DNA of 64,000 nt from an uncultured Pantoea sp. (GTDB lineage Bacteria > Pseudomonadota > Gammaproteobacteria > Enterobacterales > Enterobacteriaceae). Location of the stretch: the NCBI GenBank assembly GCA_966185695.1, contig CBIFUL010000010.1:2718-66717 (forward strand), in the 5' to 3' direction. The position numbers and the translations under genes were made by a program. The notes below the pieces were generated by a model. The model saw only the letters and a program-made list of their open reading frames with translations, was not told the DNA's origin and ran no database searches. This document shows, in pieces, positions 1-64,000 of this stretch (its first letter is position 1; every line of letters begins with the position of its first letter).

Positions 1-2
1 GC

Positions 3-365
3 GGTTTGAAGCGGATGAGTAGTGATATTGTGCAGTCGCTGCTGCGCAAGCTGGCGACAATGGGCGTGCCGCTCACCAGCGACTCCTTCCGCGTGCTTAA
101 GGCCACCTATTATCGCAACGCGCTGGATATGATGGAGATCTATAACCACGAAGCCACCATGAACGGCCTCAAGTTTGATCAACACATTGAAGAAGCGGCG
201 GTCGAGATGTTCAGCCAGGCGATTCTGGAAGCCGGACAAGCGTTTATCGAGCGCCCGAATGAAAAGCCGTTTATTCCCAGCTGGAGTCGGGTGCAGTCGG
301 CGTTTCCCGACATTCTGCAACGCATTTATCAGGCGGTTGAAGAGGACAACGACGGCAAGGTGTAG
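3..365 (+). CDS. 3' part of a glycosyltransferase, probably glucosyl-3-phosphoglycerate synthase (GpgS-like); truncated by window start
   Basis: C-terminal motifs LKATYYRNALD, EEAAVEMF and PFIPSWSRV resemble gammaproteobacterial GpgS-type enzymes; open frame runs off the left edge. Confidence 0.6.
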   Translation, partial: GLKRMSSDIVQSLLRKLATMGVPLTSDSFRVLKATYYRNALDMMEIYNHEATMNGLKFDQHIEEAAVEMFSQAILEAGQAFIERPNEKPFIPSWSRVQSAFPDILQRIYQAVEEDNDGKV

Positions 366-395
366 CCGCTTTTAAGCGTCAAAGAGGAATACGCA

Positions 396-419
396 GCGGG
401 ACGGCATTTGCCGTCCCGC
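396..419. terminator. GC-rich hairpin between convergent genes
   Basis: gcgggacggc-attt-gccgtcccgc perfect 10-bp stem. Confidence 0.6.
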
Positions 420-425
420 CTGTAT

Positions 426-602
426 TTAGCTCGCCAGCTGATGTGCGCTGGAGATGTGATTCAATTCATCGCTACGGAACGCTTCACGACGCACGCTGTA
501 GCCATCATACCAACGACACTCCACCATTCCACTGGCATTGCCGGTGACCACCATAGTTGGTCCGCCCTGCTTATGCTGAACCTCATCACTGATTGCAAAC
601 AT
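426..602 (-). CDS. yodC: YodC/DUF2158 family small protein (58 aa)
   Basis: MFAISDEVQHKQGGPTMVVTG...VECRWYDG...REAF matches the YodC pattern; AAGGAGG RBS before ATG at 602; syntenic with yedI. Confidence 0.8.
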   Translation of the reverse strand: MFAISDEVQHKQGGPTMVVTGNASGMVECRWYDGYSVRREAFRSDELNHISSAHQLAS

Positions 603-727
603 ACCGCGCCCCTCCTTTTCACGTTGATTGAACGGATTTAGGTATAGCAGCTGCGGCGACAATTCGCCTATAAGATAAAGCTATTAATGTGACTAATTCA
701 GAATAAGCAGTTAAAAACTCTGTCTAT

Positions 728-759
728 AAAAAAAGCCGATAACTTTTGTTATCGGCTTT
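728..759 (-). terminator. Rho-independent terminator of the 44-aa ORF
   Basis: aaagccgataac-tttt-gttatcggcttt with an A-run on + (U-run on -). Confidence 0.75.
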
Positions 760-783
760 GAAGATGCTGCGCGGCGCGGAGAC

Positions 784-918
784 TTAGATTTTGCACCCTT
801 CGCAATCAGCTTCATCGCTGAGATCGGCTGGCACTTCGTTGGCTTTTTCAGCCGCTTTGGCTTCCGCCTGTTCCAGCTGTGCATCGATATCAAATTCAAA
901 CATATCGTCGTTCATCAT
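784..918 (-). CDS. Unannotated 44-aa acidic microprotein ending in CxxC (MMNDDMFEFDIDAQLEQAEAKAAEKANEVPADLSDEADCEGCKI)
   Basis: Translated by hand, below the ORF-track cutoff; CAGGAGAACG RBS directly before ATG at 918, TAA at 784-786, terminator right after. Confidence 0.75.
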   Translation of the reverse strand: MMNDDMFEFDIDAQLEQAEAKAAEKANEVPADLSDEADCEGCKI

Positions 919-954
919 CGTTCTCCTGAACCGTGAGTAGAAATTTACTGCGCT

Positions 955-1866
955 TTATACCGATTTCCCACGCAGCTTCGCAACCCCATTTACCCCTAAC
1001 AGCACGATCGACCCAATGATAAAGCCGATCACCAGATTGGCGCCGTTGCTGAGCAGCGCGGCAGCGAAGCCACCGAAGCCGGCGCTGTATTCAGTGATGG
1101 CGTGATGCAGCGGCGAGATGCCGTGCACCACAATACCGCCGCCCACCAGGAACATAGCGAGGGTCCCCACCACCGTTAAAATCTTCATCAGCCACGGCGC
1201 GAGCGCCAACAGCGCGCTGCCCACGCCCTGCGCCAGCGTGGAGGATTTCTCGCGCAGCCAGAAGCCCAGGTCGTCGATTTTCACAATCATTGCCACGATG
1301 CCGTAGACGCCAATCGTGACCAGAATGGCAATCCCCGCCAGCACCAGCACCTGATTCAGCAGCGGCGCATCCGAGACGATGCCCAGCGTGATCGCCACAA
1401 TTTCTGCCGACAGAATGAAATCGGTGCGCACCGCGCCTTTTACTTTATCCTTCTCGAATTGTTTAGGATCCTGCTGCGCCAACTTGTCGAGACGCTGCTG
1501 CCGCGCTTCCGGGCTTTGCTCAGCTTTATCGTGCTGCAAGCTGTGCAGCACTTTCTCCACACCTTCAAAACACAAATACGCGCCGCCAATCATCAGCAGC
1601 GGCGTAATCAACCACGGCGCGAAGGCGGAGATCAGCAGTGCCAGCGGCACTAAAATCAGTTTGTTGAGGAAGGAGCCCTTTGCCACGCTCCACACTACCG
1701 GTAATTCGCGGTTGGCTTTAACCCCGGTGACCTGCTGCGCGTTCAGTGATAAATCATCACCGAGCACGCCCGCCGTCTTCTTTGCCGCGACTTTGCCCAT
1801 AACCGAGATATCGTCGAGCAGCGTCGCAATATCGTCCAACAGCGTGAGTAAACTGGTTCCAGCCAA
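955..1866 (-). CDS. yedI: DUF808 family inner membrane protein YedI
   Basis: (L)[38 protein letters not shown] is the YedI N-terminus; likely TTG start at 1866 after AAGGAA. Confidence 0.9.
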
Positions 1867-1880
1867 AATGTTTTCCTTAG

Positions 1881-2153
1881 TTATTCCGGTTCGTGATCCT
1901 GACAACAGGGGCAACGCTCAACCGCCGTCACTGACATATCAGCGATGCCCGCACAGTCCCATTCAACGCGTAACGTGCCGCTCATCTCGCCAGCGTGCAA
2001 ATACTTGCTTACCGGACTTTCCGTCATCCCGCTGATCTCCTCGGTGGCCACCAGCCGATCGCCCACATAAATGCGGGCGGTTGCGTGGGCGTTCACCATG
2101 CGCTCATCGCGCAGTTGATACAGGCGTTTGACCGTCAGTTTGATGCTGCTCAT
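1881..2153 (-). CDS. Hypothetical 90-aa protein with a C-terminal CPCC..H motif
   Basis: ORF fills the gap between vsr and yedI in the same orientation; no family recognised. Confidence 0.6.
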
Positions 2154-2217
2154 GGCTCTTTTCCGCGTCCCAGAGAAAGGGTGAGATCTAAAACGTATTG
2201 AAGGATAAAAGCAACAA

Positions 2218-2691
2218 TCACGGTTGATAGTGATGCAGACCCTGGTGATCGATCTCGCTGCTTGATGCCGCCGCGAGTAACCACTCTTCCAATCGTTCCA
2301 CTAATGCGCCCTCGTCCAGCTGCAATTTGCCGCGCAGCGCGCACTCCCACACAATCAATACCTTCCAGCCGCTGCCGTGCAGCTGCTCGATATAACGCCG
2401 ATCGCGCTCGACGTTACTGTTAATTTTGCCGCTCCAAAATTCCGTGCGCGTTTCCGGCATTTTGAATAAATAGCAGTGATGACGATGCCAAAAACAGCCG
2501 TGGACAAAAATGATGGCTTTCTCGGCGGGCAAGACAAAATCGGGACGGCCCGGCAGCGCTTTGTCCTGCACGCGATAGGTAAAGCCACGATCTTTCAAAA
2601 TCAACGCAATACGCTGCTCAATTGCCGTGTCCTGCGTACGGATGGCGCGCATATTTTTGCTACGAATAGCTTGTGAGTGGACGTCTGCCAT
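2218..2691 (-). CDS. vsr: Very short patch repair endonuclease Vsr
   Basis: MADVHSQAIRSKNMRAI, LPGRPDFV, FVHGCFWHRH, GWKVLIVWECAL; ATG at 2691 after GGAG. Confidence 0.95.
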   Translation of the reverse strand: MADVHSQAIRSKNMRAIRTQDTAIEQRIALILKDRGFTYRVQDKALPGRPDFVLPAEKAIIFVHGCFWHRHHCYLFKMPETRTEFWSGKINSNVERDRRYIEQLHGSGWKVLIVWECALRGKLQLDEGALVERLEEWLLAAASSSEIDHQGLHHYQP

Positions 2692-2844
2692 ATCGTCTCC
2701 TTTTGAAAGGGCTTCTTCAACTTTAGCGGTTTGGGGCAAAAGCGACAGGGCAGGACGAAAAGAGTCTGCTACGCAGCACACAGCGCGGTTTTGCCACGGC
2801 GTGAGGAGTGTTAGCATAGCCGCCTCACTGTTAAGGAAAAACGC

Positions 2845-4245
2845 ATGCTCGCACCCGATCCCGCCGCACCTGCTGCCCCTTCCCCCTTTATTGCTGCTCA
2901 GGATGACGCGACCGCGCTGTTAATGCAGGTACTGGATATTTATGCCGCGCGCGATGTGGTGACAAGCTTAAGCGATGCCGGCGGCCGCGACTGGAACGTG
3001 CCGCGTTTAAATCGCATTCGCCAGGGCAAAAGCGCCGCGCCTGCGCTCAGCGCGGCGGAAGCGGCGGCGCTGCAAGCCTTATTACCGACGCGTCCGGCGC
3101 ATTACGCCAATCCCACCTTTCAGTTTGTGGATCTGTTTGCCGGCATCGGCGGCATTCGTCGCGGCTTTGAGCAGATCGGCGGCCAATGCGTGTTGACCAG
3201 CGAATGGAACAAAGAGGCGGTACGCACCTATAAAGCGAATCACTACAGCTGCCCGCACGCGCATCAGTTCAATAGTGATATTCGCCTGATCACCCAGCCC
3301 GCCGGACTGCGCGATGAACAGGCCATTTACCAGCATATCGATCAGACCTTTCCCGATCATCAGGTGCTGCTGGCCGGTTTTCCCTGCCAGCCGTTTTCGC
3401 TGGCGGGCGTGAGCAAAAAAAACGCGCTGGGCCGCGCACACGGATTTGAGTGCGAAGCGCAAGGCACGCTGTTTTTCGACGTGGCGCGCATTCTCGCCGC
3501 CAAAAAGCCGCCGTTTTTTGTGCTGGAGAATGTCAAAAATCTCAAGAGCCACGATCAAGGCCGCACCTTCGCCATTATCATGGCGACGCTGGATGAACTC
3601 GGTTATGACGTGGCCGACGCCAATGACAGCAGCGCGCCCGACGCCAAAATTATCGATGCACGCCACTTTCTGCCGCAGCATCGCGAACGCATCGTGCTGG
3701 TTGGCATTCGTCGTGACAGCGGCTTAAGCCACGGCTTCTCGCTGCGCGCGCTGAACGCGCTCTATCCGCAGCAGGTGCCCGCGTTGAGCAGCTTGCTGGA
3801 GCCGCAGCCTGATGCGAAATACACCTTGTCGCCCACGCTGTGGAATTATCTTTATCAGTACGCGAAAAAACACAAAGCCAAAGGCAACGGTTTTGGTTTT
3901 GGCCTTAACGATCCGCGCCAGCGCGATATTTGCGTGCGCACGTTGTCGGCGCGCTATTACAAAGATGGCTCGGAGATTCTCATCGATCGCGGCTGGGATC
4001 ACGCCTTGGGTGAAGCCGACTTCCAGCAGGCGGACAATATGGCGCGCCGTCCGCGCCGCTTAACCCCGCGCGAATGTGCGCGCTTGATGGGGTTTGAAGC
4101 GCCGGGCGAGAGCCGTTTCCGCATTCCAGTGTCCGATACCCAAGCTTATAAACAGTTTGGTAATTCGGTGGTGGTGCCGGTATTTGCTGCGGTGGCGCAG
4201 CTGCTTTTGCCGCTGATTGAACAATACCGTCGCCAACATCCGTAG
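2845..4245 (+). CDS. dcm: DNA cytosine-5 methyltransferase Dcm
   Basis: DLFAGIGG (motif I), AGFPCQPFS (catalytic PC), [21 protein letters not shown]; colinear with E. coli Dcm. Confidence 0.95.
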
Positions 4246-4309
4246 CAAGTCACTAGCGCGATTTGCTTTAGGGGCGCGGATTGTGCTGTTTTAGGATTAA
4301 TCGCGCCAC

Positions 4310-4343
4310 CTGTCACCTAACTGTCACGTAACCCTCTAATAAT
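4310..4343 (+). promoter_or_regulatory. Pho box (PhoB site) and -10 element upstream of the chemoreceptor
   Basis: CTGTCAC at 4310 and 4321 (11-bp period), then TAATAAT at 4337-4343, about 10 bp downstream. Confidence 0.75.
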
Positions 4344-4369
4344 CCCGTTTTATTTTTAGGGGCGTTGCG

Positions 4370-5971
4370 ATGTCACTCCTGTCTGTTATTTCTTTGCCGT
4401 TACGCTGGCGCAGCCGTTTCACCCTGCGGCTACCGCTGTGGATCACCAGCCTGCGCAGCCAGTTTTTGCTGTTCATCGTGCTGTTCTGCCTGCTGCAGTT
4501 TGCCGGCGTGCTGCTGCTCAATACGCACGTCAATCAAACGCAAACTTCGTTGCAGCAAGCCAATCAGCTGCGGGAAAGGTTGGCGCTGTTGGATAAGGCG
4601 CGCATTGAGCTTCTCACCGCCAGCGATAATAGCCATCGTGCGGGAATTTACCTGATGCAGGATCAGCAAAGCGGTTCGGTGGACAGCTGGAAAAGCCTCG
4701 CCGCCGCCGCCAATGATTCACTCCAACATGCGCAGCAGCTGTTTGCCGATTACCGTGCGCCTGCCAACGGCGCGCTGGCACAAGGCTTTACCCTGCTGGC
4801 CGAGGGCTTGAATGAGCAGCTCAAAGGGTTGGCGGCGAACAACATCGATGCGTTCTTTATGGTGCCGATGCAGGCGTTTCAGCAGCAGTTTAATGATGCC
4901 TGGTTTAGCGAAATCACGCAGGCTAATCAGCAACTGACTCACGTTAATCTCAACACGCTCAGCACCTTGAAGCAGAGTCGCAACCTGTCGCTGATCGTCA
5001 GTGCGGTGCTGATGAGCTTGCTGGTGCTGGCATCCAGTTTGTTGATGCGCGGCGTGCTACTGCCGCTGCGGCGCGCCAACGCGCAGCTCGACAACATTGC
5101 GACCGGCGACCTGATTGCCCGCCACGACGCGCCGAAACGCCAGTCGTTGGAAACGCGTCAGCTATTTTTGTCCATCGATACCATGCGCAGCGGGTTGCAG
5201 CAGATTGTCACGGATATCAACACCGTGGCGGTAAGCGTGGCGGCCGGTGCCGAAGATATGCAGCGGCATAATCAACAGGTGATGCAGCAACATCAGGCGC
5301 AAAACGCCAATTTCCATCACCTGTCGCAGCGTTTGCATCGCGTTTCCGAGGAAGTGGAAATTGGCACGCAGTTCTCGCAGCAGGCGACGCAGGACGCGCA
5401 ATCGGCGGATGCATTGATGCGCAACTGCGCGGTTGAAGTGGATAACATGGAAACCCAGATGGAGCAGATTGTGGCCGCTGCACAGGATATCGCCGGAATT
5501 GTCGGCATGTTGGACAATCTTTCCATGCAAACGCGGCTGCTTTCACTGAATGCCGCGATTGAATCGGCGCATGCTGGCGCTTATGGCCGCAGCTTCTCGG
5601 TGGTCGCCAAAGAGATGGGTGTGCTGTCGCAGCAGAGCGGCGCATCCACGCGCCAGATCGACAGCCTGATTCAGCACACGCAGCAGCATGTGCACAGCGG
5701 CTTCGACAAAGTAAAAGCGCTGGAAGTGCTGTTCGCGCAAATCGGCGTGGCGGTTGCAGACGTGGTAACCCAATTAAATGAGCTTCAGCAAAACAGCGCG
5801 GCACAAAGTCATCGGGTGAAGAAAATCGCGCTTGAGGTGGTAGAAATGAGCGAACAGCTGCAGCAAAACGAAGCCTTAAACGCTCAGCAGGTGCATGCTG
5901 CCGCGCAGTTGCGCGAGCTGTCCGATCGCCTGGCACAGCGCGCGCAGCAGTTTCGCGTGCGCCAGAGCTGA
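4370..5971 (+). CDS. Methyl-accepting chemotaxis protein (TM, Tar-type 4-helix sensor, TM, HAMP, divergent signalling domain; no NWETF pentapeptide)
   Basis: Two hydrophobic segments; HAMP ...IATGDL; tip QTRLLSLNAAIESAHAGAYGRSFSVVA. Confidence 0.85.
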   Translation: MSLLSVISLPLRWRSRFTLRLPLWITSLRSQFLLFIVLFCLLQFAGVLLLNTHVNQTQTSLQQANQLRERLALLDKARIELLTASDNSHRAGIYLMQDQQSGSVDSWKSLAAAANDSLQHAQQLFADYRAPANGALAQGFTLLAEGLNEQLKGLAANNIDAFFMVPMQAFQQQFNDAWFSEITQANQQLTHVNLNTLSTLKQSRNLSLIVSAVLMSLLVLASSLLMRGVLLPLRRANAQLDNIATGDLIARHDAPKRQSLETRQLFLSIDTMRSGLQQIVTDINTVAVSVAAGAEDMQRHNQQVMQQHQAQNANFHHLSQRLHRVSEEVEIGTQFSQQATQDAQSADALMRNCAVEVDNMETQMEQIVAAAQDIAGIVGMLDNLSMQTRLLSLNAAIESAHAGAYGRSFSVVAKEMGVLSQQSGASTRQIDSLIQHTQQHVHSGFDKVKALEVLFAQIGVAVADVVTQLNELQQNSAAQSHRVKKIALEVVEMSEQLQQNEALNAQQVHAAAQLRELSDRLAQRAQQFRVRQS

Positions 5972-5982
5972 CGCGTAAACAT

Positions 5983-6008
5983 AAAAAACCCGCCAACCGG
6001 CGGGCTTT
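5983..6008. terminator. Bidirectional terminator between convergent genes
   Basis: aaaaaacccgcc-aacc-ggcgggcttt. Confidence 0.7.
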
Positions 6009-6013
6009 CGAAA

Positions 6014-6262
6014 TTATTTTTTCTTTTTGCCTTTCTTCAGCAGCGCACGTACCTGCTTCAGTTCGGTGGCGGAGAGTTGCTCCGTCACCGCTTCCAGCGT
6101 ATCCAGACTATCAACGGCCGGTGGCTCATCGGCATGTAAACTGTCCTGCAAACGGTTAACAATCTCCTGACTCATGGAGATTTGGTTCTCGGCGGCTAAC
6201 TGTTTAATGTGCTCTTTCAGTGCCGGGTCAATTTTAATGGTTAAGTTAACGGTCTCGGTCAT
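6014..6262 (-). CDS. Arc/ribbon-helix-helix family DNA-binding protein with basic tail
   Basis: VNLTIKIDPALKEHIKQLAAENQISMSQEIVNRL fits the RHH strand-helix-helix pattern; AGGAG RBS. Confidence 0.7.
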   Translation of the reverse strand: MTETVNLTIKIDPALKEHIKQLAAENQISMSQEIVNRLQDSLHADEPPAVDSLDTLEAVTEQLSATELKQVRALLKKGKKKK

Positions 6263-6338
6263 CTTCACACTCCTTTTTGATTTACAACAACCTAGCGGAA
6301 GAAGATGAAAGTTAACAGACTGTCATAAAAATTTAATA

Positions 6339-7037
6339 TTAAGCGTGTAGAGGGCTGAAATCCCTTAACACCGACTCATCAATGGCGGTGAGATTGCCTT
6401 GCAGCTCGGCACATAATTTCGCCATATAGTGCACTAAAAAGTCGGCGTTGTGCTCTGCTAACCGGCGACCAGCATCGGTTTGCATGGTTTCCGGCAGGCG
6501 TAATAATTTCTTCTGGAAGTGGTCCAGCGTCCATTTTACATCGTCCAGTTCACGATCTTTTCCCAGCGGATCTTCGCTATCAAACAGTGGCCTGCCCAAC
6601 GCGCCTGCCGTGTAGAAAACCCGCGCCAGGCCGATAGCGCCTAAAGATTCGAGGCGGTCGGCATCCTGCACAATCTTCGCTTCCAGCGTGGTCGGCGTAA
6701 TGCGTGCGCTAAAGCTGTGCGCTTGCACCGCATGCGCCACGGCATCGAGCAGTTCAAACGGGAAGTCCGGAAAATCCTGCTGCAAGATGCGGCGGGTTTC
6801 TTCGGCGGCATAGGTCGAGGCTAAGTGCCGCTCCGGGTGGTTTTTCGGCAGGTTCACCACATCGTGGAAATAACAGGCGGTGAGCACCACCATCGCATCC
6901 GCATCGCCGTGTTGCATGATGCGCTGCGCGCTCAGCCATACGCGGCGTAAATGTGCGATGTCGTGCGCTTTATCGTCATGCAGCCAGTTAATGTGTAACC
7001 ACGTCTCATAACGTTGTTGCCAATGGGTAAGTGACAT
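6339..7037 (-). CDS. yedJ: HD-superfamily phosphohydrolase YedJ
   Basis: AHDIAH, CYFHD, AHSFS, VQDADRLESLGAIGLAR; colinear with E. coli YedJ. Confidence 0.9.
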   Translation of the reverse strand: MSLTHWQQRYETWLHINWLHDDKAHDIAHLRRVWLSAQRIMQHGDADAMVVLTACYFHDVVNLPKNHPERHLASTYAAEETRRILQQDFPDFPFELLDAVAHAVQAHSFSARITPTTLEAKIVQDADRLESLGAIGLARVFYTAGALGRPLFDSEDPLGKDRELDDVKWTLDHFQKKLLRLPETMQTDAGRRLAEHNADFLVHYMAKLCAELQGNLTAIDESVLRDFSPLHA

Positions 7038-7618
7038 CGGGCTGCTCCTTAGGTGCTGTTATGCAGCACCAGGGAACGGTGCGGCATCCTGCGAACATCA
7101 TAGCGGTTAACTCATGACGCTTTTTTTACACTCTTGCGGGAGGGGCGCTGCAGAAAATTGCGATCCCGATCATGTTATAGCGTTGTTAAAGATAAATGCC
7201 CAGTCCGTTGCGTGTTTTCGGCATTTCCTTATTGCCGTTTCCATTAAAAATTCTGTTAAACAGCGGTAATGTTTTTGCACCATCAACAAATTTGGCGTTA
7301 GCGTTTTATTCCAGTTAAATGTGCTGACTTAGTTCAAGTAAATTCGGCAATTACTAGCGACTTTGTCTGAAAAGATTCCCATTCTGGCCTTTATAACGTA
7401 CTGTATCGGGAAAATTTCCGGCTTTTAAGCGCTCACGGAAAGGCATTGCAGAATACATTTCCCTTATGAGCCATTTAAATATTGAAAATCGGACACAAAG
7501 CCTGATTGTAAGGCAACAAATTATTAAGCAAATTGATTCAAACCCATTATGCTAACTCCTCCCGCGTTAGCGGGTGTTCCGCAGTTTTCCGGGTTCGTGA
7601 CACAACAAGAGGTAAGCA

Positions 7619-8293
7619 ATGAAAGAACGGCCGATTCTTTTTTCCGAACAGCGGGTCCGCGCCCTGTTGGTTGGCCAGCAAACACAGACCCGGCGTATTA
7701 TGAAGACTCAGGCTTTTGGCCCGGGTCAGGATCATCACGAAGGTGTACATGCGTTTGATGTCAGCGCTAACCATTTGCACGGTTATAAATTGATGTCGAT
7801 GACCGACATCAGCTCGCATTGTCCTTATGGTCAGGTGGGCGATGGATTGTGGGTACGTGAAACCTGGCGCGGCCCCATCGTGCCGGAAGATCAGTTAGCG
7901 GAGTACGAGCGCGACCCCCTGCCGTTCCGCCATCCCGCGTTCTGCCAATATCGCGCCGACAGCAACGAACTGGGCCAATTGGATGAGCATTTGCAAAACG
8001 CCGAGCAGTTTGGCTGGCAAACCGCGATTCACATGCCGCGCTGGGCAAGCCGTATCGCACTGCAAATTACTGCGGTACGCGCCGAGAAGATTCAAGACAT
8101 CAGCGAAGATGACATCATGGCGGAAGGCGTGCAGACCGATACGCACTTCCTGAATAACTTCTTCACCATGAACATGAACGCCGAATCGCCGAAAGAGGCG
8201 TACCGCAAAGCGTGGCAAAAGCAGTATGGTGCCACCAGCTGGGAAGTGAATCCTTGGGTATGGGTAATTGAGTTCCAACGCGTCGAGCGTTAA
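7619..8293 (+). CDS. ASCH/PUA-like protein of a family typical of phages (MKERPILF...TQTRR)
   Basis: N-terminus MKERPILFSEQRVRALLVG.QTQTRR, middle GDGLWVRETW and HMPRWASRI, C-terminus EKIQDISEDDIMAEG...WEVNPWVWVIEF. Confidence 0.7.
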   Translation: MKERPILFSEQRVRALLVGQQTQTRRIMKTQAFGPGQDHHEGVHAFDVSANHLHGYKLMSMTDISSHCPYGQVGDGLWVRETWRGPIVPEDQLAEYERDPLPFRHPAFCQYRADSNELGQLDEHLQNAEQFGWQTAIHMPRWASRIALQITAVRAEKIQDISEDDIMAEGVQTDTHFLNNFFTMNMNAESPKEAYRKAWQKQYGATSWEVNPWVWVIEFQRVER

Positions 8294-8438
8294 TTTTCCT
8301 CTGCCTTACCGCCCTCATCTCACCCTAGATGAGGGCAATCCCCCCCACTTCACTACTTTGCCACGCCAATCACAGACAACTCCGCCACTAACTGATTGAA
8401 TAGTCGGCTTTGATTCCGCCCTGATAATAGGTGATGCG

Positions 8439-9215
8439 ATGTTCAAATGGCCGTGGAGTGCGCAGGTAGAAACTTCCATTGCAGCGCTTCCGTGGCAGCC
8501 GGCGCTGGCGCAACCGATTTTCTCCCTGCTCAGTGAAGAGGAACATCAGGCGCTGATCGCCATGGCGCAGCGTTTCCTGCAACAGAAAAAACTTTCGCCG
8601 CTGCTGGGCCTGCAACTCACGGAATTGCAGCTGGCGCGCCTGGCGCTGCTGTTTTGCTTACCGGTGTTAAAGCTGGGTTTGGAGTGGCTGGACGGCTTTC
8701 ATGAAGTGTTGATCTACCCCGAGCCTTTTAACGTCGACGATCAATGGGAAGATGATGATGGCCTGGTGCATCACGGGCCTGCGGTGCACGCCGGGCAGAG
8801 CTGGACGCAAGGTCCGGTGGTGCTTAACGCGTTGGATATACAAGATTGCTACGATCTTTCCGGCTTCAATCTGGTGATCCACGAAGTGGCGCATAAACTT
8901 GATGCACGCGGCAGCGGTTACACCAGCGGCATTCCGGTGATGCCGCTGCGTGATGTCGCACTGTGGGAAAAAGATTTGCAGCAGGCGATGGCGGACATTG
9001 AAGCGGAAGTGGAACTGGTGGGCGAACAGGCGGCCACCCTCGATCCCTACGCCGCCAGCGATGCGGCGGAGTGTTTTGCCGTCTTGTCGGAGTATTTTTT
9101 CACTGCGCCGGAGCTGTTGGCGCATCGCTTCCCCGCCATGTATCAGCATTTCCAGCAGTTCTATCGCCAGGACCCGCTGGCGCGATTGACGCAGTTAACA
9201 GCGGAATCTGCTTAA
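8439..9215 (+). CDS. mtfA: Mlc titration factor A (zinc-peptidase-like)
   Basis: MFKWPW start, [12 protein letters not shown] (HExxH), [12 protein letters not shown]. Confidence 0.92.
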
Positions 9216-9271
9216 ATCGCGATCGCATTGCTCTAATGCTAGCCAGTTGAATATAAATGTATTTTAAGCTG

Positions 9272-9307
9272 TTGACACCGGCAAGGGGTGCCATTAATAT
9301 GCGCCTC
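9272..9307 (+). promoter_or_regulatory. Sigma70 stable-RNA promoter for tRNA-Asn
   Basis: TTGACA (9272-9277), 17-bp spacer, TAATAT (9295-9300), GC-rich discriminator GCGCCTC. Confidence 0.75.
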
Positions 9308-9318
9308 GTTCACACGAT

Positions 9319-9394
9319 TCCTCTGTAGTTCAGTCGGTAGAACGGCGGACTGTTAATCCGTATGTCACTGGTTCGAGTCCAGTCAGAGGAGCCA
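9319..9394 (+). tRNA. tRNA-Asn (GTT)
   Basis: TCCTCTGTAGTTCAGTCGGTAGAACGGCGGACTGTTAATCCG...GGTTCGAGTCCAGTCAGAGGAGCCA, 76 nt, encoded CCA. Confidence 0.98.
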
Positions 9395-9402
9395 TATTAG
9401 AG

Positions 9403-9435
9403 AAGCCCGCTCAGGGAAACCTGAGCGGGCTTTTT
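9403..9435 (+). terminator. Rho-independent terminator after tRNA-Asn
   Basis: aagcccgctcagg-gaaa-cctgagcgggcttttt. Confidence 0.9.
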
Positions 9436-9495
9436 GCATCTGCGGCTTTGCACAGTTCATTCCAGTAGCTATAGCGTCGTGCGTGCGGTAATTGC

Positions 9496-9657
9496 TCATC
9501 TTTCATAGTAGCGATACACCGAAGGATGAAATTCAATGCCGTACAGTTGGCTCACCGGAATGAGCAAATCCAGGTGATGGCTGAGTTCCAGTTCCCCTTC
9601 ACTCGCCGGTTTACTTTCGGTCAGGCGTTGCCACCATAGCGTAATCAGGTTTTTCAT
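9496..9657 (-). CDS. Hypothetical 53-aa protein (MKNLITLWWQRL...YRYYER)
   Basis: GGAG RBS before ATG at 9657; no family recognised. Confidence 0.45.
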   Translation of the reverse strand: MKNLITLWWQRLTESKPASEGELELSHHLDLLIPVSQLYGIEFHPSVYRYYER

Positions 9658-9801
9658 TATCAGGATCTCCAGAAAAGGTTGACCCTGACAGTTAAGCGCA
9701 TGCCACCCTGTAACCAAAACGATTAGTTCTGCGTTCCATTCCCGTTAGCTGAATATAAGCGTTAATGGCCTGCTGTTGCTGCGGATATGCCGCCCGTCGC
9801 G

Positions 9802-11238
9802 CTAGCCCTGACTTCTCGCCACCATCTTGCGGTAGTTGTTCAGCCATTTGCCGCTGCTCAGACGCCACCAGAAACAGATGCCGCGCACCGACCAGTCAAG
9901 GAACATACCGAGCCACACGCCTACCACGCCCATGCCGAGCACGATGCCAAGGAAATAGCCCGCCAGCACGCGCGCGCCCCACATGCTGAACATCGACACA
10001 TACATGGTGTAACGCGCATCGCGTGCCCCTTTCAGGCTGGCAGGCAGCACCCAGGATGCGGCCCAAATCGGCATAAAGGCAGCGTTGAGCCAAATGAGAT
10101 GTTTGGTTACTGCGATCACTTCTGGATCGCGGCTATAAAATTGCGCCAGGATGCCCGCCAGCGGCACGGTTAGCAGCGCCAGCGAACACAATCCCACCAT
10201 CGACAGCCAAAACACGTGTTTCACCTGCCGTTCCGCCTGCATCACCTGATTTAATCCCAGACGCCTGCCGGTAATGATGGTGGAGGCCGATCCCAATGCA
10301 TTACCCGGCAGGTTAATCAACGAAGCGATGGAGAAGGCAATAAAGTTACCGGCGATTTCATTGGTGCCCATGCCCGCCACGAAAACCTGCGTCAGTAATT
10401 TACCGCCGTTAAACAGCACCGATTCAATGCTGGCGGGCACGCCGATGCCCAGTACTTCCATCAGGATGTTGCGATCCCAGCGGCGGAAATAGCTGGCAAT
10501 GGAAATTTTCAGCGCCGGCGTGATACCGCGATACAGCACATACAGCGCAGCCGCCGCGCCAATGTAACGCGAAATGGTCAAGCCCAAGCCCGCACCGATA
10601 AAGCCCAAACCTTCCCAGCCGAGGCAGCCGTAAATCAACACGCTGCTGATCACGATGTTAAGGATATTCATGCCGCCGTTGATCAGCATCGGGATTTTGG
10701 TGTTGCCCGCACCGCGCAGCGCGCCGCTACCAATCAACGCAATCGCGGCGGCCGGATAGCTCCACGCTGAGGTTTGCAGGTAGCTCAGCGCCAGCTCTTT
10801 GACTTTGGGATCGGCGCTGCCGGCAATCGCATCAATAATCAGATGTCCCCAAAACTCGATAGCGATCACCAGCACAAACGCCAGCACCGTCATCAGCGCA
10901 AGCGACTGGCGCGTCGCCGCGCGCGCGCGCTTACCGTTGCGTTTCGCCAGGCTAAATGCCACCACCACCGTGGTACCGAGATCGATGGCGGCAAAGAAAG
11001 AGATGATCACCATGTTAAAGCTGTCGGCCAGGCCGACGCCCGCCATCGCTTCTTTACCCAACCAGCTAACAAGGAAGGTGCTCAGCACCCCCATCAGCAT
11101 AACGCAGAGGTTTTCAATGAAGATGGGCACGGCTAATGGGGTGATTTCACGCCAGAACAGCGTGCGATAAGAGCGACGTTTGGGATACCACGCCGTATTT
11201 CTGACCGCACGCATCACTGCTACGCCAGGATTTTGCAA
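9802..11238 (-). CDS. yeeO: MATE-family efflux transporter YeeO (start uncertain)
   Basis: LFWREITPLAVPIF, AMAGVGLADSFN, LRGAGNTKIPMLIN; colinear with E. coli YeeO. Confidence 0.92.
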   Translation of the reverse strand: MQNPGVAVMRAVRNTAWYPKRRSYRTLFWREITPLAVPIFIENLCVMLMGVLSTFLVSWLGKEAMAGVGLADSFNMVIISFFAAIDLGTTVVVAFSLAKRNGKRARAATRQSLALMTVLAFVLVIAIEFWGHLIIDAIAGSADPKVKELALSYLQTSAWSYPAAAIALIGSGALRGAGNTKIPMLINGGMNILNIVISSVLIYGCLGWEGLGFIGAGLGLTISRYIGAAAALYVLYRGITPALKISIASYFRRWDRNILMEVLGIGVPASIESVLFNGGKLLTQVFVAGMGTNEIAGNFIAFSIASLINLPGNALGSASTIITGRRLGLNQVMQAERQVKHVFWLSMVGLCSLALLTVPLAGILAQFYSRDPEVIAVTKHLIWLNAAFMPIWAASWVLPASLKGARDARYTMYVSMFSMWGARVLAGYFLGIVLGMGVVGVWLGMFLDWSVRGICFWWRLSSGKWLNNYRKMVARSQG

Positions 11239-11333
11239 GGGAGTTCCAAATTACTTTGGGAGGGAAGAGAGTAATAATGATGATAGGGCATTGAGAAATA
11301 TGCAAAGTGTTTCCCTGCTGCATTTAATCATTA

Positions 11334-12083
11334 TTACAAACTTTTTGCCGCCGTCACCGCAGGATCGACTGCGCCCCCCAAATAGGCGCTGCGCACCTCC
11401 TCATTATTGAGCAGCGCCAGGCCGCTGCCGCTCAGGCGAATTTCGCCATTAACCAACACGTAACCGCGATCGGCGAGCTGCAAGGCATGCCGCGCATTTT
11501 GCTCCACCAAAAACAGCGTCATGCCCTGCTGCGTCAGTTCGCGCAGAATGGTAAAAATCTGCTTCACCACCAGCGGAGCCAGCCCAAGACTGGGTTCATC
11601 CAGCAGCAACAGTTTTGGCCGACTCATCAGCGCACGCGCAATCGCCAGCATCTGCTGTTCGCCGCCAGACAGCGTCATCGCACGCTGCTTGCGGCGCTCC
11701 AGCAAACGCGGAAACAGCGCGTACATGCGCTCTTTATCCTCTTTCGCATAGCGATCGCCAATCGCGATGGTGCCCATCAGCAGGTTCTCTTCCACCGTCA
11801 TATCCGGGAAAATGCGCCGCCCTTCCGGTGCCTGGGCAATCCCGCTGCTGGCAATGAAATGGGTAGAACGATGGCTGATTGGCTCGCCGCGCAGGCGAAT
11901 TTCGCCGCTGGTGATGCGCGGCTGGCCGAAAATTGACATCAGCAGCGTCGATTTACCCGCGCCGTTGGCACCAATCAGCGCCACGGTTTCACCCTGCGCC
12001 ACGCTCAACGTCACCTGTTTCAGCGCCTGCACCTGGCCGTAAAACACATCAACCTGCTCAAACGCCAGCATCGGTTGCGCCAT
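11334..12083 (-). CDS. livF: LIV-type ABC transporter ATP-binding protein (LivF-like)
   Basis: [37 protein letters not shown]. Confidence 0.85.
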   Translation of the reverse strand: MAQPMLAFEQVDVFYGQVQALKQVTLSVAQGETVALIGANGAGKSTLLMSIFGQPRITSGEIRLRGEPISHRSTHFIASSGIAQAPEGRRIFPDMTVEENLLMGTIAIGDRYAKEDKERMYALFPRLLERRKQRAMTLSGGEQQMLAIARALMSRPKLLLLDEPSLGLAPLVVKQIFTILRELTQQGMTLFLVEQNARHALQLADRGYVLVNGEIRLSGSGLALLNNEEVRSAYLGGAVDPAVTAAKSL

Positions 12084-12951
12084 AGTCGTCCTCCTCTTCT
12101 GCGCCGAGATAAGCAGCAATCACTTTGGCATCGTGGCGGATCTGCTGCGGCGTGCCTTGCGCAATCACATCGCCGTGATCGAGCACCACAATGTGGTCGG
12201 AAATGCGCATCACCATCGGCATATCGTGTTCAATCAGCAGCACGCTGATGCGATGATCGGCGCGGAGCCGATGCAAAATCTGGCTCAACGCGTCCGTTTC
12301 CACCGGATTCAATCCCGCCGCCGGTTCATCCAGGCAAATCAGTTCGGGTTGCGTACACATGGCGCGGGCAATTTCCAGCCGCCGCTGCTGGCCATAGGAC
12401 AACGTGCCCGCCAGCCGATTGGCGCTGTTGACCAGATCAACATGTTCCAGCCAGTAAAAAGCGCGATCCAGCGCGCGGTTCTCTGCCGCACGATAGCCGC
12501 GCGTGTTAAGAATCCCCGCCAGCAGCTGACGGTTGACCTGCATATGCTGCGCCACCAGCAAATTTTCGATCACCGACATCTCGCGAAACAGGCGGATATT
12601 TTGAAACGTCCTCGCCAGCCCGGCGCGGTTCACCAGATGCGCGCCGCCAAACATTTTGTACCACACGCGTGAACCCAGCCTGGCGGGATTGAGCCAGTCG
12701 GCTGCATGAATTTTTTGCCCCAGCACCTGTATCACATCGGTGCTGCGCTGATGCGCATTCAGGACGATACGCCCGCCGCTGGCGCGATAGAAGCCGGTCA
12801 AGCAGTTAAATACCGTGGTTTTGCCTGCGCCGTTGGGGCCGATCAAGGAGGTTACCGACCCGCGCTGCACCGCGAGGCTAACGTCATTGAGCGCCTTTAT
12901 GCCGCCAAAGCGCATCATCAGGTTATCGACTTGCAGAATGGCATCACTCAT
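12058..12951 (-). CDS. livG: LIV-type ABC transporter ATP-binding protein (LivG-like)
   Basis: GPNGAGKTT, RTFQNIRLF, LSYGQQRRLEIARA, LDEPAAGLN. Confidence 0.85.
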   Translation of the reverse strand: MSDAILQVDNLMMRFGGIKALNDVSLAVQRGSVTSLIGPNGAGKTTVFNCLTGFYRASGGRIVLNAHQRSTDVIQVLGQKIHAADWLNPARLGSRVWYKMFGGAHLVNRAGLARTFQNIRLFREMSVIENLLVAQHMQVNRQLLAGILNTRGYRAAENRALDRAFYWLEHVDLVNSANRLAGTLSYGQQRRLEIARAMCTQPELICLDEPAAGLNPVETDALSQILHRLRADHRISVLLIEHDMPMVMRISDHIVVLDHGDVIAQGTPQQIRHDAKVIAAYLGAEEEDDYGATDAGV

Positions 12952-14224
12952 GTCGCACTCCTTTGCGCAGCGGCACCCCGACGCGCGCGGTACGCACCAG
13001 CCCGCGCGGCCGCCAGATCATCATCAGCACCATCAACATGCCAAACAGCAGCACGCGATACTCTGCGAAGCTGCGCAGCAGTTCAGGTGCCACCGTCAGT
13101 ACAAAGGCCGCCAGCACCACGCCGAGCGTTGATCCCATGCCGCCAAGCACCACAATCGCCAGAATCAGCGCTGACTCAAAAAAGGTAAAGGAGGTGGGAT
13201 TCACAAAGCCTTGATAGGTGGCGAAAAACACCCCGGCAATGCCGGCAGTTGAAGCGCCGAGCATAAACGCCGACAGCTTGACCAGCACATGATTCAGCCC
13301 CATCGCGCGGCAGGCAATTTCATCTTCGCGCAGCGCTTCCCAGGCACGGCCAATTGGCATGCGCGTTAAGCGATGCTTGATCCACAGCACCAGCAGCACC
13401 ACCAAAACCAGCACCCCGTAGATAAAGATGAACTTCATGTTGGGGTTGTAATCGAGGTGGAAAAACTCGTGATACGGCACGCCGCCATCGCGCGCGCGGC
13501 GCGCAAACTCCAGCCCAAGAAAGGTTGGCGACGGCACCGACACGCCATTTGGGCCGCCGGTGAAGGACAACCAGTTGGTCAGCACCAGGCGAATAATTTC
13601 CCCGAAGCCCAGCGTGACAATGGCTAAATAGTCGCCGTGCATACGCAGCACCGGAAATCCCAGCAGCGCACCGGCAAAGGCCGCCAGCAGCGCCGCCAGC
13701 GGCAGCATGCTCCAGAAGCCCAGGCCAAGATATTGATAGCCGAGCGCAAGGCCATAGGCACCAATCGCGTAGAAGGCCACATAGCCGAGATCGAGCAGTC
13801 CGGCGAGGCCCACCACAATATTCAAGCCAAGCCCAAGCAGCACGTAGATCAGCCCAAGGATCGCCACCGTCAGCAGATATTTACTGGAGAAAAACGGGAA
13901 GGTCAGCGCGGCAATCAGCAGCAGCGGTAGGATCCAGCGCAGCCGCGAGCGATGGCCCGGATCGCGCACGTAAACCCCCGCGTCGTTGCTGGCGATATTG
14001 CGCAGCACGCGCTGGCCGAGCGGCGTGTGGTGAAACAGACTCAGCAGCAGGCGCCCCGCCATCACCGCCGCCACCAACAGCGCCACCCGCTGTGGCGCCA
14101 GGCTAAAGCTGTAGCCTTCCAGCACGATGCCCACAATGGGGCCAAACACCACCAGCGCGATCGCGCCAGCTAGCAGGGTATCAAGCAGCGCCTGACGCAA
14201 TGGAGGGTGTCTCATTGCCTTCAT
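12944..14224 (-). CDS. livM: LIV-type ABC permease (LivM-like)
   Basis: LGLGLNIVVGLAGLLDLGYVAFYAIGAY, GDYLAIVTLGFGEIIR, WEALREDEIA. Confidence 0.88.
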   Translation of the reverse strand: MKAMRHPPLRQALLDTLLAGAIALVVFGPIVGIVLEGYSFSLAPQRVALLVAAVMAGRLLLSLFHHTPLGQRVLRNIASNDAGVYVRDPGHRSRLRWILPLLLIAALTFPFFSSKYLLTVAILGLIYVLLGLGLNIVVGLAGLLDLGYVAFYAIGAYGLALGYQYLGLGFWSMLPLAALLAAFAGALLGFPVLRMHGDYLAIVTLGFGEIIRLVLTNWLSFTGGPNGVSVPSPTFLGLEFARRARDGGVPYHEFFHLDYNPNMKFIFIYGVLVLVVLLVLWIKHRLTRMPIGRAWEALREDEIACRAMGLNHVLVKLSAFMLGASTAGIAGVFFATYQGFVNPTSFTFFESALILAIVVLGGMGSTLGVVLAAFVLTVAPELLRSFAEYRVLLFGMLMVLMMIWRPRGLVRTARVGVPLRKGVRHE

Positions 14225-14234
14225 GTTGGCCTCC

Positions 14235-15149
14235 TCATACTTTCGCGACCAGCGGTCGTCCGAGCAGTCCTTGCGGACGGAAGATCAAAATCACCACCAG
14301 CAGCGAAAATGAAAACACGTCCTTGTAGTCCGAATTCACCATGCCCGCGAACTGCGCTTCCGCCACGCCCAGCAGCAATCCTCCCAGCATCGCGCCCGGC
14401 AGCGAGCCAATGCCGCCCAGCACCGCTGCGGTAAAGGCTTTGATACCGATGATAAAGCCCGCATAGAAATCAAAGGTGCCGTAATTCATGGTCACCAGCA
14501 CGCCGGCTAAACCCGCCATCGCCGCGCCAATCACAAACACCAGCGAAATCACGCGATCGGTGTTGATGCCCAGTATTGACGCCATGCGCCGATCCTGCTG
14601 CACCGCGCGGCAAATCCGCCCAAGCCTGGTGTATTGGATAATCCATGTCAGCAGCGCCATGCCGCTAAATGCCGCAAGCAGAATAAACACTTTGGTCCAG
14701 GTGATTTGCACCACGCCGCCATCAATTTCCATACGCAAAACGCCGGTCAGCAAGGTAGGAATGCCTTGCTGATTTGGCCCCTGGCTGAGCTGCACGTAGT
14801 TTTGCAGAATCAACGACATGCCAATCGCCGAAATCAGCGGCGCAAGCCGCGTTGAGTTGCGCAAGGGGCGATAGGCGATGCGTTCAATGCTCCAGCCGTA
14901 AGCGGCCGTCACCACAATGGTGAACAGCAGCGTACCGAAGATCAGCAGCGGAAAAGAGTGAATGCCAAAGAAACTCATCAGCGACAACCCTATCGCGCAC
15001 AAATAGGCTGAGATCATATACACCTCGCCATGGGCGAAGTTGATCATGCCGATAATGCCGTAAACCATGGTGTAGCCGATGGCGATCAGCCCATAAACCG
15101 CGCCCAGCGTCAGGCCGTTGATCAGCTGTTGTAAAAAGAAGGCGTCCAT
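14235..15149 (-). CDS. livH: LIV-type ABC permease (LivH-like)
   Basis: LQQLINGLTLGAVYGLIAIGYTMVYGIIGMINFAHGE; ATG at 15149. Confidence 0.88.
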   Translation of the reverse strand: MDAFFLQQLINGLTLGAVYGLIAIGYTMVYGIIGMINFAHGEVYMISAYLCAIGLSLMSFFGIHSFPLLIFGTLLFTIVVTAAYGWSIERIAYRPLRNSTRLAPLISAIGMSLILQNYVQLSQGPNQQGIPTLLTGVLRMEIDGGVVQITWTKVFILLAAFSGMALLTWIIQYTRLGRICRAVQQDRRMASILGINTDRVISLVFVIGAAMAGLAGVLVTMNYGTFDFYAGFIIGIKAFTAAVLGGIGSLPGAMLGGLLLGVAEAQFAGMVNSDYKDVFSFSLLVVILIFRPQGLLGRPLVAKV

Positions 15150-15226
15150 AATTAAGTCTCGCAGCAGAGGGCACGCGCAATCGAAAGTGGCTCCGCAGTG
15201 ATGAAGTCGCGGAGCCAGGCAGCTCA

Positions 15227-16342
15227 TCACAGCTGGTGATATTTACCTTTGTCGTCCCACTGATAAACGACGTAATCCGAGACTTTAAGGTCGCCTTTAC
15301 TGTCCCAGGCTTTTTTACCCATCACGGTGGCAACGCTGTTCGCTTTTAGCCAGTCGCTGGCTTTGCTGTTGTCTTTACCGGCGGCCTTGTAGGCGGCAGC
15401 CAGCGTTTGTATCGAAGCGTAGGCATACAAGGTGTACCCTTCTGGCTCAAAGCCGCCTGCGCGAAATTTCTCAATCACCGCTTTACCATCAGCAATGGTG
15501 CGCGGGTCGCTGCCGAAGGTCATGTACACGCCTTTGGTGTATTGCGGGCCGCCCGCGGCGGTCACCATCTCTTCCGTTACGATGCAGTCACCCGAGAAGA
15601 AGGCGGCATTAACGCCCTGCTCACGCATCTGACGCACCAGCGGGCCGGCTTCAGGATGACAGCCGCCGAAATAGACCACGTCCGGTTTCAGCGCACCGAT
15701 CTTGGTCACCAACGCATTGAAATCCTTCTCGCCACGCGACAAGCCTTCATACAGCGCCTCTTTCACACCTCGCTTCTCCAATGCCGTTTTGGTGGCATCG
15801 GCTAAACCCTGGCCGTAAGTATCTTTATCGTGGATCACCACCACTTTTTTGGCTTTCAGCTTATCCACGATGAAGTTGGCGGCAATCGCGCCCTGTTGGT
15901 CGTCACGCCCGCACATGCGGAGCATCGTTTTCATGCCGCGTTCGGTGATTTGCGGATTGGTCGATCCCGGCGTGATCGCCAGCACTCCGGCCTCATCGTA
16001 GACTTCCGAGGCGGGCATGGTGGATGAGGAGCAGAAGTGCCCAACCACCGCCATCACTTTGTCCTGATCGACCAGGCGATTAGCAACTGACACCGCCTGT
16101 TTGGGTTCGCAGGCATCATCGCCCTGTACCAGCACGATTTTCTCGCCGTTAATGCCGCCAGCGGCATTAATGTCTTCCGCTGCCTGGCTGGCGCCTTTCC
16201 AGTATTGTGCGCCATAGGTCGCGTTAGGCCCTGAGAATGGCCCGGCCACACCAATTTTAATATCTGCCTGAGCGTAAAACCCCACGCTCAGGCAACCTGC
16301 AATCGCCACCTTCATGGGGTGTTTAATGAATTTCAAAGACAT
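15227..16342 (-). CDS. LIV/HAAT-family periplasmic amino-acid-binding protein
   Basis: Signal peptide, GDDACEPKQAV, VVGHFCSSST, RMCGRDDQQG; ATG at 16342. Confidence 0.85.
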   Translation of the reverse strand: MSLKFIKHPMKVAIAGCLSVGFYAQADIKIGVAGPFSGPNATYGAQYWKGASQAAEDINAAGGINGEKIVLVQGDDACEPKQAVSVANRLVDQDKVMAVVGHFCSSSTMPASEVYDEAGVLAITPGSTNPQITERGMKTMLRMCGRDDQQGAIAANFIVDKLKAKKVVVIHDKDTYGQGLADATKTALEKRGVKEALYEGLSRGEKDFNALVTKIGALKPDVVYFGGCHPEAGPLVRQMREQGVNAAFFSGDCIVTEEMVTAAGGPQYTKGVYMTFGSDPRTIADGKAVIEKFRAGGFEPEGYTLYAYASIQTLAAAYKAAGKDNSKASDWLKANSVATVMGKKAWDSKGDLKVSDYVVYQWDDKGKYHQL

Positions 16343-16685
16343 GCTTTCAATCCTCAACGGGTCAGGAACGGAGCCATACCACGGCCTGGGAGAAATCAAT
16401 TTCTGAAACTTTTGCAGAACGGTGAGTGGCCAGCAGGGCCACGGTTGAACATTAAGCAAAAAACTCGCCAACGCCGCGCGGGCGGAACATTTTTGCTCTG
16501 GCATCGCGCCAAGGCTGGAGACAAGCGATGTGACATCCCTGCTGATCATAAACATAGTTAGAGTTTTGCCAGGCACCAGCACCGTGATAGTGCAGAATGC
16601 GGTCGATCACAGATTCTTCACGGTGCCGGGCGCGTTATCCGCTATGCTCTGGTGAAAACGGTCCACGATGCCAAAAGGAGAACCT

Positions 16686-18134
16686 ATGAATACGCAACGG
16701 AACGGATTGAATAGCCAGCAAGCGCTGGATGAGTTAGAGCGCCTGTATGACGCGGCGGTGGACGCCCTGCGCAGTGCCATTCGCGATTTCACCACCAGCG
16801 GACAGCTACCGGAAGAAGCCGCGCGCCAACAGGGTTTGTTTGTTTATCCCGAGCTGCGCATTACCTGGCTCGGTGAAGGGCCGCAGCAAAATCGCACGCG
16901 CGCCTGGGGACGTTTCACCCACACCGGCAGCTACAGCAGCACCATCACCCGTCCGGCCCTGCTGCGTCACTACCTGAGCGAGCAGCTACAGATGCTCGAA
17001 AAAGAGTACGACGTGCTGATTGAAGTGGGGCCGTCGCAGCAAGAGATTCCCTATCCGTATGTGATTGATGGCCTCACGCTGGATCGCTCCATGAGCGCCA
17101 GCATCGCACGCCACTTTCCCACCACCGAGCTGTCACAAATTGGCGATGAAACTGCGGATGGCCTGTTCAACGCCAATGCGCTTTTCCCGCTGTCGCACTT
17201 CGATGCGCTGCGTACCGATTTTTCGCTGGCGCGGCTGCGTCATTACACCGGCACGGGCGTAGAGCATTTCCAGCCGTTTGTGCTGTTCACCAACTACACG
17301 CGCTATGTTGATGAGTTTGTGCGCTGGGCCATAGAGCAGGTGCAAGACCCCACCACCCCTTACGACAGCCTGGCCTGTGCGGGCGAGGTGGTGATTACCG
17401 CAGATACGCCAGACCCGACGGCGATGATGTCGGACCTGGCATGGAAGAAGCATCAAATGCCTGCCTGGCATCTCACTTCCCCCAACCGACGCGGCATCAC
17501 GCTGGTTAATATTGGCGTGGGGCCGTCTAACGCCAAAACCATCTGCGACCATTTAGCGGTCATTCGCCCACATGCCTGGTTGATGATTGGCCACTGCGGC
17601 GGCCTGCGTGAAAGCCAGCGCATCGGCGACTATGTGCTGGCGCATGCCTACCTGCGTGACGATCACGTGCTCGACAGCGTGCTGCCGCCGGACATCCCTA
17701 TTCCTAGCATCGCCGAAGTGCAGCGCGCGCTGTATGACGCCACCAAGGCGGTGAGCAACATGCCTGGCGAAGAGGTCAAACAGCGCCTGCGCACCGGCAC
17801 AGTAGTCACCACCGATGACCGCAACTGGGAGCTGCGCTACTCCGCGTCGGCGCTGCGCTTCAACCTTAGCCGGGCGGTGGCCGTGGACATGGAGAGCGCC
17901 ACGATTGCGGCGCAAGGTTATCGTTTCCGCGTGCCCTACGGCACCTTGCTGTGCGTATCCGATAAACCGCTGCACGGGGAGATCAAACTGCCAGGCCAGG
18001 CCAACCGCTTTTACGAAGGGGCAATTTCTGAACATCTGCAGATCGGCATCTGCGCGGTAGAGCTGCTGCGCGCCGAAGGCGACAAGCTGCACTCAAGGAA
18101 GCTCAGAACCTTTAATGAGCCGCCGTTCAGATAA
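16686..18134 (+). CDS. amn: AMP nucleosidase
   Basis: LSHFDALRTDFSLARLRHYTG, QPFVLFTNY, NIGVGPSNAKT, AVDMESAT, KLRTFNEPPFR. Confidence 0.96.
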   Translation: MNTQRNGLNSQQALDELERLYDAAVDALRSAIRDFTTSGQLPEEAARQQGLFVYPELRITWLGEGPQQNRTRAWGRFTHTGSYSSTITRPALLRHYLSEQLQMLEKEYDVLIEVGPSQQEIPYPYVIDGLTLDRSMSASIARHFPTTELSQIGDETADGLFNANALFPLSHFDALRTDFSLARLRHYTGTGVEHFQPFVLFTNYTRYVDEFVRWAIEQVQDPTTPYDSLACAGEVVITADTPDPTAMMSDLAWKKHQMPAWHLTSPNRRGITLVNIGVGPSNAKTICDHLAVIRPHAWLMIGHCGGLRESQRIGDYVLAHAYLRDDHVLDSVLPPDIPIPSIAEVQRALYDATKAVSNMPGEEVKQRLRTGTVVTTDDRNWELRYSASALRFNLSRAVAVDMESATIAAQGYRFRVPYGTLLCVSDKPLHGEIKLPGQANRFYEGAISEHLQIGICAVELLRAEGDKLHSRKLRTFNEPPFR

Positions 18135-18143
18135 TCGTCAACG

Positions 18144-18170
18144 CCTCCCGGCTCTGGTTAAGCCGGGAGG
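18144..18170. terminator. Hairpin after amn
   Basis: cctcccggct-ctggtta-agccgggagg. Confidence 0.6.
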
Positions 18171-18190
18171 TGCCCGCTGCGGCTGCCACA

Positions 18191-18574
18191 CTACACCTGC
18201 AAGATGGCAACCTTAATAAACCAGGCTAAAACCGCCGTCAGCGCCGGTACCATGATCGACCACGTGAGTCGCTCGTTGAGCTTGTCGAACTTCCGGTCGA
18301 ACTTCTCCTCTATCTTTTCAAACTTCTCGTCTATTTTTTCAAACTTCGTCTCAATCGTTTCATCCATGCGCTCAAATTTCACATCCATGCGTTTTTCCAG
18401 CTGATGGATCTCTCCCAGCAGCTCAATGCGCAACACTCCCTGCTCCGTTCGCAGGCATTCAATATCCGCTTTGGTCGCAAAACTCTCTGAACGCGCCGTT
18501 AACACCGCCACATCCTGCTGAATGTGCTGCGTGGTTTTTTCCAGCTGTTCCACGCGCTGAGTTAATGCTTCCAT
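18191..18574 (-). CDS. Coiled-coil, C-terminally membrane-anchored protein (DUF1640/CCDC90/Bdr-like)
   Basis: FATKADI motif, KFE(K/R)xxE repeats, C-terminal hydrophobic helix; AGGAGG RBS before ATG 18574; alternative in-frame ATG at 18652. Confidence 0.65.
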   Translation of the reverse strand: MEALTQRVEQLEKTTQHIQQDVAVLTARSESFATKADIECLRTEQGVLRIELLGEIHQLEKRMDVKFERMDETIETKFEKIDEKFEKIEEKFDRKFDKLNERLTWSIMVPALTAVLAWFIKVAILQV

Positions 18575-18871
18575 GTGAAATCCTCCTGTATAACGGGCAG
18601 TGATTATCGGCGGCGGAGACCATCGGGGCTGGCGATTCAGCACATATTCCATTATCTCTCCCTGTCTCTTTGCCCTGTTCCGTCCTGCGGTTAGTGAAAC
18701 AGATTTACGCAGCGAAAACATTCCGCGAACCGGCCATTCACCGCACAATACTTGCCGCCAACCTTGAGCGACAGGCGCAGCCTATGACCGACAGCGGAGA
18801 AAGAGAAGTCAGCAAAGTGTGAGAATGCGAGGCATCGCGCAGAAAAGCGGTGTGAGGATGTAACAGATAAC

Positions 18872-18893
18872 ACGGAAGCCCGAGCGGGCTTCC
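18872..18893 (-). terminator. Hairpin downstream of the NCS2 permease
   Basis: cggaagcccg-ag-cgggcttccg. Confidence 0.55.
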
Positions 18894-18904
18894 GTAAACA
18901 GCGT

Positions 18905-20206
18905 TTAGGCGCTCAGCCAACCCAGTTTGATGACAAACAGAATCGACAAAATAATCAGCGCCGCATTGATCTCTTTGGTGCGGCCGCTCAGCAGTTTCAC
19001 TACCGTCCAGGTAATGAAGCCAAACGCGATGCCGTTAGCGATGGAGTACGTCAGCGGCATGGTCAGCGCGGTGACCGTCACCGGTGCCGCCGTGGTGATG
19101 TCTTTCCAGTCAATATCCGCAAGGCCAGACGCCATCAGTACCGCGACAAACAGTAGCGCTGGGGCAGTAGCGTAAACCGGTACGCTGCCCGCCAGCGGCG
19201 AGAAGAACAGGCTCAGCAAGAACAGGATCGCCACCACAATCGCCGTCAATCCGGTGCGGCCACCGGCGCTCACGCCCGCCGCAGACTCCACATAGCTGGT
19301 GGTGGTTGACGTGCCGAGCAGCGAACCAAACAGGGCTGCGGCGCTGTCCGCGATCAGCGCACGGCCCATCTTCGGCACGTTGCCCTTCTCATCGGCTAAA
19401 CCGGCACGCTTGGTCACGCCCAGCAGTGTACCGGTGTTATCAAACACATCCACGAACAGGAAGGCAAAGATCACGCTCACCAGGCCGACGTTGAAGGCAC
19501 CGGCAATATCCAACTGCATAAAGGTCGGCGCGATCGACGGTGGCGCAGAGAACACGCCGCCAAACGGCGTCAGGCCAATGCCCATGGAGATGAAAGTAAC
19601 CACTAAAATGCCGATCAGCACCGCGCCCGTTACGCGTCGCGCTTCCAGCACCACAATGATAAAGAAGCCCACCAGCGCCAGAATCGGGCCAGGCTTAGTG
19701 AGATCGCCTAATCCCACGAGCGTCGCCGGGTTATCCACCACGATGCCCGCGCCTTCCAGCGCGATAATCGCCAGGAACAGACCGATGCCCGCGCCGATGC
19801 CGGCACGCAGCGGCAGCGGAATGCTGGTGATGATCCACTCACGGATTTTAAACAGCGACATGGCAAAGAAAATCACCGCCGAGAGGAACACCGCGCCCAA
19901 CGCGATCTGCCACGTGTAACCCATGTGCAGCACCACGGTGTAGGTAAAGAAGGCGTTCAATCCCATACCCGGCGCAAGCGCAATCGGGTAGTTGGCGATA
20001 AAGCCCATCAGCAAGCAACCAATCGCTGCCGCTAAGCAGGTGGCAACGAACACCGCGCCTTTATCCATGCCGGTTGCGCCGAGAATGCTCGGGTTAACAA
20101 ACAGGATGTAAGCCATGGCCAGGAAGGTGGTCAGCCCGGCAATCATCTCCGTGCGAACCGTGGTGTTGTGCGCTTTTAGTTTGAACAGTTTTTCTAACAT
20201 CATCAT
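18905..20206 (-). CDS. NCS2/AzgA-family purine permease (GhxP/AdeP-like)
   Basis: TTFLAMAYILFVNP, PIALAPGMGLNAFF, DVFDNTGTL, ESAAGVSAGGRTGL. Confidence 0.9.
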   Translation of the reverse strand: MMMLEKLFKLKAHNTTVRTEMIAGLTTFLAMAYILFVNPSILGATGMDKGAVFVATCLAAAIGCLLMGFIANYPIALAPGMGLNAFFTYTVVLHMGYTWQIALGAVFLSAVIFFAMSLFKIREWIITSIPLPLRAGIGAGIGLFLAIIALEGAGIVVDNPATLVGLGDLTKPGPILALVGFFIIVVLEARRVTGAVLIGILVVTFISMGIGLTPFGGVFSAPPSIAPTFMQLDIAGAFNVGLVSVIFAFLFVDVFDNTGTLLGVTKRAGLADEKGNVPKMGRALIADSAAALFGSLLGTSTTTSYVESAAGVSAGGRTGLTAIVVAILFLLSLFFSPLAGSVPVYATAPALLFVAVLMASGLADIDWKDITTAAPVTVTALTMPLTYSIANGIAFGFITWTVVKLLSGRTKEINAALIILSILFVIKLGWLSA

Positions 20207-20391
20207 CTCTCATGAGCGGAGACGGCACGAATGCGCGTTCTCACTTGCCAATGTGGTTATCTGTTTGTTGTTATTGATGAAAGCGAAACCCGCTGGACGT
20301 AAGGTTTTGCAACCTTCCGCTTTCCCCTGTCCACGTTACGTCATCCTGCAATCTGAATGATTGGCTATAGCAAGCGCTATGCCAGCTCGCG

Positions 20392-20496
20392 ACGCAATCG
20401 TTTACCTAGCGATTGACGGCTGCGGCTCGGATTATTCTGAACCAGAACGAGGCGCGATTATGGTGCATTGCACCTGCGCGGCGCAATCGTTTTCCC
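20392..20496. promoter_or_regulatory. Two PurR operators upstream of the purine permease
   Basis: ACGCAATCGTTTACCT (20392-20407) and GCGCAATCGTTTTCCC (20481-20496) match ACGCAAACGTTT(G/T)CNT. Confidence 0.7.
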
Positions 20497-20647
20497 ATCC
20501 TGAATCTCCGCCTGGAAAATATTGCGGCAACGCACGATTTTGCACTCTGCCTGGCGATGCGGCTCACGTTTCTGCTGCCTGAAGCAGCAGCGGAAAAACA
20601 GCGGGTTACACTGCTTTTAACCCTTTCGTAACAAAAGAGGTGCGGCC

Positions 20648-21391
20648 ATGAAGCCCGCGATTCTGGTGGTTGATGACGATTGTGCCGTGTGCGAATTACT
20701 GCACGATGTTTTGAGTGAACATGTGTTTACCGTTTACAGCTGCCATCAGGGCAAAGATGCGCTGGCGCTGTTGGCGCTGCATCCGGAAATTTCACTGGTG
20801 ATGCTGGACATGATGCTGCCAGACACCAACGGCCTGCTGGTGCTGCAACAGATGCAACGTCAGCGCCCTGACCTGCTGGTGATTATGCTGACCGGCATGG
20901 GATCGGAAGCCGATATGGTGGTGGGATTAGAAATGGGCGCGGATGATTACATCGCCAAACCTTTTAATCCGCGCGTGGTGGTGGCGCGGGCGCGGGCGGC
21001 GTTACGCCGTTGCGGACGCCTGGCGCAGCCGGAAAACGTGCAGGATGGCTGGCAGTTCAACGGCTGGAAGCTGGATGATGCGCGCTGTCAGCTGTTTAAC
21101 CCGCAGCGTGAAAGCGTGCCGTTGACGCAAGGGGAATATACGCTGTTGCGCGCGCTGGTGGGGCATGCCCGTAAAGTGCTGACCCGCGATCAGCTGCTGG
21201 AGCTGACGCACAGCGAAAGCCTCGACGTGTTTGATCGCACCATCGATGTGCTGATTATGCGGCTGCGGCGCAAAATCGAAACCAATCCGCATCAGCCAAG
21301 TTTGATTCGCACCATTCGCGGCCTCGGCTACGTTTTCTCGGCAGATGTGATGCGCCCTGCGGCTTCCGCGCGTGAAACGCAAATCGCCTGA
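20648..21391 (+). CDS. OmpR/TorR-family response regulator
   Basis: ILVVDDD, LDMMLPD, GADDYIAKPF, winged helix RTIDVLIMRLRRKIE...IRTIRGLGY. Confidence 0.92.
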   Translation: MKPAILVVDDDCAVCELLHDVLSEHVFTVYSCHQGKDALALLALHPEISLVMLDMMLPDTNGLLVLQQMQRQRPDLLVIMLTGMGSEADMVVGLEMGADDYIAKPFNPRVVVARARAALRRCGRLAQPENVQDGWQFNGWKLDDARCQLFNPQRESVPLTQGEYTLLRALVGHARKVLTRDQLLELTHSESLDVFDRTIDVLIMRLRRKIETNPHQPSLIRTIRGLGYVFSADVMRPAASARETQIA

Positions 21392-22380
21392 TCCATCCAG
21401 CGCTGCATCTCGGCCAGCGGCCGCGTGCCGTCCAGCGCGTTCGCGGCATGTAAATTGAAACAGGCGCAGGTATGCGCCAGCTTGAGCGTTTCCATCAGGG
21501 TCCAGCCTTCATGGCTGGCATACAGCACGCCAGCACAGAAGGCATCGCCCGCGCCGACGCTGCCCACAATCTCGTCTGGCGCCAGGCACCACGCCGGTTG
21601 CCAGTGCCCGGCACCGCCCGCTTCTTGTCCCCACGCGCCTTCCGGGGCGTGAATCACCACGCGCTGCCGCACCCCTTGCTGCACCAGCCACACGGCGGCG
21701 GCGGCAAAGGCCTGCGGTGCGGCCAATCCCTGGGCGCTGCGCAACGTCACACCGGTTAACGATTGGGCCTCCAGTTCGTTGATCACCAGATAATCGAGCC
21801 AGCGCAGCGCCGGCAGCACCAGCGGCTGATAGGCACCTTCGCGCGAGACCAAATCCAGCGAGGTGAGATAGCCGCGCTGCTGCATCTGCGCCAGCAGCCG
21901 CGCGCTGCGCGTGCCGTAATCGGCATCGGGCTGGTCGAGGCTGTCGAGCAGCAGCAGATAGCCGAGGTGGAAAATACGATGTGCAGACGCCAGCGTGGCG
22001 AAATGCGCTAAATCAAGCTGCGCATTAGCACCGCGCGCGTGAAAAAAGGTGCGTTGCCCATCCGGCGTGGTCATCACCTGGGTCATCGCGGTATTGACGC
22101 TGCGGGTGCGCTGCACGCCTGCGCGGTCAATGTGATGATCGTCCAGCAGTTGCAGAATGTAGTCGCCATCGCTGTCTTCGCCGATCATGCCCACGCCCGC
22201 CAGCGGCAGATTCACCTGCATGCGCGCCAGCGTAAACAGCACATTGAGCGCCGCGCCGCCGCTGCATTTTTCACTGTGCTGAATGTCCGCCAGCCAGCCT
22301 TGCTGCGGCCAATGGCTGATGCGCTGCACGTGATCCACCAGCATGCTGCCGGCACCAATAATGCCGCTGCGTGCGCGCAT
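21328..22380 (-). CDS. PfkB-family carbohydrate kinase
   Basis: SGGAALNV, NELEA, GSVGAGDAFCAG; ATG at 22380. Confidence 0.88.
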   Translation of the reverse strand: MRARSGIIGAGSMLVDHVQRISHWPQQGWLADIQHSEKCSGGAALNVLFTLARMQVNLPLAGVGMIGEDSDGDYILQLLDDHHIDRAGVQRTRSVNTAMTQVMTTPDGQRTFFHARGANAQLDLAHFATLASAHRIFHLGYLLLLDSLDQPDADYGTRSARLLAQMQQRGYLTSLDLVSREGAYQPLVLPALRWLDYLVINELEAQSLTGVTLRSAQGLAAPQAFAAAAVWLVQQGVRQRVVIHAPEGAWGQEAGGAGHWQPAWCLAPDEIVGSVGAGDAFCAGVLYASHEGWTLMETLKLAHTCACFNLHAANALDGTRPLAEMQRWMDQAICVSRAEAAGRITSAEKT

Positions 22381-22381
22381 C

Positions 22382-23242
22382 TCATGCCCTCCCGGCGCTG
22401 CCAAACACCTGCATTTGCTGCGCCACCACGTTGGCGATTTCGCGCTCAACCGCCATCAGCAGCTCGGCAAACGCATCGTAACGCGCACTGCGTTGGCCGA
22501 TCTGCGTTTCAATCGCCCCGAGCGCCGCCTGCGACATGCCGGTATAAAAGTTGATTTTGTGGATGCCTAAGCTTACCGCCCGCCGGAAATCGGCATCGCT
22601 AATGCCGGAGCCGCCGTGCAGCACCAGCGGTACGCCCGCCGAAGCGCGAATCGCCGCCAGCCGCTCAAAATCCAGCTTTGGCTCGCCTTTGTATTTGCCG
22701 TGCGCGTTGCCAATCGCCACCGCCAGGCAGTCGATGCCGGTGGCGTGGACGAAATCGGCCGCCTGCGCCGGATCGGTAAATTTGTCGCTGTCCGCTTCAC
22801 CAAACAGCGCGCCGCCTTCATCCCCGCCCACCGCTCCCAGCTCCGCTTCCACCGAGATACCCAGCGCGTGGCACATTTTCACCACTTCACGCGTCTGGCG
22901 CACGTTTTCGTCGTAGCTGAGGGTGGAACCGTCAAACATCACCGAGGTAAAGCCGAGGCGAATCGCCTGCATTACCGCCTCAAAATGCAGGCCGTGATCG
23001 AGGTGCAGCACCACCGGAATCGCGTGCCGCGCCGCTTCCGTGCGCACCGCCGCCACCAGATGATCGAGGCTGACATAGTTAAAATGCACTTCGGCGATGC
23101 TGATAATAAACGGCGAGCGCTGCTGCTCCGCCGCCTGATAGAGCGCCCGCAGAAAATGGGTGTCGAGCACGTTAAATGCGCCAAGCGCGTAGCCGTTTTG
23201 CTGCGCATGCGCCAGGCCCTGCGCCAGAGAAATCAGTGCCAT
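22382..23242 (-). CDS. Class II ketose-bisphosphate aldolase
   Basis: GAFNV, LHLDHG, SVMFDGS, VEAELG, AIGNAHGKY, LVLHGGSG; start at 23242 after GGAG/AGGT. Confidence 0.9.
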   Translation of the reverse strand: MALISLAQGLAHAQQNGYALGAFNVLDTHFLRALYQAAEQQRSPFIISIAEVHFNYVSLDHLVAAVRTEAARHAIPVVLHLDHGLHFEAVMQAIRLGFTSVMFDGSTLSYDENVRQTREVVKMCHALGISVEAELGAVGGDEGGALFGEADSDKFTDPAQAADFVHATGIDCLAVAIGNAHGKYKGEPKLDFERLAAIRASAGVPLVLHGGSGISDADFRRAVSLGIHKINFYTGMSQAALGAIETQIGQRSARYDAFAELLMAVEREIANVVAQQMQVFGSAGRA

Positions 23243-23305
23243 CAGGAGTACCTCCCGGTTGTCGTCGCTGGGGTAATGAACATTAAACGGCAGATTTGTA
23301 TGCCA

Positions 23306-23373
23306 GGTGCGCATCACTGCGCACCCAACCTAAAACGTGCGCTGTCGTTGTTGGGTCGCCATTGATGGCGACC
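23306..23373. repeat. REP-A/REP-B pair (family 1), GTTG variant
   Basis: ggtgcgcatcactgcgcacccaac ... gttgggtcgccattgatggcgacc. Confidence 0.85.
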
Positions 23374-23394
23374 TGCTCGCGCGCACGCTGCACG

Positions 23395-24333
23395 TTATTT
23401 CACCGTCCAGCCCTTGTACCCGCTGACGCTGTCACGATCGATCAGGGTGACCGGAATCAGCACCGGCTTATCCGGCGCGGCTTTTCCTTGCAGGATGTCG
23501 TAACCGATCTCCACCGCTTTCGCCGCCATCACCTGCGGATCCTGCGCTGGCGTGGCGACGAACAGCGAACCTTTGCGCTTCAGCGCTTCTTCGCCATCCG
23601 GCGATCCATCCACGCCCACAATAAAGAATTCGCTGCGCTGCGCCTGCTTGGCGGCCAGATCGGCACCGATCGCCGTTGGATCGTTAATCGCGAACACCGC
23701 ATCAATTTTCGGGTGCGCCGACAGCAAGCCGGTCATCACTTCCAGCCCGCCTTCGCGGCTGCCTTTGGCGTTCTGGTTATAGGAGAGCAGCTTAATATCC
23801 GGGTGGGTTTTCAGCTCGCTCATGCAGCCTTCCACGCGGTTTTGCACTGCTGAAACCGGCGGCCCGTTGATGATCACCACGTTGCCTTTGGCTTTCAGGC
23901 GGTCGGAGATGTATTTACACGCCATCGCCCCCGCCTGGGTGTTATCGGAGGTAATGGTGGCATTGGCACCATCGGCCGCCACGTCAACCGCCACCACCAC
24001 AATGCCCGCATCACGCGCGCGCTTTACCGCTGGCGCGATGCCCTTGGAGTCGGCGGCGTTAAGAATAATCATGTCCACTTTGGCGGCGATGAAGTTATCG
24101 ATCTGCGCCACCTGCTGACCGAGGTCGTAACCGCTCGATACCAATGTCACGTTAACCTTATCGCCCGCCAGCTCGCGCGCCTTCAGCTCTGCGCCTTTGG
24201 TGATCTGCACGAAGAACGGGTTGGCGAGATCGCCGACGGTGACACCAATGGATTTCAACTCTTTGGCCTGCACAATTGGCGCACTCAACAGCGTAGCCGC
24301 CAGCAGTCCGCTAATAATCGGATTAAAACGCAT
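23395..24333 (-). CDS. Sugar ABC transporter periplasmic binding protein (RbsB-like)
   Basis: Signal peptide, LANPFF, AINDPTAIGA, VGVDGS; ATG at 24333. Confidence 0.9.
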   Translation of the reverse strand: MRFNPIISGLLAATLLSAPIVQAKELKSIGVTVGDLANPFFVQITKGAELKARELAGDKVNVTLVSSGYDLGQQVAQIDNFIAAKVDMIILNAADSKGIAPAVKRARDAGIVVVAVDVAADGANATITSDNTQAGAMACKYISDRLKAKGNVVIINGPPVSAVQNRVEGCMSELKTHPDIKLLSYNQNAKGSREGGLEVMTGLLSAHPKIDAVFAINDPTAIGADLAAKQAQRSEFFIVGVDGSPDGEEALKRKGSLFVATPAQDPQVMAAKAVEIGYDILQGKAAPDKPVLIPVTLIDRDSVSGYKGWTVK

Positions 24334-24410
24334 AGTCGATGTTCTCCTGCCTTTTGGTTTTATGTGGTTGCCGTCAACGGCAACCCTGCTTAACAACCGG
24401 TTATTGCTCG

Positions 24411-25394
24411 TTAACTGATGTGATGGCGCGTGCGATATTTGTCGATCAATACCGCGATGATGATCACCGCACCCTTAATCACTAACTGCCAGAAATAGGA
24501 GACGCCCATCAGCGTCATGCCGTTATTCAGCGTGGCGATAATCAGCGCGCCGATCAGCGTGCCGGTAATGGTGCCGATGCCGCCGACAAAGCTGGTGCCG
24601 CCGAGGATCACCGCCGCAATGGCATCCAATTCATAGCCCACGCCGAGGTTGCCGTTGGCGCTGTACAAGCGCGAGGCGCTCATCAAACCGCCCAGGCCGG
24701 AAAGCAGGCCGCTCATGGCATACACAAACACCAGCACCATGCCGACTTTAATGCCGGTCAAACGCGCCGCCTGCACGTTGCCGCCGACCGCGTAGATGTG
24801 CACGCCCAGCGTGGTGCGTCGCAGGATGAACCAGCACAGCGCAATCACCGCGAAGGCGATGATGATCAGCCACGGCACCGGGCCAAGGTAGCCGTTGCCG
24901 ATCCACTCAAAGTTGATGTCGGAGTTAATCACCGTGGTGCCGTCCGCCAATAAATACGCCGCGCCGCGTAAGGCGGTGTAGGTGCCGAGCGTGACGATAA
25001 ACGGCGGCAAGCCCGCGCCCGCCACCAGCAAGCCGTTGAACAGCCCCATGATTAAACCCGCGCCGAGCGCAGCCGGGATGGTCAAACCGGCAAACGCCGG
25101 ATCGAGCGACACCACCATCGCCACCACTGCGGTGGTGCCGAGCATCGATCCCACCGACAAATCAATGCCGCCGGTGAGAATCACAAATGTCATCCCTGCC
25201 GCCAGCACGATATTGATCGACGCCTGGCGAGTGATATTGAGCAGATTGCCTTCGGTAAAGAAGTTCGGCGCAACGAAGCCAAACACCGCCACAATCAGAA
25301 TTAAAATCGGCAAGATGCCGACGGTTTGCAGCAGATCGCTCATCAACGCGCGCTTCAGCGTTGGGCTTTTTACGCGTGCGGTTTCACTGGTCAT
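24411..25394 (-). CDS. Sugar ABC transporter permease (RbsC-like)
   Basis: GGIDLSVGS, PPFIVTLG, YELDAIAAVILGGTS. Confidence 0.92.
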   Translation of the reverse strand: MTSETARVKSPTLKRALMSDLLQTVGILPILILIVAVFGFVAPNFFTEGNLLNITRQASINIVLAAGMTFVILTGGIDLSVGSMLGTTAVVAMVVSLDPAFAGLTIPAALGAGLIMGLFNGLLVAGAGLPPFIVTLGTYTALRGAAYLLADGTTVINSDINFEWIGNGYLGPVPWLIIIAFAVIALCWFILRRTTLGVHIYAVGGNVQAARLTGIKVGMVLVFVYAMSGLLSGLGGLMSASRLYSANGNLGVGYELDAIAAVILGGTSFVGGIGTITGTLIGALIIATLNNGMTLMGVSYFWQLVIKGAVIIIAVLIDKYRTRHHIS

Positions 25395-25404
25395 TGCGCT
25401 CTCC

Positions 25405-26910
25405 TCAGGCCGAAACCGGCTGCGCGCCGGTGGCCAGTGTCATAATGTTTTCCTGGCTGATGTCAGTGCCGCCCAGTTCCCCGGCGATGGTGCCTTCGCG
25501 CATCACATACACGCGGTCGCTCATGCCCACCACTTCCGGCAGCTCGCTGGAGATCATCAAAATCGCCACGCCCTGCTGCGCCATCTGATTCATCATGCGG
25601 TAGATTTCGCTCTTGGCGCCGACGTCCACGCCGCGCGTGGGTTCATCCAGAATCAGGATGCGCGGCGCAATCGATACCCAGCGCGAAATCAGCAGCTTCT
25701 GCTGATTACCGCCGGACAAGCCGCCCGCGCGTACCTGCGCATGCGGCACGCGAATGTTCAGCGCCGCAATCGCCTCGCTGGCGATCTTCTGCCCCTTGCG
25801 CCGGTTGAGCAGGCCGTAGCTGGCGTCGCGTTCCAGCGTCGCCATCACAATGTTTTCCTGCGCCGCCATGTCGAGGAACAAGCCCTGCTCTTTGCGGTTC
25901 TCCGTAAGAAAACCGATGCCGCGCGCAATCGCATCGCGCGGCGAGTGAATCTGCACCTTCTCTCCGTCGATCCAGATTTCGCCGCCTTTGGGCTTATGCA
26001 CGCCGAAAATCAGCTGCGCCAGTTCGCTGCGTCCCGCGCCAACCAATCCGGCCAGGCCGACGATTTCGCCGGAACGCACCACCAGGCTGCTGGGGTGCAC
26101 TTTGCGTTTGTCGCACAGGTGATTCACCGCCAGGCGAATATCGCCGAACGGAATGTTGCGGTCTTTGTTGAACAGATCGCTCAGCGGACGCCCCACCATC
26201 ATCTTCACCAGTTCGTTGGCGTTGAGCTGTTCGCGCGTCAAACTGCCAACGTATTGCCCATCGCGCAGCACGCTCACGCGATCCGACAGCTCATACACTT
26301 CCGCCATGCGGTGGCTGATGTAGATGATCGCCATGCCTTCGCCGCGCAGACGTTTGATCAGCGCAAACAGCTGTTCGGTTTCACGGTTGGAGAGTGCCGC
26401 AGTGGGTTCATCCATCACCAGAATGCGGCTGTTGCGGTGCAGCGCGCGGGCAATCTCCACCTGCTGCTGCTCGGCGATGCTGAGTCGGCTGACCAGATCG
26501 GTGGCGCTAAACTGCGCGCCAAGGCGATTAATCACCGCCTGCGCCTGTTCGGCCATTTGGCGGCGTTTAACCAGCCCGCCGCGCGTGATCTCGCTACCAA
26601 GAAAGATGTTTTCCGCCACGGTGAGATTGGGCGCGAGATTGATCTCCTGATAAATCAGCGTGATGCCCGCTGCCAGCGCCTCTTTCGGCCCTTTAATGCT
26701 GTAGGGCTGGCCATCAATAAAAATGTCGCCGCTGCTGGCGGTATAGGCGCCAGCCAGAATCTTCATCAAGGTGCTTTTCCCCGCGCCGTTTTCGCCCATC
26801 AGCGCATGCACCTCGCCCGGCCACACCCTGAGATCCACCCCTTTTAGCGCGTAGAAGTTGCCGAAGCGCCGGGTTATTGCGCGCATTTCCAGAATCGGTG
26901 CTACCGCCAT
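25405..26910 (-). CDS. Sugar ABC transporter ATP-binding protein (RbsA-like, two ABC domains)
   Basis: [37 protein letters not shown]. Confidence 0.93.
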
Positions 26911-27049
26911 TGAGAAACTCCTGCTGGCAAAGGTTGCAGCGAGTTAACCAACTCCAGATAAATGGAAAATGTCAGCGGCCGTTCATATTTGTCATATTGC
27001 GCGCAGGCGGATCGCGCACACTGGCCGTGGGAAGTAATGGTCAACATAA

Positions 27050-27125
27050 CGCGATGAATCGCGTCGCTACCCTGATGTGCGGGATGGATTGCCCGCACAC
27101 CCGGTAGCGGCGCAATTTATTGCGC
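27050..27125. repeat. REP pair (family 2), GTAG ends facing inward
   Basis: cgcgatgaatcgcgtcgctac ... gtagcggcgcaatttattgcgc with an internal gtgcggg...cccgcac hairpin. Confidence 0.85.
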
Positions 27126-27143
27126 AATGCCGAGGTGGCAGCA

Positions 27144-29729
27144 ATGTCCCACAATCTGCACTGGCACGCGGGCGCACGCGGCCGCCTGCTGCTGTTTAAT
27201 CTGCTGGTGGTGAGCGTCACACTGGCGGTGAGCCTGGTGGCCATTTTTGGCTTTCGCCACGCCGGTCACATTCAGGAACAGGCGCAGGCGCAAACGCTGG
27301 CGGATATGAACGGCAGCCTGGCGCTGGCGCGTGACACTGCCAACGTGGCGACCGCGGCGGTGCGCCTGTCGCAGGTGGTCGGCGCGCTGGAGTACCAAAG
27401 CGAATCCGCACGCCTCCAGCAAACCCAGCAGGCGCTACAGCATTCCCTAACGCAACTCGCTAACGCGCCGCTCGCCGCGCTGCAACCGGCGCTGCTGGCG
27501 CGTATTCGCGAGCGCAGCCAGATGCTGGAACAGAGCATCAATCAACTGCTGCGCGTCGGCCATCAGCGTCATCTGCAACGCAACGTGATGCTGAGCGGCC
27601 TGTGGCAGGCGCAGCTGCTGCTCACCCGTATCAATACGCTCGTCACCGACTCCTCTTTCCTGCCGCTGCGCCAGCAAACGGAAGCGCTGCTTAACGTGGC
27701 GATCCAATCAGCGGCACCGCAGGCGGCGGAGCAGCAGCTGCATCAGGTGCTGCCTATCTGGGCGGCGCTGCCGCTGCAAGACGCCCTGGCGATGCAGCGC
27801 GATCGCCTGGTCACCACCGCCAGCGGTTTGCAAGCCGTGGCGCAGCAGCTGGATCAGAGCGACATCGCCATCGCCTACGCCACCTACCGCATTAAAGCGC
27901 TGGTGGCGATGCTCAATGACGACATCACCCATTACGTGCAGTTGGTGGCGCAGCAAAGCGACGCGCGCAGCGCCACCGCGCACGCTGAACTGGATTCGAT
28001 CATCGGCTTTATCGGCCTGTTCATGCTGCTGGCGCTGCTGATCACCGGCTACGCCGGTTATTACATTTATCGCAATCTCGGCTCCAGCCTGACGGCGATT
28101 GCCCACGCGATGACGCGGCTGGCGCAGGGCGAGAAGAGCGTTAACGTGCCGGGACTGGCGCGGCGCGATGAGCTGGGCGATCTGGCGCGCGCGTTCAACG
28201 TGTTCGCGCGCAACACCGCCTCGCTGGCGCACACCTCGCGGCTGCTGAAAGAGAAAAGCAACCAGCTGGAATCGACCTTTCTGGCGATGCGCGATGGCTT
28301 TGCGCTGTTCGACAACAGCGGTCAACTGGTGGTGTGGAACGCACAATATCCCGAGCTGCTCGGCATTGCGCCGCGCGAGCTTTACTGCGGCCTGCACTAT
28401 CAGCGCTTACTGGAACAGCTGGATGTGCAGCTCAGCAGCCTGCATGACGCGCAAGAGGTGCGCCTGCCGGATGGCCGCACGCTGGAGCTGCGCTTCAGCC
28501 CGGTGCCGCGTCGCGGCATGGTGAATACCGTGCTGGAACGCACCACGCGTAAAGCGCTGGAGGAAGCGCTGCTGCACAGCCAGAAGATGAAAGCGGTGGG
28601 ACAACTCACCGGCGGGCTGGCGCATGACTTCAATAACCTGCTGGCGGTGATCATCGGCAGCCTGGCGCTAACCGTGGATCAGCTGCCGCCCGGCACGCTG
28701 GCCAGCCGCATCGCGCGCGCGCGCCAGGCAGCGGATCGCGCCGCGCAGCTGACGCAGCGCCTGCTGGCGTTCTCGCGCAAGCAGGCGCTCTATCCGCGCG
28801 CGGTGGCGGTGGTGGAACTGGTGGACAATCTGCATGGGCTATTACAGCACTCGCTGCTGCCGGGACAAACGCTGGTGGTGGATGCGCAGCGTCCCGGCTG
28901 GCCGGCGTGGATCGATTCCGGGCAGCTGGAGAACGCCTTGATGAATCTGGTGGTGAACGCGCGCGATGCGATGGAGAAACAGAGCGGCGAAATCCGCCTG
29001 CGCATCTGGAATCAGCGCACCCAGGAGGGCGACGGCAAGCGCGATCGCGTCACGATTGAAGTGATCGATCACGGCTGCGGGATGTCAGCCGAGGTGCGCC
29101 AGCAGGTGTTTGAGCCGTTCTTCACCACCAAAGCCTTGGGCAGCGGCAGCGGGTTAGGCTTATCGATGGTGTACGGCTTTGTGCGTCAGTCTGGCGGGCA
29201 GATCGAACTGGAGACCGCACCGGGACAAGGCACCACCGTGCGTTTGCTGTTGCCGCGCGCGCCGGAAGCGGCGCAGCCGCTGCTCTCGCCGCCGCCCGTT
29301 GCGCCGCGCGCCAGCTGCGATCGCCTGGTGCTGGTGCTGGATGATGAACCGGCGGTGCGGCAAACGCTGTGTGAACATCTGCACCAGCTGGGCTATCTCA
29401 CGCTGGAGTGCGGCGATGGCGAAAGCGCGCTGACGCTGCTGCGGCAAACGCCGGATATCGAACTGTTGATCTGTGATTTGATGCTGCCGGGCAGCATCAA
29501 TGGCGCGGAGGTGATTCGTCAGGCGCAGCAGCAGTGGCCGCAGCTGGCTACGCTGCTGATCAGCGGCCAGGATCTGCGCCAGACGCCGGTGACGCTGCCG
29601 CTGTGTGAGCGGCTGGCGAAACCCTGGCATCAGGCGCAGCTGGTGCAGGCGCTGGAGCGCGCCTGGCAGCGCAGCGCACGGCTTAGTCGCGCGCGGCAGG
29701 CTGCCACAGGGGAATCCCCTTCCCGGTGA
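27144..29729 (+). CDS. Hybrid sensor histidine kinase (periplasmic sensor, HAMP, PAS-like, HisKA, HATPase, receiver)
   Basis: RRDELGDLA (HAMP), [11 protein letters not shown] (H box), [18 protein letters not shown], receiver VLVLDD...ICDLMLPG; start put at ATG 27144 because the TTG at 27120 lies in a REP. Confidence 0.9.
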
Positions 29730-30567
29730 TATAGCGTTTACGCAGCTTGCTGGAGATCACATCCATGGTCATCACCACGCACACCAGAATCAGGGTCAGG
29801 AACATCACCACATCCCAGTTCCACAGGCGCATGTTTTCGGCATACACCAAGCCCACGCCGCCCGCGCCGACGAAGCCCAGCACCGCCGCCGAGCGGGTAT
29901 TCGATTCAATCTGGTACAGGCTGAGCGCGAGGAAGGTCGGGAACGATTGGGTGAAAATGCCGTAGCGGTGTTTCTGCAAACTGTTGGCGCCAACCGCGCT
30001 CAGGCCGCGGCTCGGTGAACGCTCCACCGCTTCATGCCCTTCTGCATACAGCTTGCCGAGCAGGCCGACGTCCTGCATCACAATCGCCAGCACCCCCGCC
30101 AGCGGCCCCATACCGACGGCGCGCACGAAGATCAGCCCCCAAATCGCCATGTCGATGCCGCGCAGCAGATCGAGCAAACGGCGCACCAGCAGCGAGATGG
30201 GCCGCACCAGCGGATCGTGCATCACGTTCCGCGCCGCAAGGAACGAGATCGGCAGCGCAATCAGCGAAGCGGTCAGCGTACCGGCAAACACAATCGCCAG
30301 CGTGATGCCGACCTGCTGGAAGTAGTAGCCAAACGGCCAGTTGATGAAATCCTGCCACACAAACATGCGCAGAAAATAGCGGCTGAGCTGCTGGCAGCCG
30401 GTGATAAAGCGGCTCCACTCAATGCCAAACACGCCGAAGAAAAACAGGTAATAGAGCAGGATAGCAATGGCGACAATCGCCACGCGGCGCAGATAACGCC
30501 CTTGCGCGTTGAACAGCGCGGCGTGTTCCTGCTTGAGTTTGGCGATATCCGGGGCAAGCGCAATCAT
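29683..30567 (-). CDS. phnE: Phosphonate ABC permease PhnE (second copy)
   Basis: EAA-like LYAEGHEAVE, YQIESNTRSAAVLGFVGAGG. Confidence 0.9.
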   Translation of the reverse strand: MIALAPDIAKLKQEHAALFNAQGRYLRRVAIVAIAILLYYLFFFGVFGIEWSRFITGCQQLSRYFLRMFVWQDFINWPFGYYFQQVGITLAIVFAGTLTASLIALPISFLAARNVMHDPLVRPISLLVRRLLDLLRGIDMAIWGLIFVRAVGMGPLAGVLAIVMQDVGLLGKLYAEGHEAVERSPSRGLSAVGANSLQKHRYGIFTQSFPTFLALSLYQIESNTRSAAVLGFVGAGGVGLVYAENMRLWNWDVVMFLTLILVCVVMTMDVISSKLRKRYITGKGIPLWQPAARD

Positions 30568-31427
30568 TTGACCTCTCCTTCTACCACGCGACGGCGCAGC
30601 CAGCCGGAGAGCGTATCCAGCAGCGACACCACCACAATGATCAGCAGCAGCGTGATGCTGACCTGATCGTAACGATCGAGTTTGATGTTGGTCATCAGCT
30701 CCTGGCCGATGCCCCCCGCGCCGACCAGCCCGAGAATGGTTGAGGAGCGGAAGTTAATCTCCAGCCGCATAAAGCTGTAGGAGAGAAACGTCGGTTTGAC
30801 CTGCGGCCAGAAGGCGAAGCGCATGCGTTGCAGCTTGCTGGCGCCGCAGGCGGCGAGGCCGCGCACCGGTTTGTCGGAGGCGCTTTCAATCGCTTCGTAA
30901 AACAGTTTGGTCAGGCTGCCGATGGTGTGCAGCGCCAGCGCGAGGAAGCCGGGAATGGCACCAATGCCGAACGCCATCACAAACATCACCGCCCACGCCA
31001 GCTCCGGCATGGTACGCAGGAAGGCGACAAAGGCGCGAATGCCGACGCGCAGGCTGCGCGGCGTTTGCGTGTTGTCGGCGGCGAAGAACGCCAGCACGCC
31101 CGCCACCGCCACCGCGATAATGGTCGACGACAGCGCCAGCTGGAGGGTTTCCCAAATCAGCGGCAGCTGGAAGTGCAGGCGATAGCCCCAATACGCCAGC
31201 GAACCTTCGGTTTTCACATCGGAAAACAGCACCGAGAGATGCAGCACCGGGAAGGTTTCGCCAATGTAGTCAAAGAAGTGCGGCAGCGAGTGCCAGACGG
31301 TCATCAGGTTGAATTCCGCCATGTTGCCCGCGGCAAGATACAGCGCCACCAACAGCAGCGACCACAGCAGCGAGTCGCGCTTTTGCTGGCGGCGGATGCG
31401 TTGATAGTAGTGTTCGAAATCGGTCAA
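30564..31427 (-). CDS. phnE: Phosphonate ABC permease PhnE (first copy)
   Basis: RTMPELAWA, KLFYEAIE, RLEINFRSSTILGLVGAGGIG; likely TTG start at 31427. Confidence 0.9.
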   Translation of the reverse strand: MTDFEHYYQRIRRQQKRDSLLWSLLLVALYLAAGNMAEFNLMTVWHSLPHFFDYIGETFPVLHLSVLFSDVKTEGSLAYWGYRLHFQLPLIWETLQLALSSTIIAVAVAGVLAFFAADNTQTPRSLRVGIRAFVAFLRTMPELAWAVMFVMAFGIGAIPGFLALALHTIGSLTKLFYEAIESASDKPVRGLAACGASKLQRMRFAFWPQVKPTFLSYSFMRLEINFRSSTILGLVGAGGIGQELMTNIKLDRYDQVSITLLLIIVVVSLLDTLSGWLRRRVVEGEVK

Positions 31428-31488
31428 GGGGGATGTCCTGTGGTAGGTGCTCGTGCAGTGTCGCGGGTTTGCAAATGGGTACAACAGG

Positions 31489-31562
31489 GTAGCGGCGCAA
31501 TTTATTGCGCGTCTGACAGCAACTCAGACGCTGCAAGAATGCGCGATAAATCGCGCCGCTAC
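31489..31562. repeat. REP pair (family 2) between phnD and phnE
   Basis: GTAGCGGCGCAATTTATTGCGC ... GCGCGATAAATCGCGCCGCTAC. Confidence 0.9.
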
Positions 31563-31578
31563 AGTAATGAAGAGTGAA

Positions 31579-32508
31579 TTATCCGCGTGCGCCTTTCGCC
31601 AGATCGCGCTTCATATCAATGATTTCCTGATAATCCGCTACCGAAGCCGGGCCAATGTGCTGCTTGCCACCCACCGCTTTCACGAAGCAGCTGTGATCGT
31701 ATTTATCCAGCTTCTTGATGGCGGCAACCACCTTGGCTTTGAAATCTTCCGGCAAATGGTTGCTCACCAGAATCGGGCCGTTCGGAATCAGCGGCGACTG
31801 CCAGATGATGCGAATTTTCTTCATCAGGTCTTGGTGCTCAGGCAGACGCAACATGCGGCCAAACGCACCCGAGGTGTAACCGGTGTTGTAGTCACCAATC
31901 ATCGAGGTCCAGGTCACCGCGCCTTCAAACTGGCCGTTCAGCACGCCGAGGATGTCCTGCTCGTGGCCGCCCGAGAAGGTCACGCTGGAGAAGGTGTTGT
32001 TGTACTTGTCATCCACCGTGCCGCCAAACTCCTTCTTGAACGCCTGGTTTGGCATCAGGAAGCCCGAGGTGGAATCGGGATCCGCCATACCAAAAGATTT
32101 GCCTTTCAGGTCTTCCAGCTTTTTGTACGGGCTGTCGGCTTTGACAATCACCACCGAGTGATATCCCTGGGACTTATCGGTGTCATCCACCAAAATCCCT
32201 ACCACATCCACCGCTTTCTCATCTTTCAGGTACACCGAGGCGTAAGAGGCGGGCGACATGCTCAACACCATATCAATCTTGTTGCCCAGCAGGCCCTGAA
32301 TCACGCCGGAATAGTCAGACGAGTTGCGCATTTTGGTATCGACATTCAGCTCTTTGTCGAAGAAATCCTTTACACATTGGTTATCGCCAATCTGCTGAGT
32401 GGCGTTCTGCCCACCCAAAATCCCCAGATTCAGCTCTTTTGGTGCATCCGCTGCCTGCGCGCCAAAGGTGATTAAGCCAGTCAGTAAAGCTAAAGAAGTC
32501 AGTTTCAT
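31579..32508 (-). CDS. phnD: Phosphonate ABC substrate-binding protein
   Basis: Signal peptide, GYHSVVIVKADS, DPDSTSGFLMP, GGHEQ, SPLIPNGP. Confidence 0.9.
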   Translation of the reverse strand: MKLTSLALLTGLITFGAQAADAPKELNLGILGGQNATQQIGDNQCVKDFFDKELNVDTKMRNSSDYSGVIQGLLGNKIDMVLSMSPASYASVYLKDEKAVDVVGILVDDTDKSQGYHSVVIVKADSPYKKLEDLKGKSFGMADPDSTSGFLMPNQAFKKEFGGTVDDKYNNTFSSVTFSGGHEQDILGVLNGQFEGAVTWTSMIGDYNTGYTSGAFGRMLRLPEHQDLMKKIRIIWQSPLIPNGPILVSNHLPEDFKAKVVAAIKKLDKYDHSCFVKAVGGKQHIGPASVADYQEIIDMKRDLAKGARG

Positions 32509-32535
32509 GCGTGGTTTTTCTCTTGCCGTGGGAAG

Positions 32536-33366
32536 TTAGTGGATCTGATTAATTTCGTCGCCGTACAGCGCGTGCATCAAGCCGTCGGTCAAACCTGAAG
32601 GGTGTCCGTCATACAGCACCTTGCCGCACTGAATGCCGATCACGCGGGTGCAATACTGCTTCACCAATTCAATCGAGTGCAGGTTCACCATCACGCTAAT
32701 GCCCTGCTCGCTCACCTGTTGCAGCACATCCATGATGCGCTTGGTGTTTTTCGGATCGAGCGACGCCACCGGCTCATCCGCCAGCAGGATGCGCGGGTTC
32801 TGCATCAGCGCCCGGCAAATCGCCACGCGCTGCATCTGTCCGCCGGAGAGGTTTTCCGCGCGTTGCAGCGCCTGCGGCAGCATGTTCATCCACTGCAACA
32901 GTTCAATGGCGTGGGCGCGATCCGCTTCGGAGAACACTTTGAAGAAGGATTTCAGGGTAGAAGTCTGGCTCAAACGGCCCAGCAGCACGTTGGTCAGCAC
33001 ATCGAGACGCGGCACCAGACAGAAGTCCTGGAAAATCATGCCGCATTCGCTGCGCCACTCGCGCATCTGGCGGCTGTTGAGCGTCACCACATTGCGATCC
33101 GCTTCGCCCTGATGCTGGCTGAAAATCGCGCCGTGCGAGGCGCTGATGGTGCCGTTGAGCATGTGTAACAGCGTCGATTTGCCTGCGCCTGAGCGACCAA
33201 TCACGGCCACCAGCTCGCCCGCATGCAGATCGAAGCTGACGTTATCCAGCACGCGGTTTTCACCGTAGCTTTTGCACAATCCTTGCACCGACAACACTTT
33301 GCTGCCCTGCCCGCTGTGCGGGACGTAAGGATTGTCGATAACGGTTTTCAGTAATGCTTGTGCCAT
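32536..33366 (-). CDS. phnC: Phosphonate ABC ATP-binding protein
   Basis: [43 protein letters not shown]. Confidence 0.93.
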
Positions 33367-33419
33367 GTTGCACTCCGTAGCGCGGGGGACTTAATTGCAG
33401 GCTATTACGGCGATCGGGG

Positions 33420-33457
33420 ATGAAAGCTTGATGACACTTAAATGATTAAACGATGAC
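33420..33457 (-). promoter_or_regulatory. Tandem Pho boxes upstream of phnC, overlapping the phnP stop
   Basis: Minus strand GTCAT/ATCAT/GTCAT/TTCAT at an exact 11-bp period (plus-strand starts 33453, 33442, 33431, 33420). Confidence 0.75.
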
Positions 33458-34216
33458 AGCATGCGCCGAGCCGACAGCGATCTGTTGGCCGTCGCCCGCC
33501 GCCTGCACGTTGTCCGGCAGCGTGTGATTCAGCAGCCAGGCATCCATCTCGTGACTGAGATGAATCAGCCAGGCCTGGCGCGGCGCTAAGCGTCCGATGA
33601 TCTGTAATGCGCGCGTGACGTCATTGTGGTTGCGCACCGTGGCGCGCGGCGGGTCGTTGCAGTCGATCACCAGCTGATCGAGCGGCTGATCCTGCAAAAA
33701 TTCGGCGGTCTCCGGCGGCAAGCCGCAGGTATCACACAGCCACGCCAGCCGCGTGCCGTGCCAGTCAAACAGATAGCCGTGGGTGAGTTTGGAGTGTTGC
33801 AGCGGCAGCGGCGTCACCTGCAATGCACCGAAGCGGTGCGGCACGAACGGCGTGAGCGGCGGGCGGAAGTCGAGCAGTCCGGGATGTTTCAGCAGGTCAT
33901 CGCAGCCGCGCTCGTCGGGCGGTGCCCACACCGGAATCGGCGCGCCCACGCCCCAGCGCAGGCTAAACAATCCCGCCACGTGATCCATGTGAAAGTGGGT
34001 GAGCAAGATGCGGCTGATGTCGCCGGGGTGGAAACGCTGGTGCAGATCGGGTAAACCGGCATCGAGCAGAATGCGTTCGCTGCCGGTATCGATCAGCGCG
34101 CTGGTCGGGCCGCGTGCGCGACGCGGTTCCCGGCGTGCGCGGGCGCAGGCGTAGCAAGCACAGCCGAACAGCGGCGCAGACTGCACGCCGCCGGTACCAA
34201 GGAAAGTGAGTTTCAT
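33446..34216 (-). CDS. phnP: Phosphoribosyl 1,2-cyclic phosphate phosphodiesterase
   Basis: LGTGG, CACYAC, THFHMDH (metallo-beta-lactamase motif), IHLSH. Confidence 0.93.
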
Positions 34217-34749
34217 GGCGGATGCTCCAGCAGTTGGCGCAGCCGTTCGAGCGTGTCGCTCAGCGCGCCATCGTTATTGAGCGGATGGCAATGCGCAGGC
34301 AACGATTCTGCCGCGCGCGCCAGCCGTTGGGCAATCTCGGCTTCACTTTCACGTCCGCGCTGGCGCAGCCGCGCTGCCAGCACCGCCGGCGACACCTGCA
34401 ACACCAGCGGCAGCAGCTGCGCGCCGTAACGCTGCTGCGCCATCGGCAGGTGCAGACGTGAACCGTTGACCAGCACATTCAGGCCGCGCGCCAGCCAGCA
34501 ATCGATCTCCTCTCCCAGCCCGTAACGCAGGCCGTGCGCCTGCCAGCTGATGGCAAATAGACCTAGCGCTTCGCGCCGCTGAAATTCAGCTTCGCTCAGC
34601 GCCACATGGTTCTCGCCACCGGCGTCAGCGGCGCGCGTGATGTAGCGATGGGCGATCACCAACTGCGGCGGCGGCGCTTCACGCAGCGCGTTCAACAAAC
34701 TGTCTTTACCCGAGCCTGAAGGCCCGGTGAGCCAGATCAGCCGCGCCAT
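34213..34749 (-). CDS. phnN: Ribose 1,5-bisphosphokinase
   Basis: [24 protein letters not shown]. Confidence 0.93.
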
Positions 34750-35885
34750 CAGAACACCCTCTTGCCTTGCGACCAGACGTGGCGAATGTGTGGATGGCCA
34801 TGCTCGGTATGCGCCAGCACCAGATCGGCGCGCAGCCCTTCGGCAATCATGCCGCGATCGTGCAGGCCGATAGCGCGCGCCGGATTGCGCGTCACCAGCG
34901 CGGCCGCCTGCGGCAGCGTCAGGGTGTTGCGCTCATCCGCCACCAAACGGAATACCGCATCAAGCAGGCTCGCCGGGTAATAGTCGGAGGAGAGAATATC
35001 CAGCACGCCGTGGCTGGCGAGATCCGCCGCCGCGACGTTGCCGGAGTGCGAACCGCCGCGCACGATATTTGGCGCGCCCATCAGCACCTGCATCCCGCAG
35101 GCGCGCGAGGCGCGTGCCGCTTCCAGCGTGGTGGGGAATTCGGCAATCGCGCTGCCCACCGCGTGCGATTCCGCCACGTGCGCCGCCGTGGCATCGTCGT
35201 GGCTGGCGAGGGGAATACCGCGATCGCGGCACAGCTGGGCGATAGCGTTGCGGTTCGGCGTCGAAAACTCAGCGGCCAGCGCCAGCTGCTCACGCTCGAA
35301 TTGATCCATCTGCGCATCATTAAGCGAATATTTGCCCTGATAATAGGTGCGATACATCGCCAGCGACGCGTACTGGCGCTGACCCGGCGAGTGATCCATC
35401 AGGGAAACCAGCGCCAGCTCCGGCGTGCTCATCAGCGCTTCAAACAGCGGCAGCGTGGTGTGGTGCGGCAGCTCGCAGCGCAGATGCAGCTGATGATCGG
35501 CGCGGTTAATGCCTTTGCGGTTGCTGCTCTGAATCGCATCGATCATTTTGGTGAGGTTATCCAGGCGATGACCGCCGTCGCGCACGTCGCCGACGCCAAT
35601 CGCATCCAGCACCGTGGTAATGCCGCTGGCGACCATCAGCGCATCGTGGCTGCTCATCGCCGAGTGCGCTGGCCAATCAACTTTCGGGCGCGGGGTAAAA
35701 AATTTGTCGAGGTTGTCAGTGTGCAACTCCACCAGGCCCGGCAGCAGGAAGGCATTTTCGCCGTCCAGCGCGCCCGGCAGCTGGCTGGTGCTGTCGCTAA
35801 AGCTGGCAATGCGGCCGTCGCGTATCTCCAGCGACCCGCGCACCACGTCCTGTTCCAGCACCAGCTGGACGTTATTGACGATCAT
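34749..35885 (-). CDS. phnM: Alpha-D-ribose 1-methylphosphonate 5-triphosphate diphosphatase
   Basis: [40 protein letters not shown]. Confidence 0.95.
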
Positions 35886-36586
35886 GCTTCTGCTCCTGTT
35901 TTCATCGGCTGCATCACGTGCAGACGATCGGCCACACGCTCGCGCACCGCTTCATCATGGAAAATGCCGACAATCGCGGCCCCGCGCGCGCGCGCCTGCG
36001 CAATCAGCTCCACCACTGCCGTGCTGTTGGCGCTGTCGAGCGAGGCGGTCGGCTCATCCAGCAGCAGCACCGGATAATCAGCGATAAAGCCGCGCGCAAT
36101 ATTGACGCGCTGCTGCTCGCCGCCGGAGAAGGTGGAAGGTGCCAGCGACCACAAACGTTCCGGTACATTGAGGCGCGTCAGCAGCGCTTTGGCGCGCTGC
36201 TCACACAAGCCGCGATCCACGCCGCGCTCCAGCAGCGGCTGCATAACGATGTCCAGCGTGGGCACGCGCGGAATGACGCGCAAAAACTGGCTGACCCAGC
36301 CGACGGTGCGCAGACGAATCGCAAGGATTTGACGCGCAGGCGCGTTCGCCATGTCGATCCATTCGCCCTGATGTTGCAACCAGATGTGGCCGCTGTTGGC
36401 TTGGTAATTGCCGTACAGCGCGCGCAGCAGGGTCGATTTTCCGCTGCCGGAGCGTCCGTGCAGCACCACACATTCGCCCGCGCTGACCTCAAGATTGGCG
36501 TCCTGCAATACCGGCAGCGCGGCGCTGCTCTGATTGTGCAGCACAAAGGTTTTGCTCAAATTCTCTACGCGCAATAAAGGTTGCAT
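35882..36586 (-). CDS. phnL: C-P lyase system ATP-binding protein PhnL
   Basis: [40 protein letters not shown]; ATG at 36586. Confidence 0.93.
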
Positions 36587-36642
36587 GTTGATGTCCTGAT
36601 GAAAGAGAAAGGATGTCATCCAAACGGTGCGTGCTTTTTCCA

Positions 36643-36734
36643 GGTCGCCATAAATGGCGACCCTACAAGATGCGGTACGCCTGGCAAACGCTGCATATCG
36701 TTTCGGCGTCGTAGGGTGCGCATTCATGCGCACC
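36643..36734. repeat. REP-B/REP-A pair (family 1) between phnK and phnL
   Basis: ggtcgccataaatggcgaccctac ... gtagggtgcgcattcatgcgcacc. Confidence 0.9.
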
Positions 36735-36746
36735 TGGCAACATCGG

Positions 36747-37508
36747 CTACGCCAGCACCGACGACACCAGCAATTGGGTGTACGGATGATGCGGATCGTC
36801 CAACACGCGATCGGTTAACCCGCTCTCAACGACTCTGCCCTGCTTCATCACCAACAAGCGGTGCGCTAATAAACGCGCCACGCCGAGATCGTGGGTGACA
36901 ATGACCACCGCCAGATTCAGCTCGCGCACCAGCGTGCGCAGCAGATCCAGCAGACGCGCCTGCACCGACACATCCAACCCGCCGGTCGGCTCATCCATAA
37001 ACACCAGCCTCGGCTGCGTCACCAGATTGCGCGCAATTTGCAAACGCTGCTGCATGCCGCCAGAAAACGTTGTTGGCAAATCATCAATGCGGTTGGCGGG
37101 GATTTCGACCTCCTGCAACCAGCGCATCGCCTCCTGGCGAATATCGCCGTAATGGCGCTGTCCCACCGCCATTAAACGCTCGCCGATATTGCCGCCCGCC
37201 GTGACCTGTGGACGCAGCCCGTCCAGCGGATGCTGATGCACTACGCCCCATTCGGTGCGCAGCAACCGGCGGCGATCGCTCTCGCTCAGCTGATACAAAT
37301 CCTGTGCGCGGTACAAAATGTGGCCCTGCTGCGGCGCTAAGCGCGCCGACAGGCTGCGCAGCAAGGTGGTTTTGCCCGAGCCGGACTCCCCGACAATCCC
37401 CAGCACTTCGCCGGGATAGAGTTCAAAACTGACCTCCTCAAAGCCTTTGCCGGGCGCATAAAGGTGGGTCAACTTGTTCACCGCGAGCAGCGGCTGTTCA
37501 CTGTGCAT
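36747..37508 (-). CDS. phnK: C-P lyase system ATP-binding protein PhnK
   Basis: [35 protein letters not shown]; ATG at 37508. Confidence 0.94.
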
Positions 37509-38346
37509 GCTGTTGTTCCTGCTGCTGGTGGCAAAAATCGGTATCGGAGCATACGAACATGCGCGATCCGGCATCATCCATCACCACTTCATCGAGATAG
37601 CTGTGGCGCGAGCCGCACAGTGCGCACGGCGCGTCCCAGCTCTGCACGCTGAAGGGATGATCGTCAAAATCGAGACTTTCGACCTGGGTAAACGGCGGCA
37701 GCGCATAGATGCGTTTCTCGCGCCCGGCACCAAACAGTTGCAGCGCGGGCATCATGTGCAACTTCGGGTTATCGAACTTGGGGATCGGCGACGGATCCAT
37801 TACGTAGCGCTGGTTGACCTTCACCGGATAGGCATAGGTGGTGGCGATGTGGCCGTAGCGGGCGATGTCTTCATACAGTTTCACCTGCATGATGCCGTAC
37901 TCCTCCAGCGCGTGCATGGTGCGGGTTTCGGTTTCGCGCGGCTCGATAAAGCGCAGCGGCTCCGGGATCGGCACCTGATAGATCAAAATCTGATCCTCCT
38001 CCAGCGGCGTTTCCGGGATGCGGTGGCGCGTTTGAATCAGCGTGGCGTCACGCGTTGCGGTGGTGGTGGCCGCGCCGCTGACGCGCTGGAAGAAGCGACG
38101 AATCGATACCGCGTTGGTGGTGTCATCCGCGCCCTGATCGATCACCTTCAGCACATCGGCATCGCCAATGATGCTGGCGGTGATCTGAATACCGCCGGTG
38201 CCCCAGCCGTAGGGCATCGGCATTTCCCGTCCGGCAAACGGCACCTGATAACCGGGGATGGCCACCGCTTTGAGGATGGCGCGGCGCAGGGTGCGCTTGG
38301 TTTGCTCATCCAGATAGCCGTTGTTATAGCCGGTTAATTCACTCAT
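37498..38346 (-). CDS. phnJ: C-P lyase radical SAM subunit
   Basis: YLDEQTKR, EMPMPYGWGTGG, CALCG...CSDTDFC cysteine cluster. Confidence 0.96.
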   Translation of the reverse strand: MSELTGYNNGYLDEQTKRTLRRAILKAVAIPGYQVPFAGREMPMPYGWGTGGIQITASIIGDADVLKVIDQGADDTTNAVSIRRFFQRVSGAATTTATRDATLIQTRHRIPETPLEEDQILIYQVPIPEPLRFIEPRETETRTMHALEEYGIMQVKLYEDIARYGHIATTYAYPVKVNQRYVMDPSPIPKFDNPKLHMMPALQLFGAGREKRIYALPPFTQVESLDFDDHPFSVQSWDAPCALCGSRHSYLDEVVMDDAGSRMFVCSDTDFCHQQQEQQHAQ

Positions 38347-39415
38347 GGTTCTGCTCCTGATGCTGCTGGCGCAGCTGTTTCAACAGCGCCAGCTCCGCCT
38401 GGAAATCGACGTAGTGCGGCAGCTTCAGGTGCGACACGAAGCCCGCCGCCTCGACGTTGTCGGCATGCGCCAGCACAAACTCCTCATCCTGCGCCGGGCC
38501 GGCAATGCGCTCATTGTGTTCCGGCGCTTGCAGCGCGCGATCCACCAGCGCCATCGCCATGGCTTTGCGCTCCGAGCGGCCAAACACCAAGCCGTAGCCG
38601 CGCGTAAAGTGCGGTGCCAGCTCGGTTTGCGTGGTGAAGCCGTTGACCATCTCGCACTCCGTCAGCAGGATTTCGCCGATTTCAATGTCAAAGCCAAGCT
38701 CTTCCGGGCAGATCGCCACGCTGAGGAAACCGGTGCGAATCTCACCGGCAAACGGATGATTGCGCCCGTAACCGCGCTGCGTTGAGTAGCCGAGCGCCAG
38801 CAGATAACCTTCGTCACCGCGCACCAGCTGCTGCAAGCGCGCCGCGCGCGTCGCCGGGTAGCCGGGCGGCTCACGCGTGATGTCGCACGGCTCGCTGCCG
38901 TCATCCTCTTCACGCGCCGCCAGGCCTTCGCGGGTCATCATGCTGAACACGTGCGGACACTGCTCCGGCAACGCCCGATCGCCGCGCGGCGCGGCGGGCG
39001 TTTCGCCATTGGCCAGCAGGGTGAAGTCCAGCAGGCGGTGGCTGTAGTCGTAGGTCGGGCCAAGCACCTGGCCGCCGGGCAGATCTTTATAAACCGCTGA
39101 GATACGGCGTTCGAGGCGCATGTTGTCGGTGGCGAGCGGCACGCTGTCGGCGAGGCGCGGCAGCGTGGTGCGATAGGCGCGCAGCAGAAAAATCGCTTCC
39201 ACCAGATCGCCGCTCGCCTGCTTGATGGCTAGCGCCGCCAGCTGCGGATCGTAGATGCCGCCTTCGGTCATGACGCGATCGACCGCTAACCCCAGCTGCT
39301 GCGCTACCTGATCGCAGCCCAGCTCCGCTACCGCACGGTCGCCACGGCGCAGATCGGCCTGTAGCGCGTGGGCGCTGGCAATCGCCTTTTCGCCGCCTTT
39401 CACCGCTACGTACAT
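38339..39415 (-). CDS. phnI: C-P lyase complex subunit PhnI
   Basis: MYVAVKGGEKAI, RRISAVYKDLPGGQ, GFVSHLKLPHYVDFQ. Confidence 0.96.
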   Translation of the reverse strand: MYVAVKGGEKAIASAHALQADLRRGDRAVAELGCDQVAQQLGLAVDRVMTEGGIYDPQLAALAIKQASGDLVEAIFLLRAYRTTLPRLADSVPLATDNMRLERRISAVYKDLPGGQVLGPTYDYSHRLLDFTLLANGETPAAPRGDRALPEQCPHVFSMMTREGLAAREEDDGSEPCDITREPPGYPATRAARLQQLVRGDEGYLLALGYSTQRGYGRNHPFAGEIRTGFLSVAICPEELGFDIEIGEILLTECEMVNGFTTQTELAPHFTRGYGLVFGRSERKAMAMALVDRALQAPEHNERIAGPAQDEEFVLAHADNVEAAGFVSHLKLPHYVDFQAELALLKQLRQQHQEQNHE

Positions 39416-39990
39416 CAGCACACCTCCACGTCGGTGGTGCGCGGCAGTGCCATCATCGCTTCACCGCAGGTGAAAATCAGATCGACGCCCTGCGGGAAAG
39501 GGTGCGGCCGCTCGCGCAGGTAGTGCAGAATGGCCTCCGGCAATTGCGGCGCGATGGCGCGCGATTCGCGCAGGCCAGGGCCGGACAAACGCAGCGTCAG
39601 GCCGCCGTTCAATGACGGCACTTCCACGATCAGCGTGGTGCTTTTTTCCGGTGCCAGGTTGTCGCCCGCTGCGAACAGCGCCGGATCGGGATTGGCTGCC
39701 GCGTGCGTCAGGGCGAACGGTGCATCGCGTTCGCTGACAATCGGCACGCCAGTGTGAAAACGCAGATTGCTGCGCACGATGTCGCTGTCAACGCGGCTGT
39801 CGATCCACAGCGCGCTCTCCTGATCCACCAGCGTCAGCAGCACGGCGGTGGCGGCGGGCGATAAATCCCCCCAACCCTGCGCCAGCGGCAGCGACACCAT
39901 CACGCCCGGCTCGCTCATGGCTTTGAGAATGCGGCGGAACGCGCGTTGGGCATCCGCCACCGGATGCGTAAAACTTGCCAGTAATGTCAT
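39415..39990 (-). CDS. phnH: C-P lyase complex subunit PhnH
   Basis: AQRAFRRILKAMSEPG, LRFHTG, ALPRTT. Confidence 0.94.
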   Translation of the reverse strand: MTLLASFTHPVADAQRAFRRILKAMSEPGVMVSLPLAQGWGDLSPAATAVLLTLVDQESALWIDSRVDSDIVRSNLRFHTGVPIVSERDAPFALTHAAANPDPALFAAGDNLAPEKSTTLIVEVPSLNGGLTLRLSGPGLRESRAIAPQLPEAILHYLRERPHPFPQGVDLIFTCGEAMMALPRTTDVEVC

Positions 39991-40064
39991 GAGTTACCTC
40001 TAAAAGACGCGCAAAACCATGGGTGATGTGCGTCAGTTAACGAGCAAAATATGTGTACTTTCTG

Positions 40065-40138
40065 GTAGCGGCGCAATTTATTGCGCTTCTTCAAGCAACG
40101 CCGTTGCTTTAGGTTCGCGCGATAAATCGCGCCGCTAC
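40065..40138. repeat. REP pair (family 2) between phnG and phnH
   Basis: GTAGCGGCGCAATTTATTGCGC ... GCGCGATAAATCGCGCCGCTAC. Confidence 0.9.
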
Positions 40139-40209
40139 CGATTGTGCGGAAAATGAATTAATTGTCGCCACGCTACCGAATGTGCGGAAAATGGGTTAAT
40201 TGTCGCCAC
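40134..40209. repeat. 38-bp direct tandem duplication covering the REP end and the phnG stop
   Basis: 40134-40171 vs 40172-40209, 35/38 identical. Confidence 0.9.
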
Positions 40210-40642
40210 GCACCAGCGTAAAGAAATCCACTTTGGAACTGGCGATTTCGCGCGCGCGCAGCTGACGCTGCTCCTCGCGCAGCGCCGCCAGCGGGGCAAT
40301 TAACTTTTCCTGCAACAGCGCCTGGGTTTCCGGCTGTTGCAGCAGTGCATCAATCAGCGCGCAGCGTTCGGCGTGGGCTTTGTCGCGCCCCAGCACGTAG
40401 CTAAAACCCAGCGTGCCGTCGTGCAGTTTCACCACCGCGCGCGTCACCGTGGCATCGCCCATCACAAAGCGTTTGCCGCTGCCGCCCATGCGCGCCTGCA
40501 GGCGCGTTAATCCGGTTTCCGCCGGACGAATCGCCTCAAACGCGGCGTTGAGGTGCAGCGGCTGCCAGTGCGCCTCCAGCGCGGCGGCGTCACTGTGCGC
40601 CAGCACCGAAAGCCAATGCTGACGCGCGGTTTGCTGTTTCAT
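40196..40642 (-). CDS. phnG: C-P lyase complex subunit PhnG
   Basis: RMGGSGKRFVMGDATVTRA, KVDFFTLVRG. Confidence 0.95.
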   Translation of the reverse strand: MKQQTARQHWLSVLAHSDAAALEAHWQPLHLNAAFEAIRPAETGLTRLQARMGGSGKRFVMGDATVTRAVVKLHDGTLGFSYVLGRDKAHAERCALIDALLQQPETQALLQEKLIAPLAALREEQRQLRAREIASSKVDFFTLVRGDN

Positions 40643-41358
40643 TCATGCTCCAGAGTCAGTTCAATCATGTCGCCTCGCGTCAGGCTGACGGAGTATTCCG
40701 CTACCTGACCGTCGCGGTGTTTATTCAGGGTGCGCACGCACAGCAGCGGCGACTGCAACGCAATTTCCAGCTGCTTGCACTCTTTGGCCTGCGCGCGCCG
40801 CGTGCTGATGCGGGTTTGTGAACGGGTCAGGTTCAGGCCCAGCTGCTGCTGCATAAAATCATGCAGCGAGCCGCTGTGAAACTGTTGCAGCGTCGGCCAC
40901 CAACTCAGCTCGGCCAAAAAGTGGTTGATGACGCACACCGCGACGCCGTTCACCCGACGCAAGGTACGCAGATGGATGACGTTTTCGCCTTCGTTAATGG
41001 CCAGGGCGCTAGCGACATCGCTGCTGGCCGGGCGCAGCACCGCCAGCAAACGCTCGCTGGTGGGATGACTGCCCTGCTCCATCAGGTTCTGGCTGAAACG
41101 CGCTTGCGCATGTAGCGGGTAGTCGTAAGGACGCATCAGCACCAAAATGCCCACGCCGTGACGCCGTTGCAGCAACCCTTTATTCACCAACTCGTCCACC
41201 GCCCGACGCAGCGTGTGGCGATTCACTGCATAATGATCGGCCAGCTGTTGCTCGGAAGGCAGGTAATCGCCGCAGCGATAACGCTCCTGCAACGCCTGCT
41301 CCAGTTGGGCGGCAACCGCCTGGTAAACAGTGGTCGGATGTCTGGATATCTCCATCAC
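40639..41358 (-). CDS. phnF: GntR/HutC-family regulator PhnF
   Basis: LPSEQQLA, VNRHTLRRAV, RRHGVG, RFSQNL, RGDMIELT; GAGGT RBS then GTG 41358 / ATG 41355. Confidence 0.92.
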   Translation of the reverse strand: MMEISRHPTTVYQAVAAQLEQALQERYRCGDYLPSEQQLADHYAVNRHTLRRAVDELVNKGLLQRRHGVGILVLMRPYDYPLHAQARFSQNLMEQGSHPTSERLLAVLRPASSDVASALAINEGENVIHLRTLRRVNGVAVCVINHFLAELSWWPTLQQFHSGSLHDFMQQQLGLNLTRSQTRISTRRAQAKECKQLEIALQSPLLCVRTLNKHRDGQVAEYSVSLTRGDMIELTLEHE

Positions 41359-41435
41359 GTTCAATACCTCATTCGCTACAGGTTGAGGAGCGCAGCAAGA
41401 TGGCTGCGTGATGGCATTTACAGTGCGCGCGTCAG

Positions 41436-41473
41436 ATGACAGCGCCGTGACGGCGCAATGACGCCACGATGAA
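41436..41473 (-). promoter_or_regulatory. Tandem Pho boxes upstream of phnF
   Basis: Minus strand TTCAT/GTCAT/GTCAC/GTCAT at an exact 11-bp period (plus-strand starts 41469, 41458, 41447, 41436). Confidence 0.72.
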
Positions 41474-41666
41474 TTTGGCTAAAGAGAGGAGAATCTCGGC
41501 CAAACGGCGGCAGATTTAATAAAATATGTTTAACTGTTCCCTTTGTGACAGCGTTCAAGAATTTAGCGCTTATTTTCACCGATTTAGCGCTTCCCTTGCG
41601 CATCGCAGCCTCGGAAAATTCTGCTAAGTTAATAACTGACTCCCTTCTTGTGACGCGAACCCAAAA

Positions 41667-43832
41667 ATGATTAACACAATAAAACTATCGGATGGTTTTC
41701 GACGCAATTTCGTGCGTGAAGTCATTTTGCCGTTGGTGGCGATTCTGCTGCTGACCTTTGTGGGTGCCGGCATCGGGCTGTTCTGGGGCACGTCGCTAAC
41801 CAACAATGAAGCGCGCGATCAGCAGGAGCGCATGATCCAAGCCTCCTTTGCCCAGAGTCTGACGGAACATCTGCGCCAGCTGCGCAGCCTGACGCGCTGG
41901 TCGCCGCTGGCGGATCGGCTGGCGGAGAGCACGCCGGATCAGCACTGGCTTAATGAAAACGTCGGCAGCTGGCTGTATGACATGTTTGATCATCAGCTGG
42001 TGGTGCTGCTGGATCGCGACAATCAGCTGATTAACGTGTGGCGCAACGGCCAGGCGGTGCCGGATAAACGCGTCGGCCCCTATTTGCAGGACATGCTGAA
42101 CAGCCCGCTGGTGAAGCGCAGCGATGAAGCCGCTGGCCCCAATGATTTCGCCGATTTCGTGCGCATCGGCCAGCGCGCCGCTGCGCTGGCGGTGGGCGAT
42201 ATCAGCAGCACGCGTCAGGCCGGACGCTATCGTCTGGTGAGCATTAAGTTTCTGGATGATGGCTACCTGCGCAACCTGGCGGATCGCAGCCAGCTGCGCC
42301 AGCTGCACTTCAGCGACAGCGAACCGTTGGGTAAAACCAAAGCGCGCTACTTACTGAATTCGCAGCAAGGCGAGCCGGTGGGTTATCTCAGCTGGCAGCC
42401 GGATAAGCCGGGCGCGCAGATGCTGCGCACGCTGGGGCCAAGCACCTTGTTGTCGGTGCTGATGATCACCTTGTTGTGTCTGTTTATGGTGCGGCGCATC
42501 TGGACGTCATCGCTGAAGCTGTCGCAGTCGCTGCTCAAACTCGGCGCCAGCGAAGCGCAGGCGCAGCATCTGGCGTTTCACGATGTGCTGACCGGTTTAC
42601 CCAATCGCGCGCTGGTTGACGATCGCCTGACGCAAGCGCTGGCGCTGGCAACGCGTCACGATCAGCGCGTGGCGCTGCTGCTGCTCGATCTTGACCGCTT
42701 TAAAAACATCAATGACACCTACGGCCATCACGCGGGCGACGATTTAATTATTGAAGTGGCGAGACGCCTGAACGACATCGTGCGCGGCAGCGATACCGTT
42801 GGCCGCATCGGCGGCGACGAGTTCATTATCGTGATGCCCAACGTGGAGAATATTGGGCAGGTGCAGTCGCTGGCGAAGCGCATTATTACGCGCCTGAGCG
42901 AGCCGTATCAGGTGGTTGGCAGCGAACTGTGGGTCGGCGTGAGCGTGGGTTTGGCGCTGGCGCCCAAAGACGGTGTTGATCGGCACGAGCTGATGCGCAA
43001 AGCCGATATCGCGCTGTATGAAGCCAAAAATAACGGGCGCGGCCAATATCGTCAGTTTGAAAAAGTGATGGACGAGTCGCTGCGCACCCGTCAAAGCCTG
43101 GCGGCCGATCTGCGCCAGGCGTTAACCACCTTCAACGGATTAGCGGTGTGGTATCAGCCGCTGATGGATATTGATGGGCAACGCGTGGTGGGTTTGGAAG
43201 CGCTGCTGCGCTGGCATCACGTGGTGCGCGGCGATGTGTCGCCCGGCGATTTTATTGCCATCGCCGAGGAGACCGGGATGATCATTCCGCTGGGCGAATG
43301 GGTGCTGCGCGAGGCCTGTAAAACCTCGCTGAAGCTGCCGCAGGTGATTGTGGCGGTGAACGTTTCGCCGGTGCAGTTCCGCGCCAGCGGCTTTGTGGAG
43401 CGCATTATTGAGATTGTGCAGGCCGAAGGTGCCGATCCGCACCGTATGGAGCTGGAGATCACCGAAGGGGTGCTGATCGAAGATGAACACGAGGCGCGCA
43501 ACAACATTATCGCCCTGCGTGAAGCCGGTTTCCGCATCGCGCTGGACGATTTCGGCACCGGTTATTCCAGCCTGAATTACCTCAGCACCTTCCCGGTGGA
43601 CAAAATCAAGATTGACCGATCTTTTACCCAATCACTGGGCGTGGCGCAGAATTCGAATGCAATTGTCGAATCGGTGGTACGGCTAGGGCATGCGATGGGA
43701 TTAACCGTGACGGCGGAAGGTGTCGAAACCGAAGGCCAGAAGTCCGCGCTGGCCGATGCGGGCTGCAACCAGCTGCAAGGGTATTTGTTCAGCCAGGCAG
43801 TACCGTTCGAAGTGGTGGAGAAGATGGTTTGA
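41667..43832 (+). CDS. Membrane-bound diguanylate cyclase/phosphodiesterase (CHASE4-like, GGDEF, EAL)
   Basis: TM helix plus periplasmic domain; intact GGDEF with RGSD I-site; LEALLRW; DDFGTGYSSL; EGVET. Confidence 0.9.
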   Translation: MINTIKLSDGFRRNFVREVILPLVAILLLTFVGAGIGLFWGTSLTNNEARDQQERMIQASFAQSLTEHLRQLRSLTRWSPLADRLAESTPDQHWLNENVGSWLYDMFDHQLVVLLDRDNQLINVWRNGQAVPDKRVGPYLQDMLNSPLVKRSDEAAGPNDFADFVRIGQRAAALAVGDISSTRQAGRYRLVSIKFLDDGYLRNLADRSQLRQLHFSDSEPLGKTKARYLLNSQQGEPVGYLSWQPDKPGAQMLRTLGPSTLLSVLMITLLCLFMVRRIWTSSLKLSQSLLKLGASEAQAQHLAFHDVLTGLPNRALVDDRLTQALALATRHDQRVALLLLDLDRFKNINDTYGHHAGDDLIIEVARRLNDIVRGSDTVGRIGGDEFIIVMPNVENIGQVQSLAKRIITRLSEPYQVVGSELWVGVSVGLALAPKDGVDRHELMRKADIALYEAKNNGRGQYRQFEKVMDESLRTRQSLAADLRQALTTFNGLAVWYQPLMDIDGQRVVGLEALLRWHHVVRGDVSPGDFIAIAEETGMIIPLGEWVLREACKTSLKLPQVIVAVNVSPVQFRASGFVERIIEIVQAEGADPHRMELEITEGVLIEDEHEARNNIIALREAGFRIALDDFGTGYSSLNYLSTFPVDKIKIDRSFTQSLGVAQNSNAIVESVVRLGHAMGLTVTAEGVETEGQKSALADAGCNQLQGYLFSQAVPFEVVEKMV

Positions 43833-43842
43833 GGTTATTTAC

Positions 43843-44182
43843 TGGCGACCGGTAACCAGGTGCGCAAAAATGCGCACCCTACAACCTCATCTTTACACCG
43901 TTTACGATTACCCGCTCCGGCTAACGTAGGGTCGCCATTCATGGCGACCAGAAATCCAGGTGCGCAAGAATGCGCACCCTACAACCTCATCTTTACACTG
44001 TTGACTATTACCCGCTCCGGTTAACGTAGGGTCGCCATCCATGGCGACCTGGCATCCAGGTGCGCAAGAATGTGCACCCTACAACCTCAACTTTACACCG
44101 CTGACAATTACCCACTCCGGTTAACGTAGGGTCGCCATTCACGGCGACCAGGCATCCGGGTGCGCAAGTAAACGTACCCAAC
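43843..44182. repeat. Left RAYT-flanking REP array, exact 100-bp period
   Basis: REP-A (GGTGCGCAAGAATGCGCACCCTAC) at 43859, 43959, 44059 and degenerate 44159; REP-B (GTAGGGTCGCCATTCATGGCGACC) at 43926, 44026, 44126. Confidence 0.95.
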
Positions 44183-44309
44183 AAGACTTTTTATTGGTCT
44201 GGAATTTTACTTAAACAATAATAAATCTGAATACCGCTCGCATTAAATCAACGCTACCTTCGATCCGTTGTTAAATATGCGGCAACATTGATCGGGCAAG
44301 GAGGCTAAA

Positions 44310-44780
44310 ATGAAATATCGTAAATACCCCCGTCTTAAATTTCATGATTACCGTGCCAATGGCGCTTATTTTTTTACAATTATTTGCTACCGTCGAAAAC
44401 CTTTGTTTGGAGAAATCCGGACTGGACAAATGTTTCCTACCACACTGGGTCAGCGTGTTATCAGTGCATGGAAGCAATTAGAGCGCCGTTATCCTTGGGT
44501 GGAAACTGACGCTGTTATAGTGATGCCCAATCATTTTCACGGAATCATCTGGCTTACTGAAAATAGCCCGTATTCGATTTGTAGGATTATGAATGGATTT
44601 AAAGCGGGCGTTTCGCGTGAAGCAGGTTTTAAAGTTTGGCAACGTAGTTTTTATGACCGTGTTATCCGTAATGAAAATGAATTATTTAATGCCCGTAAAT
44701 ACATAGAAGAGAATCCCCTTCGCTGGGAATTAGATCGATTATATATACAAGACAAGCACTCCTTTGCATCTTATAAATAA
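44310..44780 (+). mobile_element. REP-associated tyrosine transposase (RAYT/TnpA-REP, Y1 HUH nuclease), 156 aa
   Basis: YFFTIIC, VMPNHFHGII (HUH), WQRSFYDRVIRNE, KYIEENP (catalytic Tyr); AT-rich relative to neighbours; flanked by GTAG REPs; GGAGG RBS. Confidence 0.92.
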
Positions 44781-44793
44781 CCATAAAGTAATT

Positions 44794-45128
44794 GTAGGGT
44801 CGCCATTCATGGCGCCCAGAAATCCAGGTGCGCAAGAATGCGCACCCTACAACCCCACCTTTGTACCGCTGACACTTACCTGCTCCGGTTAACGTAGGGT
44901 CGCCATTCATGGCGACCAGAAATCCAGGTGCGCAAGAATGCGCACCCTACAATCCCACCTTTATACCGCTGACAATTATCTGCTCCGGTAATGTAGGGTC
45001 GCCATTCATGGCGACCTGGCATCCGGGTGCGCAAGAATGCGCACCCTACAACCTCATCTTTACACTGTTGACTATTACCCGCTCCGGTTAACGTAGGGTC
45101 GCCATTCATGGCGACCAGGCATCCGGGT
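44794..45128. repeat. Right RAYT-flanking REP array, 100/99/100-bp period
   Basis: REP-B at 44794, 44894, 44993, 45093 alternating with three REP-A copies. Confidence 0.95.
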
Positions 45129-45154
45129 GAGACGTTAAATTTTACATTTTTAAA

Positions 45155-47110
45155 CTAAACCAGCATTGCCGGATAGCGCTGGCGCAGCGCGGTGAACAGC
45201 TGTTCCATGTTTACCTCGGCATTCGCCGCCACCGCTTCGAACACCTGCTGCTTCAAGAAATGCCGCCAGCTTACCGGCGCGGCGGCGAGGAATGCGGTTA
45301 ACAAACGATAACGCTCCGCCGTCCAAACGGCTTCGAATGCCGTGCGCGCTGTGCCGTGGTCAAAATGGTGATCCGCACGATGGCGCATCTCTGCGCGCAA
45401 GCTGGCCGTTGCCGCCGCATCGATTTCACCCGTGACCAGCGCCACGCCGTAACGGTCGCGCGCCGCCTGGGCGGAGATAAAGCCGCAGCGCACATCCTGC
45501 AACACCCGCTCGGCATCGCGCTGCACCGGCAAACCGTAGCCGCCTGCGCCCGGCCCGCGCACTTCAACGATGTCACCCGGCTGGCAGTGGATCACATCGG
45601 TGTTGCCATGTTCCAGCACCTCCCCGTTGCGCCGCGTGCGGAAGTGCGACAGCGCACCGCACTCGCCGCCCAGCACGCCCGCCGAGGCAAAAACTGAGCG
45701 GTTGCGGTTGCGCGCCGTCACCGTGGTATTCGGCGCGAAAATCTCAAACGCCATTTCGGTGGCTAAGCCGCCGCGATAGCGTCCTGCCCCGGCGCTGTCG
45801 ACGGCCAAGCCGTAGCGATGGAAATGAATCGGCACTTCGGCTTCGTTGATCTCAATCGGGGTATTTTTCAAAAACGCCGATAACCCGCCGGAGCCGTCGG
45901 GGCCATCGTGACGTGGCGTGCCGCCTGCGCCGCCGCCCACCGGGCCGAGTGACGCCACCACGCTGCGATTAGCACTGTCGCTGGTGCGGATATTCATTAT
46001 CGAATTACCGCCCGGTGAGTTCGCCGGTAAACGGTCGGGAATCGCCTGCGAGAACACGCCGAGCGTGGCGATCTGCGACAGCGCGCAGGTCAGCGAACGC
46101 ATACCCACCGCCGCAGGCGCTTCGCAGTTCATTACCGTGCCCGGCGGCAAAATGGCGCGCGTTGGGCGCAAGGTGCCCGCATTTAGCAGCAGATGAGGAT
46201 CCAACGTCGCCAGCACATACGTCACGCCCACCAGCGCCAGCGGATGCCGTTCGCGTCCGCCGGTGGGCATATTCAGCGATGACGCCAACTGCGGATCGCT
46301 GCCGGTGTAATCCAGCTCCAGCGTCTCGCCGCGAATGCGCAAGGTAATTGCCACGCGGCACGGAAAGCCCCCTTCGCCATCCTCATCCGCGAAATCGGCG
46401 TAGAAGTAGTCGCCGTCGGGCAAGGTGGCGATGATGCTGCGCGCCTGCGCTTCGGCGTAATCCAGTATGCCTGCAATACCTTGCAGGAAATCCTCGACGC
46501 CAAATCGCGCAATGATGTCGTGGATCTTGCGTTCGCCGACGTTCACCGAAGCGATCTGCGCTTTGAAATCACCCCAGTTTTGCGCCGGCGCGCGCACGTT
46601 AAGGCGCATGATGCGCGCCACTTCTTCATTCAACTCGCCGTGCCGCACAATTTTCAGCGGCGGAATGCGGATGCCCTCCTGCACAATATCGGTGAGCGAA
46701 CGCGACAGCGAGGCGGGCACCGCGCCGCCCACGTCGGTATTGTGAATGTGTCCCACCACAAAACAGACGATCTCGCCATGATGGAACACCGGTTTCCAGA
46801 TGTGGATATCCGGTGAATGCGTCGCCACGTTGCCTGCGTAGGAGTCATTGGTGATGCAGATGTCACCCTCCTCGTAGTGGTCGATCAGGGCCAGGACCGG
46901 GCCGTAATCAATGCCGCTGTACCAGGGCGCGCCGAAACTGCGCGGCGAGGCAAAAGCTAAGCCGTCGCGGCTGACGATCTGGCAGGAAAAGTCCTCCGTC
47001 TCCTTCACGAAAGTGGAGTGCGCGGTGCGCATCAGGGTAAAGGCCATCGCATCGGCGGCCGCGGCGCAGTAGTTGGCCAGAATTTGCAGATTACGTCCGT
47101 CAATCGCCAT
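45155..47110 (-). CDS. Hydantoinase B / 5-oxoprolinase-family subunit
   Basis: MRTAHSTFVKETEDFS, NDSYAG..HSPD, HNTDVGG. Confidence 0.9.
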   Translation of the reverse strand: MAIDGRNLQILANYCAAAADAMAFTLMRTAHSTFVKETEDFSCQIVSRDGLAFASPRSFGAPWYSGIDYGPVLALIDHYEEGDICITNDSYAGNVATHSPDIHIWKPVFHHGEIVCFVVGHIHNTDVGGAVPASLSRSLTDIVQEGIRIPPLKIVRHGELNEEVARIMRLNVRAPAQNWGDFKAQIASVNVGERKIHDIIARFGVEDFLQGIAGILDYAEAQARSIIATLPDGDYFYADFADEDGEGGFPCRVAITLRIRGETLELDYTGSDPQLASSLNMPTGGRERHPLALVGVTYVLATLDPHLLLNAGTLRPTRAILPPGTVMNCEAPAAVGMRSLTCALSQIATLGVFSQAIPDRLPANSPGGNSIMNIRTSDSANRSVVASLGPVGGGAGGTPRHDGPDGSGGLSAFLKNTPIEINEAEVPIHFHRYGLAVDSAGAGRYRGGLATEMAFEIFAPNTTVTARNRNRSVFASAGVLGGECGALSHFRTRRNGEVLEHGNTDVIHCQPGDIVEVRGPGAGGYGLPVQRDAERVLQDVRCGFISAQAARDRYGVALVTGEIDAAATASLRAEMRHRADHHFDHGTARTAFEAVWTAERYRLLTAFLAAAPVSWRHFLKQQVFEAVAANAEVNMEQLFTALRQRYPAMLV

Positions 47111-47111
47111 C

Positions 47112-49160
47112 TTAGTTCGCCTCCTGCGGCGTGATCAGTAGGTTGCCAAAGGCGTCGACATCCACTTGCATGCGCGGCGGCACGCAGGTGGTGCAATCGT
47201 CCTGCGCGATAATTACCGGCCCGATCAGCTGGTGCCCGGCGCGCAGGGTGGCGCGTGCCACCACATCCACCTGATGCGCCGCGCCATCGATCCATGCGCT
47301 CACCCGCTTCACCACCTCCACGGGCGCAGCAGCGGCGGGCAGCGGCGCGAGCGTGGGTTTCGGCGTAGGCGAAGCGATCACTAAACGCAGGTTGATGATT
47401 TGTACCGGCGCGGCGGCATCACAATGGCCAAACAGCTGCTGATGCTGACGATCAAAGGCCGCGTGCAGCGCAGCGACATCGGCCTGCGCCAGCCAGTCTG
47501 GTTCCAGCGTGACTTCGATTTCAAACGATTGCCCGCGATAGCGCATATCCGCGCTGTAATGCAGCGTAAACGGCAGGTTGCCGCCGTGCTGCGCCGCCAG
47601 CCAATCACGCGCGCGTTGGCTAAGCGCCTCGGCTTCCGTCGCCAGACGATCGGCCACTGCGTTATCCAGATCGCTGTACAGCGTGCGGATAAAGTCGTTG
47701 CGAATATCGGCCACCAAGCCGCCCAGTGCGGACAGCACGCCCGGCGTGGGCGGCACGATCACCCCTTTCATGTTGAGTTCACGCGCGAGGAAACAGCCCA
47801 TCATCGGGCCTGCGCCGCCAAAGGCAAGGAACCAGAATTCACGCGGATCGAGGCCAAAGCGCGACAGCAAGCCGCTGGTGTCGCCGTACATGCTGGAGAT
47901 CGCCAGCTCGATGGCGGTTTCCGCCGTCTCTTCCACCGTAATGCCGAGCCGATCGGCCAGCGGCTGCCACGCGGCGCGCGCGGCGGCGACGTCCACCTGC
48001 ACCGCGTTGTAGCCGAGATCGCCGTGCCCAATCATGCCGCAGGCGGCAAAGGCGTCGGTGGCGGTCGGCTGCGTGCCGCCGCGCTGGAAGCACACCGGCC
48101 CCGGCAGCGACCCGGCGCTGTCTGGCCCCATTTGCAGCACGCCCTGATTATCGATCCACGCCAGCGATCCGCCGCCCTGCCCGACCGACGTCACCGCAAC
48201 GGAAGGAATATAGATGGGGAAATCCCCGATGATTTCGCCGTTGCCCTGCGCCACCTGCCCATCCACGATCACCGCCACGTCGGCGCTGGTGCCGCCGATA
48301 TCCAGGCTGAGGATTTTGTCGAAACCGCAGGCGCTGGCGAGGAAGCTGGCGCCAATCACCCCCGAGGCCGTGCCTGACAGCACCATCTGCACGCATTCGC
48401 TTTTGGCCTGCTCCACCCCCATCACGCCGCCGTTGGATTTGGTGATGCGCGGCGGCGGCCGCACGCCCATGCTTTGCAGCGCGGTCTCGAAGGATTCGAG
48501 GTAGTGAATCACCATCGGCTGCACGTAGGCATTGATGGTGGCGGTGATGGTGCGCTCGTATTCGCGAATGATCGGCCAGATATCGGCGGAACATGAGGTG
48601 AGCAGCTCCGGCGCCACCTCATCAATAATGGCTTTCACCGCCGCTTCGTTGTGGCGATTGCGGTAGCTGTGCAGCAGCGCCACCACGATGCCCTGACAAC
48701 CGGCGGCGCGCGCCGCGGCAATCGCAGCCAGCACGCTTTGGCGATCGACCGCCTGCAACACTTTGCCGTGCCGATCGCAGCGCTCCTTGATGGCAAATAC
48801 GCGATCGCGCGTAATCAGCGGTGCCGGGCGGCGCGAGAACAGATCGTGAATATGCGGAATCTTCAGGCGCGCCAGCTCCAGCACGTCGCAAAATCCCTCG
48901 GTGGCGAACAGCGCGAGACGCACGCCACGCCGCTGAATCACCGCGTTGATCCCCACCGTGGTGCCGTGCGTGAAGTACTCAATCTGCTGCGGATCGATGC
49001 CATCACGCTGCTGTAACTGCGCCAGCCCGGTAAGGATTTCGCTGCCTGGCCGATCGGGACGCGACAGCACTTTAAGCGTATGAATCTGATGGGTTTGCTG
49101 ATTCAGCACGGCGAAATCGGTGAACGATCCGCCAATATCAACGCCAACGCGGTAACTCAT
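47112..49160 (-). CDS. Hydantoinase A / 5-oxoprolinase-family ATP-binding subunit
   Basis: RVGVDIGGSFTD, HGTTVGINA, EYERT, LSGTASG, DIGGTSADV, GGAGP. Confidence 0.92.
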   Translation of the reverse strand: MSYRVGVDIGGSFTDFAVLNQQTHQIHTLKVLSRPDRPGSEILTGLAQLQQRDGIDPQQIEYFTHGTTVGINAVIQRRGVRLALFATEGFCDVLELARLKIPHIHDLFSRRPAPLITRDRVFAIKERCDRHGKVLQAVDRQSVLAAIAAARAAGCQGIVVALLHSYRNRHNEAAVKAIIDEVAPELLTSCSADIWPIIREYERTITATINAYVQPMVIHYLESFETALQSMGVRPPPRITKSNGGVMGVEQAKSECVQMVLSGTASGVIGASFLASACGFDKILSLDIGGTSADVAVIVDGQVAQGNGEIIGDFPIYIPSVAVTSVGQGGGSLAWIDNQGVLQMGPDSAGSLPGPVCFQRGGTQPTATDAFAACGMIGHGDLGYNAVQVDVAAARAAWQPLADRLGITVEETAETAIELAISSMYGDTSGLLSRFGLDPREFWFLAFGGAGPMMGCFLARELNMKGVIVPPTPGVLSALGGLVADIRNDFIRTLYSDLDNAVADRLATEAEALSQRARDWLAAQHGGNLPFTLHYSADMRYRGQSFEIEVTLEPDWLAQADVAALHAAFDRQHQQLFGHCDAAAPVQIINLRLVIASPTPKPTLAPLPAAAAPVEVVKRVSAWIDGAAHQVDVVARATLRAGHQLIGPVIIAQDDCTTCVPPRMQVDVDAFGNLLITPQEAN

Positions 49161-49178
49161 GGTGTGAAAGCTCCGTGA

Positions 49179-49631
49179 TCAGGAGAGAGGAAATTCCATC
49201 AGTTTTTGCGGGTCCTGCACCACGCGCCAGCCAAGGCGCTGATACAGCTGATGGGCATCATGGGTGGCAAGCATCCAGCGGTGTACGGTGGCGAGTTCCG
49301 GGTGCGCACGCACGCAGGTCGCCAGCCACGTCCCCAGGCCGTGACCGCGCCAGGCTTCATCGATCATCACGTCACACAGCCAGCCAAAGCGGGTGTAATC
49401 GGTAACCAGGCGCGCGAAGCCGATTTGCTGCTCCTGGTGATAGACGCCAAACGGCAGCGATCCGGCAAAGGCGCGTTCGGTTTTGGCGCGCGACTGTTCT
49501 TTCGCCCAGTAGGATTTCTCTACCAGCTGCTGATGAATCCAATCCATATCCAGCCGCTGACGCTTGGTGGAGATAGTGAAGTCATCGCGCTGCCACAGGT
49601 GATCGGCAATGGTTAAGGACATAAAGGCCAC
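49179..49631 (-). CDS. GNAT N-acetyltransferase
   Basis: QIGFARLVTDY, RGHGLGTWL, LATHDAHQLY. Confidence 0.88.
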   Translation of the reverse strand: MAFMSLTIADHLWQRDDFTISTKRQRLDMDWIHQQLVEKSYWAKEQSRAKTERAFAGSLPFGVYHQEQQIGFARLVTDYTRFGWLCDVMIDEAWRGHGLGTWLATCVRAHPELATVHRWMLATHDAHQLYQRLGWRVVQDPQKLMEFPLS

Positions 49632-49834
49632 TCCTTATGAGGTTTATTGAGTGTACGGACAGACGGGTACGCACGGCGTTTGAAGCCGCCGCGTTAACAG
49701 CAAAGATAGAGGGAATTTTGTGGCGTGAAGAAATTTTATGCTGCGGGATAAATAAGGCCGCTAAGGGTTAACGCGCGGGTGTGTGGATGGCACATCGCAT
49801 CAGGCGTCATTGCGCATCGTGCGGTGATTAACAC

Positions 49835-49889
49835 GGTCGCCATGAATGGCGACCCTACGGGTTTTGTAGGGTGCGCATTTATGCGCACC
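49835..49889. repeat. REP-B/REP-A pair (family 1), 7-bp spacer
   Basis: ggtcgccatgaatggcgaccctac-gggtttt-gtagggtgcgcatttatgcgcacc. Confidence 0.9.
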
Positions 49890-49930
49890 TGGAGTATTTT
49901 TTGGAATTTTTAGCCCATTCCGCGGGGAAA

Positions 49931-50443
49931 TCACACGCTGAAATCCACCGTATTGTGGCGGGTAATCAGCGAACGTAACGGTACGCTGCTCTTCATAACC
50001 GGTGATTTGATCACGATGTAACTGAAATATTTATCGATGCCGATCTGCGCATCCAGCATCTTCTCAATCACTTCCTGGTAGTGCTCAATGCTGCGGGTAA
50101 TAAAACGCAGCAAATAGTCGTAGCCGCCGGTGATTAAATGGCACTCCATCAATTCATCCACGTCACGAACCGCATTCTCAAACTTCATAAAATCTTCACG
50201 GCGATGGCCCGACAACGTGACTTCGGTGAACACCGTTACGGAATCGGTGATTTTGGTCAGATTGATGTGCGCTTCATAACCGGTGATAAAACCGGCCTGT
50301 TCCAGACGTTTCACCCGTTGCAGACAAGGGCTGGGCGAAAGTCCCACGGCGTCGGCGAGATTGACGTTGCTGATTCGGCCATCTTTTTGTAGTTGCACCA
50401 GGATATTGATGTCGATGCGGTCGAGTTTCATTAAGCCGTTCAT
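49931..50443 (-). CDS. Lrp/AsnC-family transcriptional regulator
   Basis: LDRIDINIL, GRISNVNLA, VGLSPSPCLQRVKRLE, GGYDYLL; start 50443 or 50431. Confidence 0.92.
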   Translation of the reverse strand: MNGLMKLDRIDINILVQLQKDGRISNVNLADAVGLSPSPCLQRVKRLEQAGFITGYEAHINLTKITDSVTVFTEVTLSGHRREDFMKFENAVRDVDELMECHLITGGYDYLLRFITRSIEHYQEVIEKMLDAQIGIDKYFSYIVIKSPVMKSSVPLRSLITRHNTVDFSV

Positions 50444-50583
50444 AGCACACCTCATTGTGGACCAAACGTGCAGGCAGTCCCGAAGGTATAGCACGCTGAG
50501 GGGGCGTTGCAAAGCACTTGCACGCGCCACCTCGAGCGAACTTGTAGTCAATAATTCCAGCGTTATCAATGAGGAAGCGGTAT

Positions 50584-51900
50584 TTATCCTAAACGCCCGC
50601 TGGCGCGGGCCAGCGCGATATCAAAGATATGCAAGGCCTCTTCGAGCTGTGAATCGGTGGTCACCAGCGGCGCAAGGAAGCGCACCACGCTGCGATGAAT
50701 GCCGCACTTAATCAGCAGTAATCCCTCCTGGCAGGCGCAGTCGAGGATTTTCTGCGTCATCGCCGCGTCGGGTTTGCCGGTTTCGAAATCGATGATTTCA
50801 ACCGCCTGCATAAAGCCAATGCCGCGCACGTCGCCAATGCAGGCGTACTTCTCCGCCAGCTGTTGCAGGCGCGCATTGAGCTGCTCACCCAGCTGATTGC
50901 TGCGCGCGATCAGGTTGTCGTGTTCCAGCAGATCCAGCACCGCCAGCGCCGCCGCACACGCCAGCGCATTGCCGCCGTAGGTGCCGCCCAATCCGCCCGG
51001 CTGTGGCGCATCCATGATCGCCGCTTTACCCACCACACCGGAGATCGGCAGGCCGCCGCCGAGGCTTTTCGCCACCGTCACCAGATCCGGCGTGATGCCG
51101 AGATGCTGGAAAGCAAACATCTTGCCGGTGCGACCAAAACCGGTTTGCACTTCATCCAGAATCAGCACAATGCCGTGCTTCTCGGTAATGCGACGCAGCG
51201 CCTGCATGAAATCGGCACCGGCTTGCAGGAAACCGCCGTCGCCCTGCACCGGCTCGATAATGATCGCCGCCACGCGCTCGGGCGCAATTTGTACCGTGAA
51301 CAGCTGATCCAACGCCTGCAAGCAATCTTCATCGCTAACGCCATAGAACGCGTTGGGGAACGGCAAACGGTAGATATCGGACGGGAACGGGCCGAAGTTC
51401 TGTTTGTACGGCTGGCTCATGCCGGTCAGCGTGGTGCCAAGCAGCGTGCGGCCGTGAAACGCACCGTCAAAGGCGATAATGCCGGGGCGTTTGGTGTGCG
51501 CACGCGCAATTTTCACCGCATTTTCTACCGCCTCTGCGCCGCTGGTAAAGAACACGCTCTTGAAATCTTCGCCGTTGCCGACCAGCGCATTCAGGCGCTT
51601 CGCCAGCTCGATGTAGCCGGGATAGGCCAACACCTGAAAACAGGCATGCGATACCAACCCCAGCTGCTGCGTCACCGCATTCACTACCGCCGGATGGTTG
51701 TGGCCGACGTTCAGCACGCCAATCCCGCCGACGAAATCGAGATAGCGATGCCCTTCCACATCCCACACTTCACTGCCCTTGGCTCGTTCAATCACCAGCG
51801 GATGGGCGGTGACGACGCCCCGTGGCACCTGCTGCTCACGCGCGTCCAGTAACAAGCTGCTATCGGTAAATGTTTGCTGCTCCGCCATAACATTCTGCAT
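50584..51900 (-). CDS. gabT: Class III omega-aminotransferase (GabT/PuuE/DavT-like)
   Basis: DFVGGIGVLNVGH, GAEAVENA, FHGRT, EPVQGDGG, DEVQTGFGRTG, AKSLGGG (PLP Lys). Confidence 0.88.
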   Translation of the reverse strand: MQNVMAEQQTFTDSSLLLDAREQQVPRGVVTAHPLVIERAKGSEVWDVEGHRYLDFVGGIGVLNVGHNHPAVVNAVTQQLGLVSHACFQVLAYPGYIELAKRLNALVGNGEDFKSVFFTSGAEAVENAVKIARAHTKRPGIIAFDGAFHGRTLLGTTLTGMSQPYKQNFGPFPSDIYRLPFPNAFYGVSDEDCLQALDQLFTVQIAPERVAAIIIEPVQGDGGFLQAGADFMQALRRITEKHGIVLILDEVQTGFGRTGKMFAFQHLGITPDLVTVAKSLGGGLPISGVVGKAAIMDAPQPGGLGGTYGGNALACAAALAVLDLLEHDNLIARSNQLGEQLNARLQQLAEKYACIGDVRGIGFMQAVEIIDFETGKPDAAMTQKILDCACQEGLLLIKCGIHRSVVRFLAPLVTTDSQLEEALHIFDIALARASGRLG

Positions 51901-52015
51901 TTTAACCACCCCTTTCCACTTAACGTTCGGTTGGCTCAAGTATCGCAACCCGTTGGTTTCTCACGCTGCCGTAATCGCACGGGCAGCGGCATTTCCTGTC
52001 AAAATCCCCCGCGAT

Positions 52016-53155
52016 TCAGCAGGGAAATTCTGCACGCAGCGCAGCGCGGGCGATGGCCGTGAATGCCTGAATACCGTGCGGAATCAGCGCGTCGTTGAAG
52101 TCATACGCGGAGTGATGCAGAGGCTGACTCGGCGCAGAACCGATCCACAGATAGGCTCCGGGACGCGCCTGCAACATAAAGGCGAAATCTTCCGAGGTCA
52201 GCGCCGGTTGGGCCGCCTGCTGCGCGGGCACATCGGCCTGAATCAGCGCCTCCAGCGCCAGCTGCGCGGCGGCGGCATGATTGACGGTGGCCGGGTAATA
52301 GCGCAGATAGTTGACCTCAGCCTGCAGGCCGTGCGCCGCGCTGATGTGCTGCGCCATGGCGCGCAGGCGCTGTTCGAGGGTGTCCTGCGCCGCCGCGCTA
52401 AAGGTACGCACCGTGCCGGTGATGCTGGCTTCCGCCGGGATCATATTGTGCGAGAAGCCGCCCTGCATGCGGGTAACGCTCAGCAGCGCCGGCTCGCAGG
52501 GATCAACCGCGCGCGCCACCAGCGTGTTGAGCTGCACCACCAGTTCGCTGGTGGCCAGCAAGGTGTCGCGGGTTAAGTGCGGCTGCGCGGCATGTCCGCC
52601 GCCGCCTTTGAGGGTGATATCAAAACGATCCGCCGCCGCCATGATGGCGCCCGCTCGGGTTTGTACGCTACCGAGCGGCAGTTCCGGCCAGTTGTGCAGC
52701 GCAAACACCGCATCGCAGGGAAATTGCTGGAATAGGCCGTCGTCAATCATCGCCTTCGCGCCAGCCAATCCCTCTTCCGCAGGCTGGAAGATAAACACCA
52801 GCGTGCCATTGAGATCATCCTGCTGCGCCAGCGCTATCGCCGCACCCAGCAGCATCACCGTGTGGCCATCGTGACCGCAGGCGTGACAGACGTTATCCAC
52901 CACGCTTTTCCACGGCTGGGTACCGTTATCCTGCATCGGCAGCGCATCCATATCGGCGCGCAGGCCAATCATGCGCGAACCCGAGCCGCGTCTCAGCACG
53001 CCAACCACGCCGGTGTTGCCCAGGCCGCGATGCACCTCAATGCCGTGCTGTTGCAGCAGGTTGGCGACGATAGCGCTGGTGCGCGTTTCCTGAAAACCCA
53101 ACTCAGGATGGGCGTGCAGATCCCGGCGCAGCGCGACTAATTGTTCCAGTTGCAT
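52016..53155 (-). CDS. M20D-family amidohydrolase (hippurate-hydrolase-like)
   Basis: HPELGFQE, LRADMDALP, HACGHDGH, QPAEEG, HNWP, SEDF; ATG at 53155. Confidence 0.9.
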   Translation of the reverse strand: MQLEQLVALRRDLHAHPELGFQETRTSAIVANLLQQHGIEVHRGLGNTGVVGVLRRGSGSRMIGLRADMDALPMQDNGTQPWKSVVDNVCHACGHDGHTVMLLGAAIALAQQDDLNGTLVFIFQPAEEGLAGAKAMIDDGLFQQFPCDAVFALHNWPELPLGSVQTRAGAIMAAADRFDITLKGGGGHAAQPHLTRDTLLATSELVVQLNTLVARAVDPCEPALLSVTRMQGGFSHNMIPAEASITGTVRTFSAAAQDTLEQRLRAMAQHISAAHGLQAEVNYLRYYPATVNHAAAAQLALEALIQADVPAQQAAQPALTSEDFAFMLQARPGAYLWIGSAPSQPLHHSAYDFNDALIPHGIQAFTAIARAALRAEFPC

Positions 53156-53156
53156 C

Positions 53157-54083
53157 TTAATATCCTCGCTGACGATCGATAACGCCCACCATCGCTTCAC
53201 CGCGCTGATAGCGGCGCACGTTGTCGAGCAGCGCCGCGACCGCGCTATCGGTTTGCGTTGCGCTTGCGATGTGCGGCGTTAGCCAAATGGCCGGATGCTG
53301 CCAAAACGGATGATCTGCCGCCAAGGGCTCGGGATCGGTAACATCGATCACCGCCGCGCTGAGGTGTCCGCTGCGCAACGCCGCCAGCAGATCCGCTTCA
53401 TCAAGCTGCGGCCCGCGCCCCACCTGCACCAGCGCCGCACCGGCGGGCAGCTGCGCGAACAGCTTGGCGTTAAGCAGGCCGCGCGTGCTGTCGGTGAGCG
53501 GCAGCAGGCACACCAGAATGTCGCTGTGGGCGAGGAAGTCGCCGAGCTGGTCGCTACCGTGCAGGCAGCGCACGCCGTTGATCGCGCGCGGCGTGCGGCT
53601 CCAACCGGCGCAGTCAAAGCCCAGCGCCACCAGCTGTTTGAGCGCGGCCTGGCCAAGTTCGCCCAAGCCCATCACGCCGACGCGTCGCGACGCGGCGGTG
53701 CGAATCGGATGCGCCTGCCACACGGCGTCGCGCTGCTGCTGAAAGTAGCGCGGCATGTCGCGGTGCAAACCAATAACCGCAAAGGTGACGTACTCCACCA
53801 TGCCTTGCGTCAGGCCGGGTTCGATCATGCGCACCACCGGCAAATCGGGCGGCAGCGCGCTGAGATCAAACTGATCGGCACCCGCGCCCACCGAAAGCAG
53901 CGCTTTGAGATTGGGAAAGGTGGCCATGACATCGTCCGGCGGCTGCCACGCCACCAGCAGTTCAACCTGGCTGGCATCGCCGATGTCCGGCCAGATATGC
54001 AGCTGCACGTCGGGCGCATGTTCAGCCAGCCAGCGCTGCCAGTGCGCGCCGCGCGTGGCTTCAGATTTGTAGACGATATGCAT
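53157..54083 (-). CDS. D-2-hydroxyacid dehydrogenase (GhrA-like)
   Basis: GAGADQ, MVEYV, GLGELG, LLPLT, VGRG, TPHIAS; ATG at 54083. Confidence 0.88.
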   Translation of the reverse strand: MHIVYKSEATRGAHWQRWLAEHAPDVQLHIWPDIGDASQVELLVAWQPPDDVMATFPNLKALLSVGAGADQFDLSALPPDLPVVRMIEPGLTQGMVEYVTFAVIGLHRDMPRYFQQQRDAVWQAHPIRTAASRRVGVMGLGELGQAALKQLVALGFDCAGWSRTPRAINGVRCLHGSDQLGDFLAHSDILVCLLPLTDSTRGLLNAKLFAQLPAGAALVQVGRGPQLDEADLLAALRSGHLSAAVIDVTDPEPLAADHPFWQHPAIWLTPHIASATQTDSAVAALLDNVRRYQRGEAMVGVIDRQRGY

Positions 54084-54928
54084 CAGGCCATCGCCTGGGT
54101 CATCAACCCGAACGCCTGCATTTCCCCGACCTGCGGCGACCACGGCGTGCCGCGCACCATGGTGGTAGGCGCATCCACCTGCACCAAACCCAGCGATGTC
54201 AGCCACGCGCCCAGCGGCAGCGCGCCGTCGGTATCAATACGCACGAACTCGCCGCGAAGACCTTGCATCAGTGCGGCAATCAACGTTTGTGCCAGGGTAA
54301 CATCCAGCGCGATCACCGGGCCGATTCCCCAGCCGTGCCCAAAGCGGCGCAGGCTGGCAAAGCCGTGGACCTGCTGCTGCGCGTCTTGCAGCAGCACGGT
54401 TTGGTGATCGGCGATCAGCCTGTTGATAAGCGTGGGACGCCACATGCCGTGCGCCTGATGATCGAGTTGCGTGAGCCGATCCGCATCTGCTGGATGCGCA
54501 TTTCGCAGCGTTAACCCGGCGGGCATGTTGACCGGCGGCACCGCGGCCAGCTCGCGCGTTTGATGCTGCTGGATATGGCCGGTGACCTGAAAGCCAAGTT
54601 TTTCGTACAGCCCCTTGCCCATTTCGGTGGCGTGCAGGCGGATGTGGTAATCGGGGAGAGTGTCCATTACCGCCAGCATCAGCTGCTTGCCGATGCCGCG
54701 TCCCTGACAGTGCGGATTGACCACCACCAAACCGATGGTGGCAGCCCGTTCGCCCCAGCGCCAGCCAAAGGCGCTGCCAACGAATGTCCCCTGCTCCTCC
54801 GCAACGATCCCTTCGCCCAGCGCCAGCGCCTCAAGCCAATCTTCGCGGCGATGCGGCCATTTGAGCTCCTGGGTGATCGCCAAGCCGTGTTCGGTATCCT
54901 CTCGCGTCATGGCGCGTAGTGTGATCAT
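54083..54928 (-). CDS. Two-domain GNAT N-acetyltransferase
   Basis: WPHRREDW, QGRGIGKQLM, GKGLYEKLGF, second domain WGIGPVIA; ATG at 54928. Confidence 0.85.
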   Translation of the reverse strand: MITLRAMTREDTEHGLAITQELKWPHRREDWLEALALGEGIVAEEQGTFVGSAFGWRWGERAATIGLVVVNPHCQGRGIGKQLMLAVMDTLPDYHIRLHATEMGKGLYEKLGFQVTGHIQQHQTRELAAVPPVNMPAGLTLRNAHPADADRLTQLDHQAHGMWRPTLINRLIADHQTVLLQDAQQQVHGFASLRRFGHGWGIGPVIALDVTLAQTLIAALMQGLRGEFVRIDTDGALPLGAWLTSLGLVQVDAPTTMVRGTPWSPQVGEMQAFGLMTQAMA

Positions 54929-54995
54929 TTGCTGTTCCTTGTGTTGGCATCGCACATCGTCGTGGCAGTGCGATACATCGCATTATTTGAAACCA

Positions 54996-55109
54996 GGTCG
55001 CCATGAATGGCGTTATCACTACTTGTGCGTTCATTAACCAGGTCGCCATAAATGGCGACCCTACAGGCGCACGATCCCGGCAGTTGTAGGGTGCGCATTA
55101 ATACGCACC
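54996..55109. repeat. Partial REP-B, REP-B and REP-A (family 1)
   Basis: ggtcgccatgaatggcg (54996), ggtcgccataaatggcgaccctac (55041), gtagggtgcgcattaatacgcacc (55086). Confidence 0.85.
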
Positions 55110-55121
55110 GGGTACATGTCA

Positions 55122-56786
55122 CTATTCCGCCTTCAGCACCTCTTCGTGCTCGTCCAGCCAGCCCTGGCGCAGTTCCGGTACGGCGCGTTTCAGGCGCTCG
55201 AAGTAGAGTTCGCTGGTGGGCTTATCGTAATCGGCGCGGGCGATCTGCGTGACGATCTTGCCAGATTGCATCACCACAATGTCGTCGCACACCGCGCGCA
55301 CTGCGTGCATGTCGTGGCTGATAAACAGCACCGACAGGCCCAGTTCGCGGCGCAGCTCGCTGATCAGATCCAACACCGCCGCCGCCACCACCGTATCCAG
55401 CGCCGAGGTCACTTCATCGCACAGAATCAAATCCGGTTCCGCCGCCAGCGCGCGCGCCAGATTGACGCGCTGCTTCTGCCCGCCCGACAGCGCCCACGGG
55501 CGGCGCCACAAGACGTTACGCGGCAACTTCACCAAATCCAACAGCTGATGCAAGCGACGCTGGCGCTCAGCCCCTTTCAAGCCGTGGAACAGCGTCAGCG
55601 GGCGCGTCAGAATCTGCTCGACGCTGTGCGCCGGGTTCAGCGCGGTATCCGCCATCTGGAACACGTACTGAATACGGCGCAGCTCGTTATCCGGGCGCTT
55701 GTGCATGTCGCCGTTGATGTAGTAACCGTTAAACAGAATGTGGCCGTGACACGGCGCGTTCAGCCCGGCAATCGCGTGCGCCAGCGTGGTTTTACCGGAG
55801 CCGGATTCGCCAATGATGCCAATCGCCTGGCCTTTCCACAGCTTGAGGTTGATCTCCTCCAGAATGCGCACTTTCGGCTGGCCGTCGCTGCCGATTGGCC
55901 CGTAACCGGCGCTAAGATCGCGCACTTCCATCAGCGGCTGACTATCGGCTGCGGCTCCGCTCCAGCTGCTGGGGCGCTCAAGCTGGCGCGCGGCATCCAT
56001 CAGCAATTGGGTATAGGGCGCCTGGGGTGCGCCAATCAGCTTTTCGGTGCTGCCGTATTCCGCCATCTTGCCGCGCAGCAGCACCAGAATGCGATCCGCC
56101 ATTTGCGCCACCACGGCGAGATCGTGGCTGACGTAAATCGCCGTCACGCCGCGCTGCGCCACCACGCGGCGAAACGCCTTCAGCACTTCAACTTGCGTCG
56201 TGACGTCCAGCGCGGTGGTCGGCTCGTCCAGAATCACCACGTCGGGATCGCCAATCAGCGCCATCGCGGTCATTACACGTTGCAGCTGGCCGCCCGAAAC
56301 CTGATGCGGAAAGCGGTCGCCAATGGTGTCGGGATTGGGCAGCGCCAGCTCGCGGAACAGCGCAATCGCCTTCTGCTTCGCCGCTTTGCGCTTCATGGTG
56401 CCGTGAATCACCACCGGCTCAATCACCTGATCGAGAATGCGCATGCCGGGATTAAACGATGCCGCCGCGCTCTGCGCGATGTACGCCACTTTGTTGCCGC
56501 GAAACTCGCGTAGCTGGCCCGGCGACAAACTGCGCACGTCGGTGCCCGCCACGTGAATGTTGCCCTCGGCGATGCGGCAGCCGTGGCGCGCATAGCCCAT
56601 CAGCGCCATGGCAATGGTGGTTTTGCCGGAGCCGGATTCACCAATCAGCGCCAGCACTTCGCCCTTTTGAACGGTAAAACGAATGTCCGAAACCAGATCG
56701 ATCTCTTCACCCCGATCGCCGTGCGCTGAGACGCGCAGGTTTTCCACGGCAATCACCGGCATGGCAGTATGTGGCGTCACGTTCAT
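55122..56786 (-). CDS. Opp/Dpp-type ABC ATPase, fused DppD/DppF
   Basis: Two Walker A motifs (GESGSGKTT x2), SGGQLQR and LSGGQKQR; ATG at 56786. Confidence 0.9.
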   Translation of the reverse strand: MNVTPHTAMPVIAVENLRVSAHGDRGEEIDLVSDIRFTVQKGEVLALIGESGSGKTTIAMALMGYARHGCRIAEGNIHVAGTDVRSLSPGQLREFRGNKVAYIAQSAAASFNPGMRILDQVIEPVVIHGTMKRKAAKQKAIALFRELALPNPDTIGDRFPHQVSGGQLQRVMTAMALIGDPDVVILDEPTTALDVTTQVEVLKAFRRVVAQRGVTAIYVSHDLAVVAQMADRILVLLRGKMAEYGSTEKLIGAPQAPYTQLLMDAARQLERPSSWSGAAADSQPLMEVRDLSAGYGPIGSDGQPKVRILEEINLKLWKGQAIGIIGESGSGKTTLAHAIAGLNAPCHGHILFNGYYINGDMHKRPDNELRRIQYVFQMADTALNPAHSVEQILTRPLTLFHGLKGAERQRRLHQLLDLVKLPRNVLWRRPWALSGGQKQRVNLARALAAEPDLILCDEVTSALDTVVAAAVLDLISELRRELGLSVLFISHDMHAVRAVCDDIVVMQSGKIVTQIARADYDKPTSELYFERLKRAVPELRQGWLDEHEEVLKAE

Positions 56787-57646
56787 GCTCCCTCCTTCGC
56801 CAACGTCAGCGGTCGCATCTGCTGCAAGCTGTCGATGAACAGGTTTACGCCAATGGTCAAACTGGCAATCGCTACCGCCGGCATCAGCACCGCAGGCGAT
56901 CCGTTGAACAAGCCCTGAATGTTTTCCCGCACCAAGGTGCCCCAATCGGCATACGGCGGTTGCACGCCGAGCCCAAGGAAGCTCAAGCCGCTCAGCGTCA
57001 GCACCACGTAGACAAAGCGCAGGCCAAAGTCGGTGAGCATCGGATGCACCATGTTCGGTAAAATATCGTGAATCGCCACGTACCAGCGACTTTCGCCGCG
57101 CAGCCGCGAAGCGCGCACGTAGTCCATGTTGCGCAGGCTGCTTGCCATGGCAAAGGCAATGCGGAACGCGCCCGGCCAATAGGTAATGATGGCGGTGAGA
57201 ATCAGCATCGGCAGCGACGAACCGAACACCGCCACAATCATCAGCGACAGCACTTTGCCCGGCAGCACCAGCATCGCGTCGTTAATGCGCCCCAGCAGCT
57301 CTTCCAGCCAGCGGCCGCCCAGCGCCGCCAGCAGTGCCAGTAACGTACCAATCACGCTGGCGCACAGCGCGGCACTCAGCGCCAGCCCAATGGAGAACTT
57401 CGCGCCGTACAGAATGCGGCTGAGAATGTCGCGGCCAAGGTAATCGGTGCCGAGCAGGTTGACGTCGGTCATGCCGCCGAGCATTGGCCCGCCGCCGATG
57501 TCATCCACGTTATGCGGTGCCAGCTGCGTACCAAAGAGCGCCATCAACACCCAAAACAGCGAGATCAGCAGGCCGAGACGCCCGGAGATCGACAGCGCCT
57601 GAAACAGGCGCACGGGAAGCAGTAAGCTCTTCATCAGCTCCTCCAT
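56783..57646 (-). CDS. Opp/Dpp-type ABC permease (DppC-like)
   Basis: LLGTDYLGRDILSR, LSGLSFLGLGVQPP. Confidence 0.9.
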   Translation of the reverse strand: MEELMKSLLLPVRLFQALSISGRLGLLISLFWVLMALFGTQLAPHNVDDIGGGPMLGGMTDVNLLGTDYLGRDILSRILYGAKFSIGLALSAALCASVIGTLLALLAALGGRWLEELLGRINDAMLVLPGKVLSLMIVAVFGSSLPMLILTAIITYWPGAFRIAFAMASSLRNMDYVRASRLRGESRWYVAIHDILPNMVHPMLTDFGLRFVYVVLTLSGLSFLGLGVQPPYADWGTLVRENIQGLFNGSPAVLMPAVAIASLTIGVNLFIDSLQQMRPLTLAKEGA

Positions 57647-58587
57647 TTTGGGTTAAAGGCAATGGTTAAAATATCCGCCGCCAGCAGCAGCACCAGATAG
57701 CAGGCGGCGAACATCATTACGCACAGCTGCACCACCGGCAGATCGCGGTTGCTCACCGCATCCACCAATGCGCTGGCGAGGCCGGGATAGCTGAAGATTG
57801 ATTCGATAATGATCACCCCGCCAAACAGATAGGACAGGCTGAGCGAGATGGCATTGGCAATCGGCCCCACCGCATTGGGCAGCGCGTGGCGCAGTACCGC
57901 CCGCAGCGGCGACACGCCTTTGAGCAGCGCCATCTCTAAGTAAGGGCTGTCGAGCTGATTGATGATCGCCGCACGCGTCATGCGCGCCATTTGCGCCACC
58001 AGCACGCAGCACAGCGTCAACACCGGTAGCGCGTAGGCTTTGAGGTAGCTCACCAGATCCATATCCGGGCTGCCGAATGACATCGCCGACACCCAATGCA
58101 GTTTTACCGCGAAGATCAGCACCGCCACCGTCGCCACCAGAAACTCCGGTACCGCCACGGTGGCCATGGTGCTGATGACCAGGAAGCGATCCAGCGCGGT
58201 GCCACGGTTCATCGCCGCGAGAATGCCAATCACCAGCGCCAGCGGCACGCAAATCACCGTGGTGATGCCCGCCAGCTCCAGCGTGGCCGGTATGCGCTGC
58301 TCCACCAGCTGCAACACCGGCAAATGGCTGGCAAACGAGGTGCCGAAGTCACCTTGCAGCATGCCGCCTAACCAGCTGAAATAGCGCACCAGCAGCGGCT
58401 GATCCAGCCCCAGCTGCTGGCGCAGCGCCGCCACCGTTTCCGGCGTGGCGTTCTGCCCGAGAATCATTTGTGCGGCATCGCCAGGCAGCATGCTGGTGAT
58501 AAAAAACACCACCGCCGAGACGATAAGCAAGGTCAGAATGCCCGCTCCCGCGCGTCGGGCAATCAGGAACAATAGGTATCGATTCAT
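57634..58587 (-). CDS. Opp/Dpp-type ABC permease (DppB-like)
   Basis: GDFGTS, RHALPNA, IESIFSYPGL; ATG at 58587. Confidence 0.9.
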   Translation of the reverse strand: MNRYLLFLIARRAGAGILTLLIVSAVVFFITSMLPGDAAQMILGQNATPETVAALRQQLGLDQPLLVRYFSWLGGMLQGDFGTSFASHLPVLQLVEQRIPATLELAGITTVICVPLALVIGILAAMNRGTALDRFLVISTMATVAVPEFLVATVAVLIFAVKLHWVSAMSFGSPDMDLVSYLKAYALPVLTLCCVLVAQMARMTRAAIINQLDSPYLEMALLKGVSPLRAVLRHALPNAVGPIANAISLSLSYLFGGVIIIESIFSYPGLASALVDAVSNRDLPVVQLCVMMFAACYLVLLLAADILTIAFNPKWRS

Positions 58588-58672
58588 CGGCGTACTCCTT
58601 ATACCCAATGACGTCAGGCTACAGAGGTCTCTTCCTGCACCCTGCATTCATTGTGTAGAGAAATTGTTCATA

Positions 58673-60277
58673 TTAAGCGTTTAGCCAGGCAAATTCATGG
58701 AAGCGATAGCCCATCATCATGCCGCTTGGCCAGGCTTCCACGCCGCCCACTTTTTTGCTGTAGCCGTCGGTTGAGCTGATAAAGGTGGGAATGATGGTGC
58801 CGCAGTGGTCGTAAATCAGCTTCTGCATGTCGCCGTACATCTGCTTGCGCTGCGCCTGATCGCGCTCGCCGCGTGCGGCTACCACCAGCTGATCGAACTG
58901 CGGATTCTTCCAGCCGGATTCGTTATTGGCCGCCGACGACAGGTAGAACTGCGAGAACAGCATATCCAGCGTCGGGCGTGGGTTGATGGAGCCGTAGCCA
59001 ATCGGATCCTTGGTCCAGTGCGTTGACCAGTAGCCGTCGTACGGCACGCGGCGCACTTTGATGTTGAGGCCGGTGCTGCGCGACACTTGCTGAATCAGCT
59101 GGCCACCCTCCACCGAACCTTCGATGTTGGGCGTGGTGATGATCTCCACCGTTGCGCCTTTCATGCCGGCCTTTTCCACGTGGAACTTGGCTTTTTCGGC
59201 ATCCAGCGCGCGCGGTTTGAGATCGGCGTTGTACAGCGGGTGCCACGGCGGCACCGGCGTGTCATTACTGACGTCGCCGTAACCTTGCAGCACGGTTTTC
59301 ACGATGATGTCGCGCGGTTGCAGGTATTTCATCGCCAACACAAAATCTTCGTTGCTGCCCGGTTTGACGTCGGTACGAACGATCAGGTTGGTGTACATGC
59401 CGGATTTACTCTCCAGAATGCCGAAGTCGCTGGTGGCCTTGATGCGGTTGCAGTCGGCGGCGCTCAGCGTTGAAACGATGTGCAGATCGCCAGACATCAG
59501 CGCATTGACCCGCGCCGCCTGATCGGTGACGCCCAGCAGCTCCACTTCGTCCAAATGCGGCAATCCCGACTTGAAGTAGTTGGGGTTTTTCACCCCCACC
59601 GAACGCACGCCCGGCGTGAACTCTTTGAGCTTGAATGGCCCGGTGCCGATGCCTTTGCTGAAGTCTCGGGTGCCGTCCTGCACGATCAGGAAGGGTGCGC
59701 TCGCCAGCATAAAGGGCACATCGAAGTTGGCCTGGCTCAGCACCAGCGTCACTTCATGCTCGTTGACGGCGTTAAAGGATTTGAACTGATCCGCCAGCTT
59801 GAAGGCGTTGGAGGCGACCGCGGGATCTTTGTGGCGGCTCAGCGAATAGATGACGTCTTTGGCGGTCAGCGGTTTGCCATCGTGGAAGGTGACGCCCTGA
59901 CGCAGTTTAATCTGCCAGGTGATGCCGTCGCTGGACTCCACCGATTCGGCCAGCGCCGGTTGCACCGCGAGGCTTTTATCCAGCTCGGTGAGGCCGCTGT
60001 AAACCATGAACTGGCGCGTGTAATCGCCGCTGTTGTTGCCTTTGGCCGGATCGAGCGTATCGGTGGCCGAGGCGTTGGACATGGCGGCACGCAGTTTACC
60101 GCCCTTAACCGGCGTGGTTGCCGCGAAGCTCATCTGCGGGAAACCGATAATGCCGCTGCTCATGGCCGCACCGGCCGACAACAACTTCATCAGGCCACGG
60201 CGTGACATCGAGCCTTGCGTCAGCATGCGGGTTAACGCCGGATTTACTGCGTCAGAATCTGGATTGAATTTACTCAT
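58673..60277 (-). CDS. Family-5 ABC substrate-binding protein with twin-arginine signal
   Basis: SRRGLMK, TLDPAK, LAES, LRQGVTFHDG, GTGPF. Confidence 0.88.
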   Translation of the reverse strand: MSKFNPDSDAVNPALTRMLTQGSMSRRGLMKLLSAGAAMSSGIIGFPQMSFAATTPVKGGKLRAAMSNASATDTLDPAKGNNSGDYTRQFMVYSGLTELDKSLAVQPALAESVESSDGITWQIKLRQGVTFHDGKPLTAKDVIYSLSRHKDPAVASNAFKLADQFKSFNAVNEHEVTLVLSQANFDVPFMLASAPFLIVQDGTRDFSKGIGTGPFKLKEFTPGVRSVGVKNPNYFKSGLPHLDEVELLGVTDQAARVNALMSGDLHIVSTLSAADCNRIKATSDFGILESKSGMYTNLIVRTDVKPGSNEDFVLAMKYLQPRDIIVKTVLQGYGDVSNDTPVPPWHPLYNADLKPRALDAEKAKFHVEKAGMKGATVEIITTPNIEGSVEGGQLIQQVSRSTGLNIKVRRVPYDGYWSTHWTKDPIGYGSINPRPTLDMLFSQFYLSSAANNESGWKNPQFDQLVVAARGERDQAQRKQMYGDMQKLIYDHCGTIIPTFISSTDGYSKKVGGVEAWPSGMMMGYRFHEFAWLNA

Positions 60278-60353
60278 CTGCACACCCTCAATATGAATTG
60301 TTGTAAATCGTTTTTTGGCTGTGTTTCATTCACCACGTGCAGCATCAGGCTTA

Positions 60354-64000: not shown

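What the first reader, a model, noticed from the sequence alone, without database searches (positions are those of the whole stretch)
784..918. Unannotated 44-aa acidic microprotein whose tail mimics the ribonucleotide-reductase C-terminal redox shuttle
Seen: strong RBS, its own terminator, a very acidic body and the end ...DEADCEGCKI-stop. Known: class I RNR alpha subunits end in an acidic flexible tail with a Cys pair that shuttles electrons from thioredoxin/glutaredoxin (E. coli NrdA ends in ...CESGACKI). Inferred: this could be a free-standing shuttle peptide, a Trx/Grx decoy or partner, or a small metal-binding peptide. Standard gene callers would miss it.
Basis: partly seen in the sequence, partly recalled or inferred. 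Interest (0 to 1): 0.55.

Follow-up and report, generated by a model that had tools for sequence, protein, structure and literature searches.

The report
Free-standing ribonucleotide reductase tail microprotein
This Pantoea chromosome encodes a real, strongly conserved 43-residue acidic protein whose second half matches the two-cysteine "recharging" tail of phage ribonucleotide reductases. It probably acts on the cell's DNA-precursor enzyme, but no one has tested that.

Summary
The ORF is real, at window 784..918 on the minus strand. The conserved start is the second ATG, giving 43 aa.

**Coding evidence.** It has an AGGAG ribosome-binding site, a -10 box conserved across unrelated genomic contexts, and its own terminator. 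Purifying selection is strong: dN/dS is about 0.09, and 0.05 in the tail.

**Distribution.** Homologues, all annotated "hypothetical protein", occur in Pantoea, Erwinia, Mixta, Tatumella, Serratia, Hafnia, Sodalis and Budvicia. That is 36 of 178 sampled genera of the GTDB family. None were found in E. coli.

**Link to ribonucleotide reductase (RNR).**
- The protein matches the phage family phrog_10239 (function unknown).
- Its C-terminal half aligns with the tails of genuine phage class Ia RNR alpha subunits (NrdA) (hhalign 95.8%).
- The NrdA of Pantoea phage Phynn ends in exactly DCEGCKI.
- Free-standing versions occur in seven phage records with no RNR of their own, some next to thymidylate synthase, MazG or dUTPase genes.

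**Reading.** However, gene callers do find this gene, and the closest model is phage NrdA, not E. coli NrdA. Whether it helps or blocks RNR is untested.

**Earlier scan notes.** This scan had already flagged the same family on phage DNA. I found no publication describing it.

The parts
784..918 (-). Microprotein gene. CDS is 787..915 (43 aa, family-standard start) or 787..918 (44 aa); stop codon TAA at 784..786.
   Evidence: ORF list and sequence. Homologues start at the second Met. dN/dS about 0.09. Matches phrog_10239 at E 2.8e-7.
787..831 (-). C-terminal module, residues about 29-43 (P..D.SDEADCEGCKI): an acidic, disordered tail carrying the Cys pair. This is the RNR-alpha-tail-like part.
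   Evidence: Invariant D-C-E-x-C-K-I. pN/pS 0.05. hhalign to phage NrdA tails 95.8%. Identical heptapeptide in Phynn NrdA. Predicted disordered by AF2.
871..912 (-). N-terminal conserved motif NDDMFEFDIDAQLE (alternating hydrophobic and acidic residues). Partner unknown.
   Evidence: F6, F8, D9, D11, A12 and L14 are invariant. pN/pS 0.10. No significant likeness to the NrdB tail or to proximal NrdA tails.
923..927 (-). Shine-Dalgarno AGGAG, 7 nt before the conserved ATG at 915.
   Evidence: Read directly from the sequence. A purine-rich ribosome-binding site is present in homologous loci.
954..959 (-). -10-like hexamer TATAAA, overlapping the yedI stop codon. Probably the microprotein's own promoter. 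A possible -35 (TTGCGA) lies at 983..978 with an 18-nt spacer.
   Evidence: A TATA[AC][ACT]-type hexamer lies 27-41 nt upstream of the ATG in 101 of 105 distinct upstream regions, across unrelated contexts. It is kept even where the yedI stop lies further upstream. The -35 and promoter activity are inferred.
724..759 (-). Rho-independent terminator (12-bp stem, GAAA-type 4-nt loop, T-run).
   Evidence: A terminator follows the gene in the other genera too.

Best explanation
This is a genuine, independently transcribed gene for a 43-residue, very acidic and mostly disordered protein. Its C-terminal half is a free-standing copy of the flexible redox tail of phage-type class Ia RNR alpha subunits (acidic run, D-C-E-G-C-K-I-COOH).

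Most likely mechanism (inferred, not shown): the CxxC pair cycles between dithiol and disulfide. It is reduced by thioredoxin or glutaredoxin, as the NrdA tail is, and exchanges with the active-site disulfide that NrdA forms at each turnover. The protein would therefore act in trans on the cell's RNR as an extra, detachable recharging arm.

The conserved N-terminal FxFDIDAxL motif would provide docking on a partner that is not yet identified.

The family is shared between Enterobacterales chromosomes and phages that have no RNR of their own. This suggests a phage origin and a role in tuning host dNTP supply. I favour support over inhibition of RNR, but the sign of the effect is open.
For: Real gene:
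- Codon-position pattern and dN/dS of 0.09.
- Ribosome-binding site, conserved -10 and terminator in every context.
- Present in 36 of 178 genera of the GTDB family and named genera in four or five families.

RNR-tail relationship:
- Matches phrog_10239.
- hhalign of the chromosomal family against phage NrdA C-termini gives probability 95.8%, E 7e-9, over the last 22 residues.
- Annotated phage NrdA proteins end ...DSDCEGCKI (Phynn) or ...DCDSCKI (PHA46, Hallingskeid, SP27, CBB, BF and IMG/VR locus L155).
- A profile of the family ranks six phage NrdA tails directly after the protein itself, above all 90,367 six-frame ORFs of this genome.
- AF2 predicts only one helix (residues 10-25) with both ends disordered, as for NrdA tails. 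The last ~24 residues of E. coli alpha, which carry Cys754/Cys759, are disordered (PMC4728125).

Link to nucleotide metabolism:
- Free-standing versions lie beside thymidylate synthase and MazG in phage Wellington, directly after dUTPase in Yersinia phage P400, and beside DNA polymerase or primase in Pecta and L153.
- All seven phage records tested that carry one lack RNR alpha, and the five tested lack beta. Phynn, whose NrdA carries the tail, has the enzyme.

Precedent for a redox part working as a separate polypeptide: NrdJb of the split class II RNR (PMC4520616).
Against: - No experiment or complex model shows binding to NrdA, Trx or Grx.
- The host NrdA and NrdE keep their own Cys-pair tails, so nothing obviously needs complementing.
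- The gene is not linked to nrd genes: nrdAB is on contig C15, nrdEF on C26, and this gene on C10.
- It has no NrdR box in Erwiniaceae; only 2 of 136 loci have a plausible one.
- The profile does not retrieve the host's own NrdA tail.
- The relatedness rests on about 22 low-complexity residues.
- The N-terminal motif, the second most constrained part, is unexplained.
Confidence: 0.45

Rival explanations
1. RNR inhibitor or brake, working like yeast Sml1. The free tail would compete with NrdA's own tail for the active site or for Trx/Grx. If the N-motif occupies the beta-tail groove, it could also block beta binding. Either way it would lower dNTP synthesis, for example in stationary phase.
For: It shares the same tail relatedness. 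The host enzyme already has its own tail, so an extra copy could act as a competitor. Many promoters carry TATACT-type -10 boxes without a clear -35; from my own knowledge this resembles sigma-S promoters. Sml1 is reported to block regeneration of R1 that depends on the C-terminal CX2C (PMC6382339 citing Zhang 2007).
Against: Phages that lack RNR and depend on host dNTPs carry the protein inside replication and nucleotide-metabolism modules, where inhibiting host RNR looks counter-productive. The N-motif shows no measurable likeness to the NrdB tail (rank 2909). There is no Pfam hit to any inhibitor family.
Confidence: 0.2
2. A general thiol-disulfide or metal-binding peptide unrelated to RNR. 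It could be a Trx/Grx substrate or redox buffer, or a dimer in which two CxxC motifs hold Zn, Fe or Cu.
For: It has a CxxC next to acidic residues, and a central helix that could pair. It has no nrd linkage or NrdR control in this genome.
Against: There are only two Cys. The non-ligand residues E, G/S, K and I and the exact C-terminal position are invariant and match NrdA tails. Phage neighbours are nucleotide-metabolism genes. No Pfam or NCBIfam metal-binding domain was found.
Confidence: 0.15
3. Not a functional protein: either a chance ORF in the 3' region of yedI, a small RNA, or a decaying fragment of a phage nrdA gene.
For: It is short and of low complexity, with lower G+C than its surroundings (0.47 against 0.59). 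It has no curated family.
Against: dN/dS is 0.09 with a codon-position signature. The reading frame is intact in all hits from 41 genomes, except two that are split. It has its own promoter box, ribosome-binding site and terminator in unrelated contexts. No Rfam family matches.
Confidence: 0.03

Closest known systems
C-terminal redox tail of class Ia RNR alpha (NrdA), especially the phage type (Pantoea phage Phynn; jumbo phages SP27/PBECO4-like, CBB, BF, PHA46, Hallingskeid)
   Same: Acidic and disordered, with a Pro followed by an acidic run and then D-C-[ED]-[GS]-C-K-I at the very C-terminus. The heptapeptide DCEGCKI is identical in Phynn NrdA. Profile-profile probability is 95.8%.
   Different: It is not attached to a catalytic subunit. 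It has its own promoter and terminator, and a conserved N-terminal FxFDIDAxL motif that NrdA tails do not measurably share. The host NrdA tail has CxxxxC spacing (CESGACKI).
NrdJb of the split class II RNR of Pseudomonas aeruginosa (PMC4520616)
   Same: The part of an RNR that carries out reductive dithiol exchange is made as a separate polypeptide.
   Different: NrdJb is a larger subunit encoded beside nrdJa and is essential, because NrdJa lacks that part. Here the catalytic subunit keeps its tail, the genes are unlinked, and the RNR class differs.
phrog_10239 (phage protein family, function unknown)
   Same: The window protein matches at E 2.8e-7 over residues 7-43, and the phage member at L153 matches at E 1e-13.
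   Different: This copy is chromosomal, sits at a fixed locus between core genes in Erwiniaceae, and belongs to the FEFDID subtype rather than the phage DDFDLD subtype.
Sml1 / Spd1-type small RNR inhibitors of yeasts
   Same: They are small, largely disordered proteins that act on the large subunit and interfere with regeneration by the C-terminal Cys pair (PMC6382339).
   Different: No sequence relationship was found, and there is no evidence here of inhibition. Sml1 does not itself carry the tail motif (my own knowledge).

Membership tests
phrog_10239 / enterobacterial 43-aa microprotein family | Significant profile match over most of the length | tested here: met
   E 2.8e-7, residues 7-43. 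One match in the own genome and none in 14 control genomes including E. coli.
phrog_10239 / enterobacterial 43-aa microprotein family | About 40-50 aa with the terminal motif D/E-C-[EDI]-[GS]-C-K-[IVL]-stop | tested here: met
   Alignments A1-A3.
RNR class I alpha C-terminal redox tail | Cys pair within the last ~10 residues of an acidic, unstructured segment | tested here: met
   C39/C42 of 44. AF2 models both ends without secondary structure (helix only at residues 10-25, moderate confidence). The tails of characterized class I/II RNRs are unstructured and carry cysteines that re-reduce the active site (PMC9531940; PMC4728125).
RNR class I alpha C-terminal redox tail | Sequence relatedness to genuine NrdA tails | tested here: met
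   hhalign 95.8%, E 7e-9 over 22 columns. Identical DCEGCKI in Phynn NrdA. Six phage NrdA tails outrank all 90,367 background ORFs. The host NrdA itself is not retrieved.
RNR class I alpha C-terminal redox tail | Part of the polypeptide of a catalytic RNR subunit | tested here: not met
   It is a stand-alone 43-aa ORF with its own signals. No genuine fused forms were found among longer proteins.
RNR class I alpha C-terminal redox tail | Reduces the active-site disulfide and is re-reduced by Trx/Grx | not testable with these tools
   This needs enzyme assays or at least multimer modelling.
Split-RNR redox subunit (NrdJb-like) | Encoded next to a catalytic subunit that lacks its own Cys-pair tail | tested here: not met
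   nrdAB is on contig C15, nrdEF on C26, and this gene on C10. NrdA ends CESGACKI and NrdE ends CVSCAL.
NrdR regulon | NrdR box(es) in the promoter | tested here: not met
   The control box upstream of the own nrdA was found (2 mismatches). No box was found in this locus or in other Erwiniaceae; only L044 and L138 have one plausible box.
Mimic of the RNR beta (NrdB) C-terminal docking tail, in the N-terminal motif | Measurable likeness of the N-motif to NrdB or NrdF tails | tested here: not met
   With the head profile, NrdB ranks 2909 and NrdF 12005 among 47,706 reported targets. Only an eye-level pattern (DD-hydrophobic-x-x-F) is shared.
Metal-binding CxxC domains (HMA, zinc ribbon, rubredoxin-like) | Recognisable domain or four ligand cysteines | tested here: not met
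   No Pfam or NCBIfam hit at E <= 1. Only two Cys. Dimer-mediated binding could not be tested.

The most novel reading that the evidence does not exclude
Enterobacterales and phages that lack their own RNR share a diffusible 'recharging arm' for class Ia RNR. This would be a trans-acting microprotein that plugs into the host enzyme's thiol relay and sets the rate of dNTP synthesis. It would add a new layer of RNR control in bacteria and a new way for phages to take over host nucleotide supply.
Probability: 0.45. Interest if true: 0.8.

Novelty: new variant of a known kind. Interest (0 to 1): 0.66.

Why it matters
RNR is the only de novo source of DNA precursors, and its re-reduction step is a classic control point. 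In the bacterial systems I know of, the Cys-pair arm is part of the enzyme or, in split NrdJ, an obligatory subunit.

A free, separately expressed arm that coexists with an intact enzyme would be a new regulatory principle for dNTP supply. It is conserved under strong selection in plant-associated and clinical Enterobacterales such as Pantoea, Erwinia, Serratia and Hafnia, and it is copied by phages that have no RNR.

It would also give a function to a widespread "hypothetical" microprotein and PHROG family. The idea is cheap to test with standard RNR assays.

Tried and rejected
**No annotation found**
- Pfam and NCBIfam gave no hit.
- Rfam had no family in the region.
- ESM Atlas returned only unnamed "hypothetical protein" clusters.

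**Searches that first missed or excluded things**
- tblastn of the P. stewartii variant P0064 against phages and plasmids found nothing, probably because of low-complexity masking. This nearly hid the phage link.
- The window protein has no plasmid hit.
- There is no DNA-level match in 5,426 complete E. coli genomes.
- No genuine fused or longer forms exist; the few hits are frameshift or miscall singletons.

**Range limits**
- No credible match in about 280 genomes of the other families of the GTDB order.
- No protein ending C-E-x-C-K-I in 400 other Gammaproteobacteria; the three hits are chance short ORFs.

**Ideas rejected**
- Conserved operon partner: the upstream gene differs by lineage (yedI/DUF808, ylaC, GNAT, glpM, DUF305, nhaB).
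- NrdR control: rejected for Erwiniaceae.
- N-terminal motif as a copy of the NrdB tail or the proximal NrdA tail: MAFFT lays the proteins out collinearly, but profiles give no signal.
- EF-hand, FtsZ-tail and SSB-tail likenesses were considered by eye only and dropped.

**Literature and tools**
- Literature searches for the motif, for locus tags and for free-standing RNR tails found nothing relevant.
- PMC1892911 (Zhang 2007) is not held.

Full report
**1. Observation**

The minus strand of window 784..918 holds an ORF reading MMNDDMFEFDIDAQLEQAEAKAAEKANEVPADLSDEADCEGCKI.
- AGGAG lies at 927..923, 4 nt before the first ATG and 7 nt before the second.
- Nearly all homologues begin at the second Met, so the product is most likely 43 aa.
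- A 12-bp hairpin plus T-run follows at 759..732. The hairpin alone (centroid) is -16.9 kcal/mol; the 65-nt stretch folds at -19.3 kcal/mol with z = -3.9.
- The protein has 14 Asp/Glu against 3 Lys and a computed pI of 4.05.
- The gene lies 36 nt downstream of yedI (DUF808, 955..1914) and upstream of a yodC-like DUF2158 gene.

**2. It is a real gene**

A protein search found 41 clusters, nearly all 43 aa, from Pantoea, Erwinia, Mixta and Paramixta.

Whole-genome six-frame searches gave the following:
- 23 of 41 close relatives carry it.
- 41 of 201 genomes, in 36 of 178 genera, of the GTDB family carry it.
- No credible match was found in about 280 genomes of the other families of the order.

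Named carriers:
- Pantoea, Erwinia, Mixta, Tatumella, Winslowiella and Kalamiella
- Serratia (many species), Gibbsiella, Chania and Edaphovirga
- Hafnia
- Sodalis and Biostraticola
- Budvicia and Limnobaculum

All are annotated "hypothetical protein". E. coli lacks it: none of 14 control genomes match, and there is no DNA match in 5,426 complete E. coli genomes.

Across 136 loci (114 distinct DNA sequences):
- Entropy per codon position is 0.32 / 0.28 / 1.11.
- pN/pS is 0.18 overall, 0.10 in the N-terminal motif, 0.32 in the middle and 0.05 in the tail.
- Median dN/dS is 0.09.

**3. It is an independent transcription unit**

The upstream gene changes with lineage:
- yedI in Erwiniaceae
- ylaC in Serratia
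- a GNAT gene or glpM in Budviciaceae
- a DUF305 gene in Sodalis
- nhaB (divergent) in Hafnia

Despite this, 101 of 105 distinct upstream regions have a TATA[AC][ACT]-type hexamer 27-41 nt before the ATG. It is TATAAA in Erwiniaceae and is kept even where the yedI stop lies further upstream. Elsewhere it is TATACT or TATAAT. Every locus also ends in a hairpin terminator.

That the TATACT boxes point to sigma-S is only my inference.

**4. Anatomy**

Invariant or near-invariant residues fall into three groups:
- an N-terminal D-D-hydrophobic-F-[DE]-F-D-I-D-A-x-L motif
- a single Pro at position 29
- the terminal D-C-E-[GS]-C-K-I

AF2 with the family alignment gives one helix (residues 10-25) and disordered ends, with mean pLDDT 70. 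The layout is two short linear motifs joined by a helical spacer.

**5. What the tail is**

The genome's own NrdA ends ...DDLAPSIQDDGCESGACKI and NrdE ends ...GCVSCAL. Among the genome's ORFs, an acidic run followed by C-E-x(1-3)-C-K-I at the C-terminus occurs only in NrdA and in this protein. A family profile does not retrieve the host NrdA.

*How the phage link was found.* Earlier notes of this scan reported similar microproteins in phages. My first phage search had been negative, so I re-tested the link:
- A scan of viral contigs found five loci.
- One of them (L155) is a 784-aa phage NrdA ending ...LPDLPDEDDCDSCKI.
- Its C-terminus retrieves 98 phage records, and nearly all of the listed hits are annotated as RNR alpha.

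*What the phage NrdA tails look like*:
- The NrdA of T4-like Pantoea phage Phynn ends ...KPDAADDSDCEGCKI, the identical heptapeptide.
- The jumbo phages PHA46, Hallingskeid, SP27, CBB and BF end ...DCDSCKI.

*How strong the match is.* Profile-profile comparison of the chromosomal family (A2) with these NrdA C-termini (A5) gives probability 95.8% and E 7e-9 over the last 22 columns. A family profile ranks six phage NrdA tails immediately after the protein itself, ahead of all 90,367 six-frame ORFs of this genome. The protein also matches phrog_10239, function unknown, at E 2.8e-7.

**6. Free-standing phage versions**

| Phage record | Product | Neighbours |
|---|---|---|
| Erwinia jumbo phage Wellington | gp259, 75 aa | between thymidylate synthase gp257 and MazG gp261 |
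| Erwinia jumbo phage pEa_SNUABM_11 | 63 aa | not informative |
| Erwinia jumbo phage Kwan | hit only; sequence not read | not examined |
| Erwinia phage phiEaP8 | 106 aa, with a different N-terminal domain | upstream of the terminase genes |
| Yersinia phage P400 | unannotated ORF | directly after dUTPase |
| Erwinia phage Pecta | 72 aa | beside DNA polymerase |
| IMG/VR locus L153 | 42 aa | after the primase/helicase gene |

- All seven records tested lack RNR alpha (PF02867).
- The five tested lack RNR beta (PF00268).
- Phynn, the positive control, has the enzyme.
- Kwan was not tested for RNR genes.

In this small sample, the tail is either part of a phage NrdA or free in a phage without RNR. 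That pattern points to the host's RNR as the target.

**7. Mechanism**

*Established background:*
- In E. coli these are Cys754/Cys759, in the disordered last ~24 residues (PMC4728125).
- In the split class II enzyme, a separate subunit (NrdJb) performs the dithiol exchange (PMC4520616).

*Inference:* the microprotein's CxxC is reduced by Trx or Grx and exchanges with the NrdA active-site disulfide in trans.

*Direction of the effect:* I favour a supporting role because RNR-less phages carry it in replication and nucleotide modules. A competitive, Sml1-like brake (PMC6382339) cannot be excluded for the chromosomal copy, whose enzyme already has a tail.

*Not shown:* any binding, redox activity, or expression.

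**8. What remains unexplained**

The N-terminal motif is almost as constrained as the tail. MAFFT lays the whole protein collinearly on jumbo-phage NrdA tails, pairing FEFDIDAQL with GEVDVEKVL. However, neither hhalign nor a head-only profile supports likeness to proximal NrdA tails or to the NrdB/NrdF docking tails. Its partner is unknown.

There is no nrd linkage and no NrdR box in Erwiniaceae.

**9. Novelty**

I found no paper on this family. It exists only as "hypothetical protein" and an unnamed PHROG.

Earlier AI notes of this scan had flagged the same family on phage DNA and mentioned its chromosomal relatives. This report:
- documents the chromosomal member
- demonstrates purifying selection
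- establishes its own transcription signals
- maps its taxonomic range
- ties the tail quantitatively to genuine phage NrdA tails

Noticed in passing
window 1881..2153 (-): A 90-aa ORF with no Pfam or NCBIfam hit ends in a Cys-rich tail (...[12 protein letters not shown]) and overlaps the start of yedI. Homologues lie within about 1.2 kb upstream of the microprotein in Erwiniaceae, and also in a Hafnia-like group where the intervening gene differs (L044, L048).
   Followed up: partly
L044 and L138, about 105 nt upstream of the microprotein ATG: There is a single NrdR-box-like palindrome (CCACTAGATGTAGTGA / GCACTATATGTGGTGA). It is 14/16 identical, as reverse complement, to a box upstream of this genome's nrdHIEF region. 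It occurs only in this Hafnia-like group, not in Erwiniaceae.
   Followed up: partly
P0064 (Pantoea stewartii, WP_282958443.1) and L153 (IMG/VR 50-kb phage): A second, phage-type subtype of the microprotein (M..DDFDLD...ADCEGCKI) occurs in a P. stewartii chromosome and in a complete 50-kb phage. It is probably carried on a prophage there. It was not seen in 300 sampled genomes of the family.
   Followed up: partly
window 2218..2817 (-) and 2845..4245 (+): The vsr-like endonuclease and a 466-aa cytosine-5 DNA methyltransferase are arranged divergently, 27 nt apart. In E. coli, dcm and vsr overlap and point the same way (the E. coli arrangement is from my own knowledge).
   Followed up: no
L158 (Erwinia phage phiEaP8, 441..761) and L166 (Erwinia phage Pecta, 2333..2551): The terminal module ...D.GDCEGCKI is attached to unrelated N-terminal regions (106 aa and 72 aa). 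The tail therefore behaves as a portable module in phage small proteins.
   Followed up: partly
window 784..918: G+C of the microprotein gene is 0.47, against 0.59 for the window. This could reflect foreign (phage) origin, or simply the Asp/Glu/Lys/Asn-rich composition.
   Followed up: no
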